NCBI RefSeq assembly: GCF_964204645.1
Contig: NC_134031.1
Location: forward strand, 16,231,807 to 16,295,806
Length of the DNA stretch: 64,000 nucleotides
Reading direction: 5' to 3'
DNA from: Tubulanus polymorphus
Lineage: Eukaryota; Animalia; Nemertea
The translations under genes were made by a program, and so were the position numbers. Positions within the stretch are counted from its first letter, which is position 1. Each line of letters begins with the position of its first letter. The notes below the pieces were generated by a model. The model had not been told where the DNA came from, did no database searches, and saw nothing but the letters and a program-made list of their open reading frames with translations. This document shows, in pieces, positions 1 through 64,000 of this stretch.

Positions 1-841
1 TGTTGATTTCTTAATTTTTTCAATTTCGTCGTTTCGCTTCGTGAGTTTGTGCTGTTGTCCTGGCCTCAGTCCACAGGTGCCAGCACCTCCAGTAATTTTC
101 AAAATGGCAGCTGTTGACTGGACGGAAATTTACTCTCACTTTATGGCCGATTTGCACATGGATTAAGATCGTCAGGTGAGGTGTTATAGGTATCAGACAA
201 ACTACGAATCTGTTGTGCGTCGATTACAGCAAAAATTAGACGGATATCTTAAGAGACAATGAAATGCCAGGCAAATTACTCGTCAGTCAAATTGGCTGAC
301 GAAGATTTCATACAAAAATGACCTTCCCATTCCTGACTGTGGTTTGTGAAAATATCCGATCGTGAAACTAAACCACAGACAGGTTACTGACTAGGTTGGG
401 TTTGGGTTAGGTACATAACCAAAAGTGACACCTAAGTGGCCCTACAACTTTGGGAACAACAACGGCAATGGAAGGCATAACATCAGGCACCAACAAGGTG
501 AATTCATAGGTCGACAGTCCAATTTAAATTGCAACCAGACATTTACCAAGAACCTTAGTGTCTGGTGTACCACAGTTGGTTACACTAGGATTGTAGAGCA
601 ACTGAGATCACTGCGCAACCACTGGCTGAATCCGGACAGTCTGAGTCTGGTCATTAACTAAACCATTAAACGTTAAAAACCATCTCAATAAGTAGCCAGC
701 AGTTCTGTAGTCGGTCTGAATACCAGACGTTGGTACAGTCACCTACTGTTAGAGGAACAACTGCTCGAGCCTAACAGTTCTAGCTGTAGTAACAAGTAAA
801 CGATTTAAAGACAGACTACATCAGATATACTTGACACTTAC

Positions 842-916
842 TCCTTCATCTTCTTGCATCGATGCAGCTAACGGTAAACCGTCAGCCAGCCGTGCAATCA
901 TCGTCATCAACACCAT
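842..916 (-). CDS. SEC22B: Vesicle-trafficking R-SNARE SEC22b, first coding exon (rest of gene lies left of the window)
   Basis: Minus strand from ATG at 916 reads [25 protein letters not shown] then a GTAAGT donor. This is almost identical to the SEC22b longin N-terminus ([24 protein letters not shown]). Too short for the ORF track. Confidence 0.93.
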
Positions 917-2060
917 CTTTCCTTTCTATCCGTTTTTCAAGCAGAAATTCAACACAATCGAGTCTAAATTCTCGTTTACATACAGAAAATTCGTCGTAAT
1001 CGAAGGTGACGTGTTACCAGTAGTACTATTAAGCGCACGAAACCGATGGGTTTATAAATTGAATTGAATTTATCTTATCCGGCTTATATTAATTTTTATA
1101 GGGAAACATAGGCGCTATTGCACTTTCGTTCATTCTCCCAAAAATGTTTATTTCTGCATATTATCCAGCTAGGAAGCCGATATTATTGTGGAAACCAAAT
1201 ATGGTGATGAATGTTCCAGTAGCATTAAATTCAGCAACATACTTTTTGTCCAAAAGCAAAATTCTAAAATGAGGCGTCATCAAACGTTTTCACTGATTTG
1301 AAGTTACAACTAGAGTAAACTAGGATCAGATGGACATAAACTACCATGGACATTGTCATCGGTCCCTATTCGAAAAGTGGCCACTGCTGGATCTCCTTGC
1401 CCAAGGGATCGGGCGACCTGGTCAATTCTACAACACAAGTTGGGTGATTGATTATTTTTGAAAATCAGCTCTGCGATTATGCATTGCATCTAATTTTGTA
1501 TTGAGCTTCAGAATAAGTTGAAAATAACGATTGCAGATTTTAAGATTTTTCTGAATATCTTGAATGAACTCTTTTACTTTTACATGGGATTCAGAATATA
1601 ACACGCGAAAATTGTATCGTCGGCACGTTTACCGTCATTACCCAAACCCCGGAACGAATGCAAAGCCGGAGTGAGTTAATAACGACAATTTATATGTGCG
1701 ACAAAGATAATGATACCGTATATACCGAAGGTTTCGAAAGTTTTGATAACGGCCTTTGAAATTGTTCAGGCATAATCAATAGCTGTAGTGTGTAGTTTAC
1801 ATCTCTATTTCGTCAGATTGGTCAGAGATCAGTCATCTCATCTCACTCTTACACAACACACATTCTAAATCGTCGTTATTGTTTCGTAATTTAAACCATT
1901 AAAGAAACGAGATATTTGATTCATGACAAGATAAGGTTTCAAAGGTTGTTTTGGCATTTAATCTCTCTCTACACGATCATACCCGGATTGTCGGTATCAC
2001 GACTGTAAGTAGGAAAGATTCAATCTCGTGTGTTCTCCGAAATCAGTTAGCTTTGCGACG

Positions 2061-3305
2061 ATGTTAAATGCTACGGTTATAAGGGCATGGTTTAAATCTG
2101 CGCTGAAATATAAATGGTTTACAGACACTGTATATCCCTACGTTCAATTGTCTCGTTTTTATCTGGTAAATTTCGTCGAGCCCGTCGTTTATCACCTGGC
2201 TTTTATTTTCAACATTTTCACGATAATCGTTTTACTAAAATGTCGAAGAAAACAGTCCGTACGCTGTACTTTCAGTTATCTTTTCACGTTGGCCATTTGC
2301 GACTTTATCTACGTCTGTACCCGACTGAAGAAGATGCCACTTCTCATCATCAGCGCGCTTTCATTCATCTTCAAAAGATCACATATCTCCGATTGTAAAG
2401 TGTTGGATATCACGTTGTCCGATTTAAATCACGACTTCGATATTAGGTATCATCTGCCTGATTATCCAAATTGCCCAAAAAGTGCACAGTATTACTTCAA
2501 ATTATATTTCTTCATTGAGGCAAAGTACCCGCTATGCGTAGTTTATCAATGGCTAAGGCCGTTAACCCCGGTTACTAACTGGATTATTGTTCTCATCGCC
2601 GGTGAGAGATTTCTGTCGATTAAAGCACCTTTTACCCATAGAAATATTTTCACCGTTCGTAACGTCAGTCGCACGACCCTCAGCTGCGCGTTAGTAACGT
2701 TTTGCTACGCACAAAGCGCTTTCGAACTATTCATACGTAATTACCCGCGCAAAGGAAAAACAACGGTCTGGTTTAACGGAAAAAATCGAACTTTAATCAA
2801 CGAAAACGTCGTTTTCTGGGTATGCACGACGGTTCCAGGGGTCAGTCTCACCAGAAATCAAAGTCGTCTGCTATATGCGATTAATTACATCATCGGCGAA
2901 TTTGTTCCGTCGCTTCTCATCATGATCATAACGCCATTGACCGCTCTATCGTGGTCGAAAAAATCGGACATATCCTCGACACGCGCTCGAACGAACAGAC
3001 ACGCTAACAAAACGTTACTTTACGTAACGTTTGAATTCTTGATTCTCGTGGCCCCGTATTCAGTTTGTATATCACTAAACTCAATCGGCTCGTACTTAAT
3101 ACCGAAAAGACCGCTCGTGTACCTGCTTCCGCCGGAAGTACCTTTCTACTTGTCAAACCTATCGACTATCGTCGGTAGGGCGTTCGAATTTTTCCGAAGA
3201 ATGATTTATTGCATTAATTTTTTCATCTATCTTCACACGATGCCGGTATTCAGAAAAACATTTATAGAGCTCTTCGTTTTCAAGCGTCGACGAATTTGTA
3301 AATAG
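2061..3305 (+). CDS. Intronless rhodopsin-class 7TM GPCR, peptide/chemosensory-like (GPCR-A copy 1, 414 aa from first in-frame ATG)
   Basis: Seven hydrophobic segments; TM2 LAICD, TM3 GERF (DRY equivalent), TM7 INFFIY, helix 8 FRKTF. The ORF track uses a GTG start at 2028; the first in-frame ATG is 2061. Confidence 0.88.
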   Translation: MLNATVIRAWFKSALKYKWFTDTVYPYVQLSRFYLVNFVEPVVYHLAFIFNIFTIIVLLKCRRKQSVRCTFSYLFTLAICDFIYVCTRLKKMPLLIISALSFIFKRSHISDCKVLDITLSDLNHDFDIRYHLPDYPNCPKSAQYYFKLYFFIEAKYPLCVVYQWLRPLTPVTNWIIVLIAGERFLSIKAPFTHRNIFTVRNVSRTTLSCALVTFCYAQSAFELFIRNYPRKGKTTVWFNGKNRTLINENVVFWVCTTVPGVSLTRNQSRLLYAINYIIGEFVPSLLIMIITPLTALSWSKKSDISSTRARTNRHANKTLLYVTFEFLILVAPYSVCISLNSIGSYLIPKRPLVYLLPPEVPFYLSNLSTIVGRAFEFFRRMIYCINFFIYLHTMPVFRKTFIELFVFKRRRICK

Positions 3306-3772
3306 TGTTTATATGCTGTTGTTGTTTGCTATGTGAATTTTGATAGCGTCTGACGATTAAAATGGAATCGAGCAGTTATGAATTTACACGATACAAAAAA
3401 TGGACGAATTTTAATTTGATCAACAAAACCTTTTCCTATTTCCGTGTGCGGCGTACCATTTCATTCATTTCATTTTTATTGTTCCACAAAAACATGTTTT
3501 ACACAGAACATTCATACATTTAATTTCAACAGTAGATGGCATTGTACCTGAACTAGATAGAAATAACGTAGAAACAAGCGGCAATCTACAAAGTGTTTTC
3601 AATCAATCCAGATTCGTCAAATCCGGATTAGAATGAATTTGTGTCGACACTAGATGATACAACTACTAACTAGAATAGCATATACGAACTCATGTAGGGT
3701 GGGGTTTGGTCGGTCAAGGTTGGTTACCCTTCCTCTTATTGTCATTTTCTAGCATCGCTATTTACGGTTCAT

Positions 3773-4738
3773 TCATTCCCTATACCCTGGCTTGAACCTG
3801 GGCCTGGTTCTAAAGCCTTTACGAAGATGACTTCGAAATGAATTCGAAGATATGAAATAAACGAAGAAATTAACCGCAGAATTCATGCTTATCGGGGCAC
3901 CAGAAATCCAGTATAACATTCCATCGGGCGCGATCCTTCTAATGTACTCAAAATCCGTTTGATTTACTATCAGAAATATAATTCTAGGGATCATAAGGAG
4001 AAGCATCAACGCCGATATTATAATAGTTATTCGGGTCAGTGAATTTTCCGCTGCAGTCTTTACATTCGCGGATGATGTCATCGTTTCGCGTTGTTTGGAA
4101 GTTTTACCCAGGCCATGAATGATGGCTGTATTTGCTACGATGATTAAGGTTATTGGTAACATGAATTCAATAATCAATTGTGAAGTAGCAATGTAAACAT
4201 TGATTCTTCGGCCGTTTATCGATGTCAACGTGCAATCTAAACGTCCGTCCACACGTTTGACAAACATGACCATTGCGAAACATCGAATGAACTGTAAAGA
4301 GCCGACCAATGAGGATACAAGAAATGCTTTTCTCGGGTTACACAGTTGTGCTGCTTTCAAAGGGAATTGAATGACCAACGCTCGGTCGATGCTTAACAAG
4401 GACAGCACGATATTCGAAGAGGATGAACCAAGATACAACGAAAACATAAAGAACTTGCAGAAAACATCGCTTATCACGTGTTCAGGCAGAACGACACGAA
4501 CGAATAATACCGGCAAGTAAACTGAAACGACGAATAGGTCCATCAGCTCCAATACAATCATATATACACCGGTAGAAGTGCGTCTGAAATCCCGGTGCGC
4601 CGCCAAAACCCACAGCGCCAGTAAGTTACCGATAGTACCGACCAATGACGTGCACGGAATCATCACATAGATAACGACAAATTGTATCACTGCTACCCAT
4701 CCAATTGGACCCATCCTCGCTTCAAGCGTCGTATTCAT
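3773..4738 (-). CDS. Intronless rhodopsin-class GPCR, peptide-receptor-like (GPCR-B, 321 aa)
   Basis: TM1 GTIGN, TM2 LELMD, TM3 C...LSIDRA, ICL2 FPLKA, TM5 P, TM7 NSAVNFFVY, helix 8 FR; N-glycosylation site in MNTT; AATAAA on the minus strand at 3475-3480. Confidence 0.9.
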   Translation of the reverse strand: MNTTLEARMGPIGWVAVIQFVVIYVMIPCTSLVGTIGNLLALWVLAAHRDFRRTSTGVYMIVLELMDLFVVSVYLPVLFVRVVLPEHVISDVFCKFFMFSLYLGSSSSNIVLSLLSIDRALVIQFPLKAAQLCNPRKAFLVSSLVGSLQFIRCFAMVMFVKRVDGRLDCTLTSINGRRINVYIATSQLIIEFMLPITLIIVANTAIIHGLGKTSKQRETMTSSANVKTAAENSLTRITIIISALMLLLMIPRIIFLIVNQTDFEYIRRIAPDGMLYWISGAPISMNSAVNFFVYFISSNSFRSHLRKGFRTRPRFKPGYRE

Positions 4739-4846
4739 TGTTTGAAAGGATTTCTTTGTGTTTTGTACATAATAGATCTTATTTCGGAGCTTTATATGAC
4801 TTGATTAAATCTGTTTTCTATTTGCTCACGTATATGATTCGATATT

Positions 4847-5290
4847 TGAAAAACCATCCCCATTGTTAGATATGAGCCATTTTCACGTAATCATTTTCGT
4901 AAATTCATTTTATAAACATCAATATTTAAATAAATTTGCGCAAATCCGTGTATTCAAATCGTTACCTAAATCATCCGTATACATGTATATAGCTAAGCAT
5001 GGATTTTCTTGCGCTGGTTTTTTATTTTCATTGAATGCCACATCATTTCTTCGTTATAATCGAGTTCGTTGTTCCCCACCGAACTCATCCCACGTACTGA
5101 TTTCCCGTCCCTGTTCTGAGAATGGCTGCTTCTGCATCTATGAATTATACTACCTTGCCGACCGAAAATCGTTGATAAGTTCGAAGGTCTAGTCCATCCA
5201 TGGACTCTAAAACGAGTCCACGGTCCAACCCAGACGACAGTTCCGATTTGTGTGCGTTTCCTTTGGAAAAACAAGCGTTATAACAAACTA
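4847..5290 (-). pseudogene. Fragmented remnant of a duplicated ionotropic-receptor gene
   Basis: 4847-5150 matches 7358-7677 (IR last exon IIHRCRS..SQNRDGKSVR plus 3' flank). ~5170-5280 matches the IR exon at 10166-10266 (FFQRKR.Q.GTVVW). The intervening exons are missing. Confidence 0.8.
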
Positions 5291-5963
5291 TGACATGAAG
5301 CAGAATTGCAACAACTAAACAATAGATCGGACCTTTCTCCGACCTCCTCAACTCCATATTCAACTTGGGGTGTGATTAAGTTTTCGTTAAAAAAAGCAGA
5401 TTGATTAACCTCTTCTAATTTTATGATAAGCATCGGAATGAGATGAAAACAACGATCGTGTGAGATATTTCTGAACATATACTTGAATCTTTTATTTTAT
5501 TTATCGGTCAGATCATAACTCCACGAAACAATGTATGATCTTCGGGTTAAAATACCGTCATTACCCAAACCCAAGAACGACTGCAAAGCCGGAGTGAGTT
5601 GATAGCGACAATTTATATGTGCGACAGAGATAATGATACCGTATAATATATCGTTATATGTTTCTCAACTTTTGATAGTGGCCATTGAAAATGTTCAGTG
5701 CGTAATCGATAGAGTATAACATCTCTATTTCGTCAGATTGGTCAGAAGATATTGCATCATCGCGCTCTTACGCAATACACTTTCAAAATCATTATTGTTT
5801 CATGAAACATAAGAAACGAGATATTTAATTCATGACAAGATAAGGTTTCAAAGATTTTTTGGCATTTAATCTCTCTCACACGATCTATACCCGGATTGTC
5901 GGTACCACGAAGAGGAACGATTCATATCTCGTGTGTTCTCCGAAATCAGTTAGCTTTGCGACG

Positions 5964-7205
5964 ATGTTAAATGCTACGGTCTTAAGCGCATGGTTTAAAT
6001 CTGCGCTGAAATATAAACGGTTAACAGATAGCGTTTATCCGTACGTTCGACTGGCTCGTTTTTATCTAGTATATTTCGTCGAGCCCGTCGTTTATCACCT
6101 GGCTTTTATTTTCAACATTTTCACGATAATCGTTTTGCTAAAATGTCGAAGAAAACAGTCCGTACGCTGTACTTTCAGTTATCTTTTCACGTTGGCCATT
6201 TGCGACTTTATCTACGTCTGTACCCGACTGAAGAAGATGCCACTTATCATCAGCGCGCTTTCATTCATCTTCAAAAAATCATATTTCTCCGAATGTAGAG
6301 TATTGGGAATAAGGTTGTCTGATGAAAATCGTGACTTTGACGTTGGGCATTACCTGCCTGATTATCCGAGTTGCCCAAAAAGTGCACAGTATTACTTCAA
6401 ATTATATTTCTTCATTGAGGCAAAGTACCCGCTATGCGTAGTTTATCAATGGCTAAGGCCGTTAACCCCGGTTACTAACTGGATTATTGTTCTCATCGCC
6501 GGTGAGAGATTTCTGTCGATTAAAGCACCTTTTACCCATAGAAATATTTTCATCGTTCGTAACGTCAGTCGCACGGCCCTCAGCTGCGCGTTAGTAACGT
6601 TTTGCTACGCACAAAGCGCCTTCGATCTGTTCATTCGTACTTATCCGCGAAAAGGAAAAACAACGGCCTGGTTTTACGGAAAGAATCGAACTTTGACCAA
6701 CGAAAACGTCGTTTTTTGGGTATGCACGACGGTACCAGGGGTCAGTCTCACTAGAAATCAAAGTCGTCTGCTATATGCGATTAATTACATCATCGGCGAA
6801 TTTGTTCCGTCGCTTCTAATCATGATCATAACGCCATTGACCGCTCTATTGTGGTCGAAAAAATCCGACATATCCTCGACACGCGCTCGAACGAACAGAC
6901 ACGCTAACAAAACGTTACTTTACGTAACGTTCGAATTCTTGATTCTCGTGGCCCCGTATTCAGTTTGTATATCACTAAACTCAATCGGCTCGTACTTAAA
7001 ATCGAAAGGACTGCTCCTTTACCTACTTCCGCCGGAAGTACCTTTCTACTTGTTAAACCTATCGTCTATCGTCGGTAGGGCGTTCGAATTTTTCCGAAGA
7101 ATGATTTATTGCATTAATTTTTTCATCTATCTTCACACGATGCCGGTATTCAGAAAAACATTTATAGAGCTCTTCGTTTTCAAGCGTCGACGAATTTGTA
7201 AATAG
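5964..7205 (+). CDS. Intronless rhodopsin-class 7TM GPCR (GPCR-A copy 2, 413 aa from first in-frame ATG)
   Basis: Paralog of 2061-3305 at a ~3900 bp offset with the same motifs. About 37 substitutions plus a 1-aa indel by manual comparison. Confidence 0.88.
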   Translation: MLNATVLSAWFKSALKYKRLTDSVYPYVRLARFYLVYFVEPVVYHLAFIFNIFTIIVLLKCRRKQSVRCTFSYLFTLAICDFIYVCTRLKKMPLIISALSFIFKKSYFSECRVLGIRLSDENRDFDVGHYLPDYPSCPKSAQYYFKLYFFIEAKYPLCVVYQWLRPLTPVTNWIIVLIAGERFLSIKAPFTHRNIFIVRNVSRTALSCALVTFCYAQSAFDLFIRTYPRKGKTTAWFYGKNRTLTNENVVFWVCTTVPGVSLTRNQSRLLYAINYIIGEFVPSLLIMIITPLTALLWSKKSDISSTRARTNRHANKTLLYVTFEFLILVAPYSVCISLNSIGSYLKSKGLLLYLLPPEVPFYLLNLSSIVGRAFEFFRRMIYCINFFIYLHTMPVFRKTFIELFVFKRRRICK

Positions 7206-7572
7206 TGTTTATATGCCGTTGTTGTTTGCTATGTGAATTTTGATAGCGTCTGACGACTAAAATGGAATCGAGCAGTTATGAATTTACACGATGCAAAAAA
7301 TGGACGAATTTTAATTTGAGCAACAAAATATTTTCCTATATTTCCGTGTGTCAATCATGAAAAACCATCCCCGCATGTTGGATAAAAGCCAATACTCTCT
7401 TAATGATTTTCGTCAATTCTTTATATAAACATAATATGCATATTTGAATAAATTTGTGCAAATCCGTGTATTCAAATCGTTATCTAAATCATCCGTATAC
7501 ATGTATATAGCTATAGCATGGATTTTCGTGTGTTGGTTTTTTATTCTCATTGTATGCCACATCATTTCTTCG

Positions 7573-10500
7573 TTATAATCGAGTTCGTTGTTCACCGCCG
7601 AACTCAGACATTCCAACACGTACTGATTTCCCGTCCCTGTTCTGAGAACGGTGGCTTCTGCATCTATGAATTATACACTCTAGTAAGAGCGCCACTAAAG
7701 CGAGAATCACTCCGCAGCCCAGCACGCTGATTGCCCCGAGTGCGTGTTCCAAACTGACACTCACCGCTCGAGTTTTATGTTTCAAACGTTCTTTATCGCA
7801 CATCACCGCTCGCGGTGTCCATTTCGTTCTCCAGTTTTTCAAAAGACCCGATTCGCGCATTTTTTCAATCCTTCAAAAAATCAGAACAAAAATCACAGTT
7901 TGAAATAGAATAGTATTTTCACGCTAAAAATGAATTACCATCAAACAGTGTTGACGCTAATGTTCACAAACTAGTCGCCATATCACAAGTAAAATACGGG
8001 GTATTTGAGGTGCAGTGACCTGTACAGCCTCTAATAGGCTCTCACTTTTTCCTTCATTTAACTTTACTTTAATTTTTCTTTGCGATCAAACATTGTAAAT
8101 GTAAGTTAAATGAAAAATGAATTATTATCATTATTGTTATCATAAGAAGTTCGAAAGCAAATTACCTCGCCGAAAATCGTCGTAACAGATTCGAACCTTT
8201 CGGAAATGCAAGGGCGTAATGGGTGTGGAAATAATGGTCACCTAGTATGATTAAACTGCAGTCGTTTGTGGATACTTCGTCGTACCAGGATTCCTCAGTA
8301 AGGAAGGCGTATTTTTCTGTAAATATCGCATGAAATTTTAAACAGCAATGGGAAAATGGTTACTCCCTGCACGGTAATACTGTGAACGTCGACTGTCAAC
8401 TTTATTTCAAATATATAATTTATTCATCATCGGTATATTGCGTGAGACTTTATCTAAGATGGACTTGAGACACCTTTATCGAGCCAATTAATTGTTTGTC
8501 TCAAGAAAACTAACGGTAAAAAAGTATTTTGAAACAGTCGACCCCCGATATACCGCCCTCCCATACCGCCTATCGCCAGGTTTTCTCAACGCACATCTCA
8601 ATACAAATAGATAAAACGCCCCCGATATACCGGCATACTCTCTATAAAGCCAAAATCGTTCTGCGCCAATCGTTCTACATTATATCGGGGGTTGACTGTA
8701 GTTATACGGACTTATATCTCCTAATGAATAACAGCAAGAACAGAGTAATTTTGGTAACTTTATATCCATAGTTCATTTACCGTGTTTGATTTTGTGTAAA
8801 GCTTCAGAATAAGATGAGAACGACGATTGCGGATTGCGTTCGAGTCCTAGCCAGACTTTTCTGAACACTCCGTATTTAGAATTCTGCAGAGGAAAATCTA
8901 CGATTGTGAATCAGCATAAAACAACCCGTAGAAGTACGTATTGTTTGCATATATTTGTGAGTTTATATCCGATGCAATAAAAAAAAAACAATCTACATGT
9001 TATGGAATCGATCGCGTAAAACAACTTTACCTCGAATAATGTTTCTAAAGCCGTATCGGAAATGACGCCCCATAAATTGTTGCTGTCCTCGACCATCTCC
9101 GACATAGTTTCAAATTTTAGATGCACCGTGGACACGGCCAGGTATGAGATCAGGTGAGCATTGTACGTGGATATCAATATCAAACAGAACATATACCAGA
9201 AACTCAAGAATGCCCGGCCCGACGGCGCTAAAGGTGCGTAAAATGCACCTGCCAAAGGAAGATACGATGAAATTACTTGCACGCCGAAAAAGATGTTTCT
9301 TACTTTTCGATTCATATAGATATGGTGGCTGATTCGGGCGTATAAAAGAATCGCGAACGTTGCAAATTTATTTTACAGACGCCTAAAAGTCATTTTTAAA
9401 AGTCATTTTAAAACGAAAATATCCCGTTTTATCGCGGTAATTTCTCGTTTCATAAAATGACTTTTATGCGTCTGTAAATAAAAAATTGCAACGTTTGTTA
9501 TCTTTTTTTACATGACCCGAATCAGCCACCATATATAGAGGATCATACCTTGATTGAGATAAATTCCGAAACTTTGGACGAAACTGTTCCCGAAATTGTC
9601 AAGGGCGACATTCGTTTCATGACGATCGTCGCGAAATCGGGCGTAAAACGGCGAAATCTTCACTAAACCCCACTGAATGAGAGCCGCCATCAACACAGCT
9701 ACTAGAATACATAACCAAACACTTGATTGGAACGGATCTATGAAATACAGCGATTCTTTGTAATTATTATCCCTCGGACTTGACAGAACGATCACTGATT
9801 TCTCTTCGTAATAATCGCCGGCAAAATCTACGACTCGACTCCGTTCGGCTGTCACTGACAGGCTACACGCCGACAGATCAACTTCCTGTTATCAGAAAAA
9901 AAAAGAAATACTGAATAGGATTTTATCTAGTACGAAGTGTGGTGATTTAGAAAGAAATTGGTTAAATCTAGGATATAGTGAACCCGTACATTCTGCGCCA
10001 CCATACCCACTAAACCTGACCAGTTTCCGTCCGAGTTCGGTGCACCAAATTTCTTATCACGTGGTTCTACAACTTCGTAGCTACAACAAACGAATATCAA
10101 ATGTAATTTTGTTCAGATTGTTAACAAATTCGAACATTACAAAATGGCTTGACTATCAGCATACGTAAAGTTCAATAGTCTCGCGAGCTCGTTGATGATT
10201 TCAAAAGTTAGTCCATCCCAAACGACAGTTCCGTTTTGTATGCGTTTCCTTTGGAAAAACGAGTACTAAAAACAAATTTCGACAAAAATTGTAGAAGAAT
10301 TCAAGGCAATCGCTATAAAACTGCTCAACGTCTTGGATTCTAAATGACTTTCTGACCTCTAAAGATCCGATACGGAATTTCTTGCCGTGAAACCCGTTGT
10401 CGATGTTTGGATATGTGTCTTGGAAAAACGTCAGTGAACGATCGCGCGTCCAGTTGGCCACGCTGCTCCATTGGTTTTCGTGACCACTGTAACTAATGAC

Positions 10501-12451
10501 TGTATACTGAGTTTCATTTCCCCAGACATCGATAGGTTTAATGATTTTCTGAAAACAACATTCGAACGGCACGGTTATCTTGTGAAGTTGTGTGGGCGAA
10601 TGGTTAAAGCAAAGATCGCGGGTCCGATCTCTAAACATCACAGCTTTTCTTTTCTCATTCGGATGTTATATTTTACTCGTGAAGGAGATTAAAAAATATC
10701 ATACATTGGAGCTATAAGAATATACATACCGTACATGATCATCCTCGATACTACTAAAAAAAACATGATTTCTTACTTGGAGCATATCCTTGAAATCCAT
10801 GCGAGATTTCGCAGTGATCGGGGAGTTACACAATTTCACGTTAGCATCTGACGTTCCATTTTCGAATTTAACGAGGTAATACGCAAAAAGCAACGAGTTG
10901 ACTACTGCCTGGAAAAGTCGTGATATTTCATCGAATATAGAAAACGATTTTCATTATGGATATTCGATTATAGAATTAATCTGACCTGTATTTGATCACC
11001 GTTGTTTACGAGATTACGTCTTTTTAGTATGGTTATCACATTGTCAGTAGGCGTCAAAACTTTAGAAAGAGCAGTGACGTCTAAACGTTCGTTGTATACA
11101 AGCCATATCAGGTCGCTGAAACCATCCGAGACCGAAGACTGAGGATACAGAAATCGATTCATGTAAGGACTTTGCTCTGAAAAACTGGTACTCCCGTAGT
11201 CGAAGAAGTCGCACAATTCGAATTTTATATGATATCATTTATGAAATTCGAATTGTGGGACTTCTTCGATTATCTACAGTGTACACGGATTAGAGTGTTT
11301 TATTTGACTACTAATAAAATTATCGTGCGTTTGCTACCGCTTTTCAATCTTAATATATATAATTCAAATGGTCATAAAACAAAATAGACTTCGATACCTG
11401 TAGTTTGAATAACTTGATAATATTCGGTGTGTCACCGAGGACGAGGAATGGTATTTCAACTCGACTAAAGCGCCGTTTCGTAGATATTTTCTTCAACTGA
11501 TACACGATCTCGGGCTCATTTCCTAGCTGAATGATCGACAGTTTTATCTCCAAGCGTCTCAAAGACATAATCGTTTCGGCATAGACTTCTAGAAATACCT
11601 CGAAATATGTCATATACTTTCATAAAGCTGTTCGTTGTTTATGTTTTGCATTTCTCATACTGTACCTGATACGCCGTCGTGAAATACAATTAGGGCTTTC
11701 CATTTTTGGCTTTTAATGAAATCCATCAACACGACTTGGGCGTGAACGATTGGGTTATGTATCTGGATAGCGTCCTCTAGTGGTGGGTGTCGGCGGATAC
11801 ACGGCTCTGAAAGCACGGATACGTGAAGAAGCGGGAGCCCGTGGGTGACGGGCAGTACTCGTCGCAATTCCGAGCAGCCGACGTGTGATATGAGGACAAA
11901 AACTCCATTTCGCGTCAAACTGCAAACTAAAATGGTAGAATATTCTTTTTCAGAAATAAAATTTTTTTTTTCTATATTAGAAAAATAGAAATTGAGTTGA
12001 CTTATTGGAATCTCAAGAATTTAGCGGGCTTACGATTGTGAAAGAGGGCTAAACTGCCATTATCGAGAGTGACTTCTTCCAGGTGTAGCTTAATATCAAT
12101 CGTCGAAATAGATCTGATGAAAGCCTGCTGAATACTCTGAGGCGGAATTCGTATACATTCGAGGAATTTGTCCGACGAATTTGTATCAATATTTCGACCC
12201 ATCTCTAAAAGATTCGTAATAAACTACACGTACTTCCACTGAACATGAAAGCGGTTCTGAATTGACTGAAAATTGATAGTGATTTCGATTGATAGTGATT
12301 ACCAAAACTTACCCAATGTCGCCAGTTTCAGACGCAGTTGCTTCAATGGGGGTAACGTTTCTTCTTCTGCTACAATTAACCCAGAAAATATAACCAGAGA
12401 ACAGAAAATGATACCCGATCGCATTGTCTTTCTACTGGAAAATTCACTCAT
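7573..12451 (-). CDS. Ionotropic glutamate receptor / ionotropic receptor (IR) family channel with N-terminal domain, 14 exons
   Basis: Phase-consistent exons approx. 12313-12451, 12034-12204, 11666-11926, 11398-11588, 10986-11138, 10777-10908, 10357-10548, 10166-10266, 9990-10080, 9549-9885, 9031-9248, 8781-8884, 8166-8316, 7573-7870. Motifs: signal peptide; ATD LCSLTRNGV; S1 DKKFGAPNSDGNWSGLVGMV and LSVTAERSRVVDF; M1 PFQSSVWLCI; pore YLNQG; M3 STYNAHLISYL; S2 YAFLTE and YALAFPKGS; MRESGLL..W; M4. Confidence 0.9.
8535..8698. mobile_element. Tc1/mariner-pogo(Tigger)-like MITE in an IR intron
   Basis: TIR CAGTCGACCCCCGATATA ... TATATCGGGGGTTGACTG, followed by TA. Confidence 0.7.
11199..11269. 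repeat. ~70 bp intronic inverted repeat (hairpin)
   Basis: TCGAAGAAGTCGCACAATTCGAATTT ... AAATTCGAATTGTGGGACTTCTTCGA with one mismatch in the 26-bp arms. Confidence 0.85.
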
Positions 12452-13102
12452 TTCGGTAATAATCCATAATTTACCACGGTGCGGGTATAATGTATGTAAA
12501 CCATACAAGTCTATCCGTCCAGATGGGTGTCTGAAGCTCTGAATGATTAACTGTGTTACTGTCAGGTGTAATTATTAATTGACGTGGTTGACCACCTCGT
12601 GTTCAAAAACCAATAAATTACCCGCTGATTTTGCGATGAAATAAAACACTATCATCGATGAAGCCCAGGTCGCGGTGGCTGAACACATCTATAGTTCACC
12701 TATTCAGCCGCGCGCTTAAATGCCAGCATGTATCATCAGAAATTGCAGCACCTGGCTCCAGGTCGAAGTCATGTCAGATCAAAATGGATATCAGAACGAT
12801 TTCGATTCGTTAGATAAGTTTTATCACCAAAATGAAAGTTGAGTCGTCTGGCATCATCTTTCGACGGGCGCAATATGTTTCGTCGGGATGTACGAGCAGT
12901 CCACCTGGTGACAGTTCACAATGAGCGCCCAGTATGGCATTAATACCTTTCGACAGGTGCCCTTGATTTTTTCAGGATTTACAATTTTCACGTTGAAGAT
13001 TACTGGGGTTTTTAAATGAGCATTAAATATTTCAATATTTGAAGGCAAAATGATCATCAGCTGTAATCCTACAGACATCATCTGCCGCCCAACAAAATCC
13101 TA

Positions 13103-13352
13103 CAGGGGCGGATCTAGCTTTTTCGTATAAGGGGGTGCGCACTACTTATTTGGGTCACTACTTACATATGTACATATGCTGGGCAGGGTCTGGGTATACT
13201 CCCTCAGAAAATCATGAAAAATTAGATGCATTCTAATTCTGTGCGATTTCCTGGTTGAAATTAGTAATGAAATATGTTCACAATTTCACCATTTTCTAAA
13301 CAAAAAGTCTTGGGTATAACATTCCAAGGTCACTCTGCCCCTGGATCCGCCC
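13103..13352. mobile_element. Non-autonomous DNA transposon (MITE)
   Basis: Imperfect TIR CAGGGGCGGATCTAG ... CTGGATCCGCCC. Confidence 0.6.
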
Positions 13353-16300
13353 GCCACTGTCCTCGCGGTACGTCAGCAGCTCCTCTGCGGAAGAATCGGT
13401 CTCTATCGAACGGAGAAAAGCACCGTTGCAAATAATCAATCAAAACAGAAGACGTTCTTGTTTGCTTGCATGAAAAAATTGCCGAAGCTTTATACAGCAA
13501 CTAAATTCTACATACCAGAGATTTGCACGAATAACGTGGCAAACATTTATACATTATTTACAATATTTATTTGATGTTGTTGCGTGATCAATGCTGTTAC
13601 CGAAAAACGAGTCGAGATATTTGAGTTTCTTTTTTCTATGGAGGCATCTTGAAATATAAATATTCAATAAATACTATAAGCAACTTTACATCAAATATCT
13701 ATAGACAACCGATAAGAATATATCCGTTTGAATTTGACACAGCGTTAAATAATTGAACAATTAAATCGACGAAAAATATATAAGTTCTCATCTATACCCC
13801 ACAGAGGTGTTTAAATCTATGGAAAAACGTCGGATAAAGCACGCGTCAGTCACCATTTACACTTGAGACAAAATAGGCACATGGCAAGGTAATATTTCCC
13901 CGTGAAAAACGTTTTCGATGTGTTTTGTCACGCCGTGCGTGTTGGAGGCAAAGCACAAAACACGGAACAGAAACACGTTTTTCACGAAACAAGCACCTGC
14001 TCGATTTGCGAAAAATGTTTTGTAACGTCGAAAACGTTTTTCGTCCCGTGTGCAGTGGATGTTTTGTGGTGTTTTGCAAAACATCCACGTCCGAAGTGTT
14101 GCATACTCTGTTTTTTATCAATTTAGGCCAGATTCAAACCAATTCTGTTCGAAAATCGAACAGCTGAATTTTGAGAATCGAGAACATTGAAAAAGATCCT
14201 CAAAAAAACGTTAAAATCAGGCCTAACGCGACAACACATCAATGTGGGCTATACATCAATATTTTTTCGAAAATTTGAAGAAATTGTTCTTTCTTCGCTT
14301 GTAAAGTACATAAGAATACCAAATATTACAAATATTACGAATTTCATAACGAAACCTGGAAGACAAAATATTACGTAATCATTTCATTCTCGATGGCTGG
14401 TTTATTTTCTTTACCAGCAGCACACAGGGAGAAAAAAAAACAACGCAGTCCGAAAGATCAACAGAACTCAACAAGACTTAACAATAATTGTAATGATCTG
14501 GATAAAAATTCTACGGCGTGTTCGTTCAAACACCCGAGCGGTATACTTAAAATATTCCTTCCGTAAAACTGTGTTGAGATTTGCTTGCTTTAGTGCTGGG
14601 ACGGTCTCACAAAAAGGTTTGACGCATTATGGTCATCTAAATTTAGTCGCTATAATGTAACCTAACTGACGCTAATTTCCTTTCAGTGGAACTCCTCTAC
14701 CCTAAGCATAAATCTTACGTCCTAAGCTGTTTCTGTACATGAAATTTGGATTTGCATCCACTTTCTTCTCACAACCGGAGCTAGTTGCTCATAAGTTCGT
14801 TAAAGATAACCAATGGATAGATATCGAAGTGGCGATGATCAAATTTTAAATCAAATGTCACCATCGTATCTATCCAGTGGTCAACTTCAACTAACTTTTG
14901 AGTACATGTAATTGATGCCAGGATTGTGGTAGACAGCAGTTTAATTGATAACAACTACACTTCGAGTACAAATGGCTTGTTAAATTGAGGCCATCCTGCC
15001 GGTATTTCTGCCCTAACTAATTAATGGCCACTCCGTCTGCGACCACTCTAGTCAATTAGGCTCCTCTTCCAGTCGGTCAGCTGCCTGCGGCCAGCTGCTC
15101 AATAATGGTTATAGATAACTGGCAGGGGTTGGCGCAGGATAACAATGTAAGCCTAACTGTAGTTAGTGGCTAATCCGTGGTTAAGCTGACAAAATCGTGG
15201 TTACCTAACAGCGTTTTCCAACGCCCACCCCTGATAAATATGATAGAAAAGATGAACTTTTAAATTTTGTCTAACCAACTGCCCACTGATTTTTAGAGAA
15301 GGCCTCGCATAAATGGACGATGCAACGAATCAAATGACATATGTATGTAAAAATAGCTCTTAACGCTTTTAACTCTTTGACTCGTTACAAAAGACTACGT
15401 TCAAATCGCTACAAATATTCACTGGTACCCATCGAGACCTGGAACCAATCTAACTAAATTCCTGTTTTCTAACACCAGACGGCCTTACCTATCTACCTAA
15501 CCTACGCACGCACATGAAATACAGAACCGAATATGGTTTTCATAATCACCGTCACAAAAATAGAATTGTAAAATATTTTCAACAACGAATTTTGCACGTA
15601 GCCTAACAAAAACCAAGCAGCCTATTCTCCCGCTAAAAATATCAACATCTTTTCAGATGATTGTCTTTACTTGCCGCGTATATGTGACTAGTTTTCTGAG
15701 CATTCAGTTTCTATCAATTCCGACCAAAAATTTAACGAATCAAAAAATCTGACCCACTTTCTCATCGGCAGACTATCAATTTCGAGGTAAAAATTTAGCA
15801 TTCGAATTCGCAAGTTTAGTTTCAAATTTCATTCGAGAATTAATTGACTCATATCATCAGGTTTCAGGCATTTCGCGAATGAATAATTTATTCACGTCGA
15901 AATAGATAATGAAACGTCTGCCGTTTTGTCACGGGTTCATCGAGAACTCTCGAAATTTCACCAGTCGAAACAAATATTTCGCAATGATACAATTTGTTAA
16001 CATCCGATTACAATAAATAAGGCTAAAATTTGCATAAAACGCTCGGGCGAACTCGAAGCGAGCAGATATTAAATAACAATTCATAAAACACATCAATCAC
16101 TTCTAATTAACACAATAGTGTTTTTTTTTCTATTTATTCCCTGTACAATTCTGATTCATGTTTATTCGTTTTTCTTTTTTTACAATAAGACCTGGTCTCG
16201 TTACCATCCTATAATAACTGTACACATAAAATATACAATCATTACAATTCGTAAAACAATATCGCCGCAAAGTTAGTAAGCCATTTCCGATTACTTATCA

Positions 16301-17267
16301 TATACCGATCACAAATGTTACGCAGTTTCATGAGTAGAATTCTTGCCGATCTTTGATAAAGAATTTGAAGAAATCCTGAATACGAAACTAATGCTTAACA
16401 TTCGAATCCTTAACTAGTTCGAAACTAACGCTTAACATAGGTAAAGCAATCGTTGGATATGTCCTTTTCTCACACGCGTTTAAAATCCGTTCCCAGAACG
16501 AAGTTATAGATAAATTGCCATGACGACAACTTATATAGTTTTCACGGTGCGTCTGCTGTACTGTACGTAAAACTGATGATACATTATTAAGTCATTATTG
16601 CACAGATAGATCGAGTTCATTTACTTTAAACAAACAACCAAAATTACTGACAAACACAATTCGAGAGTTTTTTTACATAATCCGTAGTTGTCCACGTTCA
16701 AATTATGCTTTCATCAAAATTGTCATGGTCGCGCAATTCAACAAACGGCTCCTATACGATACGCTTTTCAAATGATTTTAGAGACGAGCTTCATAAAACC
16801 GCATCATTTTCATATCCTCGTCGATTTCGAGCACTTTCATGAATTCGTTACGTTTCCACACGCCAGTCGACACGCGTTCCGAATATTAAAACGTTTAAAT
16901 GTAGCTCCGAAAACCGCTGCGGATACTAACCGGCATACGAACATCGAATAAAAGTTACATAGAGATCGTGTTCACGGCCATCTAAAGCGCCTAAATCAAG
17001 AAATGTTCGAAATAGCCGAATTCCGAAAAGTCGAAAGCACAAAAATTCCACACGAGCTGTATAGTTATTCAATCGAGTTAAGATCAGGAATTGTTTTCAG
17101 GCGAAATAGATGTCTGTGGATGTGCGCTCAAAGCTGATAAAATTATGCGGCGCAGATGGATTTTATAAAAAAAACAACGGCGAATCCGTTCTCGCTCTCT
17201 AGCAGTCGTCGATTAGGAGTCCAGAAGCCAGAAGTTGAAAGACTATAATATTGCACATGTGCGCCGT

Positions 17268-20200
17268 TCAATCAAAAGACATCAAGTTCATCGGAACCTG
17301 CAAATATAAATTACAAGAATTTTACGACAGTTACAAAACCCGACTGTAGAATAGCACCAGGGGCCGGTTGCATAGTCATGGCTGTAGTGGCCTTAAATCT
17401 TAATACTGGTCTTAAGTTTTTAGATTGGCTACAGGACTATGTTGGTCTTAAACTGGTTTTAAGTCTAAGCCATGACTAGTGCAAACGGCCCCAGGCGCCA
17501 GTTGCACAGACGTTGTTTAAGTCCAAAAATGGTCTTAAACCTTTAAACTGGTCTTAAGTTGTTAGAGCGGCTATAGAACTAAGTTGGTCTTTGACTGGTC
17601 TTAAGTCAAAGCCATGACTTTGCAACTTGGTCATGGCTTAGAGTTAGACCAGACTAAAACCATCTCAGTTCTATAGCAAATCTAACAACTTAAGACCAGT
17701 CTTAGGATTTAAGACCATTTGTGGGACTTAAGTCTCGACTATAGAACTGGTCCCAGGTTATGTAAGTCTCCGATGCGCTTACCGATTTCAAATGTATACG
17801 AGTTGCTTCGTTTAGATGTCGACACCATTCTAAAGCTTTAGCTTGCGTTCCAGCACGAAACTTGTACACATTGCCTTAAAACATACAATACAACGTACAG
17901 TACATATTATTAGATACTCTATACATATTTTACAAACAGGAAAGAAATGAATTTGAGGAGATTCAGAGAGGAGCCGGGTGTAGAATGAATAACGAGACGA
18001 GTAGTACTATATCGGTTAACTAGTTTATTTGACGCATGAGCTTTCGCTACTAAAGTATAGTAGCTTCATCAGGTGAATGAAGCCCGACTATACATTGGTA
18101 GCGAAACCTCATGCGTCAAATAAAATAGTTAACCTACAAAGTACTACTCGTCTCCTTATTTCTTCTTTTTTTGGCAATTTTGATTATTCGTATGGATGAC
18201 AAAGACTTGGTATGAATTCAAATTGCTAAGTCATAGAAGACTACTGATGAGGATTAAGATCTCAGATGTAAACAATTAGTGGATGAGTGATGTGAAGCCA
18301 TTTAATCGACGTGCATTTGAGAGATATTCAGCTCCCATACCTAAACCCCTCCGTGGTATCAATTGACTCTCCTAGCTTATAAGTGATTGCTCAAGACATT
18401 TATTTCTGTTTGAGTCATCACCTGTTTCTGGATAGCGCCTCTGATAATATTTCTATTATTCATAAGGCGCTATATAATAACGAATTCATAATCCTATGCT
18501 ATCCTAGATGTTAGCTTACCCTTGACAGGATCTGTTAGTTGAAAGGTATCAGGCTGAGCAGGTGTATCCATCATGACTACCATCCAACCACTTATAGAGT
18601 GCATTTTACTGGGATTGACTTTAAACTGAAAATATTAAAAACATAAAAGCCATAGATGTAAAACATCAGCACAATATCCTAGGGACCATCCATTTAGTAC
18701 GTACGCATGATAGGGGGTCTGTGAAAATGCATACAAATATGTACAGGGGAAGGATGGGGTACATGGCTATGCTTACGGTATGCACCTAATAATCGTTTTT
18801 TCACTCTATTGACCATTCATTCTGCATTCAAATTAAAATGAAGTGAGATTTAAGGATTTTATGATATCTATCGGCTGCTATATTCTCTATTGAATTGATT
18901 GCGACATCGATGATGATTTTATTTGCACTAGAATTAATACCGGTGCCATAGACGCCACCTATTTGCTGAAAATAACACTAAAGACATCTAACATATCGTT
19001 CTTCCATACGAACTGGGGGGGGCTTGGTAGGGGGGTTGTGAAGTGAAATGTACAGCCGTGTACAAGGGGAGAGGAGGTCAAAAGGATTTCTGTGTAAGTA
19101 CAAAATGAATGATCCCCTACAATATTAATCATATATACTTAGACAGGGAAACAATACATTTACAAATGTTAGTATGATGCCATAGATATAATTGTTAGGC
19201 AGATTATTTGAGAGAGGCTGAAGCAGCATTTCAAGTCTTAGAATCTTTAAAACGTTAAGACCGATTCTAATTTCACCCTGAAAAACCTCCGGTAGACGAA
19301 TGATGCGTAGAGAATTTCGGTTAGAATATTAAAGATTCGCGGCTCGGGGTCAATTAATGATCTTAACATCGATTTCATATCGGGAAAGCGAATCAACCGC
19401 AATCACTGAACACTGATAGACAGAACCTCTACAGCCCCAGCTACGAACACTAACTGTAACGGGACAACACCGGGTCCCGCGGAGAGTAACCGTGATTGAT
19501 TATTGGGATTAAAAGGATCATGCACATATAGGACATGACGCAGCCTATGGTATATGAATTCTCACATGGGACTTTTTTTCAATTACTTCGAGTACGGATC
19601 CACCTCCACACCAAACCAATTTTTTTGTGTTTCATCCGTCGAAACTTCCGATGTAATTATTTGCAAAAAGTTAGTTTGCTTCATTTCTCCCGTCATTTGA
19701 TTCGATCACAATTTTCACGTCTTATAAAAAAATATTTCTGCAAAATCATTTTCTGCAAATTTTCTGAATCTTCTGAGACTCTACGTCGAAAAAATACTCA
19801 AATGATAGAAACGATTTCGTTTTTCAAATTTTTTCCCCGGTTCCCTTTTGTTATTTTCTAGGAAAATCCGTACTCCGAGTAACTCGTAAAAAAAGGCCTC
19901 GCAGAGATTCAAACCTGAGTCGGGATCAGGACCGCCGCGGGAACGGTTCAGGAGGTGTCATTCAACGGCTGGTTCAAACGATACAGGTTTGAATCTCTAC
20001 TAAGAAAGATGCTATACGTATAGTGCGATGATATTTCGGCCGACATGCCCGTATAATAATGATCGTTCAAATAGTTTTCAAAAGAGATAAGACAAAGAGA
20101 TAGGAGAGACATATTGTGTGGATCTGGTCTAACAAAAACGTGTATCTGCTATGAAATCATTCTGTGAAACGGAAAGTGAACTTTACAGTCATCATTCGCG

Positions 20201-23200
20201 CGGACACAACCTTGCAATGATGATGATGATTATGACGATGATGACGATGAATGTCGCCTCAATCTTTCAAGCCGCGGTAAATCATTTTCCGCGAAAGAGA
20301 TTTTTAGCCAGGATGGACAGATGCTAGTCGATACATCGACAATATAGTAGGTATCATGATATCATATTACGACGATGCGATCATATCATATCTAATTTTG
20401 ACGTAGTGATTTTTTCGTTATTAGAGTTGACAGAGACGGTGTACTTACACGTGGGCTATACTCCAATAGAGAATCATCCTATTCCAATAACAACAAGAAA
20501 TGAGTTTATGAGAAAAACTGCCTCTAAATTCAAAGTCTCGAAACCAAATTTTCATTAATCTAGATCGTACTGCTGTTAGTGAAACTGACTTCAAATGGGA
20601 CAGGAATATACGATATGCAGACTTCGTTTACGTAGCCCGGAGAAGCAGCCCGTGACCAGAGTTTCATGACCAGAGTTCATAGTCGTCAGGCTGAAGTCAA
20701 GACTTATCAGTACCTTAAATGGGCAGTTCAAATTAATACTTTTTCCTATTTGAGCGAGCGGTGTAGACGGGTGGTTAGATCGTTTGGCTCTGGGAAGCCA
20801 GGTCGTGGGTTCGAACCCCGTATATTACCGTAGTGTCCTCGGGCAAGACACTTATCCTCATTGCCTCTCTCCACCCAGGAGTAAATGGGTACCTGGCCTG
20901 ATAGATGACTCCCGAGCGCCTAGCAGCTGTTGGATGTTACTCCTCCACAAGGGAGATGACTGATACATGGAATAGAGTTATGAGGCTGGGGTAATAACAC
21001 AAATTTGGAGCGCATTTGAACTAGACTCCGTTTAGGATACCTGCGCTATCCATTATTATCATCATTATCAAATGCGCAAGTAAACAACAACTCTGACGAT
21101 ATGGAGGACTCGCTATGAACCCCGACCATTGCACAACTGGGTCAAGACTCCGTCGTACCATTTCACATCTACTTACGTCCGATCGCTCGATGCCGCGAAA
21201 ACTCTTCGCCGGGTAATAAAGCAACGACGCGCCCCACAGCGCCATCCAGTAGCGGGTCCACGAACACACCGTCGGCTTCTTGCCTTCTTTCAGCAGGCTT
21301 TTGCGTTTCAAACAGCCCTGACACGTAAACGACGCCGAGTAGAATTCGCGTTGTATCGAATCATTCGGCATGTACTCGAAACTGAAAATCAAAAATGAAA
21401 GTTGTTTTTTATTTAGATTAATACGTTCGTTTAGAGAAGCACGGATCAAAGTGGATCAATTGAATTAGGTGCGAATAAGTGAAAATACAGTAGACTCGGT
21501 TTGCATTCGGATTTCGCGGGAACCGTGAATTCTCTCAGACCCGCTGCCTCAGATGAAGCAACACGAATGACTTCTTTCTGACATACCGAAATTCCGGTGC
21601 AGACGGATCCAGGATTAGCCGATAACGCAATGAATTGGAGTTAGAAAATTTATAACATTTTTCCCGGGGACAATCACCTCCGTGGTAAACAGAGTCTACT
21701 CAAGTTAAGGGTGTCATCCCAGTTCAAAATATTTTTCTGATCGTTCTAAATTTTGAATCCGTCGTATCAATAGACAGTTATACTAAATCTACGATGGGCT
21801 TATGGAATGACTCGCACGGCCACAAAAAACGTGAAAGACTATGTACAACTGAAATTGATCGCAAAGTTTACGGTGTATAAATGAAAAAAATACATATACA
21901 CTGTTGCTGACATAATCAAACTGACAATTTATCTATTCTATTCTATACATGTATAGAACGTTGAAAAATTCAGCAAGAATAAAGTTCTATTTCATCGTTT
22001 TATCTCCCGCTAGAATCTACAGAAAGTTTGAAAATATTAAGGGAAATAACAAAATGAGTTTCATAAACGAATAAACGTCTCATCTTTGTTCGAAATTTAA
22101 AGAATGAATTAAAATTTTCATCTGAAACTGCGACCACCATCCACGAAGCATGCGTTAAATAAATCGGAAAAAAAATGAAGAATCATAATATTGCGGGATT
22201 TAGCAACAAGATAGCGCAGCTTACACGCACACCAGGGCGGGCACCTACGCTAGGAACGCTTAATATCGAAACCAAAAGGCTTAGGCGCGACAACTATCTG
22301 CGCGAAACTGCTCGATCTGATACGAATGACTTTGGATACAACAGTAAAGGTTACGCAATAACATCGTATTCGGTAATGGCGGGAAGAACGAAGAACTTTC
22401 GAATAATCATTAGTGATTTCAATAAATTGTGTTTCGATTTTCATCATCAAAGTTAACGATTAGAGATTTGTGCAGCCATAGAATACAAGACGGCTTCATT
22501 TAGAAATGGATAGAATTTGCAAGAAAACAAAAACAGTAAAATCGCAGTGTGTGTCTACAATTTTCAGTTAATAAAAACCGGTGACTGAGATTACGTAGAG
22601 TGTCCACACACAAAATTGGGTGTTTTTTTCCATATTACAGAAAATTTAAAAAAGTTGAAAGCAGTTAAAAAATTGCCAAAATCTTTCCTCGTTATTCGTG
22701 AAGTCTAAGTATCGATAACAAATAATTTACTAAATCGTAGATTTGTGACGATTCATTTCATTATTTGTTATCCGTGTGTATGAAAACTGTTCACTCCCGA
22801 GAACACTCCGAATAAACCACTTTCTTCGATAAGCGCGAAAAAGAAATCACTCTTAAAAGTAAAATCTCTTGATTTTCTTGCGAAGAACGTTATTACGTTT
22901 CGTTATTCGAATTTCTTTTAAACGTAAGCGACGTTCGAATTTCGTGGAAGATGAAAATGAAACCCTTAGTCATCAGGAAATCATAGTCGTAGCTACTGCG
23001 CGACTATTCTAGAACGAACAACTATTGAATTCGTTTTCGAAAGAATTCTAAGCGAAAAATTTAAAGAATAAAATCTAAGGCACTACTGCAGCGAGACAAG
23101 TTTTTCGCAGGCCTCGAAATGAATAATCTGATAAAATGAAGACATTGATTACAAAATTTGAACCGGGAACCAAACGCAAAATATATATAAACGTCAACAT

Positions 23201-26200
23201 AATAAAGACTTTCACTAGATCCTACAGACTAAGGGCGCGTTAAGAAAGTGATATTATCGTTATGTTGAAATCATGCATTAGTATTTTGTACCTATAGCTA
23301 TAGCGTCTGACAGCACGTTGCGGATATCTGTAATTTGAGAAACCACGAAGCAATTTAAAAACCGTTTTGTAGTTTTAAGGTGAAACCCGTGTACCGATCA
23401 GTTCAACTCATTATCCAAAAAAAAACAACAAAACAAACACAATCGAAGAAACCCTTTTCAGCATTGTGTGAATACAGCAGCAAACCTTGCGTAAGAGACA
23501 CAACCTCTGTCAATCTTCATTCATTACTGAAGTTAGCAACGTTATCTTAACTTCAATTTCTATCAGATTTTCGTCATTTTAGGCATGGTTTATGCTGTAG
23601 TCAAAAGCGGCATCGATAAAAAGTGTACACAGAAAAATAAAAACCCATCTTTTAGTTCGTATTTAAACGTTAGGAATTTCGAAACCCAAACAATGCATTC
23701 ATGGATATTTGTAAGTCGATGAATAAAAAGTTTCTTTCATAACTCACCTATCTCTTGGCAGCCAAGTTCCGGCCTCCTGGTCATCACTGGCTTCTGATGA
23801 ACCTCCTTCTTTGCCTGAATGAAATGAAATCATCGAAATGGTAAAATCCAACTGGTACGCTATAAAAAACACAAAGAATGTCGGTCTAACAAAATTTGAT
23901 TGCACAGTTGGATTGGAGGTACAGTTTTGTAAAAGAGGTTAAGTTTTAGGCTTATTTCTTGGACCTCAATACATACCAGGTACATGTAAGATTGAAGTCA
24001 TGAAAATGGGCCCTTACAGTCATTCAATTCAAATGAGCACTTTGTGCCTAACAGAAAACTGACCTGATGTTCCGGACATGGAGCCGTCACTGGACGCCGG
24101 CGTGGACTCCTCTAACACGCTATCGTCCAGTAGATGGCGTGTTCCCTGAAGGTATGGTAGTGTGACTTTACTCGGTAGACTACTCGCCCGATCATTGATT
24201 ACACCCGTGTGACTTAGAAAACTGTGAAAAAGAAACAAATTAAAACGAATAGAGTAATATCGAAGTAATTCATTAGTGAGACCTGTTTCGTCAACTTAAA
24301 CCAGCGGTCAGTTGCTCAAAAGTTGGTTAAAGATAACCAATGAATAAATACCATAGTAACAATGAACTTATAATTGTTACTTTGTCGACTATCCACTGGT
24401 TAACTCTAAACAACTTTTGAGCAACTGATCCCTGGGTCTGGTTTCATAGACTGGTATTAACTTTAACCCAGAGTCTAAGACAATTCATTTTTTAATTGAG
24501 TTTACCCCTGGGTCAAGTTAATACCAGTCAATAAACTGGGCCCTGGAGGTTATCAACTCAAATATTAGTCGATTGTGTTAAACAATGGATTTGAAGTTAA
24601 TATTGGTTTATAAAACGAGGCCCAGTCCCATGAAAAAATTGAAATAAATAAGAAACTGTGTTAGAAGCAATGTTTTCTTTGGACAAGTTTTAACATAGGT
24701 ACCGGGGTACATGAAAAACACTGAGCAATAATGAAATAGATTCTGGACCAATTATCATAGGTATCAATATAATGGATAATATCAATATAATGGAGAAAAA
24801 CTTTTTTCCACCTACGAATGAGTACTGATGACACCAAGATGGCCGCCAATTGCTAATAATTGTCCGATCTGCCTCAAAATATCTGCCTCAGGTATTAATG
24901 TCAGGTAGGCCTAAGGCGCATTTGTTTGAAATCGGTTTGTACAAAAATCATCGATGACTTACTTAGCACCAAGACTTCTGCATTTACGATGTCCCGGTAT
25001 GAACGCGGTTCCGCCGGGGGTTTGTAGAAATTGCGTATGGGCAGGCGGAGGAGCCGTATCGCTGCTCGTCCTGCCTAGACTAGAACAATCTTCACGACTT
25101 GCCGACAATGCGGTCGTCTGCGACGTCGTTACGTTTAAACTCGGAGGTTCGATCTTCAGAGATAATCTGTACACAGAAAAGTACGAAAAACGCGAAATGA
25201 GGATTTCGAAAGCTTAAAATTGAAATTCGAGGTTTCGTTTCATCTCCGTATTTTTTTGACTTACTTGTAGTTGTCATCTTCAACAAATTTCTGAAGCTCT
25301 TCGATATAACGAACTGATTTTAGGAAGTTTTGTACATGTTCTAATACTGGTAAATGATCTACAATTGTAAAGATAAGGCAATCTATACTATATACAGTGC
25401 AATTTCAAACCAAGAACGCATTCAAACTATTTTGCAGTTTTAATGAGCAAAACCCACAGATGATGATTTAACGATGACAGCTTCGAAGTTTTGACTAAAC
25501 TTCATCATCAGGATCCAGTTCCGCAGTTCTGAGTTAAATTTAACTCTATATAGAGTTAACTCATTGAAAATGAATTGATTTTAACTTTGAGTTAACTCTA
25601 ATTCACAATTGTGGAACAGGGCCCAGAGAATCAGGACCCAGTTCCACAGTTGCGAGTTAGAGTTAACTCTGAGTTAAAGTTAGTTAATTTTCGATGAGTT
25701 AACTCGTGAGTTAAATCTTAACTCGGAACTGTGGAACTGGACCCTGAGAAACAAACATGAAGTTTAGCCAAAACATCAGCACTGCTAGAATAAATTGTTA
25801 AATCATCATCAGTGGGTTTCTTTAATTTACTCTGATATACTGAGATTAATATCAGTCGACACGTACCGTACGTGGATTGCTGGAAGTCGGCAATAACTCT
25901 GAGAATATTATTCATCTGAATTCGACGCGGTTGACTTTCTAAACCACCGTGATGAGGATGAGCGACGTCGATATAGATTAAATCAGTCAAATATAAACCT
26001 ACAAATCGATAAGATACGCACGGCGTTAACAAGGGTTCTAGGAATACGACGGCGACAACAGGTGACCACTTCTGAATTCACCGTGCTACTTTCCCCGTTA
26101 TCTGATGAACATCAGTAGGAAATACCCAGAGAGTTGTTACCCTAACAGACCCAAGTAGTAAGCTAGACCGGTATTTCCATAAGAATTTCTCAACTTACCA

Positions 26201-29200
26201 TATGAAACGAAGATTTCAAAGTTTTAAAGTTCTGGACCCAGTTCCACAGTTGTGAGTTAGAGTTGAAATTAGCTCATTTTCAATTAGTTAACTCTGAGTT
26301 AAATCTTAACTCAGAACTGTGGAACTGGCTCCTTGGATCAGTTGCTCAAAAGTTGTTTTAGAGTTGACCAGTGGATAGTTGGCATAGTAATAAATAAAAG
26401 TTCATTGTTACTATGGTATTTATCCATTGGTTATCTTTAACCAACTTTTGAGCAACTGACCCGTGATGAGAAGCATGCAGAATACAATACATAATGCAAC
26501 ATTAACACAATTTCTCTGCGTTTTCATGAACTTTATCAAGTTTAGTCAAATTCCATGTTTTCCCCCCGGAAAAAAGATTATTTCCCTGTGATTTCCCCGT
26601 TTTCCAGAATCATAGTCACCCCTAGTGGACATCACTGACGTCGACATACCTAGATATGGTATACACGGTAGTTTGATATTATCCATATAATCTCGTAGTT
26701 TTTGTCGATTGCTATTCTCCGAGAAGAGATCGGCGATTTTCTCGTACGACGATTTGTCTTTTTTCGATAATATCTGCGGTAGAGATAAAGAAGTAGGAAT
26801 CAGAGATATTTTTACGCTCGACGCGGCAGTTTCATTTTTTGCGAATAAATAACGCGTCGATTCCACGAGAAACGCGAAACTCCCGAAGCAAAACAACGAT
26901 GCACGAAACGAATCGGCGAACAACTTGATTAGATAATGAAAATCAATAACCGCCGCCGCCGTCGTCGTCTGTACTTACCGCCCATGTTTTAGACAAACGG
27001 AATATAGGTGCGCTCTGCAGCGCAGATATCACGGCCATCACGGCGTGCAGGTTATTCAGATCGAGTAAACGTTTGCCGAGTTTGATGAAATTCGCGAGGA
27101 TTTCGGCGCGGTTCTTCAACGCCGTCGCGCTTAGAATCTCCTTTTGAACCCAAAAATTCACCTAGCAAAAAAAAAACCAAAATTTCGATTAGATTAAACA
27201 TTTCTAAGTACTGAATATATTTTTATGTAAAATATAGACTTAACTCCACCAAATAGAAATTACGAAGAAAATCTATTTATCAAGAATGGGTTACCCGCAT
27301 TGCTACTAATGCAATCGAGGATCCAGCAGGTTAGCTAGTAAATAGTTGGTCGTCCATATTTGATTTCTTCTTCTACATTTCAATTAAATCTAAATGAACT
27401 TTTCTCTTCAATGAGTCAATTATTCGTAGAAGAGTGAAAGTATTGTAGGCCTATATCTGGTGGGTGCTGTGATGCTATATAAGTTTGGGAGTCGAAAAAT
27501 TCAGTTCGAAGTTCATCGAAAATTAACTAATTTTGACAAAAGACGACCTACTGCTTGTCACACCATCTAGTGGGATAGCTAGATATGCGGGTTCCCCATT
27601 CAAATCAAAAACGAAAGAACATGACATTTCAGACTCTCTCTAAACACCTGACAATGGTTTCTAGAGAGTCTGAACTGTTACGTGCCTTTTCATTTTCAAT
27701 TCTTGATATAGGTTTCATTTGTGTTTTGAATTCTTTGTTCGTTTTTTATTCGTACGCATTGGGTTCATACATAATGTTGTACGTACATGATTAAATCTCC
27801 TCGTGAACGCGACTACGTTCGGAGCTTTCGTTAATTTCTCCTTCGTCGTCCAAGCACAACTCGTTAATTCCTAAACGACATACAAGCATACTTCATACGA
27901 TCGTGACAACAGCGCCGAATCATTTTAGAAAAAAATTCAAGTCTACTGCTCATTGGACATACATAGACAAACAGGTTAAATACTGTACTGCATACAGTAG
28001 GGGAGCGTTCACAAATTACGTACCTCAAAATCTCCCGTTTTTCTGACCCCCCTCCCCCTTTGTACCACCTTTGTACCAAATTCCCTGACCCCCCTCTTAG
28101 GTACGTACCATCGCACCCATGACCCCCCCCCCAATTATATTGATGCAAAGAACACAAATCAAAAAATATATAAATACCTGATTTCATTTAAAGTATTGTT
28201 GCTTATTGATTTTATATACCCGGTACTAAAAGCCGATAAAACACCAACGGCTATTTTCATTTGAGTTTGGTACATTAAGTACATACCAAGATTGATTAAT
28301 ACCCCCCTCCCTCAAAGTACGTACCTTTTTTGCTGACCCCCCTCCCCCCATGTACCACTTTATACCAAAATTCAGTAACCCCCCTCTCCCCCAATGGAGG
28401 TACGTAATTTATGAACGCTCCCAAGAACCTTGTTACAACCAACATCAGGGGACCAGAAAATATACATTTGTTATATCCAGTGCGACATTATTAGATTTTG
28501 CCTACTCGGAACGAAAAACAGGGTCCCGACGGATCGGTCATTCCCGGATATAAGGAGTTTTTATGGAGGAAATTTCAACTATGGAGGAAGCGTCTGCATC
28601 ACTTTCATATCCCGATCACTGAAGCAACGTTCTAAATAGGTGCTGTTTATCTCGGTAAACCGTTAGTTTGGTTGTTTGGTAAGCGAATTTGCATCCCTCA
28701 CACGACTGAGGTCCGATCTGAATTCGACAACTGCCTAATTGGGTAGAGAAAAAATCCTGGTCCCAACTGTACCAATTTAGGCATAGTTTACTGAACAGCT
28801 ACAGACATTTCCAATTGCCTATTTTCTCAAAATTGAAGGAGTTTTAAAGGATTTTCAGGTATTTTGCTTAAATCAGAGGAGTTTCAAGCACATTTAAAAG
28901 CAATGCCTGTTTAGAAGGAATCAAGAAGTCGTAGGGACCATGTATTAACCGAAAAATTACTATATGCGATGACATTTAAAAAGAGATATACCCCCATAGG
29001 CCTATATACGTATATAGCTTTTGAAATACGAAAATACAATACCCTATTATAGGACAACCCAACAAGTAAAAGTACAATTCAATCGAGCGTAACGCCACAA
29101 TTTGACGGTCGAATAAATACATTGACCATTCGCAATCAAATCAGTCTATATGGTGAAATCAATAAATAATACATTGACAAGTTCTAACATGACCGCCTGG

Positions 29201-32200
29201 TATTGATTTGAAAGGCTGCGTAACATCTGCCCCCATTGCATAAGTATCAATATAAGAGTCGAAATCTCATGACATGTACTACTGATACAGCATCTATATA
29301 AGGGTCGATATGAATTTCACCGGCGACCTTTGAAATGAGAGGCCCCACAAATCACTTACCTCAGGCTCGATTGACTTGAAAACCGGTAAATCCAGAAGAG
29401 TAATTTGACTCTGAAAAACAAAGGAGAATTTTGTTCTTTCAACTAGGTATTCAATTATGCGACAATACCATTTCCAAGAAACATGTTAATCAGCCATAGA
29501 CTCTGTTCAAGTAAGGGCCTACAGTTTCTTGAAACTGCTTTCTGTGAACAATTCAATATTGAAATGAGTTCATTGTCTAACTGAAATAACGAACCCAGGG
29601 TGAACTGTTCGAGACTTCAGCCGATACGGTTAGAGTAATTTGTTAGATTCCAGACGAAAGGACATCAATAGTTATCTTTGATTACACACAGGTATCATCG
29701 ACCTGAAGCCCTGAACCATGGACAGTCCATCCCTGAACCATGAACATCTAAAGTCCATGCCTGGACCAACCTGGTCCAGACATTCATAATTTATTCAGGA
29801 CTATAAACTTTGACCGTCTAAAATCGACAGTTTCTAGCCCATTATCGATCTAAAATTCTCAGGCGAGGTCCAAGAAACACACGACACATCAAAAATTGGG
29901 AAGAAAGGCAGTAATGAGTTTGAGAGAGATCCGAACAGCAGGTCACAGTCGCACGAAAGTTGGTTATTCATTATATAAATATCAATACACTACCACATTT
30001 AGAATGTTCTGAATTCAGCCCAAGCGTTCTCACTAGCAAAAAGTCTGTTCTAAATTGGTACCTTCCATTCTAGAACGGACCAATTTAGATGGACCAAAAA
30101 GACGGATCAATGTCCGTTCGTAAATTTTAGAACAGACATCTGTCACGTCTGGATAGAAACTTTGCCTTAATTGACTGTCAATCACGGTTGTGTCTAGCTG
30201 GACCAGTGATAACAGCAGATTTAAAACACAGGCCAAATATGGCATGGGCCTATAATCTCATGCGATCGCGGCTATTGATTTGGTCCATTTCAAATTGGTC
30301 CGTTCCAGGTACTTACCAAATTAGAATTTGGACAAATAGCAAGGAAATTAACAAAGCTTTAGTAACATAACAGTTTCAATTATCAGTGATCCAGGCACAT
30401 TTCAGCAACTGATCTCAAATTTGGTAACTACGAAATGAACACCCAAAACTTACCGCGAAATCTTCTGGCGAGACGCGCAAAACGTCGAACACGACCGCGT
30501 CGTAACTCTTCATCCTCGGCAACGTTCCACGTCCTCCGCCGGTTCCACTCGTGAGACCGTCCAGCGATTCGTGGCTACCTCCATACTGTTGATATACAGA
30601 ACAATATTTCATTGTTAACAAAATCACTGTTAAAAAGCTCCTCGAAGCTGCCTTCACTTTAAAATCAACAAACGCATAATGAATCGTTCATTAAAGGAGT
30701 TCACCGAAAAAAACTTCACCCGGTAGACGCGACGTAATCGCGGCGTCAGTCGAGCTTCGGCGGAACGAATACCGCGTTATCGAACGTCACGCGAAAACTA
30801 TTTACGACGGCTAAATCGAAATCGATACTTTTGACATTTATTGGCAACTGTAACGACGAGTTTTTTAATTTCGAATATTATTATTGTGTGACAATCTGTT
30901 ACGTGACAGATATTCGATATTGCGCTGCGTCCACTTCATGTTTCTAACATCACATACATATAGGCCCTATACATATACATATATATACCGCCTATTTCTT
31001 TTTTTCTTTGTGATTAATAAAATTACTAATAATCTATCGAACTATGGACTTTCCTCGATCTATAATGACTAATTCTTTGACTTTTGTTTCCGGGTTAGAT
31101 TCGAACGAACAATGTTACTATAGTGACTCAAATGATAAGTGATGAGTAAAAGCCCTCGACCGAAACGGATCGTTACAAATAGAGATATGGGGAATTTATT
31201 GTAATTTTCTAACTGGACGAAATTCCTGGATTGTCGAGGAAAATGATTGAAACTTGACTATTAATGATAAGTAAAAAAAACCCGTGAATTCGATATTCAT
31301 GACGAAAATAGGAAATTCCCTGAAAATTTGTTGCGACATTTTAATACGTAAACTTCGACCAACGTTATATAAGATATCAGGTCTCGCGAATAATAGACAG
31401 GTCTATAAATATCCTCGATATCAGGTATTATCGACTAGACAAATGGGGGCGAAGAACTTTTTGATAAAGAGTAATTTATGAACGAATAAATTCCATCGAT
31501 TCAACGGCGACCCAGATTTTCCTTTTCGATTCGTCAACATTTTCAAACTCTCAAAAACTGAATCCGGAAGCACACTAGATTCTTAAGTGTCGATAGTTTT
31601 TCGTTTTTCCGATATATTTCAATTTCATCACTTTTAAAGGAACTAATGAGTGATACGCTTAAGTGCAGTAATGAGTTGGATTGGACTCGAGGGACGTACA
31701 GTAATTAGAATTGTCAATCAATTAATTCTGTAGTCACATTATACTCACAACTGTTGAAGCGGTCTCAGATAATATATATGAGCCCGAAAGAGCTTTTATT
31801 TCCAGAACACTTTAGATTTTTTGGTGGCCCTGCACAATTCGCAAAAATGGAACCAACTCTCTGAAGTTCATTATCAAACTTTCTTAAAGCCATTATACTA
31901 AAGCCGCGATCTTGCAGAGACAACATGGCCGGGGTCAAACTTAAGCCCGGACCAGACCTGCATCAAATTTGACCTGTACCTAAATGAAAGCGCGTTCATA
32001 CGCAAATCACCCATTTTGCACCAGTACAAACAGTTGGCCCGGGTGAAATTTGGGCCACGTCAAAAACGTGCGCGCGATCTGGGCATTAGTGACAGCCTGT
32101 ATAAGCATTGTTACATTATAGAACGTGCAACTAATTACGAACACGAAGCAAATCTCACTGTAAACGCCCAGTATTGTGATAAAACCTACCCAAATCGTGT

Positions 32201-33892
32201 GCGGCATACCGCTTTATATTCGAGTTTATCTAAATCCTTTCAATATCTTAAAACGTCGTCCCTCGTTCGTGGTAGTCATGAAATAAATCCCGCAGACGCC
32301 ACGGCGCAATTCTTATCATCGCTACTACGAACGAGCCATTAGTTTAATATACACGACGACGCAGTCGCCTACTGATCCGAGCAGACGCCTCGATCGAAAC
32401 ACCGACGCAGTTCGGCAAGAACAGGAGCCGTCGCCGTCGCTGAAATCAATTCTACAGTGAGTTTTACGCAGTGGTCGCCGTCCTGAACATATTCCCACAG
32501 CCAGCGTCAGCTCCGTTGTATATACACAGCCGCGTCGTCGTCGGTGAAAACTAGTGAATAAAATATTATCGACAGGACGTTTAACGAGAAAATTTCATAA
32601 GCGCCGTCGCAGTGCATTACCTACTGACAACAACCACCGCCCAGAGTCAATAACGATATACACGCTTTTTTATGTTTCTAATTTGAATCAGCGGTAACGT
32701 TGCTGCGTTCAATTCATATCAGGTTTGCCGTGCGCGTCGAGTTCTGTTTTTTTTCTTTTCTTCGAACGCCGTATTGTCTATTACAACCAGTAACGTTTCG
32801 CGAATACCGCCGATAAAAGAGCGTCCCGTCGAGTGGTTTATCGTTAATGCGGAATCTTAAGCGCATTCTCTTTCTCGCTTTCAATTCCCCACCGGAACCC
32901 CGTTCGGTCGGGCCTCTTTTCTTAAAGAGGTAAATCGAGACGACCGACAAAGAGAAAGTTCGAACGTAAACGCATCACGGGCGTGCTCAAGAGGGGGTCT
33001 GACGGGGCATGAATGACCCGCTTTTTCAGTTGAGGAAAGATATTTCGATTACTTCATAGATTATGCAGTTTTTCCATGGTGACTGCCACATGGAAAAATT
33101 GCATAATTCTAAATTGATGTCACTGACAACAATTTAGAATTGGAATAGTTATATTTCCGAGCGGGTTTAATGTCTATAAAACATTTTAATGTTCATATCA
33201 TAGGGTCTAAATCGTCTAGGTCGTTTGAATTATGAAATTTGAAATCTAGTCCATTTCGCCGAGAAATTTGACCCCCTTAAAAATCCAAATACTCATGAAC
33301 AGCTATTCCCCCCTACTGGCCGATTTTCCTCAGAAGTGAACTGAGAGACCTGAGCCAAAAAGAAAGTTCTTAAAATCAAACACCCCCAACAGCGAGCTCG
33401 CCTCAATCAGTCAATGAATACATAGGCTATGTATAGTGTAAATATGACCTTCCATAAATCAGTGTCGATTAAAATATGATATTCTCGGTGACCTTGTCCT
33501 GTTTTCTGGAAAACTACTCGGGACAAGTGCAGCATTGTAGTAGTAGCAAGTGCCAAGCCAAACATACATCATCAATAAACAGAACCATAAAATTCCGGGC
33601 TAACGTGTCAAGGTTTATTGCGATTAATCTGTCGGTAATAAAGAGTCGATGGATATTTGAATAGCGGCGATAACTTCATCGATCTCCGTCGAAAAAAAAA
33701 AAGAAAAGCTGCCGAATAGAAAAAAAAGCTATCAAAGAAATTATGACAGCTTCGTTGATTCGCCATAGTTTAATCATGGACGCACAGCCCATGGAGTAAT
33801 CAATAATACAGTCTCCGCTCGCTACCGGGCAGGGCGAGGTGCTCGAGGAGTTCGACGCATGAATGACAAATAAACCAATCTCCGTTACAACA

Positions 33893-33939
<47 letters not shown>

Positions 33940-35594
33940 TAATCTAAATATCTATATATAATCTAAATATATCTTGCCGTATTAAATAGTCTAAATATAT
34001 CTTGCCGTATTTTTTGGATCGAAGGACTTCCTTGTACCGTGTAAAGGAAGTTTACGCTGTGGTTGCGCGAAGGAGAGTTTGAATAAAGACAGTAATTACC
34101 ATTATGATTATTAAACAAAGCGACTCCCATAGTTCCGTGGAATCCGCGAGAACCCGTAACGACCAAACGACATCGAAGTTAATCGAATAATCCGACTTTT
34201 ACGCGATCTTGATTAACATCACCGACATACGACGGAATTCGATGTATTTTTTAATCCCGGTCTAGAACTCTCGCAAACGAGTCGACTGAATGCATGCAAG
34301 CCTAAGGACTGAACGATAGCTTGACGTGTCATCTATATCTACGCATGCTCGTCATATGGGGGCCCCACTGTAGTTTTGATTTATAAATACTTAATTGCCA
34401 CAATTATCCGATGCTCCCATAACACAAATATGTAATTCCCGGGTAATCGTTAATTTATGCGCTAACACCTAAAATAATGGCGACAATTGGTTATGCACAG
34501 GGTGCAGTGAAAGCAATCACAGCTGTCTATGATTAAAGGGAACCCAGTGGTTAATTCCTACCCCCTATAATCAGTTGAAAAAAGAAATTATTATCATACG
34601 CTGAACAAGCAATCGGAGCTAAATTCTCTCGTCGTTAGTAAGGTGTAGGTACAGCTGAAATCACTGGATTGCTTAAGATGTTGAATTTCTTGTTTATTCT
34701 ATACAATAGAATCTAATGTTTCCGTAACTTCTTAATAAAAGATATCAACACCAATAAGCTTAAGCCTTTATGAAATTGAATGGTTGGAAAGTATGCCTGG
34801 ACAAATGAACAACACTTGCGCCTAACAGAATCAAGAATCAAAATGTCTGAAATCAACCCTCCACAATTCATTCCTTTTCAGGGTGGCCACTTTTATTCGA
34901 TTTCACTAAACCCCCCCCCCCCCGACTAGATCAGCCAAGAATCCAATAAATTAACCCTTTCAGTACTGACTAATCAATACCCTATAGTGCTGGAGATAAT
35001 TAGAAAATTTTGAAAAATTCCACCCTAGTTTGTTGAATAAAGGGAATACTAATGATTTATAATGCGGCTACACCGCGGTGCAGTGTATCCTTAGTTACAT
35101 ACATTTCACTATGTTTGACAGGTGCTACCATCTTTCAATAGAGATAAAAACTAATTACATCAATACTTCGCACTGCGGTGTAGATGCACTGATAGGGTTA
35201 ATACAGTCAAATAGGCTTACATTAGACATAGACGGAAACTGTTTGATTTTATGCGCAATCAAGCAAACTCTTCACAAATTTCCCCTGATGATTTTAAAAT
35301 CTTTATCACAAAATTTTCCGTTTATTCCTGAATTTTGTGAAGAAAAGAGAAGTCGTTGACTTTCTTCGAGTTCCAGGCAAGTGACCACCTTGTTTTTGTG
35401 CATTCGAAATTTGTGTTATTCGTGTATCCGATCAAATTAGTCTAAAACGCGACGTTTACCTTTAAATCTCCGAGGCCCGAGTGCAGCGATGATTTCGGTG
35501 TGGCATTGATATCTTGATCGGAGCTGGCCAGCGCTCTGTTGTCTTCTCCGTTCGACGAGTCATCCGGCGTGAGGATACGATGAGGTACGCTCAT
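17268..35594 (-). CDS. RALGPS: Ral guanine nucleotide exchange factor RalGPS (CDC25/RasGEF domain plus C-terminal PH domain), ~598 aa, 15 coding exons
   Basis: Frame-consistent exons 35460-35594, 30454-30585, 29360-29410, 27787-27870, 26979-27161, 26650-26773, 25867-25998, 25265-25358, 24963-25166, 24064-24221, 23748-23814, 21177-21381, 18520-18625, 17783-17874, 17268-17297. Diagnostic peptides: [100 protein letters not shown]. The start exon is the least certain. Confidence 0.95.
17361..17753. mobile_element. Abutting PIF/Harbinger-like MITEs with CAG target duplications
   Basis: CAG|GGGCCGGTTGCA...TGCAAACGGCCC|CAG|GCGCCAGTTGCA...GAACTGGTCC|CAG, with internal ACTGGTCTTAA motifs. Confidence 0.7.
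17988..18160. mobile_element. Palindromic Penelope-like relic with a minimal hammerhead ribozyme core
   Basis: Inverted arms of ~80 bp. Minus strand reads CTGATGA-A-GCTACTA-tactt-TAGTAGC-GAAA-GCTC; the plus arm carries a degenerate copy. Confidence 0.7.
18682..19117. mobile_element. PIF/Harbinger-like MITE
   Basis: Imperfect TIR GGGACCATCCATTTAGTACGTAC ... GTAAGTACAAAATGAATGATCCCC with G-rich subterminal tracts. Confidence 0.6.
20752..21070 (+). mobile_element. tRNA-derived SINE with a CORE-like central domain
   Basis: A-box-like GGTGTAGACGGGTGG and B box GGTTCGAACCC, then GTGTCCTCGGGCAAGACACTTATCCTC...GTAAATGGGTACC, ending in GCGCTATCC and a (ATT/ATC)n tail. Confidence 0.8.
24305..24622. 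mobile_element. Three abutting Harbinger-like MITEs separated by CTG/CAG
   Basis: GGTCAGTTGCTCAAAAG...CTTTTGAGCAACTGATCC | CTG | GGTCTGGTTT...AAACTGGGCC | CTG | ...AAAACGAGGCC | CAG. The first family recurs at ~14778-14905 and 26336-26462, the second at ~55754-55862. Confidence 0.7.
25512..25743. mobile_element. Two adjacent palindromic MITEs (CCAGTTCCACAGTT family)
   Basis: GATCCAGTTCCGCAG...TGTGGAACAGGGCC and GACCCAGTTCCACAG...CTGTGGAACTGGACC, each flanked by CAG/CTG. A third copy lies at 26235-26332. Confidence 0.75.
26235..26462. mobile_element. Two abutting MITEs from two different families
   Basis: GACCCAGTTCCACAG...CTGTGGAACTGGCTC is followed immediately by GATCAGTTGCTCAAAAG...CTTTTGAGCAACTGACCC. 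Confidence 0.75.
28001..28422. mobile_element. PIF/Harbinger-like MITE
   Basis: Near-perfect 25-bp TIR GGGAGCGTTCACAAATTACGTACCT ... AGGTACGTAATTTATGAACGCTCCC, with an internally duplicated C-rich block. Confidence 0.8.
28519..28942 (+). mobile_element. CAGGGTCCC-family non-autonomous DNA element
   Basis: CAGGGTCCCGACGG ... GTCGTAGGGACCATG. Homologous copies at ~47535-48141 (minus) and ~56338-56634 share CTGCATCACTTTCATATCCC and AAGGAGTTTT blocks. Confidence 0.75.
33895..33931. repeat. (TA)n microsatellite
   Basis: Direct read. Confidence 0.95.
34955..35197. mobile_element. piggyBac-like MITE
   Basis: TTAA|CCCTTTCAGTAC ... GCACTGATAGGG|TTAA: TTAA target duplication with CCC/GGG termini. 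Confidence 0.75.
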
Positions 35595-35830
35595 ACTCTT
35601 CCTCCCAAAATCGAACTGTCAATACAAAACGAACGATACATCTTAAAGTTACCTTTCATTACAGATCGTAGGTCCTCACAGCGGAATAAAATCGCAATGG
35701 AATCGTACTATATCAAATCTAACAATTTGGAAATTGTTAGATCAATCGAAAGTGAAATTCAGTCAAACACGATTGATTTGGATCATTAGGGACAAATGAA
35801 ATTATTCCAGTCTATGAGCAGTATATAGGC

Positions 35831-38800
35831 ACAGGGTCCGATCTAAGGAATTAAGGCTACTAGCCCGGGGGCAAGCATATCTGAAATTTTGCTTGCCCCC
35901 TCAAGAATCTACTTTCCCTACACAGACAGTCCGATTGGTGGCACTATCATCCGTTGTATCGAGTGGGAAAAAAGCTTTGTGACATCAAATTGCACTAGCC
36001 CGGGGGGGGGGGGGGGACAAGTGATAAATGATAACCTACTTGCCCTCATGGGAATATACTTGTCCTGGGTGATCGGAAAAGTGCTTAAATCAGACCCTGC
36101 AGGCAGGGTTCGATCTAAGGAAAGAAAACCATTTGCCCGTGGGGCGAGCATATATCTGAAATTTCGCCCGCCCCTTCGAAAATCAACGCGGCGAAATCAT
36201 CCATTGTATCGAGTGGGAAAAAAGCTTTGAGACATTAAATTACACTAGCCCGATGGAAAATTGATTATTCAATTCAAATTCAATTTAATCTTTATTGCAC
36301 CGTAATATATTGGAGTGAAGTCAATCTTAAGAATCAGCAGAACATGGCGTCACAAGCCCCGGGGCTTGTCATGCCATATCTGACATGGCGTCACAAGCCC
36401 CGAGTAAAATGCAGACTATATATAATTCACGCGGAACGAAGATATATGTTCGCGTCGAACGGACCACGTTTTTAAGGGCCGATACGACGTGTAAAACCTG
36501 AATGAGATAATTTCAAGTACCGGTATCAATGTGTAATAAATTTCTATTTTTTCTTAACTTATTGTCTAAATATATACTTACTAAATATTGTCTAAATATA
36601 TTATGTACTTATACGTTATTTTGAAGTATTCCGTTCAGTGCAACCACTTTGAAAGAAAATTATATCCCGTTTTTACTCCATAACTATATTCAGATGCATA
36701 TATATCGAAAGATTTTTATGTAAAATTCTTCGAATATGTTTTTCACAGGTTTCCGTTATGGTGCGAGACGATCAGGAGATCATCAGCTACATTTACATAA
36801 GCGATTTTTGTATATTTTTACATAGGAACAAAATAGAAACAACGATTTATAAACCTATTTCTAAGACTTAATGATTATTGTACTAATTTAAGATAATCAG
36901 TCACAATTATTCATTTATTTCTACGGAAAACTGATCGGGTCCTCTCACGCCATGTAAATTGAAGCTATATTCTGTAGACCGTTTGGGGCCTGACACGCCA
37001 TATAGAAGGCAAATCGCGATTTTTCTAGCAGTATTTGTTTTTTTTCTTAGACTTTATGATTATGAACAATGTATAACTAATTGAAACTAAAGATATGATT
37101 AGTGACAATTAATTGCTTCCATAGAAAACTGATCGCGTACTCTCACGCCATATGGCGGCAGAACACTTTGGGGCCTGACACGCCATGTAGACGACAGCGT
37201 GGTTTTAGGAGCTTTTTGTAACAGTATTTGCTTTTTTTTTCTAAGACTAAATAATTGACAAATCATATAGAAGGATTAATCTTTGAACATTTAAGACAAT
37301 TAGTGACAATTATTCATTTGTTTGTACGGAAAATCGTTCGGGTCTTCTCACGCCATGTCTCAATTGAAGCTATTCTGCAGACCGTTTGGGGCCTGACACG
37401 CCATATTGGCTGCAGAACATTTGGGGCCTGACACGCCATGTAGAAGACAGCGTGATTCGAGGAGCTTTTTGAAACAATATTTGCCTTTTTTCTAAGTCTA
37501 AATGATTGACGAACTGATAAATCTTTGAATATTTATGATAATTAGTGACAATTATTCATTGGTTTGTAGGAAAACTGATCGGGTCCTCTCACGCCATGTC
37601 TCAATTGAAGTTATTCTGCAGACCGTTTGGGGCCTGACACGCCATATTGACTGCAGACTGTTTGGGGCTTGACACGCCATGTAGAAGACAGCGTGATTTT
37701 AAGAGCTTTTTGAAACAATATTTGCCTTTTTTCTAAGTCTAAACGATTAACAAACCATGTAGAATGATAAATCTTTGAATATTTATGATAATTAGTGACA
37801 ATTATTCATTTGTTTGTACGGAAAATCGATCGGGTCCTCTCACGCCATGTCTCAATTGAAGTTATTCTGCAGACCGTTTGGGGCTTGACACACCATGTAG
37901 AAGACAGCGTGATTTTAGGAGCTGTTTGAAACAATATTTGCCTTTTTTCTAAGTCTAAATGATTGACAAACCATGTAGAATGATAAATCTTTGAATATTT
38001 ATGATAATTAGTGACAATTATTCATTTATTTGTAGGAAAACTGATCGGGTCCTCTCACGCCATGTTTCAATTGAAGCTATTCTGCAGACCATTTGGGGCC
38101 TGACACGCCATATTGGCTGCAGAATTCGGGGCTTGACACGCCATGTAGAAGGCTTAGCGATTTTAGGAGGCTTAGCGATTTTAGGAGCCATATGACTGCA
38201 GATCACACTAGATTTGAGCCTGGCTCACCATACATGTTTTTCTAACATTATCCATGTTCTTCTAAGACTAATTGATCAACAAATCATGTGAAATAGATGA
38301 ATGATTCATTGAAATGTAAGATAGTTAATTAAAATCTTTATTCTGTAAAACTCATTCAGTAGATATATATGTAATGTTTTTGTATTTTTCATATGCTGGC
38401 GAAATATATGATTGTTTAAATTGTGTTTCAAAATGTGTGTACACTGCATTAGATTAACAAACAACGATCAATTTCTATTCTGTAAAACTCATTTTAGTGT
38501 AAATGCGATCTAATATGTAGTTCTTATTATGTATATATAATACGTTGTAAATCATCTAAGACAAATTAATATCCAACCGAATATTTCAACTTCGGAAGAA
38601 AAACCCGCGAGACGTAGTCGACGTTTCATCTACTGCATAGGATTTGATTTTCATTTTACGTTCACCACATGGCGTGTCAGGCCCCAATATGGCGTGACAA
38701 GCCTCGGGGCTTGTGACGCCATATGCAGCAGGTCTTAAGATTGCCCTAGATGATATATTGATAACATTGTTTTTTTTTTCACAATAAAGAGGGGAACAAA

Positions 38801-38922
38801 AATCAAGTATCAAAAAGAATTTAGAAGAATTCTTCAAAATATATAAGAACACGGAAGAGGTCCAGATAAAATTTGAAAATGTACTTGTCCCGGGCAATCG
38901 GACAAGTGCTTAGATCGGACCC
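35831..38922. mobile_element. Tandem pair of CAGGGTCCGATCTAAG MITEs; the second is split by a large insertion
   Basis: Copy 1 spans 35831-36099 (ends CTTAAATCAGACCCTG). Copy 2 starts at 36105, breaks at ~36265 and resumes at ~38880 (TACTTGTCCCGGGCAATCGGACAAGTGCTTAGATCGGACCC). Confidence 0.7.
36331..38734. mobile_element. ~2.4 kb non-autonomous TIR element (TTAA-flanked, Kolobok-like termini) with an internal ~200-250 bp tandem array
   Basis: Imperfect TIR ATGGCGTCACAAGCCCCG(G/A)GGCTTGTCA(T/C)GCCATAT at both ends, each next to TTAA. About six units at ~36850-38200 carry GGGGC(C/T)TGACACGCCAT and CTCTCACGCCATGT. No transposase ORF. Confidence 0.75.
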
Positions 38923-41900
38923 CGGTATATTCAGAATCTAAAAGATAACAATATTTCGGTCTCTCACTTGAGACTGGAATATCTTCGAATTCCATACATT
39001 TTCTCTTTAACTTTTTAAACAGTGGATTTTTATATATAGGGCAGATCATAGTCGAAAGTAGAATGGAGAAAATTTGAGTGGGGAATTCCAACGGAGGTTA
39101 TCAGCTGTTCGAAAGGCCGCCAGATACGCTATTTTCTACATATGAGAGTTCGACTGCTCTACGCGCATCTAATTATCCATACTGAGCGAGTTTTCAACGA
39201 AATACGAACCAAAAATATTATCTCAAGCATTCCTGCCCCCCGCGAAGAATTACATATGCATAATTATCTTTTTCCCGGTGGCGATTCTAGGAACAAACCG
39301 AAACGCTCTCGGGGTAAAAAATTCATATAATCCGTTCCCTCGATGCAAAAGCGGTGGTATATAGTGCACCGATTAACTCAGGGATGATAAAAACTATACG
39401 CACGGTCGGTCGGCCTCGCATTTATTCAAATATACTGATGAAATATGGCGGCATAAAAATGATCTGAAAAGCAGTCGTACTGGAATATTTGAATTGCGAC
39501 ACTTATTCTTACTGTTATGGTCTTATTTCAACGTACTGCTAATCCAATGAATTTTCACGAGAACAATATGATATTAGGTCATCGAAATTCACTTGAAAAG
39601 CAAAAGCAAATAATGAAATATTTTATCGTACTACTGAAAATAAAATAATAATAATAATAGGCAATTTATAGACCGCGCTACATAACTCAGTGCGGTTTAA
39701 AATAAGATTTAGCTATAAAACACATTTAAACTTCTAGTGAAAAAACTAGTAAAATTTGGCCCAACTCGGCGACGCAATATTGAACCAAGTTGAAGAATCC
39801 GTCATTTTAGCCGAAAGTCGCACGCGAAAAATACTAAATACGTTTTCAGCAAATTAACATCCAGGGTTGTTAATTTTTCCGAAACGTTTTAGACAGCGCA
39901 ATGAAATAAACTGTATTGCACTGTATTCTATTCTATTTATAGAACAGGGCGGCTATCAAAATATTGCGACAGAGAGAAATTCTACAAAAACAGCTGTCAC
40001 TAGTGAGTGGAATGTGAATTATCAAAACATCGACAGACAGAGATCGCGCGAGAGATGATGCTCTATGTATGAATGTATGTGCGTGTGCATCATGGACCTA
40101 TAAACATGTTTGTAGGCTAAATCATCAGTAACTAAGTAATCGGTAGATTCCTACCGATTCCCTAGATTCGATAAAGCGTACACAGTTCACCCCCAGTCAG
40201 CGATATAATAAAACGATTTCGTTGCGATGAATTTAAACCGATACGCTAGATTTTATAAACAATAGAATGTTTCGCTTCGAGTGACGTGAAGAACGTATAG
40301 GCCCTATAGCGATTGCGGTAAATAATACGCCGTTTGCGGCGTCGGAAATTCTGTAACAACAATAAACGTATTTGCAGTTTAATACAAATTCCCCCCATCC
40401 TAAAAAAATCAGCCTATTCGTATCTATTCAGATATTTCAAATATCAAGACGAGCTTGTATTGTGTGTCGGGCAGTATTAAATACTCGGTTTGGTTCGATT
40501 ATCCAGGGTTAACACCGACAGACGCACATATCACGTAACCAGCTGGCAATTTCGATTGATTTTTGCAATACTTCACCTATTGACAGTCAAGTAGGGCCCA
40601 GTAAGTACACGCTGAGAATTCCAGACTAGTATCTGAAGAATAAATCGGTGTTGTGTATAGAAGTACAGGGAGAAGAGCTTCAGCACAGTTTGCCTTCTGT
40701 TCGCTTTTCCAACTCAGAAAATACCCTTTCTCGTTATCAAAATATGTTAAGAAACTCAATTCTAGCACACTAACAAATGAACAACATATTTACTGGTAAT
40801 TCATTCATTCTAAAGGTTTTGTTCACATATTCTTGTGGGTTAGGTGAAAACAATACGTAGGAAACCAGTTATTCACACAATAGCCTTATCTCATTCACAC
40901 TAGGCTACAAAATCATTAATGAATTAAACCATGATGAACCCTACGTCCATGGATGATTAAAAAAGGTTCTGAAAGATCGGGGAATCCAAAATTTGGGGAA
41001 ATATTCACGGAAATATCAGGGAATCCGAAATTCCCCGACCTTTGACCGAAGATTCCCTCATTAAATTTTAAGATATCGTCATTCACGGCTCATTCTTGTT
41101 TAAAGAGGTCATCATAGGCAAGTACAATACACCAGAAATTCCCTGATTTTTACTAATTTGCAAGAGAAGAGTGAGGATTCTCAAATTCTCCATGCAGGGA
41201 AAAATATGAATTTTAAGGAATTGCCCCAATTTCACCGATCAATAAGAACCTTTATGAACCATTTTCAATATCAATTCACCCATCGATGATTAGTTTCGAT
41301 TAAACGTTTTTTTTTCAAATATCGTTGAAACCGCACACGATTTTACGCAAAAAGAACGAACCTCCGACCAGGAATGCGCGCGTCGAATACGAGCCTCGTA
41401 TTGAAGACGACTAATCGGCAGATTGCGTCGACTTCGATTTTCAGCGAGAACCATCTTCTGATCCATGATTACGTTTATCGATGTTCACAAAATCGCCTAT
41501 ACATCCATCGAGTAGTATCACCAATTCAGCAACAAGTGGCCGAAGCCGATCCCGTAGTTGCGTTAACTTCCTCGTAATTATCGAATTGAATTTATTCTGT
41601 TAAAAGTGTGAACGAAATACAAACACAACTGTTCTCGTATGGTTCGCTATAGCGAATACATTTCGATCGACCTTGCAAACAGGAAACAGTAGCCTACAAT
41701 GAAACCTTATCTCCCATGATATAGCGTCGAGAGAGGTCTGATAATTATAAATGTCACCGGTGTCTTGTAATATTCAGCTCTTCGTTAATTAATCAATGAT
41801 CTTTGAACTACATTAGTACAACTGATAAAACGGCGAACCGGCAGTATCTGACACAATTATCGCAGTACGCAAGCGAGCAAATATCAGACGATTATCAGAG

Positions 41901-42397
41901 ATTGCAAAAAGATGACACAATATATATTGGAATTGGACACAACATAAAAATGAAAGTGCATACCTTCAAATCTAAAATTACACAGAGCAAAATTTGGCCT
42001 AAGTTTAACGAGTGCCGTTACCTAAAAAATGATTTCAATGATGATGATCGAATAGACTAAATCTAGCAAAAACGATACGGTGGTAGAGATTGATTGATTG
42101 ATTAGGACCGACAGGGTAGGTCTGAAAAAATTGAAGAATAAAGCAACAACGAATTCCAGTTTAATTTGAGTTCATATCACACTATCAAAAACATCTAAAC
42201 CGTTACCTTAAAGTCTAATGCACCAGTTATGTCATTATAGATGCGTATGCTTATCCTTGGTGCTGTCACAGGCGCATTTTAACCCGAAAATTGCTAAAAA
42301 TCCGTGAAATTCATCATAATACAGCCAGTGGGTAATACGTCATTGATTCGTGCGTGTCTGCACTATTCTCGCCTCCACTTCGGAAGACACTGGACGC

Positions 42398-42466
42398 TAG
42401 ATGGCGCTGAGTTTGTTTTCTCGCCTTCGTTTGTGAAGAAACCACGCATTTTGTAGATGGCGCTGA
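42398..42466 (+). promoter_or_regulatory. Duplicated TAGATGGCGCTGA motif (CTCF/YY1-like) in a probable bidirectional promoter
   Basis: Identical 13-mer at 42398 and 42454, 40-110 bp upstream of the FOXRED1-like ATG. A minus-strand donor at ~42205 may mark a RalGPS 5'UTR exon. Confidence 0.45.
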
Positions 42467-42505
42467 AATCAAAGTACGCACCCGGTTGTTAAACCGACCC
42501 GAAAA

Positions 42506-45500
42506 ATGGCAAGATTCCTATCAAAATGCTGCTACAGAAGTCTGTCATCGAAAGTTGGACCCGGATTAACGAAATTACCCGTTCCCGGAGATTATCGCAA
42601 TCCTTTGAAAATATTGAAAGGGGATATTTTAGGTCAGAACTCAATCAGAATCGTGCAAAAGCAATATCTTCGAGACAAATTCAAATCGAAATTTATTCAC
42701 TACATTATGATAATGAAAAAATTTCACGGTCTTAATCTGTTTGATAGTGGTCGTGTTGGTGTACGTAACTTTTTCCCCTGAAACTTAAACGTTAAATATT
42801 GAAGAAAATTTCTGATTATCTCTGATTTGTAGGCAGGGAATCGAAGGTGATTGTGCCGCGAGAGTCGGATGTGATAATCATCGGCGGTGGACTCATCGGT
42901 TCTTCAGTGGCGTACTGGTTAAAACAGCGAAACCCTAAAGGTTTTAGCTGTACTGTTATCGAAAAGGACTTGAGCGTAAGACGTTTTATTTTTCAACAAG
43001 AATTCCTTTTACGCAAATACGCACATGAATAGCTTATAGCGGTAATTTTCTTGCTCTTCAATTTCAAGTATTCAAAAGCTGCGTCTGTACAATCAATGGG
43101 TTATTTGAGTACTCACTTCATGCATCCGCAATACATGCGTCTAGCCATGTACTGCCGAGAATTCCTGGAAGATATTAACGACAAGCTATCCGTGTTAGGT
43201 ACACGTTGAAATTAATCGATCAGTCACTCAATTGTTTTGACTCAAATCCTGAAATGATTCTTTTCTGTGTTGCAGATGAGAAGCCTCCTGATATAGAATT
43301 TACCCCGATGAGCCATTTGACATTGGCCACATCTAGTGGGCTTGAGCTACTAACTGACATGTACGCCGTTCAGAAGTATGTATCTTTGCTGGCTTTTTCT
43401 TGATAAGCGACTCTGCAAAAACCTGCGAGTTATTCGAAATAGTGGAGACTATTTCCCGTCTTAATGAATATCGTTGAGAGAAACTCACCAATACCAATTT
43501 AAACAACTGTTGTTGTTTTTTTTTTCTTACGTTTCATCTTCAGAGTTAATTTGAAAATGATCACGATTGATAGAACACTATATTCGTGTTGATGCGATGT
43601 AGAGAGAATCCCACAATTATAACGAAAAATTCCGAAAATGTAACTTCGAGATAGAAGTTTATTTCAACGTTTCGACTATATCCTAATAGTCATCTTCAGG
43701 AATAATGAAATTTGAAAATATTTGAAAATGAAATTGATATTGTGGGTTTTTATTGAGTAATCTTTGTAAAATTTCCTGAAAACTACTTGTTTGTTCCTGA
43801 AAAGAACTGAAGCTAAAAGTTGCTTACAGAAACATTTCAAAATCATGAAAAACGCCATGCACATAGCTCGCAGAGAAAATATTACACATGATATATTGTC
43901 TATCGCTAATGGTGAGGGCTCTGCTGTGCAAAAACAGAAGATTACTAGCAGTGCCTTGTGCAATTTTGAAAAGTCGGTTTTGTTGTTTAAGTTCTGTGAT
44001 AATTAATTAATATGGATGGAAATGTTTCAATTTGATAGAGAAGCAGGAGTTGATGTAAACTTGTTGTCATCGGAACAGATCAAATCTCAGTTCCCTTGGA
44101 TGAATACGGATGATTTAGAATGCGGATTACTCGGTAAAAGAATACTTGATCGCTATTCGTATTCGAATCTTTAACTTTCGATTTCAAAAACTGAGTTAAT
44201 ATCGATTTGATAGGTCTACGCAACGAAGGATTGTTCAATCCCGTTGCATTACTGGCGGCGTTACGAAATAAAGCCATTTCGTTGGGCGTGAAATACGTCG
44301 AAGGAGAAGTTATCGGTATGGAGTTAGAAAATAAAGCGACGGCATACGCGACTGAAGGGGTAATTGAAGAGCCATTCATTCAGTATATAAATGTAAGTTT
44401 TTACTGGAAATGTTTGAACCGAAACTTCTCTCTGCTATTCGGTAATCTAAATGTATTGAATGTTTTCCCTATCGACAGGTTTTGAAGGATAAATTCATTC
44501 ACCCGATCAGAACGTTGTTTTTAGTGAATGCCGCTGGAGCTAATGCGGCGCGAGTTGCAGAATACGCGAAAATCGGAGTGAAATCCGGAACCCGCGCTGA
44601 TCTTCGAATACCTCTTCCTATATCGGAGAGGTAGCTTTAATTTATTGGAATGAATTTGATTATCTTAGATTATCATCTGAACTACAGTTGTTTGTAAATA
44701 ACCTTGTAAATTTTGTTACGCAGCAGTGTTTCACAAATACATACTGTATGCAAAATGTATAACAAATTAAGATGGTCCTAGCTTGTGTACCACATAATTT
44801 TCGATCATTTTGCGTTCGTTAATATTTCAGGAAACTGAGTTTGTTCCTTATACACTGTCCCAATGGTCCAACATTGGACTTGCCGATAATATCAGATCCT
44901 GTATCTGGAATACACATCAGTAGACGAGGATTAGGAGGAGACTATATCTGTCACAGTCATATTTTAGAAGCGGTAAGTTCTGGAGCCGGTTCCTCAAGTC
45001 GAGAAGAAAATTCTGTTTTCTCGAAATCCATTTCATGCGTCATTTGTTACCAAATATCCCATGGCTATTTTGTTTGATTATATCTCTTATTACAATTTAA
45101 AGGAAGAAGTAAATGCCAATACAACAGATGAAATAAATGAATCTTTTTATCACGAGAAGTTATTACCGGCATTGATTCATCGTATTCCTGCATTCAAAGA
45201 GTCGGAGGTTTGTACAAATTTTCAGTTTGTTAAAAGCATTACAACAAATTGCTTGCCGAGAGCTTTAAAGAATTTATGGAATTCTCAAATTTTCAGTTGA
45301 AAGGCGGATGGTGCTCTCGGTATGATTACAATTACGAGGATGAACATTTGATTATCGGAAATCATCACCACCATAAAAATATGTTGTTCGCCTCCGGATC
45401 TGGTATTCACGCGCCTCTGTTCGCACCTGGTATCGGTCGTGCTATCATGGAAAATGTAATCGACGAAGGTTACCGGAGCGTGCAGTTGGACGAGTTTTCA

Positions 45501-45551
45501 TTTACTCGATTTCTTATTGATAGAAATATTCCGTATCTTCGAGTTTCGTGA
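42506..45551 (+). CDS. Diverged FOXRED1 paralog (FAD-dependent oxidoreductase, DAO/sarcosine oxidase family)
   Basis: Basic mitochondrial-type N-terminus; DVIIIGGGLIGSSVAYWLKQ; FPWMNTDD; EGLFNP; VNAAG; C-terminal APGIGRAI. Intron positions checked (first four) match the canonical copy at 58826-63379. About 10 exons. Confidence 0.88.
43601..43705 (-). mobile_element. Penelope-like relic with a minimal hammerhead ribozyme core
   Basis: Minus strand reads TTATTC-CTGAAGA-T-GACTAT-tagg(at)-ATAGTC-GAAAC-GTT-GAAATAA. The end GAGAATCCCACAAT is shared with the 61156-61366 element. Confidence 0.65.
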
Positions 45552-45863
45552 TTTTTATGAATAAATGTTTTTTTTTTTAATGTTGCGCAATTTTCGTTAT
45601 CGTTGATTGTTTTTTGAGGAGAGGACTTAAATATGAATTTATTTGACTGTCTGTTGGACTGTTGAAAAGTTAGCTGGATGATCATCAACCAATGGTCTAA
45701 CATCGCAATTAATGATTCCTGAACATAGTCATTACTGGGTAATTGTAATTCATTGGGAATGAAGTAAAAAAAGCTTATGATTTGTTAAATCATCGAAAAT
45801 TTGATCTCGGCGGCAAAATATCACTTCAATAAAAAAACAAATATTTTTGGATTCGAACCACTA

Positions 45864-46623
45864 TGGAATACCTCAAGGGCCATACGAGTTACGTTTTACG
45901 AGATACGATTTACGTTTTACGAGTTACTTATACATTTCCTTGAATATTCGTTACGACTTCCGATGAGTTACGAATTACAACTTAAATACGTTTAACGAAT
46001 TACGAGTTAAGTGTTGGAGTTTCGGTTCGCAAGAGTTCAAGGACAGTGGCCACGTGGTAGGCATTTCACTGTGTGGGTGTAATTATTAGACGAATAACTG
46101 TAACGATGATGGATGGCTGTATGCGGCCCAGTGTTTTCAAAAAATAAATACATTTTTTCTATATTGATTAATCTTGTTCTAATTATTAAAATCATTTCCA
46201 GCTAAGATCTGCATATTGAAATATCGTCTATTAAAATCATCGTGCACGTAACGGGACAGTCATCAGTCAGTGTGAAATGTATTGTCAGCATTTAATAGAT
46301 TTTGTTGAGAAGGTTCGCACAGCAGATGGCCAACGCGCAGATTTTCTGCCCTGTAATAGCCCACTGCAGTCGAGATTGATTCACTATGTACAATAAATTA
46401 CTCTTATTATGCTGTTTGAAATGACAATTCGACTTCATTTTGAAACCCGTTCTTTGAATTTAGCGCGCTTCGGATCCGAAGCCAATTAGTGAAAAACGTG
46501 TAATTCGTAAAACGTAAGTCGTAAAACGTAAGTCGTAACGTATTGTAGGAAATGTAGTAGTAACTCGTAAAACGTAAGTCGTAAAACGTAACTCGTAAGT
46601 CGTATGGCCCTTGAGGTATTCCA
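45864..46623. mobile_element. TA-flanked TIR element with subterminal 7-bp repeats (foldback-like MITE)
   Basis: TA|TGGAATACCTCAAGGGCCATACG ... CGTATGGCCCTTGAGGTATTCCA|TA, with inverted arrays of TTACGAG/TTACGTT on both arms. Confidence 0.8.
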
Positions 46624-47284
46624 TATTAACCACGAATGTGCTCGGAGAACGCCCAAAACCGCGGTGATGAAGTGTCATAGTTTGACAATTCGGTCAAGGT
46701 CGTTGATACAGAAAAAGGGCACAGGGCTGACGGGCGCCTATAAAACTATACTACATCACTGGAGTGCGTCACTGTGATTTACGAGCATTAGGCTAATAGG
46801 AAATAATGCAGGAGAAAGTTTATTTATAGTTGTTGATATCACCCTTTTTACTGTTCTAGATAGGACGACTATGTGGTAGGCCCTAGTCCTAACAGTTTCA
46901 TCCTGTTGGTTTAATTATTAAATGTAAGTTATTTTATTGGAAATCTACTACAATTATGTCTCTCATTCTCTCAATACTTTACTTTCAATTACTTGCTCTT
47001 CTATGGTGATCCGTCAAATCAAATTAATTTCGTGGTAGTCTATATGGCCTCCCTCCCTTATCAAATGATTTTCCTATGACAACTAATTATTGTTGTGTAC
47101 AATAAGTTCACTACAGTACTACTGATCTACGTCAACGAGGTAAATTAACTCAATTTCGGAAAAAGGTCTCTGTTTGTTTAGATCGCAAGAAGAATTAACA
47201 AGTTTAATGTTCGTAAATCGTTCTACTTATTGAATTACCCGTTACAATGTCATCTTATATCAAACCTTTCAATTTCAGAATAAC

Positions 47285-50200
47285 ATGTCGCACGACTCAT
47301 TACCTTCCACTTTAACAGGGCAGATATCCCTGGGTAGTGGTTACTTATGGCGACAAACTTCGATTATGAAAATATGGGAACGAATTTTACTTCATCTGAC
47401 GGTGAGAGGTGCGACTGGTGAAACATACTGTCTCTCTGATAAAGATGACAATTTCAAAGTTGAGGTAGATATCAGGAAATCAAATATCAGAGTATCACAT
47501 AAGAATTTTGATACAAATTACCTATGTATGTATCTGGGTCCCTAAGACTCCTCGATTCCATAAAAACTCCTTTCAAATGGAAAACAAGACTTTACAGGTA
47601 TATACTTGAAACTTCTTCGATTTCAGCAAAATACTAGCCTTTAAAACTTGTAACATATCCATGAAAGTTATATATTGGCACACTCCCATCAGTAACCTAT
47701 ATCTACTAGGTCATATTATGTAGTACAGCTTCTTTTTTACTTTCTCTTATGCTGCAACCGCCATTTTAATGACATGTAGACACAAATATATCAGTTAATA
47801 TCAAGACAGTGTTTTCTTGTGTATATCATAGTCTAGAGGAAACTATTAGTTTGTACTTGTACGGTAAACTATCCCTAAATCGTTACAGTTGGGACCAGGA
47901 TTTGTTTTTACCCAATTAGGCGGTTACTGATTAAGAAACCGAGATTGGTTAGTGTGTTAGATAACAAATTTGCTTACTAAACCTCTGAATTAACGGTTTA
48001 CTGAGATAAACAATGCCGATTTAGGAGAAGTCTACAGCAAATGGGATATGAAAGTGATGCAAACCCTTCCTTGAAATTTTCTCATTTAAAACTATTTGAA
48101 AACTCCTTATCTCCAGGAATGACCGATCAGTAGGGACCCTGTGTATGTATGTATGTATGTATGTATGTATGTATGGGTATTGGTTTGCCTGCTCAGTCAT
48201 TGATAGCGGATCCATTATCATTTTCAAATGCCATAAAAACAGTGTAAACTTATCAGCTAGTTTGATACAGTAGACATTATAACCGCGCTATCTTTCTTTT
48301 ATTGCTTTTTACTGGTAGATTTCCGAAAATTAATATTGTCAAATTTTGATTGTTTTTCTCCTTCAAGTTTTATCGCGCCGAAGTGTTTGTGGTGATGTCG
48401 AAGAAAAAGGCCAAAGACAATCTGACGTTTCTCGTGAAATTCGAACGCCGCCAGAAAAAATCCATGGAATGGAAATTCAGAGCCGCTAACATCCAAGAGT
48501 TAAGAGAGTGGCTAATAAGATTTGGCGTCAGGGAACGTGGACTGTACTCGAACGGAGATCCGACTGTAGCTGTTAGTATAACATCCACCTGCTTTTCTTA
48601 ACGGGTACCAGCAAAGCTACTGCGGCAAGTGAAATTCCACCCGAATCCACCAGGTTTCAGTCAAGACGTCAATCCTGTATTAGTTTTACTTTGTAATTGA
48701 GTACGACAGCCACAAACCAAGCTGTATTTGTTCTTCAACTGAATCAAAATCTAGCAATGATTTCTCAAATGATATGGATGATGTACGAAAAATGTGCTAT
48801 TTAATGCACTCTTATTATGAGTAATCTGAATATTATATAGATGCTTGATTTTCCTAATTTTTGGATCGGGATCAATTGGGGAAAACTTGAGATCAAAGTT
48901 GATGATAATGAACAAATTTTGATCGAGTATATCTCTTCTGATAGTTAAGTGGCGCGATCTGTGGGAGTAGCTGGGTTCGCTGGTACTGCCGGAGTAGCTG
49001 AGTATACTGGTACTCCTTTCCTTTAATCACTAAATGTATGTGTGTTATTTTTCATATTTGGTAATCAGCCTGTCGAGAGCTGGATCGGCAAATGGGACGT
49101 CATCCATCCAGACATGATCACCTCACAGTTACAGAATGCTGAAACGGAAGCTATTATCAGTAGACATACGCAAAGACAAGAACTGCCACCTAGTGATGAA
49201 TTACCGACGTATGAACAAGCTATCGGATGGATGCCGTGGGTTGTGGAAGCGACTACGGTATGTCTGTTGATGGATGGAGTATTTATGATTCGATGAAGGA
49301 ATGAACTGCCCGGGGCCCTTCACTCTTTAATGCATTCCTAAAGAAATGGAGAAAAAGTATCCACTTCACTGGGGTAGAAAACATTACCGCATATAATCTA
49401 GGCCCTTTTTTCGTTTGTCGAAAAGAATTGTATCATCAAAAGCATTGTCATGAAAAGCGCGGTCTGCAAATTTTTTGGATCTGGGAAGAGGATGTCCTGT
49501 TATCTTACTTAAGAAGAAGTGAAGGCCCCGGGAAAAATTGCTTTCTTCTTTCACCACGTTGATAACAATACTGAATGTAGTACGATGAATTCTTATGCGT
49601 ATTTATTTAGCAAAGACCTGAAACTGGGCTGTCATTGAGACCATTACCGGAATTCGTTCAAGTAAGACGACAGTTCGACGATAGTTTTCTACCTCCGATG
49701 GCAGCTGCCGTTAAGTGGCCAGTCAGCATCGGTATCGGCGAAGAAATCGGTCTTCCGACGGATGTGCAACAAATCTGGTGTTCGGATACTAATCGGTACA
49801 TGTACATGAATCACAGTAGTAGAGAAGTATTCTGGGAGGACCCGCGCCCTCCGAAGTCTCCGGTTCCGGTCGTCAGTTTGAAAGTGAGTTTTTCGAGCTA
49901 GTTGTAAGATAAAAACCGACTACATACGAATAAAGATTTGAAATTAAAATTATGGTCGAGAGTAGAATTTTAAAAATGACGCATAATGTTTTGGACTCTC
50001 TAAAGACCACTGCCAAGTAGTCTCTACAGAGAGTTCGAAACATTGTGTCCATAAATTTTCTATTTTGATTCTTAAGATTAAAAGAAATGATTTTGCAAAT
50101 TGTTCTAAATAGAGGGTTTTAATCTTATTATTGATTCTCCATATCTGATTGCGGCTATTCTACCTTTAATTGAGTGAATTCCATCTAATTTGAGTGTTAT

Positions 50201-53200
50201 TTTTCAGCTTTCTTTCACATACGTTATTTTAATTAAGATTTTCGATGATTATGATCACTATTTACTTTAAGCAAATACATGTTGGTGACAACCGGAAACT
50301 GCGCATTAAAGTATCACCTTTTGCCACTACTACCCTGGTTGATCTACAGAATATTGTCATAGAAGGAAAAATCAAGGTATCTAACAGGGGCGTACAGCAA
50401 GGGGGTTTATTCAAACCACCCAAATCCGAAGAAGGTTTTGAGGGTTTGACGATGTAGATCGGGGACACCCCTGTCTAGGCCTACTGTGCGTTACTTAACA
50501 AACACTTCATTACACACAGTACACAAGGCATTAACGTGCTGTTTATGTTTTTGAAAAGCCTCACGGAGTTGAGATTAAGGCAGATGGTATAACTGGTGCC
50601 CACGGTAGAGAAGGTCAACGTGGGATTTGCGGTTATCGTGGTGAGGACGGACGAGATGGTGAGTAGATATCCTTATTAGGATGAGTACCCGTATTGTGCA
50701 TTTGTTTCGATGTTAAAGTTTTTTCTGCATTGTAGGAATTTCTAAGGGAAGTCACGGATCTGCCGGCCATAAAGGCGGTCCAGGGGGTCCTGGTGAAAGG
50801 GGCGCGTGTGGTCTAGTCGGTACAAATGCTAGTGATTTGGATATATCTATCGATGGCGACGCATCTGCATTAGCAGTTCATGGCACAGTTGATGTTGTCG
50901 CATGTCTTGGCGGATTGAAAAATGAACATGTGCTCTATCTGGATGCTCGAGGTGGAGATGGAGGCAGAGGTGGAGATGGTGGAACAGGTACTCAGATTTT
51001 AATTAATAAAATAAATATCAGCAATTTTTCCAGTGACAACAGTACTAAGTTATTAGTTTTTTCTAAGTTATTAGGTTTTATTGCTGATCTACCCTCTTGA
51101 AACTGTTTATGATTATTTTTTAATTACATTCATGAATCAGTGCCAAGGTGTTTGTTAACATCTTTAAGATTGTTTTATTCGGAATATGCCGAAGAAACCA
51201 GATGAGATTATAACCTCTTTGTAACTTTAAGAGGTGTTTATTTGATAACAGGAGGTACTGGTGGAAGTGGAGGTCGTGGAGGTGATGGCGCGAAGGGTCA
51301 AAGAGGTCACAATGGTTATTCAACTGGTGCTAGAGGTGGTAAAGGAGGTACCGGAGGTGATGGAGGTCCTGGTGGAGATGGAGGAGATGGTGGTCGCGGT
51401 GGAGATGGAGGTAATGGAGCTTGGTCTGGTGATGGCGGGGATGTCAGTGTTACTGCTTATGATCCATTGCTATTTATGTTATGTGAGGTCAGTCTTTCTA
51501 TAATTCTGTGTCGATAAACCTGATTCCGATTTTCGATATGATTTACACGTTTTTCAAATTACAGGTGGATGCATGTCCCGGAATTCCTGGAAGACATGGT
51601 GACGGAGGTCACGGGGGTGCTGGTGGTTTGGGTAGTCCAGGAGGTATTGGTGGACGAGGTGGTCGTGGTGGTAGTGGTGGATCAGGCGGCGTCAACGGCT
51701 CGTCTGGTAGTTCTGGTTCGAGAGGAGACCCTGGCCTCAATGGTAGGTTCATAGATACATCTGTCTACATTAGTCGTAGGTCATTTTCTATTTCACCATA
51801 TTGTTTGGCTTTGTTTTGATAACTGCTGGATAATTACTGCTTTGTTTTAGGTCGGAATGGACATAGTGGGTGTCCTGGATTAGCTGGGAGGGATGGTATA
51901 GATGGAAAGTCTGGAATGTGTGGTAGTATCATTTGGAAACTGATGGATCCTGCATCCAAAACTATTGTCTTAGAGACTGGAACTCGGTATAACTTGCTTA
52001 CTCAAACGTACACTGTAAGTGTAGCATATCTAATGATATTGAAAAGAATGAATGCACAACACATTTTAGACTGAAAGTTTGAATCAGAATTGAAATGTGA
52101 ATAAAAAGTTTATTGCCAGTTAATTGCAATATTTCAATACTTTATTGAGTAAAAGGCCATGAAATAATATGTTAAGTTTCCTTCTAAGAGATCATAAATA
52201 CGTAATAAATGAATGATCCCTAAGTATGAGTGTGATTTGAATCTAACTGTCATTTAGGTGAGTTCAGAGATCGATGATGGAATATTTGAACCGAATGAGA
52301 GAATATTTGTGTCCGATGTTTTAGTGATGAATATCGGTGGAATGTTTGCACCGGCCGGAGCACAAGTTCATTTCCCGTCTACGAACACCGTCAATTTCCA
52401 TCCCATCGTTCATACATTGCCGAGGGTAAATATAGAATTCCTGTCTAGCAGATGTTATTTGGAAAATACGTATCTGAAATCGAATGGAAATAATTCGAAG
52501 GAATTGTTGAAAAAAAATGTATTTTTGATAAACATAATATGATCGCAAAGTAATTATATGTATAACCAGAAAATAATACTGGTATGATGACAATACCTTT
52601 ATGTATATTGAAAATAAGAAGCCTGAAGAAAGTCTTGGAAGTACGAACTATGCGTTTTCCTGAGGTTCGGTACAATCAAGCATGCCTAGCCCATGAATGC
52701 ACAGCCTTTTAAAGGTGCCTCACTACCAGATACTGACGATCCTAGACGGATAAATAACATCCAATTCACAGGGCTCTAAACAAAATAATTTTTTAATGTA
52801 GATGGAAATAAATGAGGAGTGGATGGTACCGACTAGATATATCGGTCGTATCCGTGACATTTCGTCTCCCAATTGTCCGGGTCCGTACATTGGAGAAGCA
52901 ACTGTCGAATCAAGAGTTCACGTAATGAACAGACCATTCTACGCAGTAAGTTTGATGATCTTAGGAAGAAACAACCAAAATTCAATCATCAATAGTAGTT
53001 AATGATTTGCTAACTTTAATGCTTATTTATAGGGTTTTAATAAAGTAACTTTAAAAGTGCAGTATCCTATAAAAATAGAGGGACTGAAAGTGCCTAGTCA
53101 GATGGGCAGAGGTGAAGAGGCAAACGTCACAGTTATAGTAAGTTTCACTTTTGACATGCACTTACCCTTTCAAATTTCTGTTTCAACTCATCGTTCTAAT

Positions 53201-56200
53201 TTCGTAGTTGAGAAATATATCTACGATGCGTTATGGAGAAGGTTCAGATAGCGGTGGATTCATTGAGGTCAAGGTAAATCTAAAATGCTTTCAAATTTAA
53301 AGAAAGTTTCGATCCGAAATTTCACAGAGCGTCTGCCTTTATTCAGCTTCGTTTAGATCGACGATTGTTACCAGTTCCGAGGGCAGATATGATGCAAAAT
53401 AGACTGTTACCTTACTCCATGACCTTTGATCCGGCCCAGCGGGACAGCGTTTTGATAAAAGTAAGTGAAATGGTTTAGCATTGGACTTCATGATAAACTA
53501 TTTCCAATTTTTGATGTAAGCCTACTTATCATTGTAGATTTTGAATATTGATGCCAATTCAACGCTGGAAATTACGATACCCGTCTATGTCGAAGGAAAG
53601 TCTGAACTTTTTGAAAGGATGCTTTTACAGTCGGACCTGTTTCTGGTAAGCTATTCGCTATGGATCTCGTGAACATCTATACCGTGAGAAGGCGCCAAAT
53701 CGAAATTAGCAGCAAGTCAACCAAAACACAACGCAATACTCTTCATATATTTCAAGTAACATTAAAGCACAGGTTGTCTTAGTATGAACTAGTTATTCGG
53801 GTTTTATCAGGAGCCAATTTCACAAACTAGTGACCCTAAGTCTACGATTCCTACTGGCGGTGTTTTTGTTACTTGGTTTTCAAGATTCCCCACAGGAAAA
53901 TATCACAAGAAGTGAAATCCTGTGATATTAAATCAACTTTTCAACTGACAGCTGGTCATTTAACAATAAACGTACACAATGGAAGAATCCCAGTTTTTGG
54001 TTCGACTCCATTTTCATAGCCTTTCAATATTTGTTACTTGGTTTTCAAGATTCCCCACAGGAAAATATCACAAGAAGTGAAATCCTGTGATATTAAATCA
54101 ACTTTTCAACTGACAGCTGGTCATTTAACAATAAACGTACACAATGGAAGAATCCCAGTTTTTGGTTCGACTCCATTTTCATAGCCTTTCAATATTTCAT
54201 CCTTGAGCAAACCTAAGCCTTAACCCCCAAAGATTAATTTCAATTATAGTGAATGAATGATAATTAATCTAAAAGCTTGGATAACACATTTTCTGCGACA
54301 CCCGGTAGTAAAATCCTATAAAATTTATATGTATTCAATTATTTGCTTCGAATTAATTTTCTTATTTCACAGCGAGGAAAACTGATCGAATATCAACAGG
54401 AATTCATTCGCGTGTGTCCGTATTACGTGAAACGCGAGCCGCCCGGCGACGTGCTGTTCATCACCGGGCCGCAGATTTCGCGACATCGATTCATCATGTG
54501 GCAAACTTTATTCGAATATCTAAACGTAACGCTCGATTTCTGGGATACGGAACGTTACGGAGGCGTTTCTTGGAATTCTCGTCATCAACGTCATGATGTA
54601 CGTATACCATACTGCGCGTCGATCGAACTGTAAACCTTTTCTAACTCGGACCGACATAATTGGTCTGAGGTTAGCAAAGTTGAGGATAGGAAAATATGTT
54701 AGTCAGAAAAATCATTTCCAAGTTGGTCATGTCCGATTGAGGTGAGGTTTACTGTATCAGAACACCAGGGGCCGGTTTCACAGTTGTTGTTTAAATTTGA
54801 CTAAAGAATTTAAATCAGTTCATTTTCTATATTCTAACCCTCGAGGAGCCGGATCCCTTAGTTCTTATTTTGTCAGTTTGTAGAAATCCCTTGGTGTATC
54901 TATTTTACATTTAGCCTCTTGAGGAACACCTAATGTCTATTTCAACTTTGTTTGTGAACGTCAGGTTGCCTATCTCAGTTAGTTTTAGTAGTACATACCT
55001 GATATAGGTCTTGATAAGACCAAAATGGATGGGTAGTTGATTTTTTAAAAGGATTTTACTCTGTATTCAACGATTACCAAAAATCCTCCTTTGAATGTTG
55101 AAATGGACATTAGTAATGAAACCTATATACCGCTGACCGCATTAGTTATCATATAGCGATGGTATGAGTCGGCGCGCTCTTATCAAATCTTTGCGAATCG
55201 ATGTTAAAATCTTTGAATTCTTCGTTTGTTGCTTCAGGTGAGCTGGGTTAATCGGTATCGCGGCCGGCTTATCGTCTACCCACTAGCCAACATATACTCA
55301 TTCAACCCCGACGACATCGCGTCTCATTTTTGCGACGAAGAATTTCTCAGTCAAGATTCCGGAATGTTGCTGCTGAGTAAGGATTTCTCCAAAAGCAAAT
55401 ACATGTCTTTGGCTATGATGACGCATTTGGCGCGGTCGGTTACACCGGTCAATGTCGATGAGTTATACAGGGGATCCCATCTATGTCACCCGAAAAGTTG
55501 TTGTGTCCCTGGAAAACCAGCACAATCGTAAGTTTCACTCTGTATTCTAGCGTCACTCTAGTTTTTTCTATTGAGTGTACCCGCTACGTTGTTAAGCTAC
55601 TTATACACTAGTAGCGAAAGCTCGTACTTTTAAAAGAATCAAGTTTATCTTCAAAGAAATTTTTGTCTTAACGTTTGCTGACTCGCAAATTTTTTCACTA
55701 TAAAGTATCCCATTCAAAATAAGATTAACAAAATTTAAGAATCGAATAGCCAAGGGTGAGTTTTATAGACTGATATTATCTTACCCTGGGGGCTAACTCA
55801 ATTAATTTGCAACCGAGTTAACCCCTGTGTTAAAGCTAATACTGGTCTATAAAACCGACCCCAGGAAGTTAGGTGGAATCAGTCCACTCAGAACATGCAT
55901 CCTGTTTATTCCCAATTCCTGTGTCTGACAGCAATCCATATTTAAAGGTTCCGTACCTAGACAACATTCTCGCTACATAACATTATTTAGCTGAACAGAG
56001 CAAAATAAATTTTCTCGCAATCACATTGCAGGAAAGCTAAAAAGATTTTCAAATTCGTCGAGAAAATTCACCCCGAGTATGGGCACGTGATATTCAACCA
56101 GACCATCGATTATAAAAAGTTACGCGGATTGTTGTATAGTTACGGTCATCTAGATCTACGACGCCTGCCTGTAGGTCGTTCGTCACGGATGTTGCTCGCT

Positions 56201-57482
56201 TACGATCCAAATCTCATGAAATTAGGTGAGGATGACGCTTGCCACACACCAGCAGCCACCGAAGTTCCTCTCGCTAGTTTTTTCGGACAGGTAAAACTGT
56301 AGAATACTGCCGTATTAGACCTCATGATGAACTAATCCAGGGTCCCTACAGATCGATCATTCTTGAATACATATATAAGGATTTTAAAGGAGAAAATTTC
56401 AAGGAAATGTCTGCATCACTTTCATATCCCAATTACTTATTTCTCAGTAAACCATGAATTCAGTGGTTTTGTAAGCAAATTTCTATTACTGGGTAATAGC
56501 CCATTTCTCAAAATTGAAGGAGTTTTAAAAGCATTTTTGGCATTTTGCTCGAATTAAAGGTGTTTCAAACTTATTGAAAAGCATTTTCTGTTAAGAGGAG
56601 TTTTTAAGGAATCAAGGAGTCGTATAGGGACCATATTACATTTATAATGACTATTTGAATCTACGTATTGTAGGTGATGCTTATGGTAATCCAAGGACTT
56701 CCATTGTCGAAGAAAATAGAATTGTTGAATCCTGAACTGCTGAGCACTCCTCGACCGAAATTCGTGACACCGAAAGGCGATGAATTTACATTAAGACAGC
56801 TCATAGCGGTGTCTCTAGAAGAGCATTTACTTTATGAAGTGATGGCTAAACTAAAGGTTGAATAGATATTAGTTGTATGATATATACCAAAGCTATATTC
56901 ACTACGATAGGCAGATAAAACAAACGGCTAGTTAGTTACCTAATCTTTGGTGATAAGCTATTAAAATTGGATGGGCTTAATGAAAATTATCCGATCATGT
57001 AACAAACGGCGTGCTTGAATTACTGCAGTGAATGTATTTTTCAGGCTTCCGATTTGGTGCAACGACTCATCGAAGAGGTGACGGCGCAACCAGATTATTT
57101 CAGCGGTGAAGATGTTGGTCCGTATATATATCTAGCGTTGATGTCATTGATGAAAGCGGCCGACGATTGTCCTTCGAGCTACCGATGTCAAATAAAAGAT
57201 CGTTTCGAACAGATTTACAACATACTGAAACAGGTATGCGATGCAATCGTTCGCGAGTGGATGCGCTTGAATCATTGAAATTTCATAACGTATTTAATGT
57301 TTCTATTACAGAACGACGGCGCGCATAAAGAGTACAAGAATCAAGCGAAGAAGATGCTGTCGGATAAAGCGCGCATCACGTTTCAAATATTGTTGAATCA
57401 AAAGAATCTGATTCATTGCCATCGTTTGATGTTCAAAGACAAAATGTACGACCTCAAACATGCAGCTGATGCAGAGGTTTAA
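47285..57482 (+). CDS. Uncharacterised ~1,300-aa protein: PH domain, LPTY (PY) motif, WW-like domain, Gly-X-Y/(GGX)n glycine-rich region, beta-sandwich-like and alpha/beta C-terminal regions; 22 coding exons
   Basis: Phase-consistent exons approx. 47285-47464, 48368-48571, 49069-49257, 49611-49883, 50272-50376, 50559-50658, 50736-50987, 51252-51487, 51565-51742, 51851-52014, 52258-52425, 52802-52945, 53033-53137, 53208-53273, 53347-53460, 53538-53645, 54373-54597, 55238-55527, 56032-56290, 56674-56856, 57045-57233, 57312-57482. PH: GYLWRQTSIMKIWERILL ... FRAANIQELREWL. WW: LPTDVQQIWCSDTNRYMYMNHSSREVFWEDPRPP. Confidence 0.85.
48143..48174. repeat. (GTAT)n microsatellite
   Basis: Direct read; abuts the end of a CAGGGTCCC-family element. 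Confidence 0.9.
53866..54196. repeat. Perfect 165-bp tandem duplication in an intron
   Basis: TTGTTACTTGGTTTTCAAGATTCCCC...CTTTCAATAT at 53866 and again at 54031. Confidence 0.9.
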
Positions 57483-58825
57483 TTTATGAACTACCAAGTC
57501 GTTTTCTGATATAAACTGTAATGAAATCGGTTCAGTTTCGTTTGGCAAATATTTCTGACACATTTTAAGGTCAGAAATTATCAATTGTTGCTTTAAAAAA
57601 GAAATTGAGATTACTGAACTGAAATGACGTGAATAACAAAATTATCATACCATTTGGTGTTCACTCAGGTTTCACTGTATTTTGCAATTGGACTATCATG
57701 TCTCCCATTTTTTGTGCAATTAAGAAACAATATCGTTTCGATGATTTACGACAGATTGTTGATAAAATTCGTATTTATTTTATGTAATTGATATAAATTG
57801 TATGTCCTTTGTACATTGTCTTGTTTTTATATACCCAGTAGATTCTTCCTACTCAATAAACTTGTTGAAAATTTGTCGGACCTAAGTCAAGCAATATCAA
57901 AGTTGAATGTTCTCGTAGGGCACCTTTTCAATATCTGCTGATTCTTAAGTCTTGTCCACTCTAGCCAGAGTTGAGACTCAATGGAGTCTATGCTTGTAAA
58001 TGACAATTTTCAGAGACTAAAAATAAAAACAAACTTAATTGGATTCATTATTCAGTTCTCGATTTATTTTTCAAAATCAAATCTCAATAGATACACGTAA
58101 AACATATTTGAATTGAGTTAAACATCCTGATCCAACATTTCGAATAAGCGACTATAAAAATATATCAGTTTAGAACAAATTGCATTCTTGTAGTATACGT
58201 TTCAACAAACAACTGAAAAAAAATCTCACTATATTTCTAACATCCGACAAAAAACATTTCATAAATACACCACACTTTAACCAACAAATAAAACCAGACA
58301 TTTATACTAATGTCAACCAAAAATCCATAGCCCTAGAACACACCACATTTTTTGAGTGACACATTAAATACATTAATGGAATAAAACTGAAATCTACTTG
58401 CTTCTTGCTATTTTCTTAAGTTAAAATGCTGACCATAAGAATTTTATTGTTCTAAATAATTGGTCTCCAAAATAACCAAGCATGTCCTGGATAGTCCACA
58501 TACATTAAAGGTGGCTAATACAAATAGTCGACTATAATCAACTTAAAGCTGCCATCAATCAGATGATTTTTAATCAAAATACTGAATAAGTAAAATATAT
58601 TTAAGTTCTTAATACAGCGTGGTTGACTCTGCCCTTTTGGTAGCGACTAGACCATAAAACTTCACAGCACACAGGAAATAATAACATTTAATTATGGACC
58701 CAATTGTACTCGCATTTAAGGTAGAATTCTTAAGTGAGCATTTCCTAGTCAAATGTAATCAGCAATTAAACTGAGTCCTCAACAACCCCTGAGTTAATCA
58801 ATTACGGGGTTCAAATAACCCACTT

Positions 58826-61800
58826 TTACACGATATTATTTTCGAATATATATTCTTTATTGACCAAACGGTTAAAACTCATTCTAGACAAATCGATTGT
58901 CTTATAACAACCGTCGACGATTAATTCCGATATTGCCCGACCAGCAGCCGGGGCGTGTTGCAATCCGTGACCACTAGAACCATTCACAAAATAGAAATTC
59001 TCATAATACGGATGACTACCAATTATCAGATTCTCATCCGCGGTATTGACTTCATAATAGCCACTCCATGCGCTACGCAACTATAAATTGAATATTTAAT
59101 GGTTAATACTTGAGTTTTAGAAACAGTGAGGGTAGTATAAATCAGGGTTCTTACCGATCAGGGAATGCAAAAATCCATGATATTTTCCTGATTTCCCCTG
59201 ACCCTCGACCAAAAATGGCCTGATTGAATTATAAGACATCCTCACAGCAGGGTTCCCACGGGTTTTGAAAAGTCTTGGAAAGTTTTGGAAAATGGGAATT
59301 TTTTTCCGGGCCTTGGAAAAGCTATGGAAATTTTGTTTTTCTCTATGGCTATGGAAAAGGTATGGAAAATCAGAAAATGACATCAAAATAAAAATTTCCT
59401 TCAATTTCAGATTATAGGCTATGGGCCTGCGCCAATTGTAACCACTAAGAATTTTGGTAACAAAAAGGGAGTTGTCACTTCCCTGTGACACAGTGGGGAC
59501 TGTTTCTTGTCAAGATGTTCCTTTTTGTGCCACTTGTCACCAGTAAGAACGACTAGACATCAAAAATTAAAGTTTCCAGACTTTTCTCTGATTTCTAAGA
59601 AAAGTGTCGGAATTCCCTGAACCTCCCTGCAGGAAAAATAAGTCCAGAATTCCATGATATCCCTTATCCGTAAGAACCCTGATATTATCTTGCTGTATTT
59701 ATTGCGTTACCTTTAATGTTTCCATTGCCGGTATTCGGTGTGCCATTACAGGCCAGATTTCATCTTGGAAGAAATCATAATCGACTTCCAGGTTGTCGGT
59801 GGGTGGTTCCTGTTCCTGTTGGAAACAACAATTTTTAGATCAAGCACTTCCGGTATACCGATTATGTCCAATCAGACATGTGAAATCCTGCTTAAATTTT
59901 TTTTAGGCATAAGCGTATAGCTATAGTTTACTCCCAGATGATTACCGTGAATGTCATTTTGTTCGATGAATGTCAATTCGACTGAAATTATGCTGATTAA
60001 ATTGCTTAGATTTTTCCGAAGACTTACCTCGGTTGGAGATTTTCCGCAAATGAAATTGTCTCCGGATTCTCTGCGCATATAAACTCCGGTGGGATCAATG
60101 AGGAATGGTAAATTCGAATTCGGTGGTATCTTCGGTGCATGGATTACATATACATATCTCTTCCTGTAAAACAGAAATTGAATATAGAACTAAATATCCA
60201 CTGATGAAATCATTCTAACAGTATCTATCATTAGATGAAAAATACAGTCAAATCATAATCTAGATAAGTTATCACTATTACTTAAGTCCTCACTACTTTT
60301 GGGTCCCACTTTATTTCTAAGTTCCAATTCAATTTACTAAGTTTAAGTCGTCATTTGGATAAGTCGTCAACAAATTATGATCATCCCCGCTGTGATGACT
60401 TAAGCGAATTTGACTGTATTACCATATTGAGTACGAGGTACACAAATAAAACACACCTAAAAATTGTTTCTCTCAATTCTGACAAACATGTAGAAACATA
60501 CAAAACACAGATCACATTTCTTTCTCCCAACCTTTGGAATGCTCTACGCAAAAACATTTGTCACAAACCCGATTTAGAAAATTAAAAAGATTCCTAATAA
60601 TATACCAGTTTACTGGATTACTTTTAATATTCTTTTAATATTGAATCAGCGAAATTGGCGCTATATAAGCATCATTACATCATCATCATATCTGAAGCCT
60701 AGGATACCTCGGTTCTACTGGTAGAGCTACACTGAGCAGCCCATCCCCACCTCCAATACCGACCAGCTTGGATACTTCTCCAGCAGACGGACCAGCCGCG
60801 TTAACGATGTGACGGAATTTAATTGGCTGCATATCATTGGAATCGTTACCCAGTAATCTGACCTGCAATTCGATTTTGAAAATCTTGAAAACAATTTTCT
60901 CTTCATCCATATGTCCACCACCATTTGAGACTTACGTGGGCATGGGTTAGCTGTTTCTTTTCTTCGGTTTGATTGTGAGCTTCGGTTCTGAACTGGAATC
61001 CGGTCACGTCGCCTTTCACATATTGAACGCCCATAGATTTGTTCTTTTGACGAAAAGCTACCAAGAACAGCCACGGATCGAACCAACCTTCTCGTTCCAT
61101 CGCTTCGTAAATACAAATTGTTAGACGAGAAGATACACAGTATCCGTGTATGATGATGACAAGAGAAATCCCACAATAACGAAGCCAAGATTGAAAAATT
61201 CTATATCAGATTGATGATATTTGAGGAGCAACGTTTCGGCTAACAACTGTTAGTACGCCTGATGATGGCTAACAGTTGTTTGCCGAAACGTCGCTCCTCA
61301 AATATAATCATTCTGATATAGAATTTTTCAATCTTGGCTTCGTTATTGTGGGATTTCTCTCGTCATACAAATCGTACACATCATAAAACAATCTTATCAT
61401 TTACAAATCGTACACATCATAAAACAATCTTATCATTTACAAATCGTACACATCATAAAAACAATCTTATCATTTCAAATTCATTTTTAAATAATCTACA
61501 GTAGAAAACCTCTCTTACATATAGTTCCACATTCGATATCATCTATATTTAACCATGGCCACCTGTGTCGCAAGTCCTTTTTCGTCAGAAACATTACTTT
61601 AGCACCTACTTCCCTGTTAAAGTTATATGAATTCTTAGATTAGTAGAATCATAAGCTGCAAATGTACAGTATGCTGCATTTGAGATTAAGATTGCATAGC
61701 TAGGGGTCCATTGACACCATGCCCTCATGGAAGTGGTCTTGGAAACTGCCAATTTCGATATGCATCTCCTGCCAAGTACAGAAACCAATGACAGGCCAAG

Positions 61801-63379
61801 TTTTGGGCTACAGCTGCGTATAGCGTAGATACATACAGAAAACCAAATATCGTAAAAAACCATAAATCAAAGTTGTCAAAAATTTCTAAAGAAAACTAGA
61901 CTGTATCTACAGACTGATGGATTACAGATGAAAAGTGAATGCAATAGTAGGGCTTAAGTCCCTAGTAAGCAAAAAGTGCAGGGCACAGGCAATTCAACAG
62001 TCGTGAGTCAGATCTGAATCATTTCACTTTCAATTCTTTTACTCTAATGTTCAAAGACACCTATTTAACATCATTGATTCACTTACGTCTGTATTTTATG
62101 ATTATACATCAAAGTTTCAGCACCTTTTTCCGAGGCCAGAAACAAATATCCTTTTTCGAAATATTGCACATCAGGAGGATCCAAATCTGGAAATGAGCGC
62201 AGCAGCCGCATTAACATTTTTACGAGTAGAAACGACGATTAGTAATAAACATAATGATCGTGGAGACACCGGAACCTACCGTATACACTTAGGTTTTGTT
62301 TCACGTTCTTCAGAAATTCTGCACCAAACATCGACATGCGAATATTCTCCGGCAGAGAAAACTGTTGACGAATTCCGCCACACGAAAGAACGGTCGATGC
62401 ACGAGTATACTGAATTAGAGTTAATGACATGATACCTTCTTTAATTAGATCCGAGCGAGTATACCATTATGATAAGAACCAATTAAGCATCCGTAAAAAC
62501 ATAACCGTGCTTGCTTCACAGCATTGATGACATAGAATACATTGAAAAAAATAATTCATGAACTAAAAGCCATTTGGAATAAAGTTCATGGTTGAAAATA
62601 TTGATAGAACATAGAACCACGACTTTTTTTCAAAAGATATCTTTTGACCAAGTGATAATAGATAGTGCCTTGAGCCTTTTACAGATATAAAAATATGTAT
62701 TCTTTTGTAGTAGCTTATTTCGACATTTTTACTTACACTGCTATCCCTCTCTACAATCGTCACTTTCATGTCAAGATTTTTCTGCTTTAACCAGTAAGCA
62801 ACTGCGGAGCCCATTATTCCCCCGCCGACTATCAAACAGTCCGTTTCTAACGGAACAATCTTATTTTCATCTACAATAGAAAAACATTTGACCATGATTA
62901 AGGGGGCATAGGAGGAAAGAGAAGGAGAATGATGTTTGAAATTTCATGGCCAGACACTAGATTAGAACGCCGACAATGCAGCAGAGACCAGAGGCAGAGA
63001 GCACACAGAATAGCCGATAGGAATGGCTGTCAAGCCGCAAGTGGCAGTATGACCAGCATATTCTGGTCTGGCAAAAGGCTATGCTAACAGTACACTATAT
63101 ACTCTAAGCCCCTAAAGGTTCACAAACAACAAACTAACGAATATATAGCTGAATGAAAATTAAATTTGAATTTGATTGACTCAACCACCTACCGCTAAAT
63201 TCATTTTTAAGACTATTCCATCGGTTTTCAGTAGAATAATCGCCGACTTGTCGATTTCGGGATGTGTACGGATCGGATTCGTAAGCGTTTAGTCGGCCGC
63301 CGTTGTGAATTAAACGCAATAAACGTTTAATTCGGAAGCCCGAATTGAACCGTAAAATTCTTAACATGGGCGCGGCCAT
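58826..63379 (-). CDS. FOXRED1: FAD-dependent oxidoreductase domain-containing protein 1 (mitochondrial complex I assembly factor)
   Basis: Transit-peptide-like [11 protein letters not shown]; [17 protein letters not shown]; [26 protein letters not shown]; EGWFDPW; VNAAGP; LPVEPR; [14 protein letters not shown]; [11 protein letters not shown]; [22 protein letters not shown]. Multi-exon. Confidence 0.95.
59143..59681. mobile_element. CAGGGTTC-family MITE with a nested related element
   Basis: CAGGGTTCTTACCGAT ... ATCCGTAAGAACCCTG with an internal CAGGGTTCCCACGGG start at ~59248. A related element lies at ~40963-41250. Confidence 0.6.
60245..60416. mobile_element. Tigger/pogo-like MITE
   Basis: TA|CAGTCAAAT ... 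ATTTGACTG|TA. Confidence 0.6.
61156..61366. mobile_element. Palindromic Penelope-like relic with a minimal hammerhead ribozyme core
   Basis: Near-perfect inverted arms of ~95 bp. Plus strand reads CTGATGA-T-GGCTAAC-agtt-GTTTGCC-GAAAC-GTC at 61259-61292. Confidence 0.75.
61366..61475. repeat. Minisatellite, 3 x ~36 bp
   Basis: TACAAATCGTACACATCATAAAA(A)CAATCTTATCATT repeated three times, abutting the palindromic element. Confidence 0.9.
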
Positions 63380-63650
63380 CTTTAATTTCAATTAAAATTT
63401 ATTTAATCAAAACCTGTATAGTTTATTAGACAAAAGAATCTGCTCATTTAAGGGGCGATGATGTGCTGCGTATGAAAATGCGATTAATGTGAAAAAATAT
63501 GTTTAAAATAAAGATGGTTGTAAAGTTTTGTTTTCCCGAACCCCAAATTTCTGAGCGTCACCTGGCGGCATTAACCGTTACTATGTGTTAAAATGGCGAG
63601 CTCCATCGCTGATGATGTAAACAGAAACTTTCTGAGTGGAAATTTGAGAG

Positions 63651-63944
63651 ATGAGTAAGACGACTGTGTCGCAGCTTTACAGGTCAGTTGTATTTAACAT
63701 CTGTAATTATCTGTGTATGTATTCCTTTTAAATCAGCGTTCATTCAAGATGAGATAGTAGCGATTAGTGCATGATTTGTTGCTCGGTGGTTCTTTCGTGT
63801 AGAAATTTGCAAATCGAAATCATATGGTTGGTTGGGGTCGAGTTCCAATCTGCATTGATTGTTGCCAAGATTATGGGTTCGTTTTCATCAATTCTTTCTT
63901 TAATTTTTTCAGACAAGCAGAATCGTTGAAATCTAAAATAGCAG
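63651..63944 (+). CDS. SMG7: Nonsense-mediated decay factor SMG7, first two coding exons (continues beyond the window)
   Basis: 63651-63682 (MSKTTVSQLYR, phase-2 donor GTCAGT) and a 32-nt exon 63913-63944 (QAESLKSKIA, donor GTAACT). This resembles the vertebrate SMG7 N-terminus MSLQSAQYLR|QAEVLKADMT in sequence and, as I recall it, in exon break. Only 21 aa are visible. Confidence 0.65.
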
Positions 63945-64000
63945 GTAACTTTTTTAGTTTCCCCAAATTTGCCCAATTAATCGCACAATTTAAACCGTGT

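What the first reader, a model, noticed from the sequence alone, without database searches (positions are those of the whole stretch)
47285..57482. Uncharacterised ~1,300-aa cytosolic protein: PH + PY motif + WW + collagen/polyglycine rod + beta-sandwich core
Seen: an intact 22-exon ORF with no signal peptide or obvious TM segment. It has an N-terminal PH domain, LPTY, a WW-like domain, then Gly-X-Y triplets (GAHGREGQRGICGYRGEDGRDG) and long (GGX)n runs interrupted by short hydrophobic strands (VLYLDARGGDGGRGG; GDGGDVSVTAYDPLL; EVDACPG). These are followed by RYNL...DDGIFEPNERIFVSDVLVMNIGGM and ~600 further residues. Known: PH binds phosphoinositides, WW binds L/PPxY, and animal collagens are secreted. 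Inference: I recognise no described animal family with this architecture. The Gly-rich + DG.FEP.E + N.GGM core recalls uncharacterised fungal/microbial proteins (from memory, unverified), so this may be a patchily distributed ancient or horizontally acquired core fused to metazoan membrane-targeting modules.
Basis: partly seen in the sequence, partly recalled or inferred. Interest (0 to 1): 0.8.

Follow-up and report, generated by a model that had tools for sequence, protein, structure and literature searches.

The report
Uncharacterised PH–WW–glycine-rich DUF7932 protein gene
This is a real, expressed 22-exon gene for a 1,300-residue cytosolic protein of an old family that nobody has studied, found in sponges, worms, protists and some predatory bacteria; its parts can be named but its job cannot.

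Summary
A 22-exon, 3,903-nt ORF (1,300 aa) lies on the + strand at 47285-57482. Spliced RNA contigs confirm introns 1-12 and the start of exon 14. They also put the PH/WW exons and the glycine-rich exons on one contig.

The protein has four parts:
- N: a divergent PH-like domain, a conserved (L/P)PxY motif and a WW-like domain that lacks the first signature Trp.
- G: short Gly-X-Y runs and two GGX blocks of about 70 aa.
- D: Pfam DUF7932 plus a second Ig-like sandwich.
- C: about 450 aa with no Pfam family.

AlphaFold2 models of the Lineus relative are confident (pLDDT 93). C is a flavodoxin-like α/β part plus a helical bundle, with no clear match among solved structures.

Full-length relatives occur in Lineus, Owenia and the sponge Oopsacas. 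The G-D-C core alone occurs in an amoebozoan (with FYVE), other protists (with PH+SAM) and probably fungi. Bacteria also have it, as proteins with signal peptides: 31 of 301 sampled Bdellovibrionota and 6 of 301 Myxococcota genomes.

The animal sequences form one clade nested among eukaryotes. This points to an old, patchily kept family, not a recent transfer. Function is unknown. My best guess is a membrane-recruited, possibly trimeric binding scaffold. I found no paper on the family.

The parts
47285..47464 (+). Exon 1 (60 codons): start codon and first half of the PH-like domain. A 5'UTR exon lies further upstream; its acceptor AG is at 47277-47278.
   Evidence: RNA joint 47464|48368 and contig record 25, which runs 306 nt upstream of 47279. 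Aligns to Lineus P0001 residues 8-56.
48368..48571 (+). Exon 2: second half of the PH-like domain, including the C-terminal helix with the conserved Trp (ELREWL).
   Evidence: RNA joints. Pfam PH E 0.042, profile positions 61-98. Family profile hits PH domains in the PDB, E 0.003.
49069..49257 (+). Exon 3: linker with the LPTY motif, in the conserved (L/P)PxY column of the family.
   Evidence: RNA joints. Alignment A5 shows PPxY/LPxY in most members.
49611..49883 (+). Exon 4: FLPP motif and the WW-like domain (LPTD...NH...FWEDPRP). The second Trp and the Pro are present; the first signature Trp position holds Val.
   Evidence: RNA joints. Pfam WW E 0.035. Family profile hits the KIBRA WW domain at E 2.4e-5, and also MAGI2 and NEDD4.
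50272..50376 (+). Exon 5: linker between the WW-like domain and the glycine-rich region.
   Evidence: RNA joints 49883|50272 and 50376|50559.
50559..50658 (+). Exon 6: eight Gly-X-Y triplets (collagen-like run). Ends in phase 1.
   Evidence: RNA joints. Triplet count. The family profile hits collagens only in this stretch.
50736..50987 (+). Exon 7: further Gly-X-Y triplets, a beta-strand segment (VLYLDARGG) and the start of GGX block 1. Contains a heterozygous block at 50789-50929.
   Evidence: RNA joints. Contig records 25 and 26 meet here.
51252..51487 (+). Exon 8: GGX block 1 (a run of nine GGX triplets) and the strand DVSVTAYDPLLFMLCE.
   Evidence: RNA joints. GGX runs. Glycine positions are invariant across the family.
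51565..51742 (+). Exon 9: VDACPG, then GGX block 2.
   Evidence: RNA joints..
51851..52014 (+). Exon 10: last Gly-X-Y triplets and the first strands leading into the DUF7932 sandwich.
   Evidence: RNA joints. tblastn with P0001 residues 533-582.
52258..52425 (+). Exon 11: first half of DUF7932 (DDGIFEPNE...NIGGM).
   Evidence: Pfam PF25560 E 7.8e-13, 49.4 bits. The genome search on the own genome 50.8 bits, single copy. RNA joints.
52802..52945 (+). Exon 12: second half of DUF7932.
   Evidence: RNA joints. tblastn.
53033..53137 (+). Exon 13: end of the first Ig-like sandwich and start of the second.
   Evidence: RNA joint 52945|53033, and a loose end at 53137 that continues into exon 14.
53208..53273 (+). 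Exon 14: second Ig-like sandwich (NIS..YG motif).
   Evidence: The loose-end consensus equals 53208 onward. tblastn with P0003 and P0004.
53347..53460 (+). Exon 15: second Ig-like sandwich.
   Evidence: GT..AG and phase 0. tblastn with P0007, P0015 and P0003. No RNA check.
53538..53645 (+). Exon 16: end of the second sandwich (AELFER motif).
   Evidence: GT..AG and phase 0. tblastn with P0001 and P0004. No RNA check.
54373..54597 (+). Exon 17: beta-hairpin and first beta-alpha-beta of the C domain. Carries the family signature VLFITG..ISR..F..W......L.V.LDFWD..RYGG.
   Evidence: 84 library hits at E<=1e-3. The signature is shared with bacterial homologues.
55238..55527 (+). Exon 18: flavodoxin-like alpha/beta part of the C domain. 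Ends in phase 2.
   Evidence: tblastn. Model m5d62656d44c2.
56032..56290 (+). Exon 19: beta-sheet part of the C domain (YSYG..D.RR.P).
   Evidence: tblastn E 1e-12 with P0001.
56674..56856 (+). Exon 20: start of the helical part of the C domain.
   Evidence: tblastn with P0001 residues 1070-1130.
57045..57233 (+). Exon 21: helical bundle.
   Evidence: tblastn with P0001 residues 1138-1242 spans exons 21-22.
57312..57482 (+). Exon 22: last helices and the stop codon at 57480-57482.
   Evidence: The alignment reaches the C-terminus of P0001. Sequence read.

Best explanation
Shown: this is one expressed gene, single-copy in this genome, encoding a 1,300-aa protein with no signal peptide or transmembrane segment. 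It is an orthologue of the Lineus and Owenia 'uncharacterized'/'PH domain-containing' proteins. It belongs to an uncharacterised family with the architecture N-G-D-C:
- N: PH-like domain, (L/P)PxY motif, WW-like domain.
- G: short Gly-X-Y runs and two GGX blocks with position-invariant glycines.
- D: DUF7932 plus a second Ig-like sandwich.
- C: a flavodoxin-like alpha/beta part plus a helical bundle, with the signature VT...TR.E..W...D.WD..YG.

G-D-C is one inherited unit. It is shared with protists and with bacterial proteins that carry signal peptides.

Inferred, not shown:
- The protein acts in the cytosol at membranes. The PH-like domain here, and FYVE or PH+SAM in protist relatives, would bring the G-D-C unit to phosphoinositide-bearing membranes.
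- The PY motif and the WW-like domain give a regulated contact, either within or between copies or with NEDD4-type ligases.
- The Gly-X-Y runs may trimerise the protein.
- The GGX blocks form a compact polyglycine-II-type bundle and not a flexible linker.
- The C domain is a binding or assembly module and not an enzyme, because no catalytic-type residue set is conserved between eukaryotes and bacteria.
For: - Gene model and single transcript.
- Single copy.
- DUF7932.
- Collinear orthologues; closest is Lineus P0109, about 50% identity over 16 exons.
- PH-like: Owenia Pfam PH E 1e-4; best member 1.7e-5; the family profile's top PDB hits are all PH domains.
- WW-like: KIBRA E 2.4e-5.
- PY column conserved.
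- 37 invariant glycine columns in the G region. In the AF2 model the GGX blocks have pLDDT above 90 but no helix or strand.
- D is tandem Ig-like: HAP2 domain 3 Z 10.8, ILRUN/NBR1 FW Z 9.6, pilin/cohesin Z 8-9; Foldseek E 9e-6.
- C model: pLDDT 92.7, pTM 0.91. Only weak flavodoxin-like, ThuA, receiver or TIR matches at Z<=6.6, helical matches at Z 7.6, and no Foldseek hit below 1e-3.
- Other membrane or signalling modules on the same core: FYVE x3 in Paradermamoeba and an EF-hand protein; PH+SAM.
- Bacterial homology of the whole core.
Against: - No experiment or paper exists for any member.
- PH and WW both fall below Pfam's gathering scores, and the WW-like domain lacks the first signature Trp, so lipid or PY binding may be lost.
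- The Gly-X-Y runs are short and interrupted (8 plus about 9 triplets). Trimerisation was not tested.
- The polyglycine-II reading rests on the lack of DSSP helix or strand at high pLDDT, not on backbone angles. The tool does not return coordinates.
- The structures are of the Lineus orthologue, not of the window's protein.
- Bacterial relatives carry signal peptides, so the core's native setting may be extracellular. Its cytosolic role in eukaryotes is inferred only from the attached domains.
Confidence: 0.6

Rival explanations
1. The C domain is an enzyme, for example a hydrolase, amidotransferase-like or nucleotide-processing flavodoxin-fold enzyme. The rest of the protein only positions it on membranes.
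For: The alpha/beta part resembles flavodoxin-like folds that include enzymes: ThuA-like Z 5.9, receiver Z 6.6, TIR Z 5.6. Atlas leads point to GATase1-like domains. Asp, His and Ser are nearly invariant in eukaryotes: D38, D70, H118 and S129 of the C alignment.
Against: H118 and S129 are not conserved in the bacterial profile. Only the VT/TR.E/W/D.WD/YG signature is shared. S129 precedes a strand instead of sitting on a nucleophile elbow. There is no Pfam, NCBIfam or PDB sequence match. All fold matches are below Z 8.
Confidence: 0.15
2. The family is a cell-autonomous sensor or effector acting on engulfed microbes at phagosomes or endosomes. This would explain its retention in phagocytic amoebae, sponges and marine worms, and its presence in predatory bacteria.
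For: PI3P-binding FYVE domains in the amoebozoan relative. PH-like domain here. Patchy distribution across eukaryotes. Homologues with signal peptides in Bdellovibrionota.
Against: This is purely circumstantial. There is no PADLOC hit, no defence-island context in the bacterial loci, and no expression or infection data.
Confidence: 0.1
3. The core was recently acquired by horizontal transfer into this animal lineage from bacteria or fungi, and was then fused to PH/WW exons.
For: Bacterial and probably fungal homologues exist.
Against: The gene has 21 introns in the coding region. Full-length N-G-D-C orthologues exist in a sponge, a nemertean and an annelid. All N-bearing sequences form one clade (SH-aLRT 99) nested in eukaryotes and separate from the bacterial clade (SH-aLRT 99).
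Confidence: 0.03
4. These are two adjacent genes, a PH/WW gene and a Gly-rich/DUF7932 gene, wrongly read as one.
For: None found. The transcript assembly does break inside exon 7.
Against: The break coincides with a heterozygous six-SNP block, also seen in DNA. One spliced contig runs from the 5'UTR through exons 1-7, and the next runs from exon 7 onward. Orthologues in three phyla have the same single-protein architecture.
Confidence: 0.02
5. It is a secreted collagen-like matrix protein.
For: Gly-X-Y runs hit collagen profiles.
Against: There is no signal peptide or transmembrane segment. The N-terminus is a PH-like domain. The collagen Pfam score is below threshold in every member. The triplet runs are short and interrupted.
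Confidence: 0.02

Closest known systems
Predicted DUF7932 proteins of Lineus longissimus (LOC135493433, LOC135501411), Owenia fusiformis ('PH domain-containing protein') and Oopsacas minuta
   Same: Same N-G-D-C architecture and a collinear alignment over the whole length. Identity is about 50% (Lineus P0109), 47% (Owenia) and 41% (Lineus P0001) over the exons that match.
   Different: None in kind. All are computer-predicted and uncharacterised. Lineus has two paralogues, while this genome has one copy.
Bacterial DUF7932 proteins of Bdellovibrionota and Myxococcota (L006-L028)
   Same: Homologous G, D and C regions: HMM E down to 1e-58, and hhalign probability 99.5% for the C region.
   Different: The Bdellovibrionota proteins carry signal peptides and lack PH, PY and WW. 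Their C region is very divergent. They form a separate clade, except the single Myxococcota MAG L006.
WW domains of KIBRA, MAGI and NEDD4
   Same: Profile-level similarity (E 2.4e-5). The xNH(x)7W(x)2P core is present in the window.
   Different: The first signature Trp position holds Val. The score is below Pfam's threshold: 14.6 bits against 26.9.
Polyglycine-II bundles or 'PGII sandwiches' (snow-flea antifreeze protein, phage gp38 adhesin tip, models of mycobacterial PGRS domains; PMC9436101, PMC11364801)
   Same: GGX triplet periodicity, and position-invariant glycines in a region that is modelled confidently without helices or strands.
   Different: No sequence or fold match was obtained, and backbone geometry was not checked. 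The known examples are secreted or virion proteins; this one is cytosolic.
Ig-like sandwiches: HAP2 domain 3, NBR1/ILRUN FW domain, macroglobulin and CARDB domains
   Same: The fold of DUF7932: Z 9.6-10.8, rmsd about 3 A, about 100-108 residues aligned.
   Different: Sequence identity is 10-14%. This is a generic fold and implies no shared function.

Membership tests
DUF7932 family (Pfam PF25560), N-G-D-C type | Match to PF25560 above the gathering score | tested here: met
   Exon 11 alone scores 49.4 bits against a cut-off of 27, E 7.8e-13. The six-frame search of the genome gives 50.8 bits.
DUF7932 family (Pfam PF25560), N-G-D-C type | Collinear similarity to full-length members across the N, G, D and C regions | tested here: met
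   tblastn of P0001, P0003, P0004, P0007 and P0015 against the window. Exon-by-exon blastp hits 16 exons in P0109.
DUF7932 family (Pfam PF25560), N-G-D-C type | C-domain signature vL.VT...TR.E..W...Lg...D.WD..yG | tested here: met
   Exon 17 reads VLFITGPQISRHRFIMWQTLFEYLNVTLDFWDTERYGG. Consensus.
PH domain (PF00169) | Pfam gathering score | tested here: not met
   Exon 2 scores 14.8 bits against 25.1. The Owenia orthologue scores 23.2 bits, and 2 of 18 family N-regions hit PH, best E 1.7e-5.
PH domain (PF00169) | Profile similarity to solved PH domains, and the conserved Trp in the C-terminal helix | tested here: met
   The top 14 PDB hits of the family profile include 12 PH-domain chains (PLEKHB2 and SOS1 at E 0.003). 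The Trp is present in ELREWL of exon 2.
PH domain (PF00169) | Phosphoinositide binding | not testable with these tools
   Needs lipid-binding assays.
WW domain (PF00397) | Pfam gathering score | tested here: not met
   14.6 bits against 26.9, covering profile positions 7-31 only. 2 of 18 members hit, best E 0.004.
WW domain (PF00397) | Two signature Trp residues 20-22 residues apart, plus the Pro | tested here: not met
   The first Trp position is Val in the window and non-Trp across the family. The second Trp and the Pro are present in the window (FWEDP). Other members have Tyr or Phe in place of the second Trp.
WW domain (PF00397) | Profile similarity to solved WW domains | tested here: met
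   KIBRA E 2.4e-5, MAGI2 E 0.0085, NEDD4 E 0.04.
Collagen triple helix (PF01391) / animal collagens | Long uninterrupted Gly-X-Y run reaching Pfam's threshold | tested here: not met
   The window has 8 triplets in exon 6, then a break, then 3- and 4-triplet runs. Orthologues score 17.7-23 bits against 27.2.
Collagen triple helix (PF01391) / animal collagens | Secretion (signal peptide) | tested here: not met
   No hydrophobic N-terminus. Maximum KD19 is 1.5.
Polyglycine-II helix bundle | GGX or GXX triplet repeats with conserved glycine positions | tested here: met
   GGX runs of 3-9 triplets. 37 invariant Gly columns in the 17-sequence alignment A8.
Polyglycine-II helix bundle | Left-handed PPII backbone geometry with helices packed in a bundle | not testable with these tools
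   Model coordinates are not returned. The only evidence is that the blocks have pLDDT above 90 and no DSSP helix or strand.
TIR, CheY-receiver or GATase1-like domains (candidates for the C alpha/beta part) | Significant fold or sequence match and the family's catalytic or signature residues | tested here: not met
   VIA Z 5.6-6.6 only. Atlas TM <=0.30 by the query. No Pfam or PDB sequence hit.

The most novel reading that the evidence does not exclude
G-D-C (polyglycine-II-type bundle, two Ig-like sandwiches, and a previously unseen flavodoxin-like plus helical domain) is a new kind of self-assembling, probably trimeric, membrane-acting module. Predatory bacteria secrete it. Eukaryotes have harnessed it in the cytosol by fusing it to PH, FYVE or SAM modules, for instance for phagosome or endosome surveillance or remodelling. 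It went unnoticed because the usual model organisms appear to lack it.
Probability: 0.12. Interest if true: 0.8.

Novelty: new member of a known kind. Interest (0 to 1): 0.5.

Why it matters
The gene is an ordinary member of its family, but the family is wholly uncharacterised. It has one DUF entry in Pfam, no solved structure, and no paper in the library searched.

Several features make it unusual:
- A glycine-rich fold of a kind so far described in secreted or virion proteins sits here in a cytosolic protein with lipid- and PY-binding modules.
- The 450-residue C domain is modelled with high confidence but has no clear match among solved structures.
- The same core occurs behind signal peptides in about a tenth of the sampled Bdellovibrionota genomes.

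The family is therefore a good target for structural and cell-biological work, and a clean case of an old domain combination kept in sponges and marine worms. For annotating this genome, the result is a verified 22-exon model and a name: DUF7932 family, PH/WW-containing.

Tried and rejected
- The word-index search (search for homologous proteins) with P0001 and with the core alignment A6 gave only 5 close relatives each and no fungal names.
An 8-sequence alignment worked.
- Pfam, NCBIfam and PADLOC gave nothing for the C domain or for the bacterial proteins beyond DUF7932.
- PDB sequence searches with profiles of the G and C regions gave only compositional collagen or linker hits, or nothing.
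- Foldseek, VIA and Atlas searches of the C model gave only weak flavodoxin-like or helical matches.
- The VIA search of the G+D model was filled by Ig-like hits, so the glycine blocks were effectively not tested.
- By eye, the beta1-alpha1-beta2 signature looks like box 1 of plant TIR domains. That comparison is from memory. No sequence or significant fold support was found, so I dropped it.
- A conserved downstream zinc-ribbon ORF in 4 of 14 bacterial loci gave no functional clue.
- Literature searches for DUF7932 and for the domain combination found nothing.
Searches were made exon by exon, and the Lineus orthologue P0001 served as proxy for structure prediction. The window's protein is therefore not a row in the tree.


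Full report
**1. The gene is real and is one gene.**

I read the + strand from 47.0 to 57.8 kb in three frames and the DNA itself. From these I built a model of 22 coding exons with GT..AG introns and consistent phases. The coordinates are in the parts list. The exons sum to 3,903 nt, giving 1,300 codons plus the stop at 57480-57482.

Contigs of four public runs of the same organism were laid on 47200-53199. Three runs behave as DNA. The fourth, X4, gives spliced contigs. Its twelve joints coincide with my introns 1-12 once the stated cut offsets are applied. A loose end at 53137 reads straight into exon 14.

One contig of 1,446 nt runs from 306 nt of upstream 5'UTR through exons 1-6 into exon 7. 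A second contig of 2,329 nt starts in exon 7 and runs on through the DUF7932 exons. The break between them lies at a block of six heterozygous SNPs (50789-50929) that is also seen in the DNA contigs. It is therefore an assembly break, not a gene boundary.

The PH/WW exons and the first glycine-rich exons are on one spliced contig.

Exons 15-22 have no RNA check here. They rest on consensus splice sites, phase and collinear homology.

No 19-residue window reaches a Kyte-Doolittle mean above 1.5, and the N-terminus is polar. There is no signal peptide or membrane span. DUF7932 occurs once in the 268-Mb genome.

Searches were made exon by exon, by reference.

**2. What the parts are.**

A Pfam scan of single exons gave one significant hit: DUF7932 (PF25560) in exon 11, E 7.8e-13. 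It gave weak hits to PH (exon 2, E 0.042) and WW (exon 4, E 0.035).

An exhaustive HMMER search with exon 17 found 84 proteins at E<=1e-3. About fifteen of them are 1,200-1,300 aa long. Local HMMs of four regions show a constant order: N (about 280 aa), G (about 290 aa), D (about 240 aa) and C (about 450 aa).

*N region.* The family alignment shows four features:
- a PH-like domain, complete in the spiralian and sponge proteins;
- a conserved (L/P)PxY motif, which is LPTY in the window;
- a conserved FLPP..GPP motif;
- a WW-like domain.

The full-length profile hits the KIBRA WW domain at E 2.4e-5, and also MAGI2 and NEDD4. A profile of the first 125-160 residues has PH domains as its top hits, with PLEKHB2 and SOS1 at E 0.003. 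Owenia's protein reaches Pfam PH at E 1e-4. Both domains stay below Pfam's thresholds in most members.

The WW-like domain lacks the first signature Trp. The window does keep the second Trp and the Pro (FWEDP). I call them PH-like and WW-like.

*G region.* The window has eight Gly-X-Y triplets in exon 6, a break, and then a few more. Two GGX blocks of about 70 aa follow, separated by short strands. Each block contains GGX runs of up to nine triplets.

This is not low-complexity filler. In the 17-sequence alignment A8, 37 glycine columns are invariant.

*D and C regions.* I folded two pieces of the Lineus orthologue P0001 with family alignments.

Residues 352-805 (G and D) gave pLDDT 93.5. The GGX blocks score above 90 yet have no DSSP helix or strand. 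That is what a polyglycine-II type packing would give. I could not inspect coordinates, so this stays an inference.

The D part is two Ig-like sandwiches. DUF7932 matches HAP2 domain 3 at Z 10.8 and the NBR1/ILRUN FW domain at Z 9.6, and also macroglobulin and CARDB domains. The second sandwich matches pilin and cohesin domains at Z 8-9.

Residues 800-1243 (C) gave pLDDT 92.7 and pTM 0.91. The model is a beta-hairpin, a flavodoxin-like alpha/beta/alpha part, a small sheet and a helical bundle.
- Foldseek found nothing below E 1e-3.
- The exhaustive VIA search peaked at Z 7.6 on the helices and Z 5.6-6.6 on the alpha/beta part, with receiver, ThuA-like and TIR domains.
- The Atlas gave TM <=0.30 to GATase1-like domains.
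- No Pfam, NCBIfam, PADLOC or PDB sequence match covers C.

**3. Who else has it.**

The named full-length relatives are:
- two Lineus longissimus proteins (nemertean);
- one Owenia fusiformis protein (annelid), which UniRef names 'PH domain-containing protein';
- one Oopsacas minuta protein (glass sponge), which UniRef names 'DUF7932 domain-containing protein'.

Exon by exon, the window is closest to Lineus P0109 (about 50% identity, 16 exons hit), then Owenia (47%), then Lineus P0001 (41%).

The G-D-C core without N occurs in several other settings:
- in Paradermamoeba levis, with three FYVE fingers;
- in an unnamed protein with an EF-hand;
- on an intron-poor environmental contig, as PH + collagen-like + DUF7932 + SAM;
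- on contigs whose neighbours are plainly eukaryotic, such as kinases, cofilin and oxysterol-binding protein.

An ESM-Atlas cluster of 68 DUF7932 proteins has mostly Ascomycota among its few labelled members. That is a lead only.

*Bacteria.* A pattern scan of one genome per species found three loci. All three contexts are bacterial. One has GC 70% with planctomycete-type PSD domains and an FHA domain. The others have an NADH-quinone oxidoreductase subunit, patatin and HNH.

DUF7932 is over Pfam's cut-off in 31 of 301 sampled genomes of the Bdellovibrionota and in 6 of 301 of the Myxococcota. It is in none of 14 control genomes. These figures are for the genomes sampled, not for the whole phyla.

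The bacterial proteins are 900-1,300 aa long and have G and D regions. The Bdellovibrionota ones have typical signal peptides, judged by reading their N-termini. Their C-terminal halves looked unrelated by HMM, but profile-profile comparison shows they are homologous to the eukaryotic C domain: probability 99.5%, E 7e-23, 296 columns. The shared signature is vL.VT...TR.E..W...Lg...D.WD..yG.

G-D-C is therefore one inherited unit in both domains of life.

**4. History.**

I built a quick maximum-likelihood tree of the D region plus the head of C: 75 rows, LG+C20+F+G4, SH-aLRT support, midpoint root for drawing only. No candidate row was dropped. The window is not a row, because that would need joined exons.

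The tree splits a bacterial clade of 17 rows (support 99) from a clade holding all eukaryote-type rows (support 99). Within the latter, every N-bearing sequence lies in one clade of 33 rows (support 99), with spiralian and sponge subclades. The rows without N inside that clade start within the G or D region and are mostly truncated predictions. The protist-type proteins lie outside it.

The one exception is the Myxococcota MAG protein L006. It has a eukaryote-type full C domain and sits unresolved at the base of the eukaryotic clade. It is the only one of 301 sampled genomes of its phylum with such a C domain. Its composition was flagged as unusual.

The simplest reading has three parts. The family is old in eukaryotes, the PH/PY/WW fusion dates at least to the common ancestor of sponges and bilaterians, and many lineages have since lost the gene. 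A recent transfer into this animal is not supported. The direction of any bacterium-eukaryote transfer cannot be read from an unrooted tree.

**5. How it most likely works.**

Nothing is known experimentally. No paper mentions DUF7932 or this domain combination.

All the accessory domains are cytosolic. They are of the membrane-lipid or signalling kind: PH-like here, FYVE, PH+SAM and EF-hand elsewhere. I therefore infer that the conserved G-D-C unit is brought to phosphoinositide-bearing membranes.

The conserved (L/P)PxY motif lies next to a WW-like domain. This suggests a regulated contact of three possible kinds: within the molecule, between copies, or with NEDD4-type ligases.

The Gly-X-Y runs could nucleate trimers, as in bacterial collagen-like proteins. 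They are short, and this was not tested.

No catalytic-type residue set is shared between the eukaryotic and bacterial C domains. I therefore favour a binding or assembly role over catalysis. An enzyme (0.15) and a role against engulfed microbes (0.1) remain open.

**6. Verdict.**

It is partly wrong: the family is already recorded in animals as predicted proteins, and the gene is not a transfer fused to specifically metazoan modules.

The gene is a new member of a catalogued family that has never been studied. Interest is moderate. The family is a good target because of three things: its confident but unmatched C-domain model, its cytosolic glycine-rich fold, and its relatives with signal peptides in predatory bacteria.

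Noticed in passing
window 53865-54194 (intron 16): A perfect 165-bp tandem duplication: two copies at 100% identity.
   Followed up: partly
window 47966-48091 (intron 1) and 56382-56482 (intron 19): Inverted copies of a dispersed repeat, 89-90% complementary. DNA contig depth rises several-fold at 47800-48200, so the element is multicopy. A (TGTA)8.5 microsatellite lies at 48142-48175.
   Followed up: partly
window 50789-50929 (exon 7): A heterozygous block of six SNPs (50819, 50847, 50863, 50868, 50869, 50899). It is present in both DNA and spliced RNA contigs, so both alleles are expressed. It splits the transcript assembly in two.
   Followed up: partly
window 2028-3305 (+), 3773-4738 (-), 5859-7205 (+): Three long intronless ORFs that look like seven-transmembrane receptors. 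The first and third are near-duplicates. I did not search them.
   Followed up: no
L006:4414-7983 (Myxococcota MAG, GC 70%): A bacterial protein with a eukaryote-type full C domain. It is unique among 301 sampled genomes of its phylum and sits at the base of the eukaryotic clade. It is a candidate inter-domain transfer of unknown direction.
   Followed up: partly
L011:10703-11584, L012:6069-6995, L016:5748-6707, L019:10777-11739: In 4 of 14 bacterial loci searched, all four of them Bdellovibrionota, a ~300-aa ORF with a weak zinc-ribbon match follows the DUF7932 gene directly on the same strand.
   Followed up: partly
G003 (L008:4873-8031): One Bdellovibrionales copy of the gene is interrupted by a single TAA. 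A second copy in the same genome is intact (open frame of 1,221 aa).
   Followed up: no
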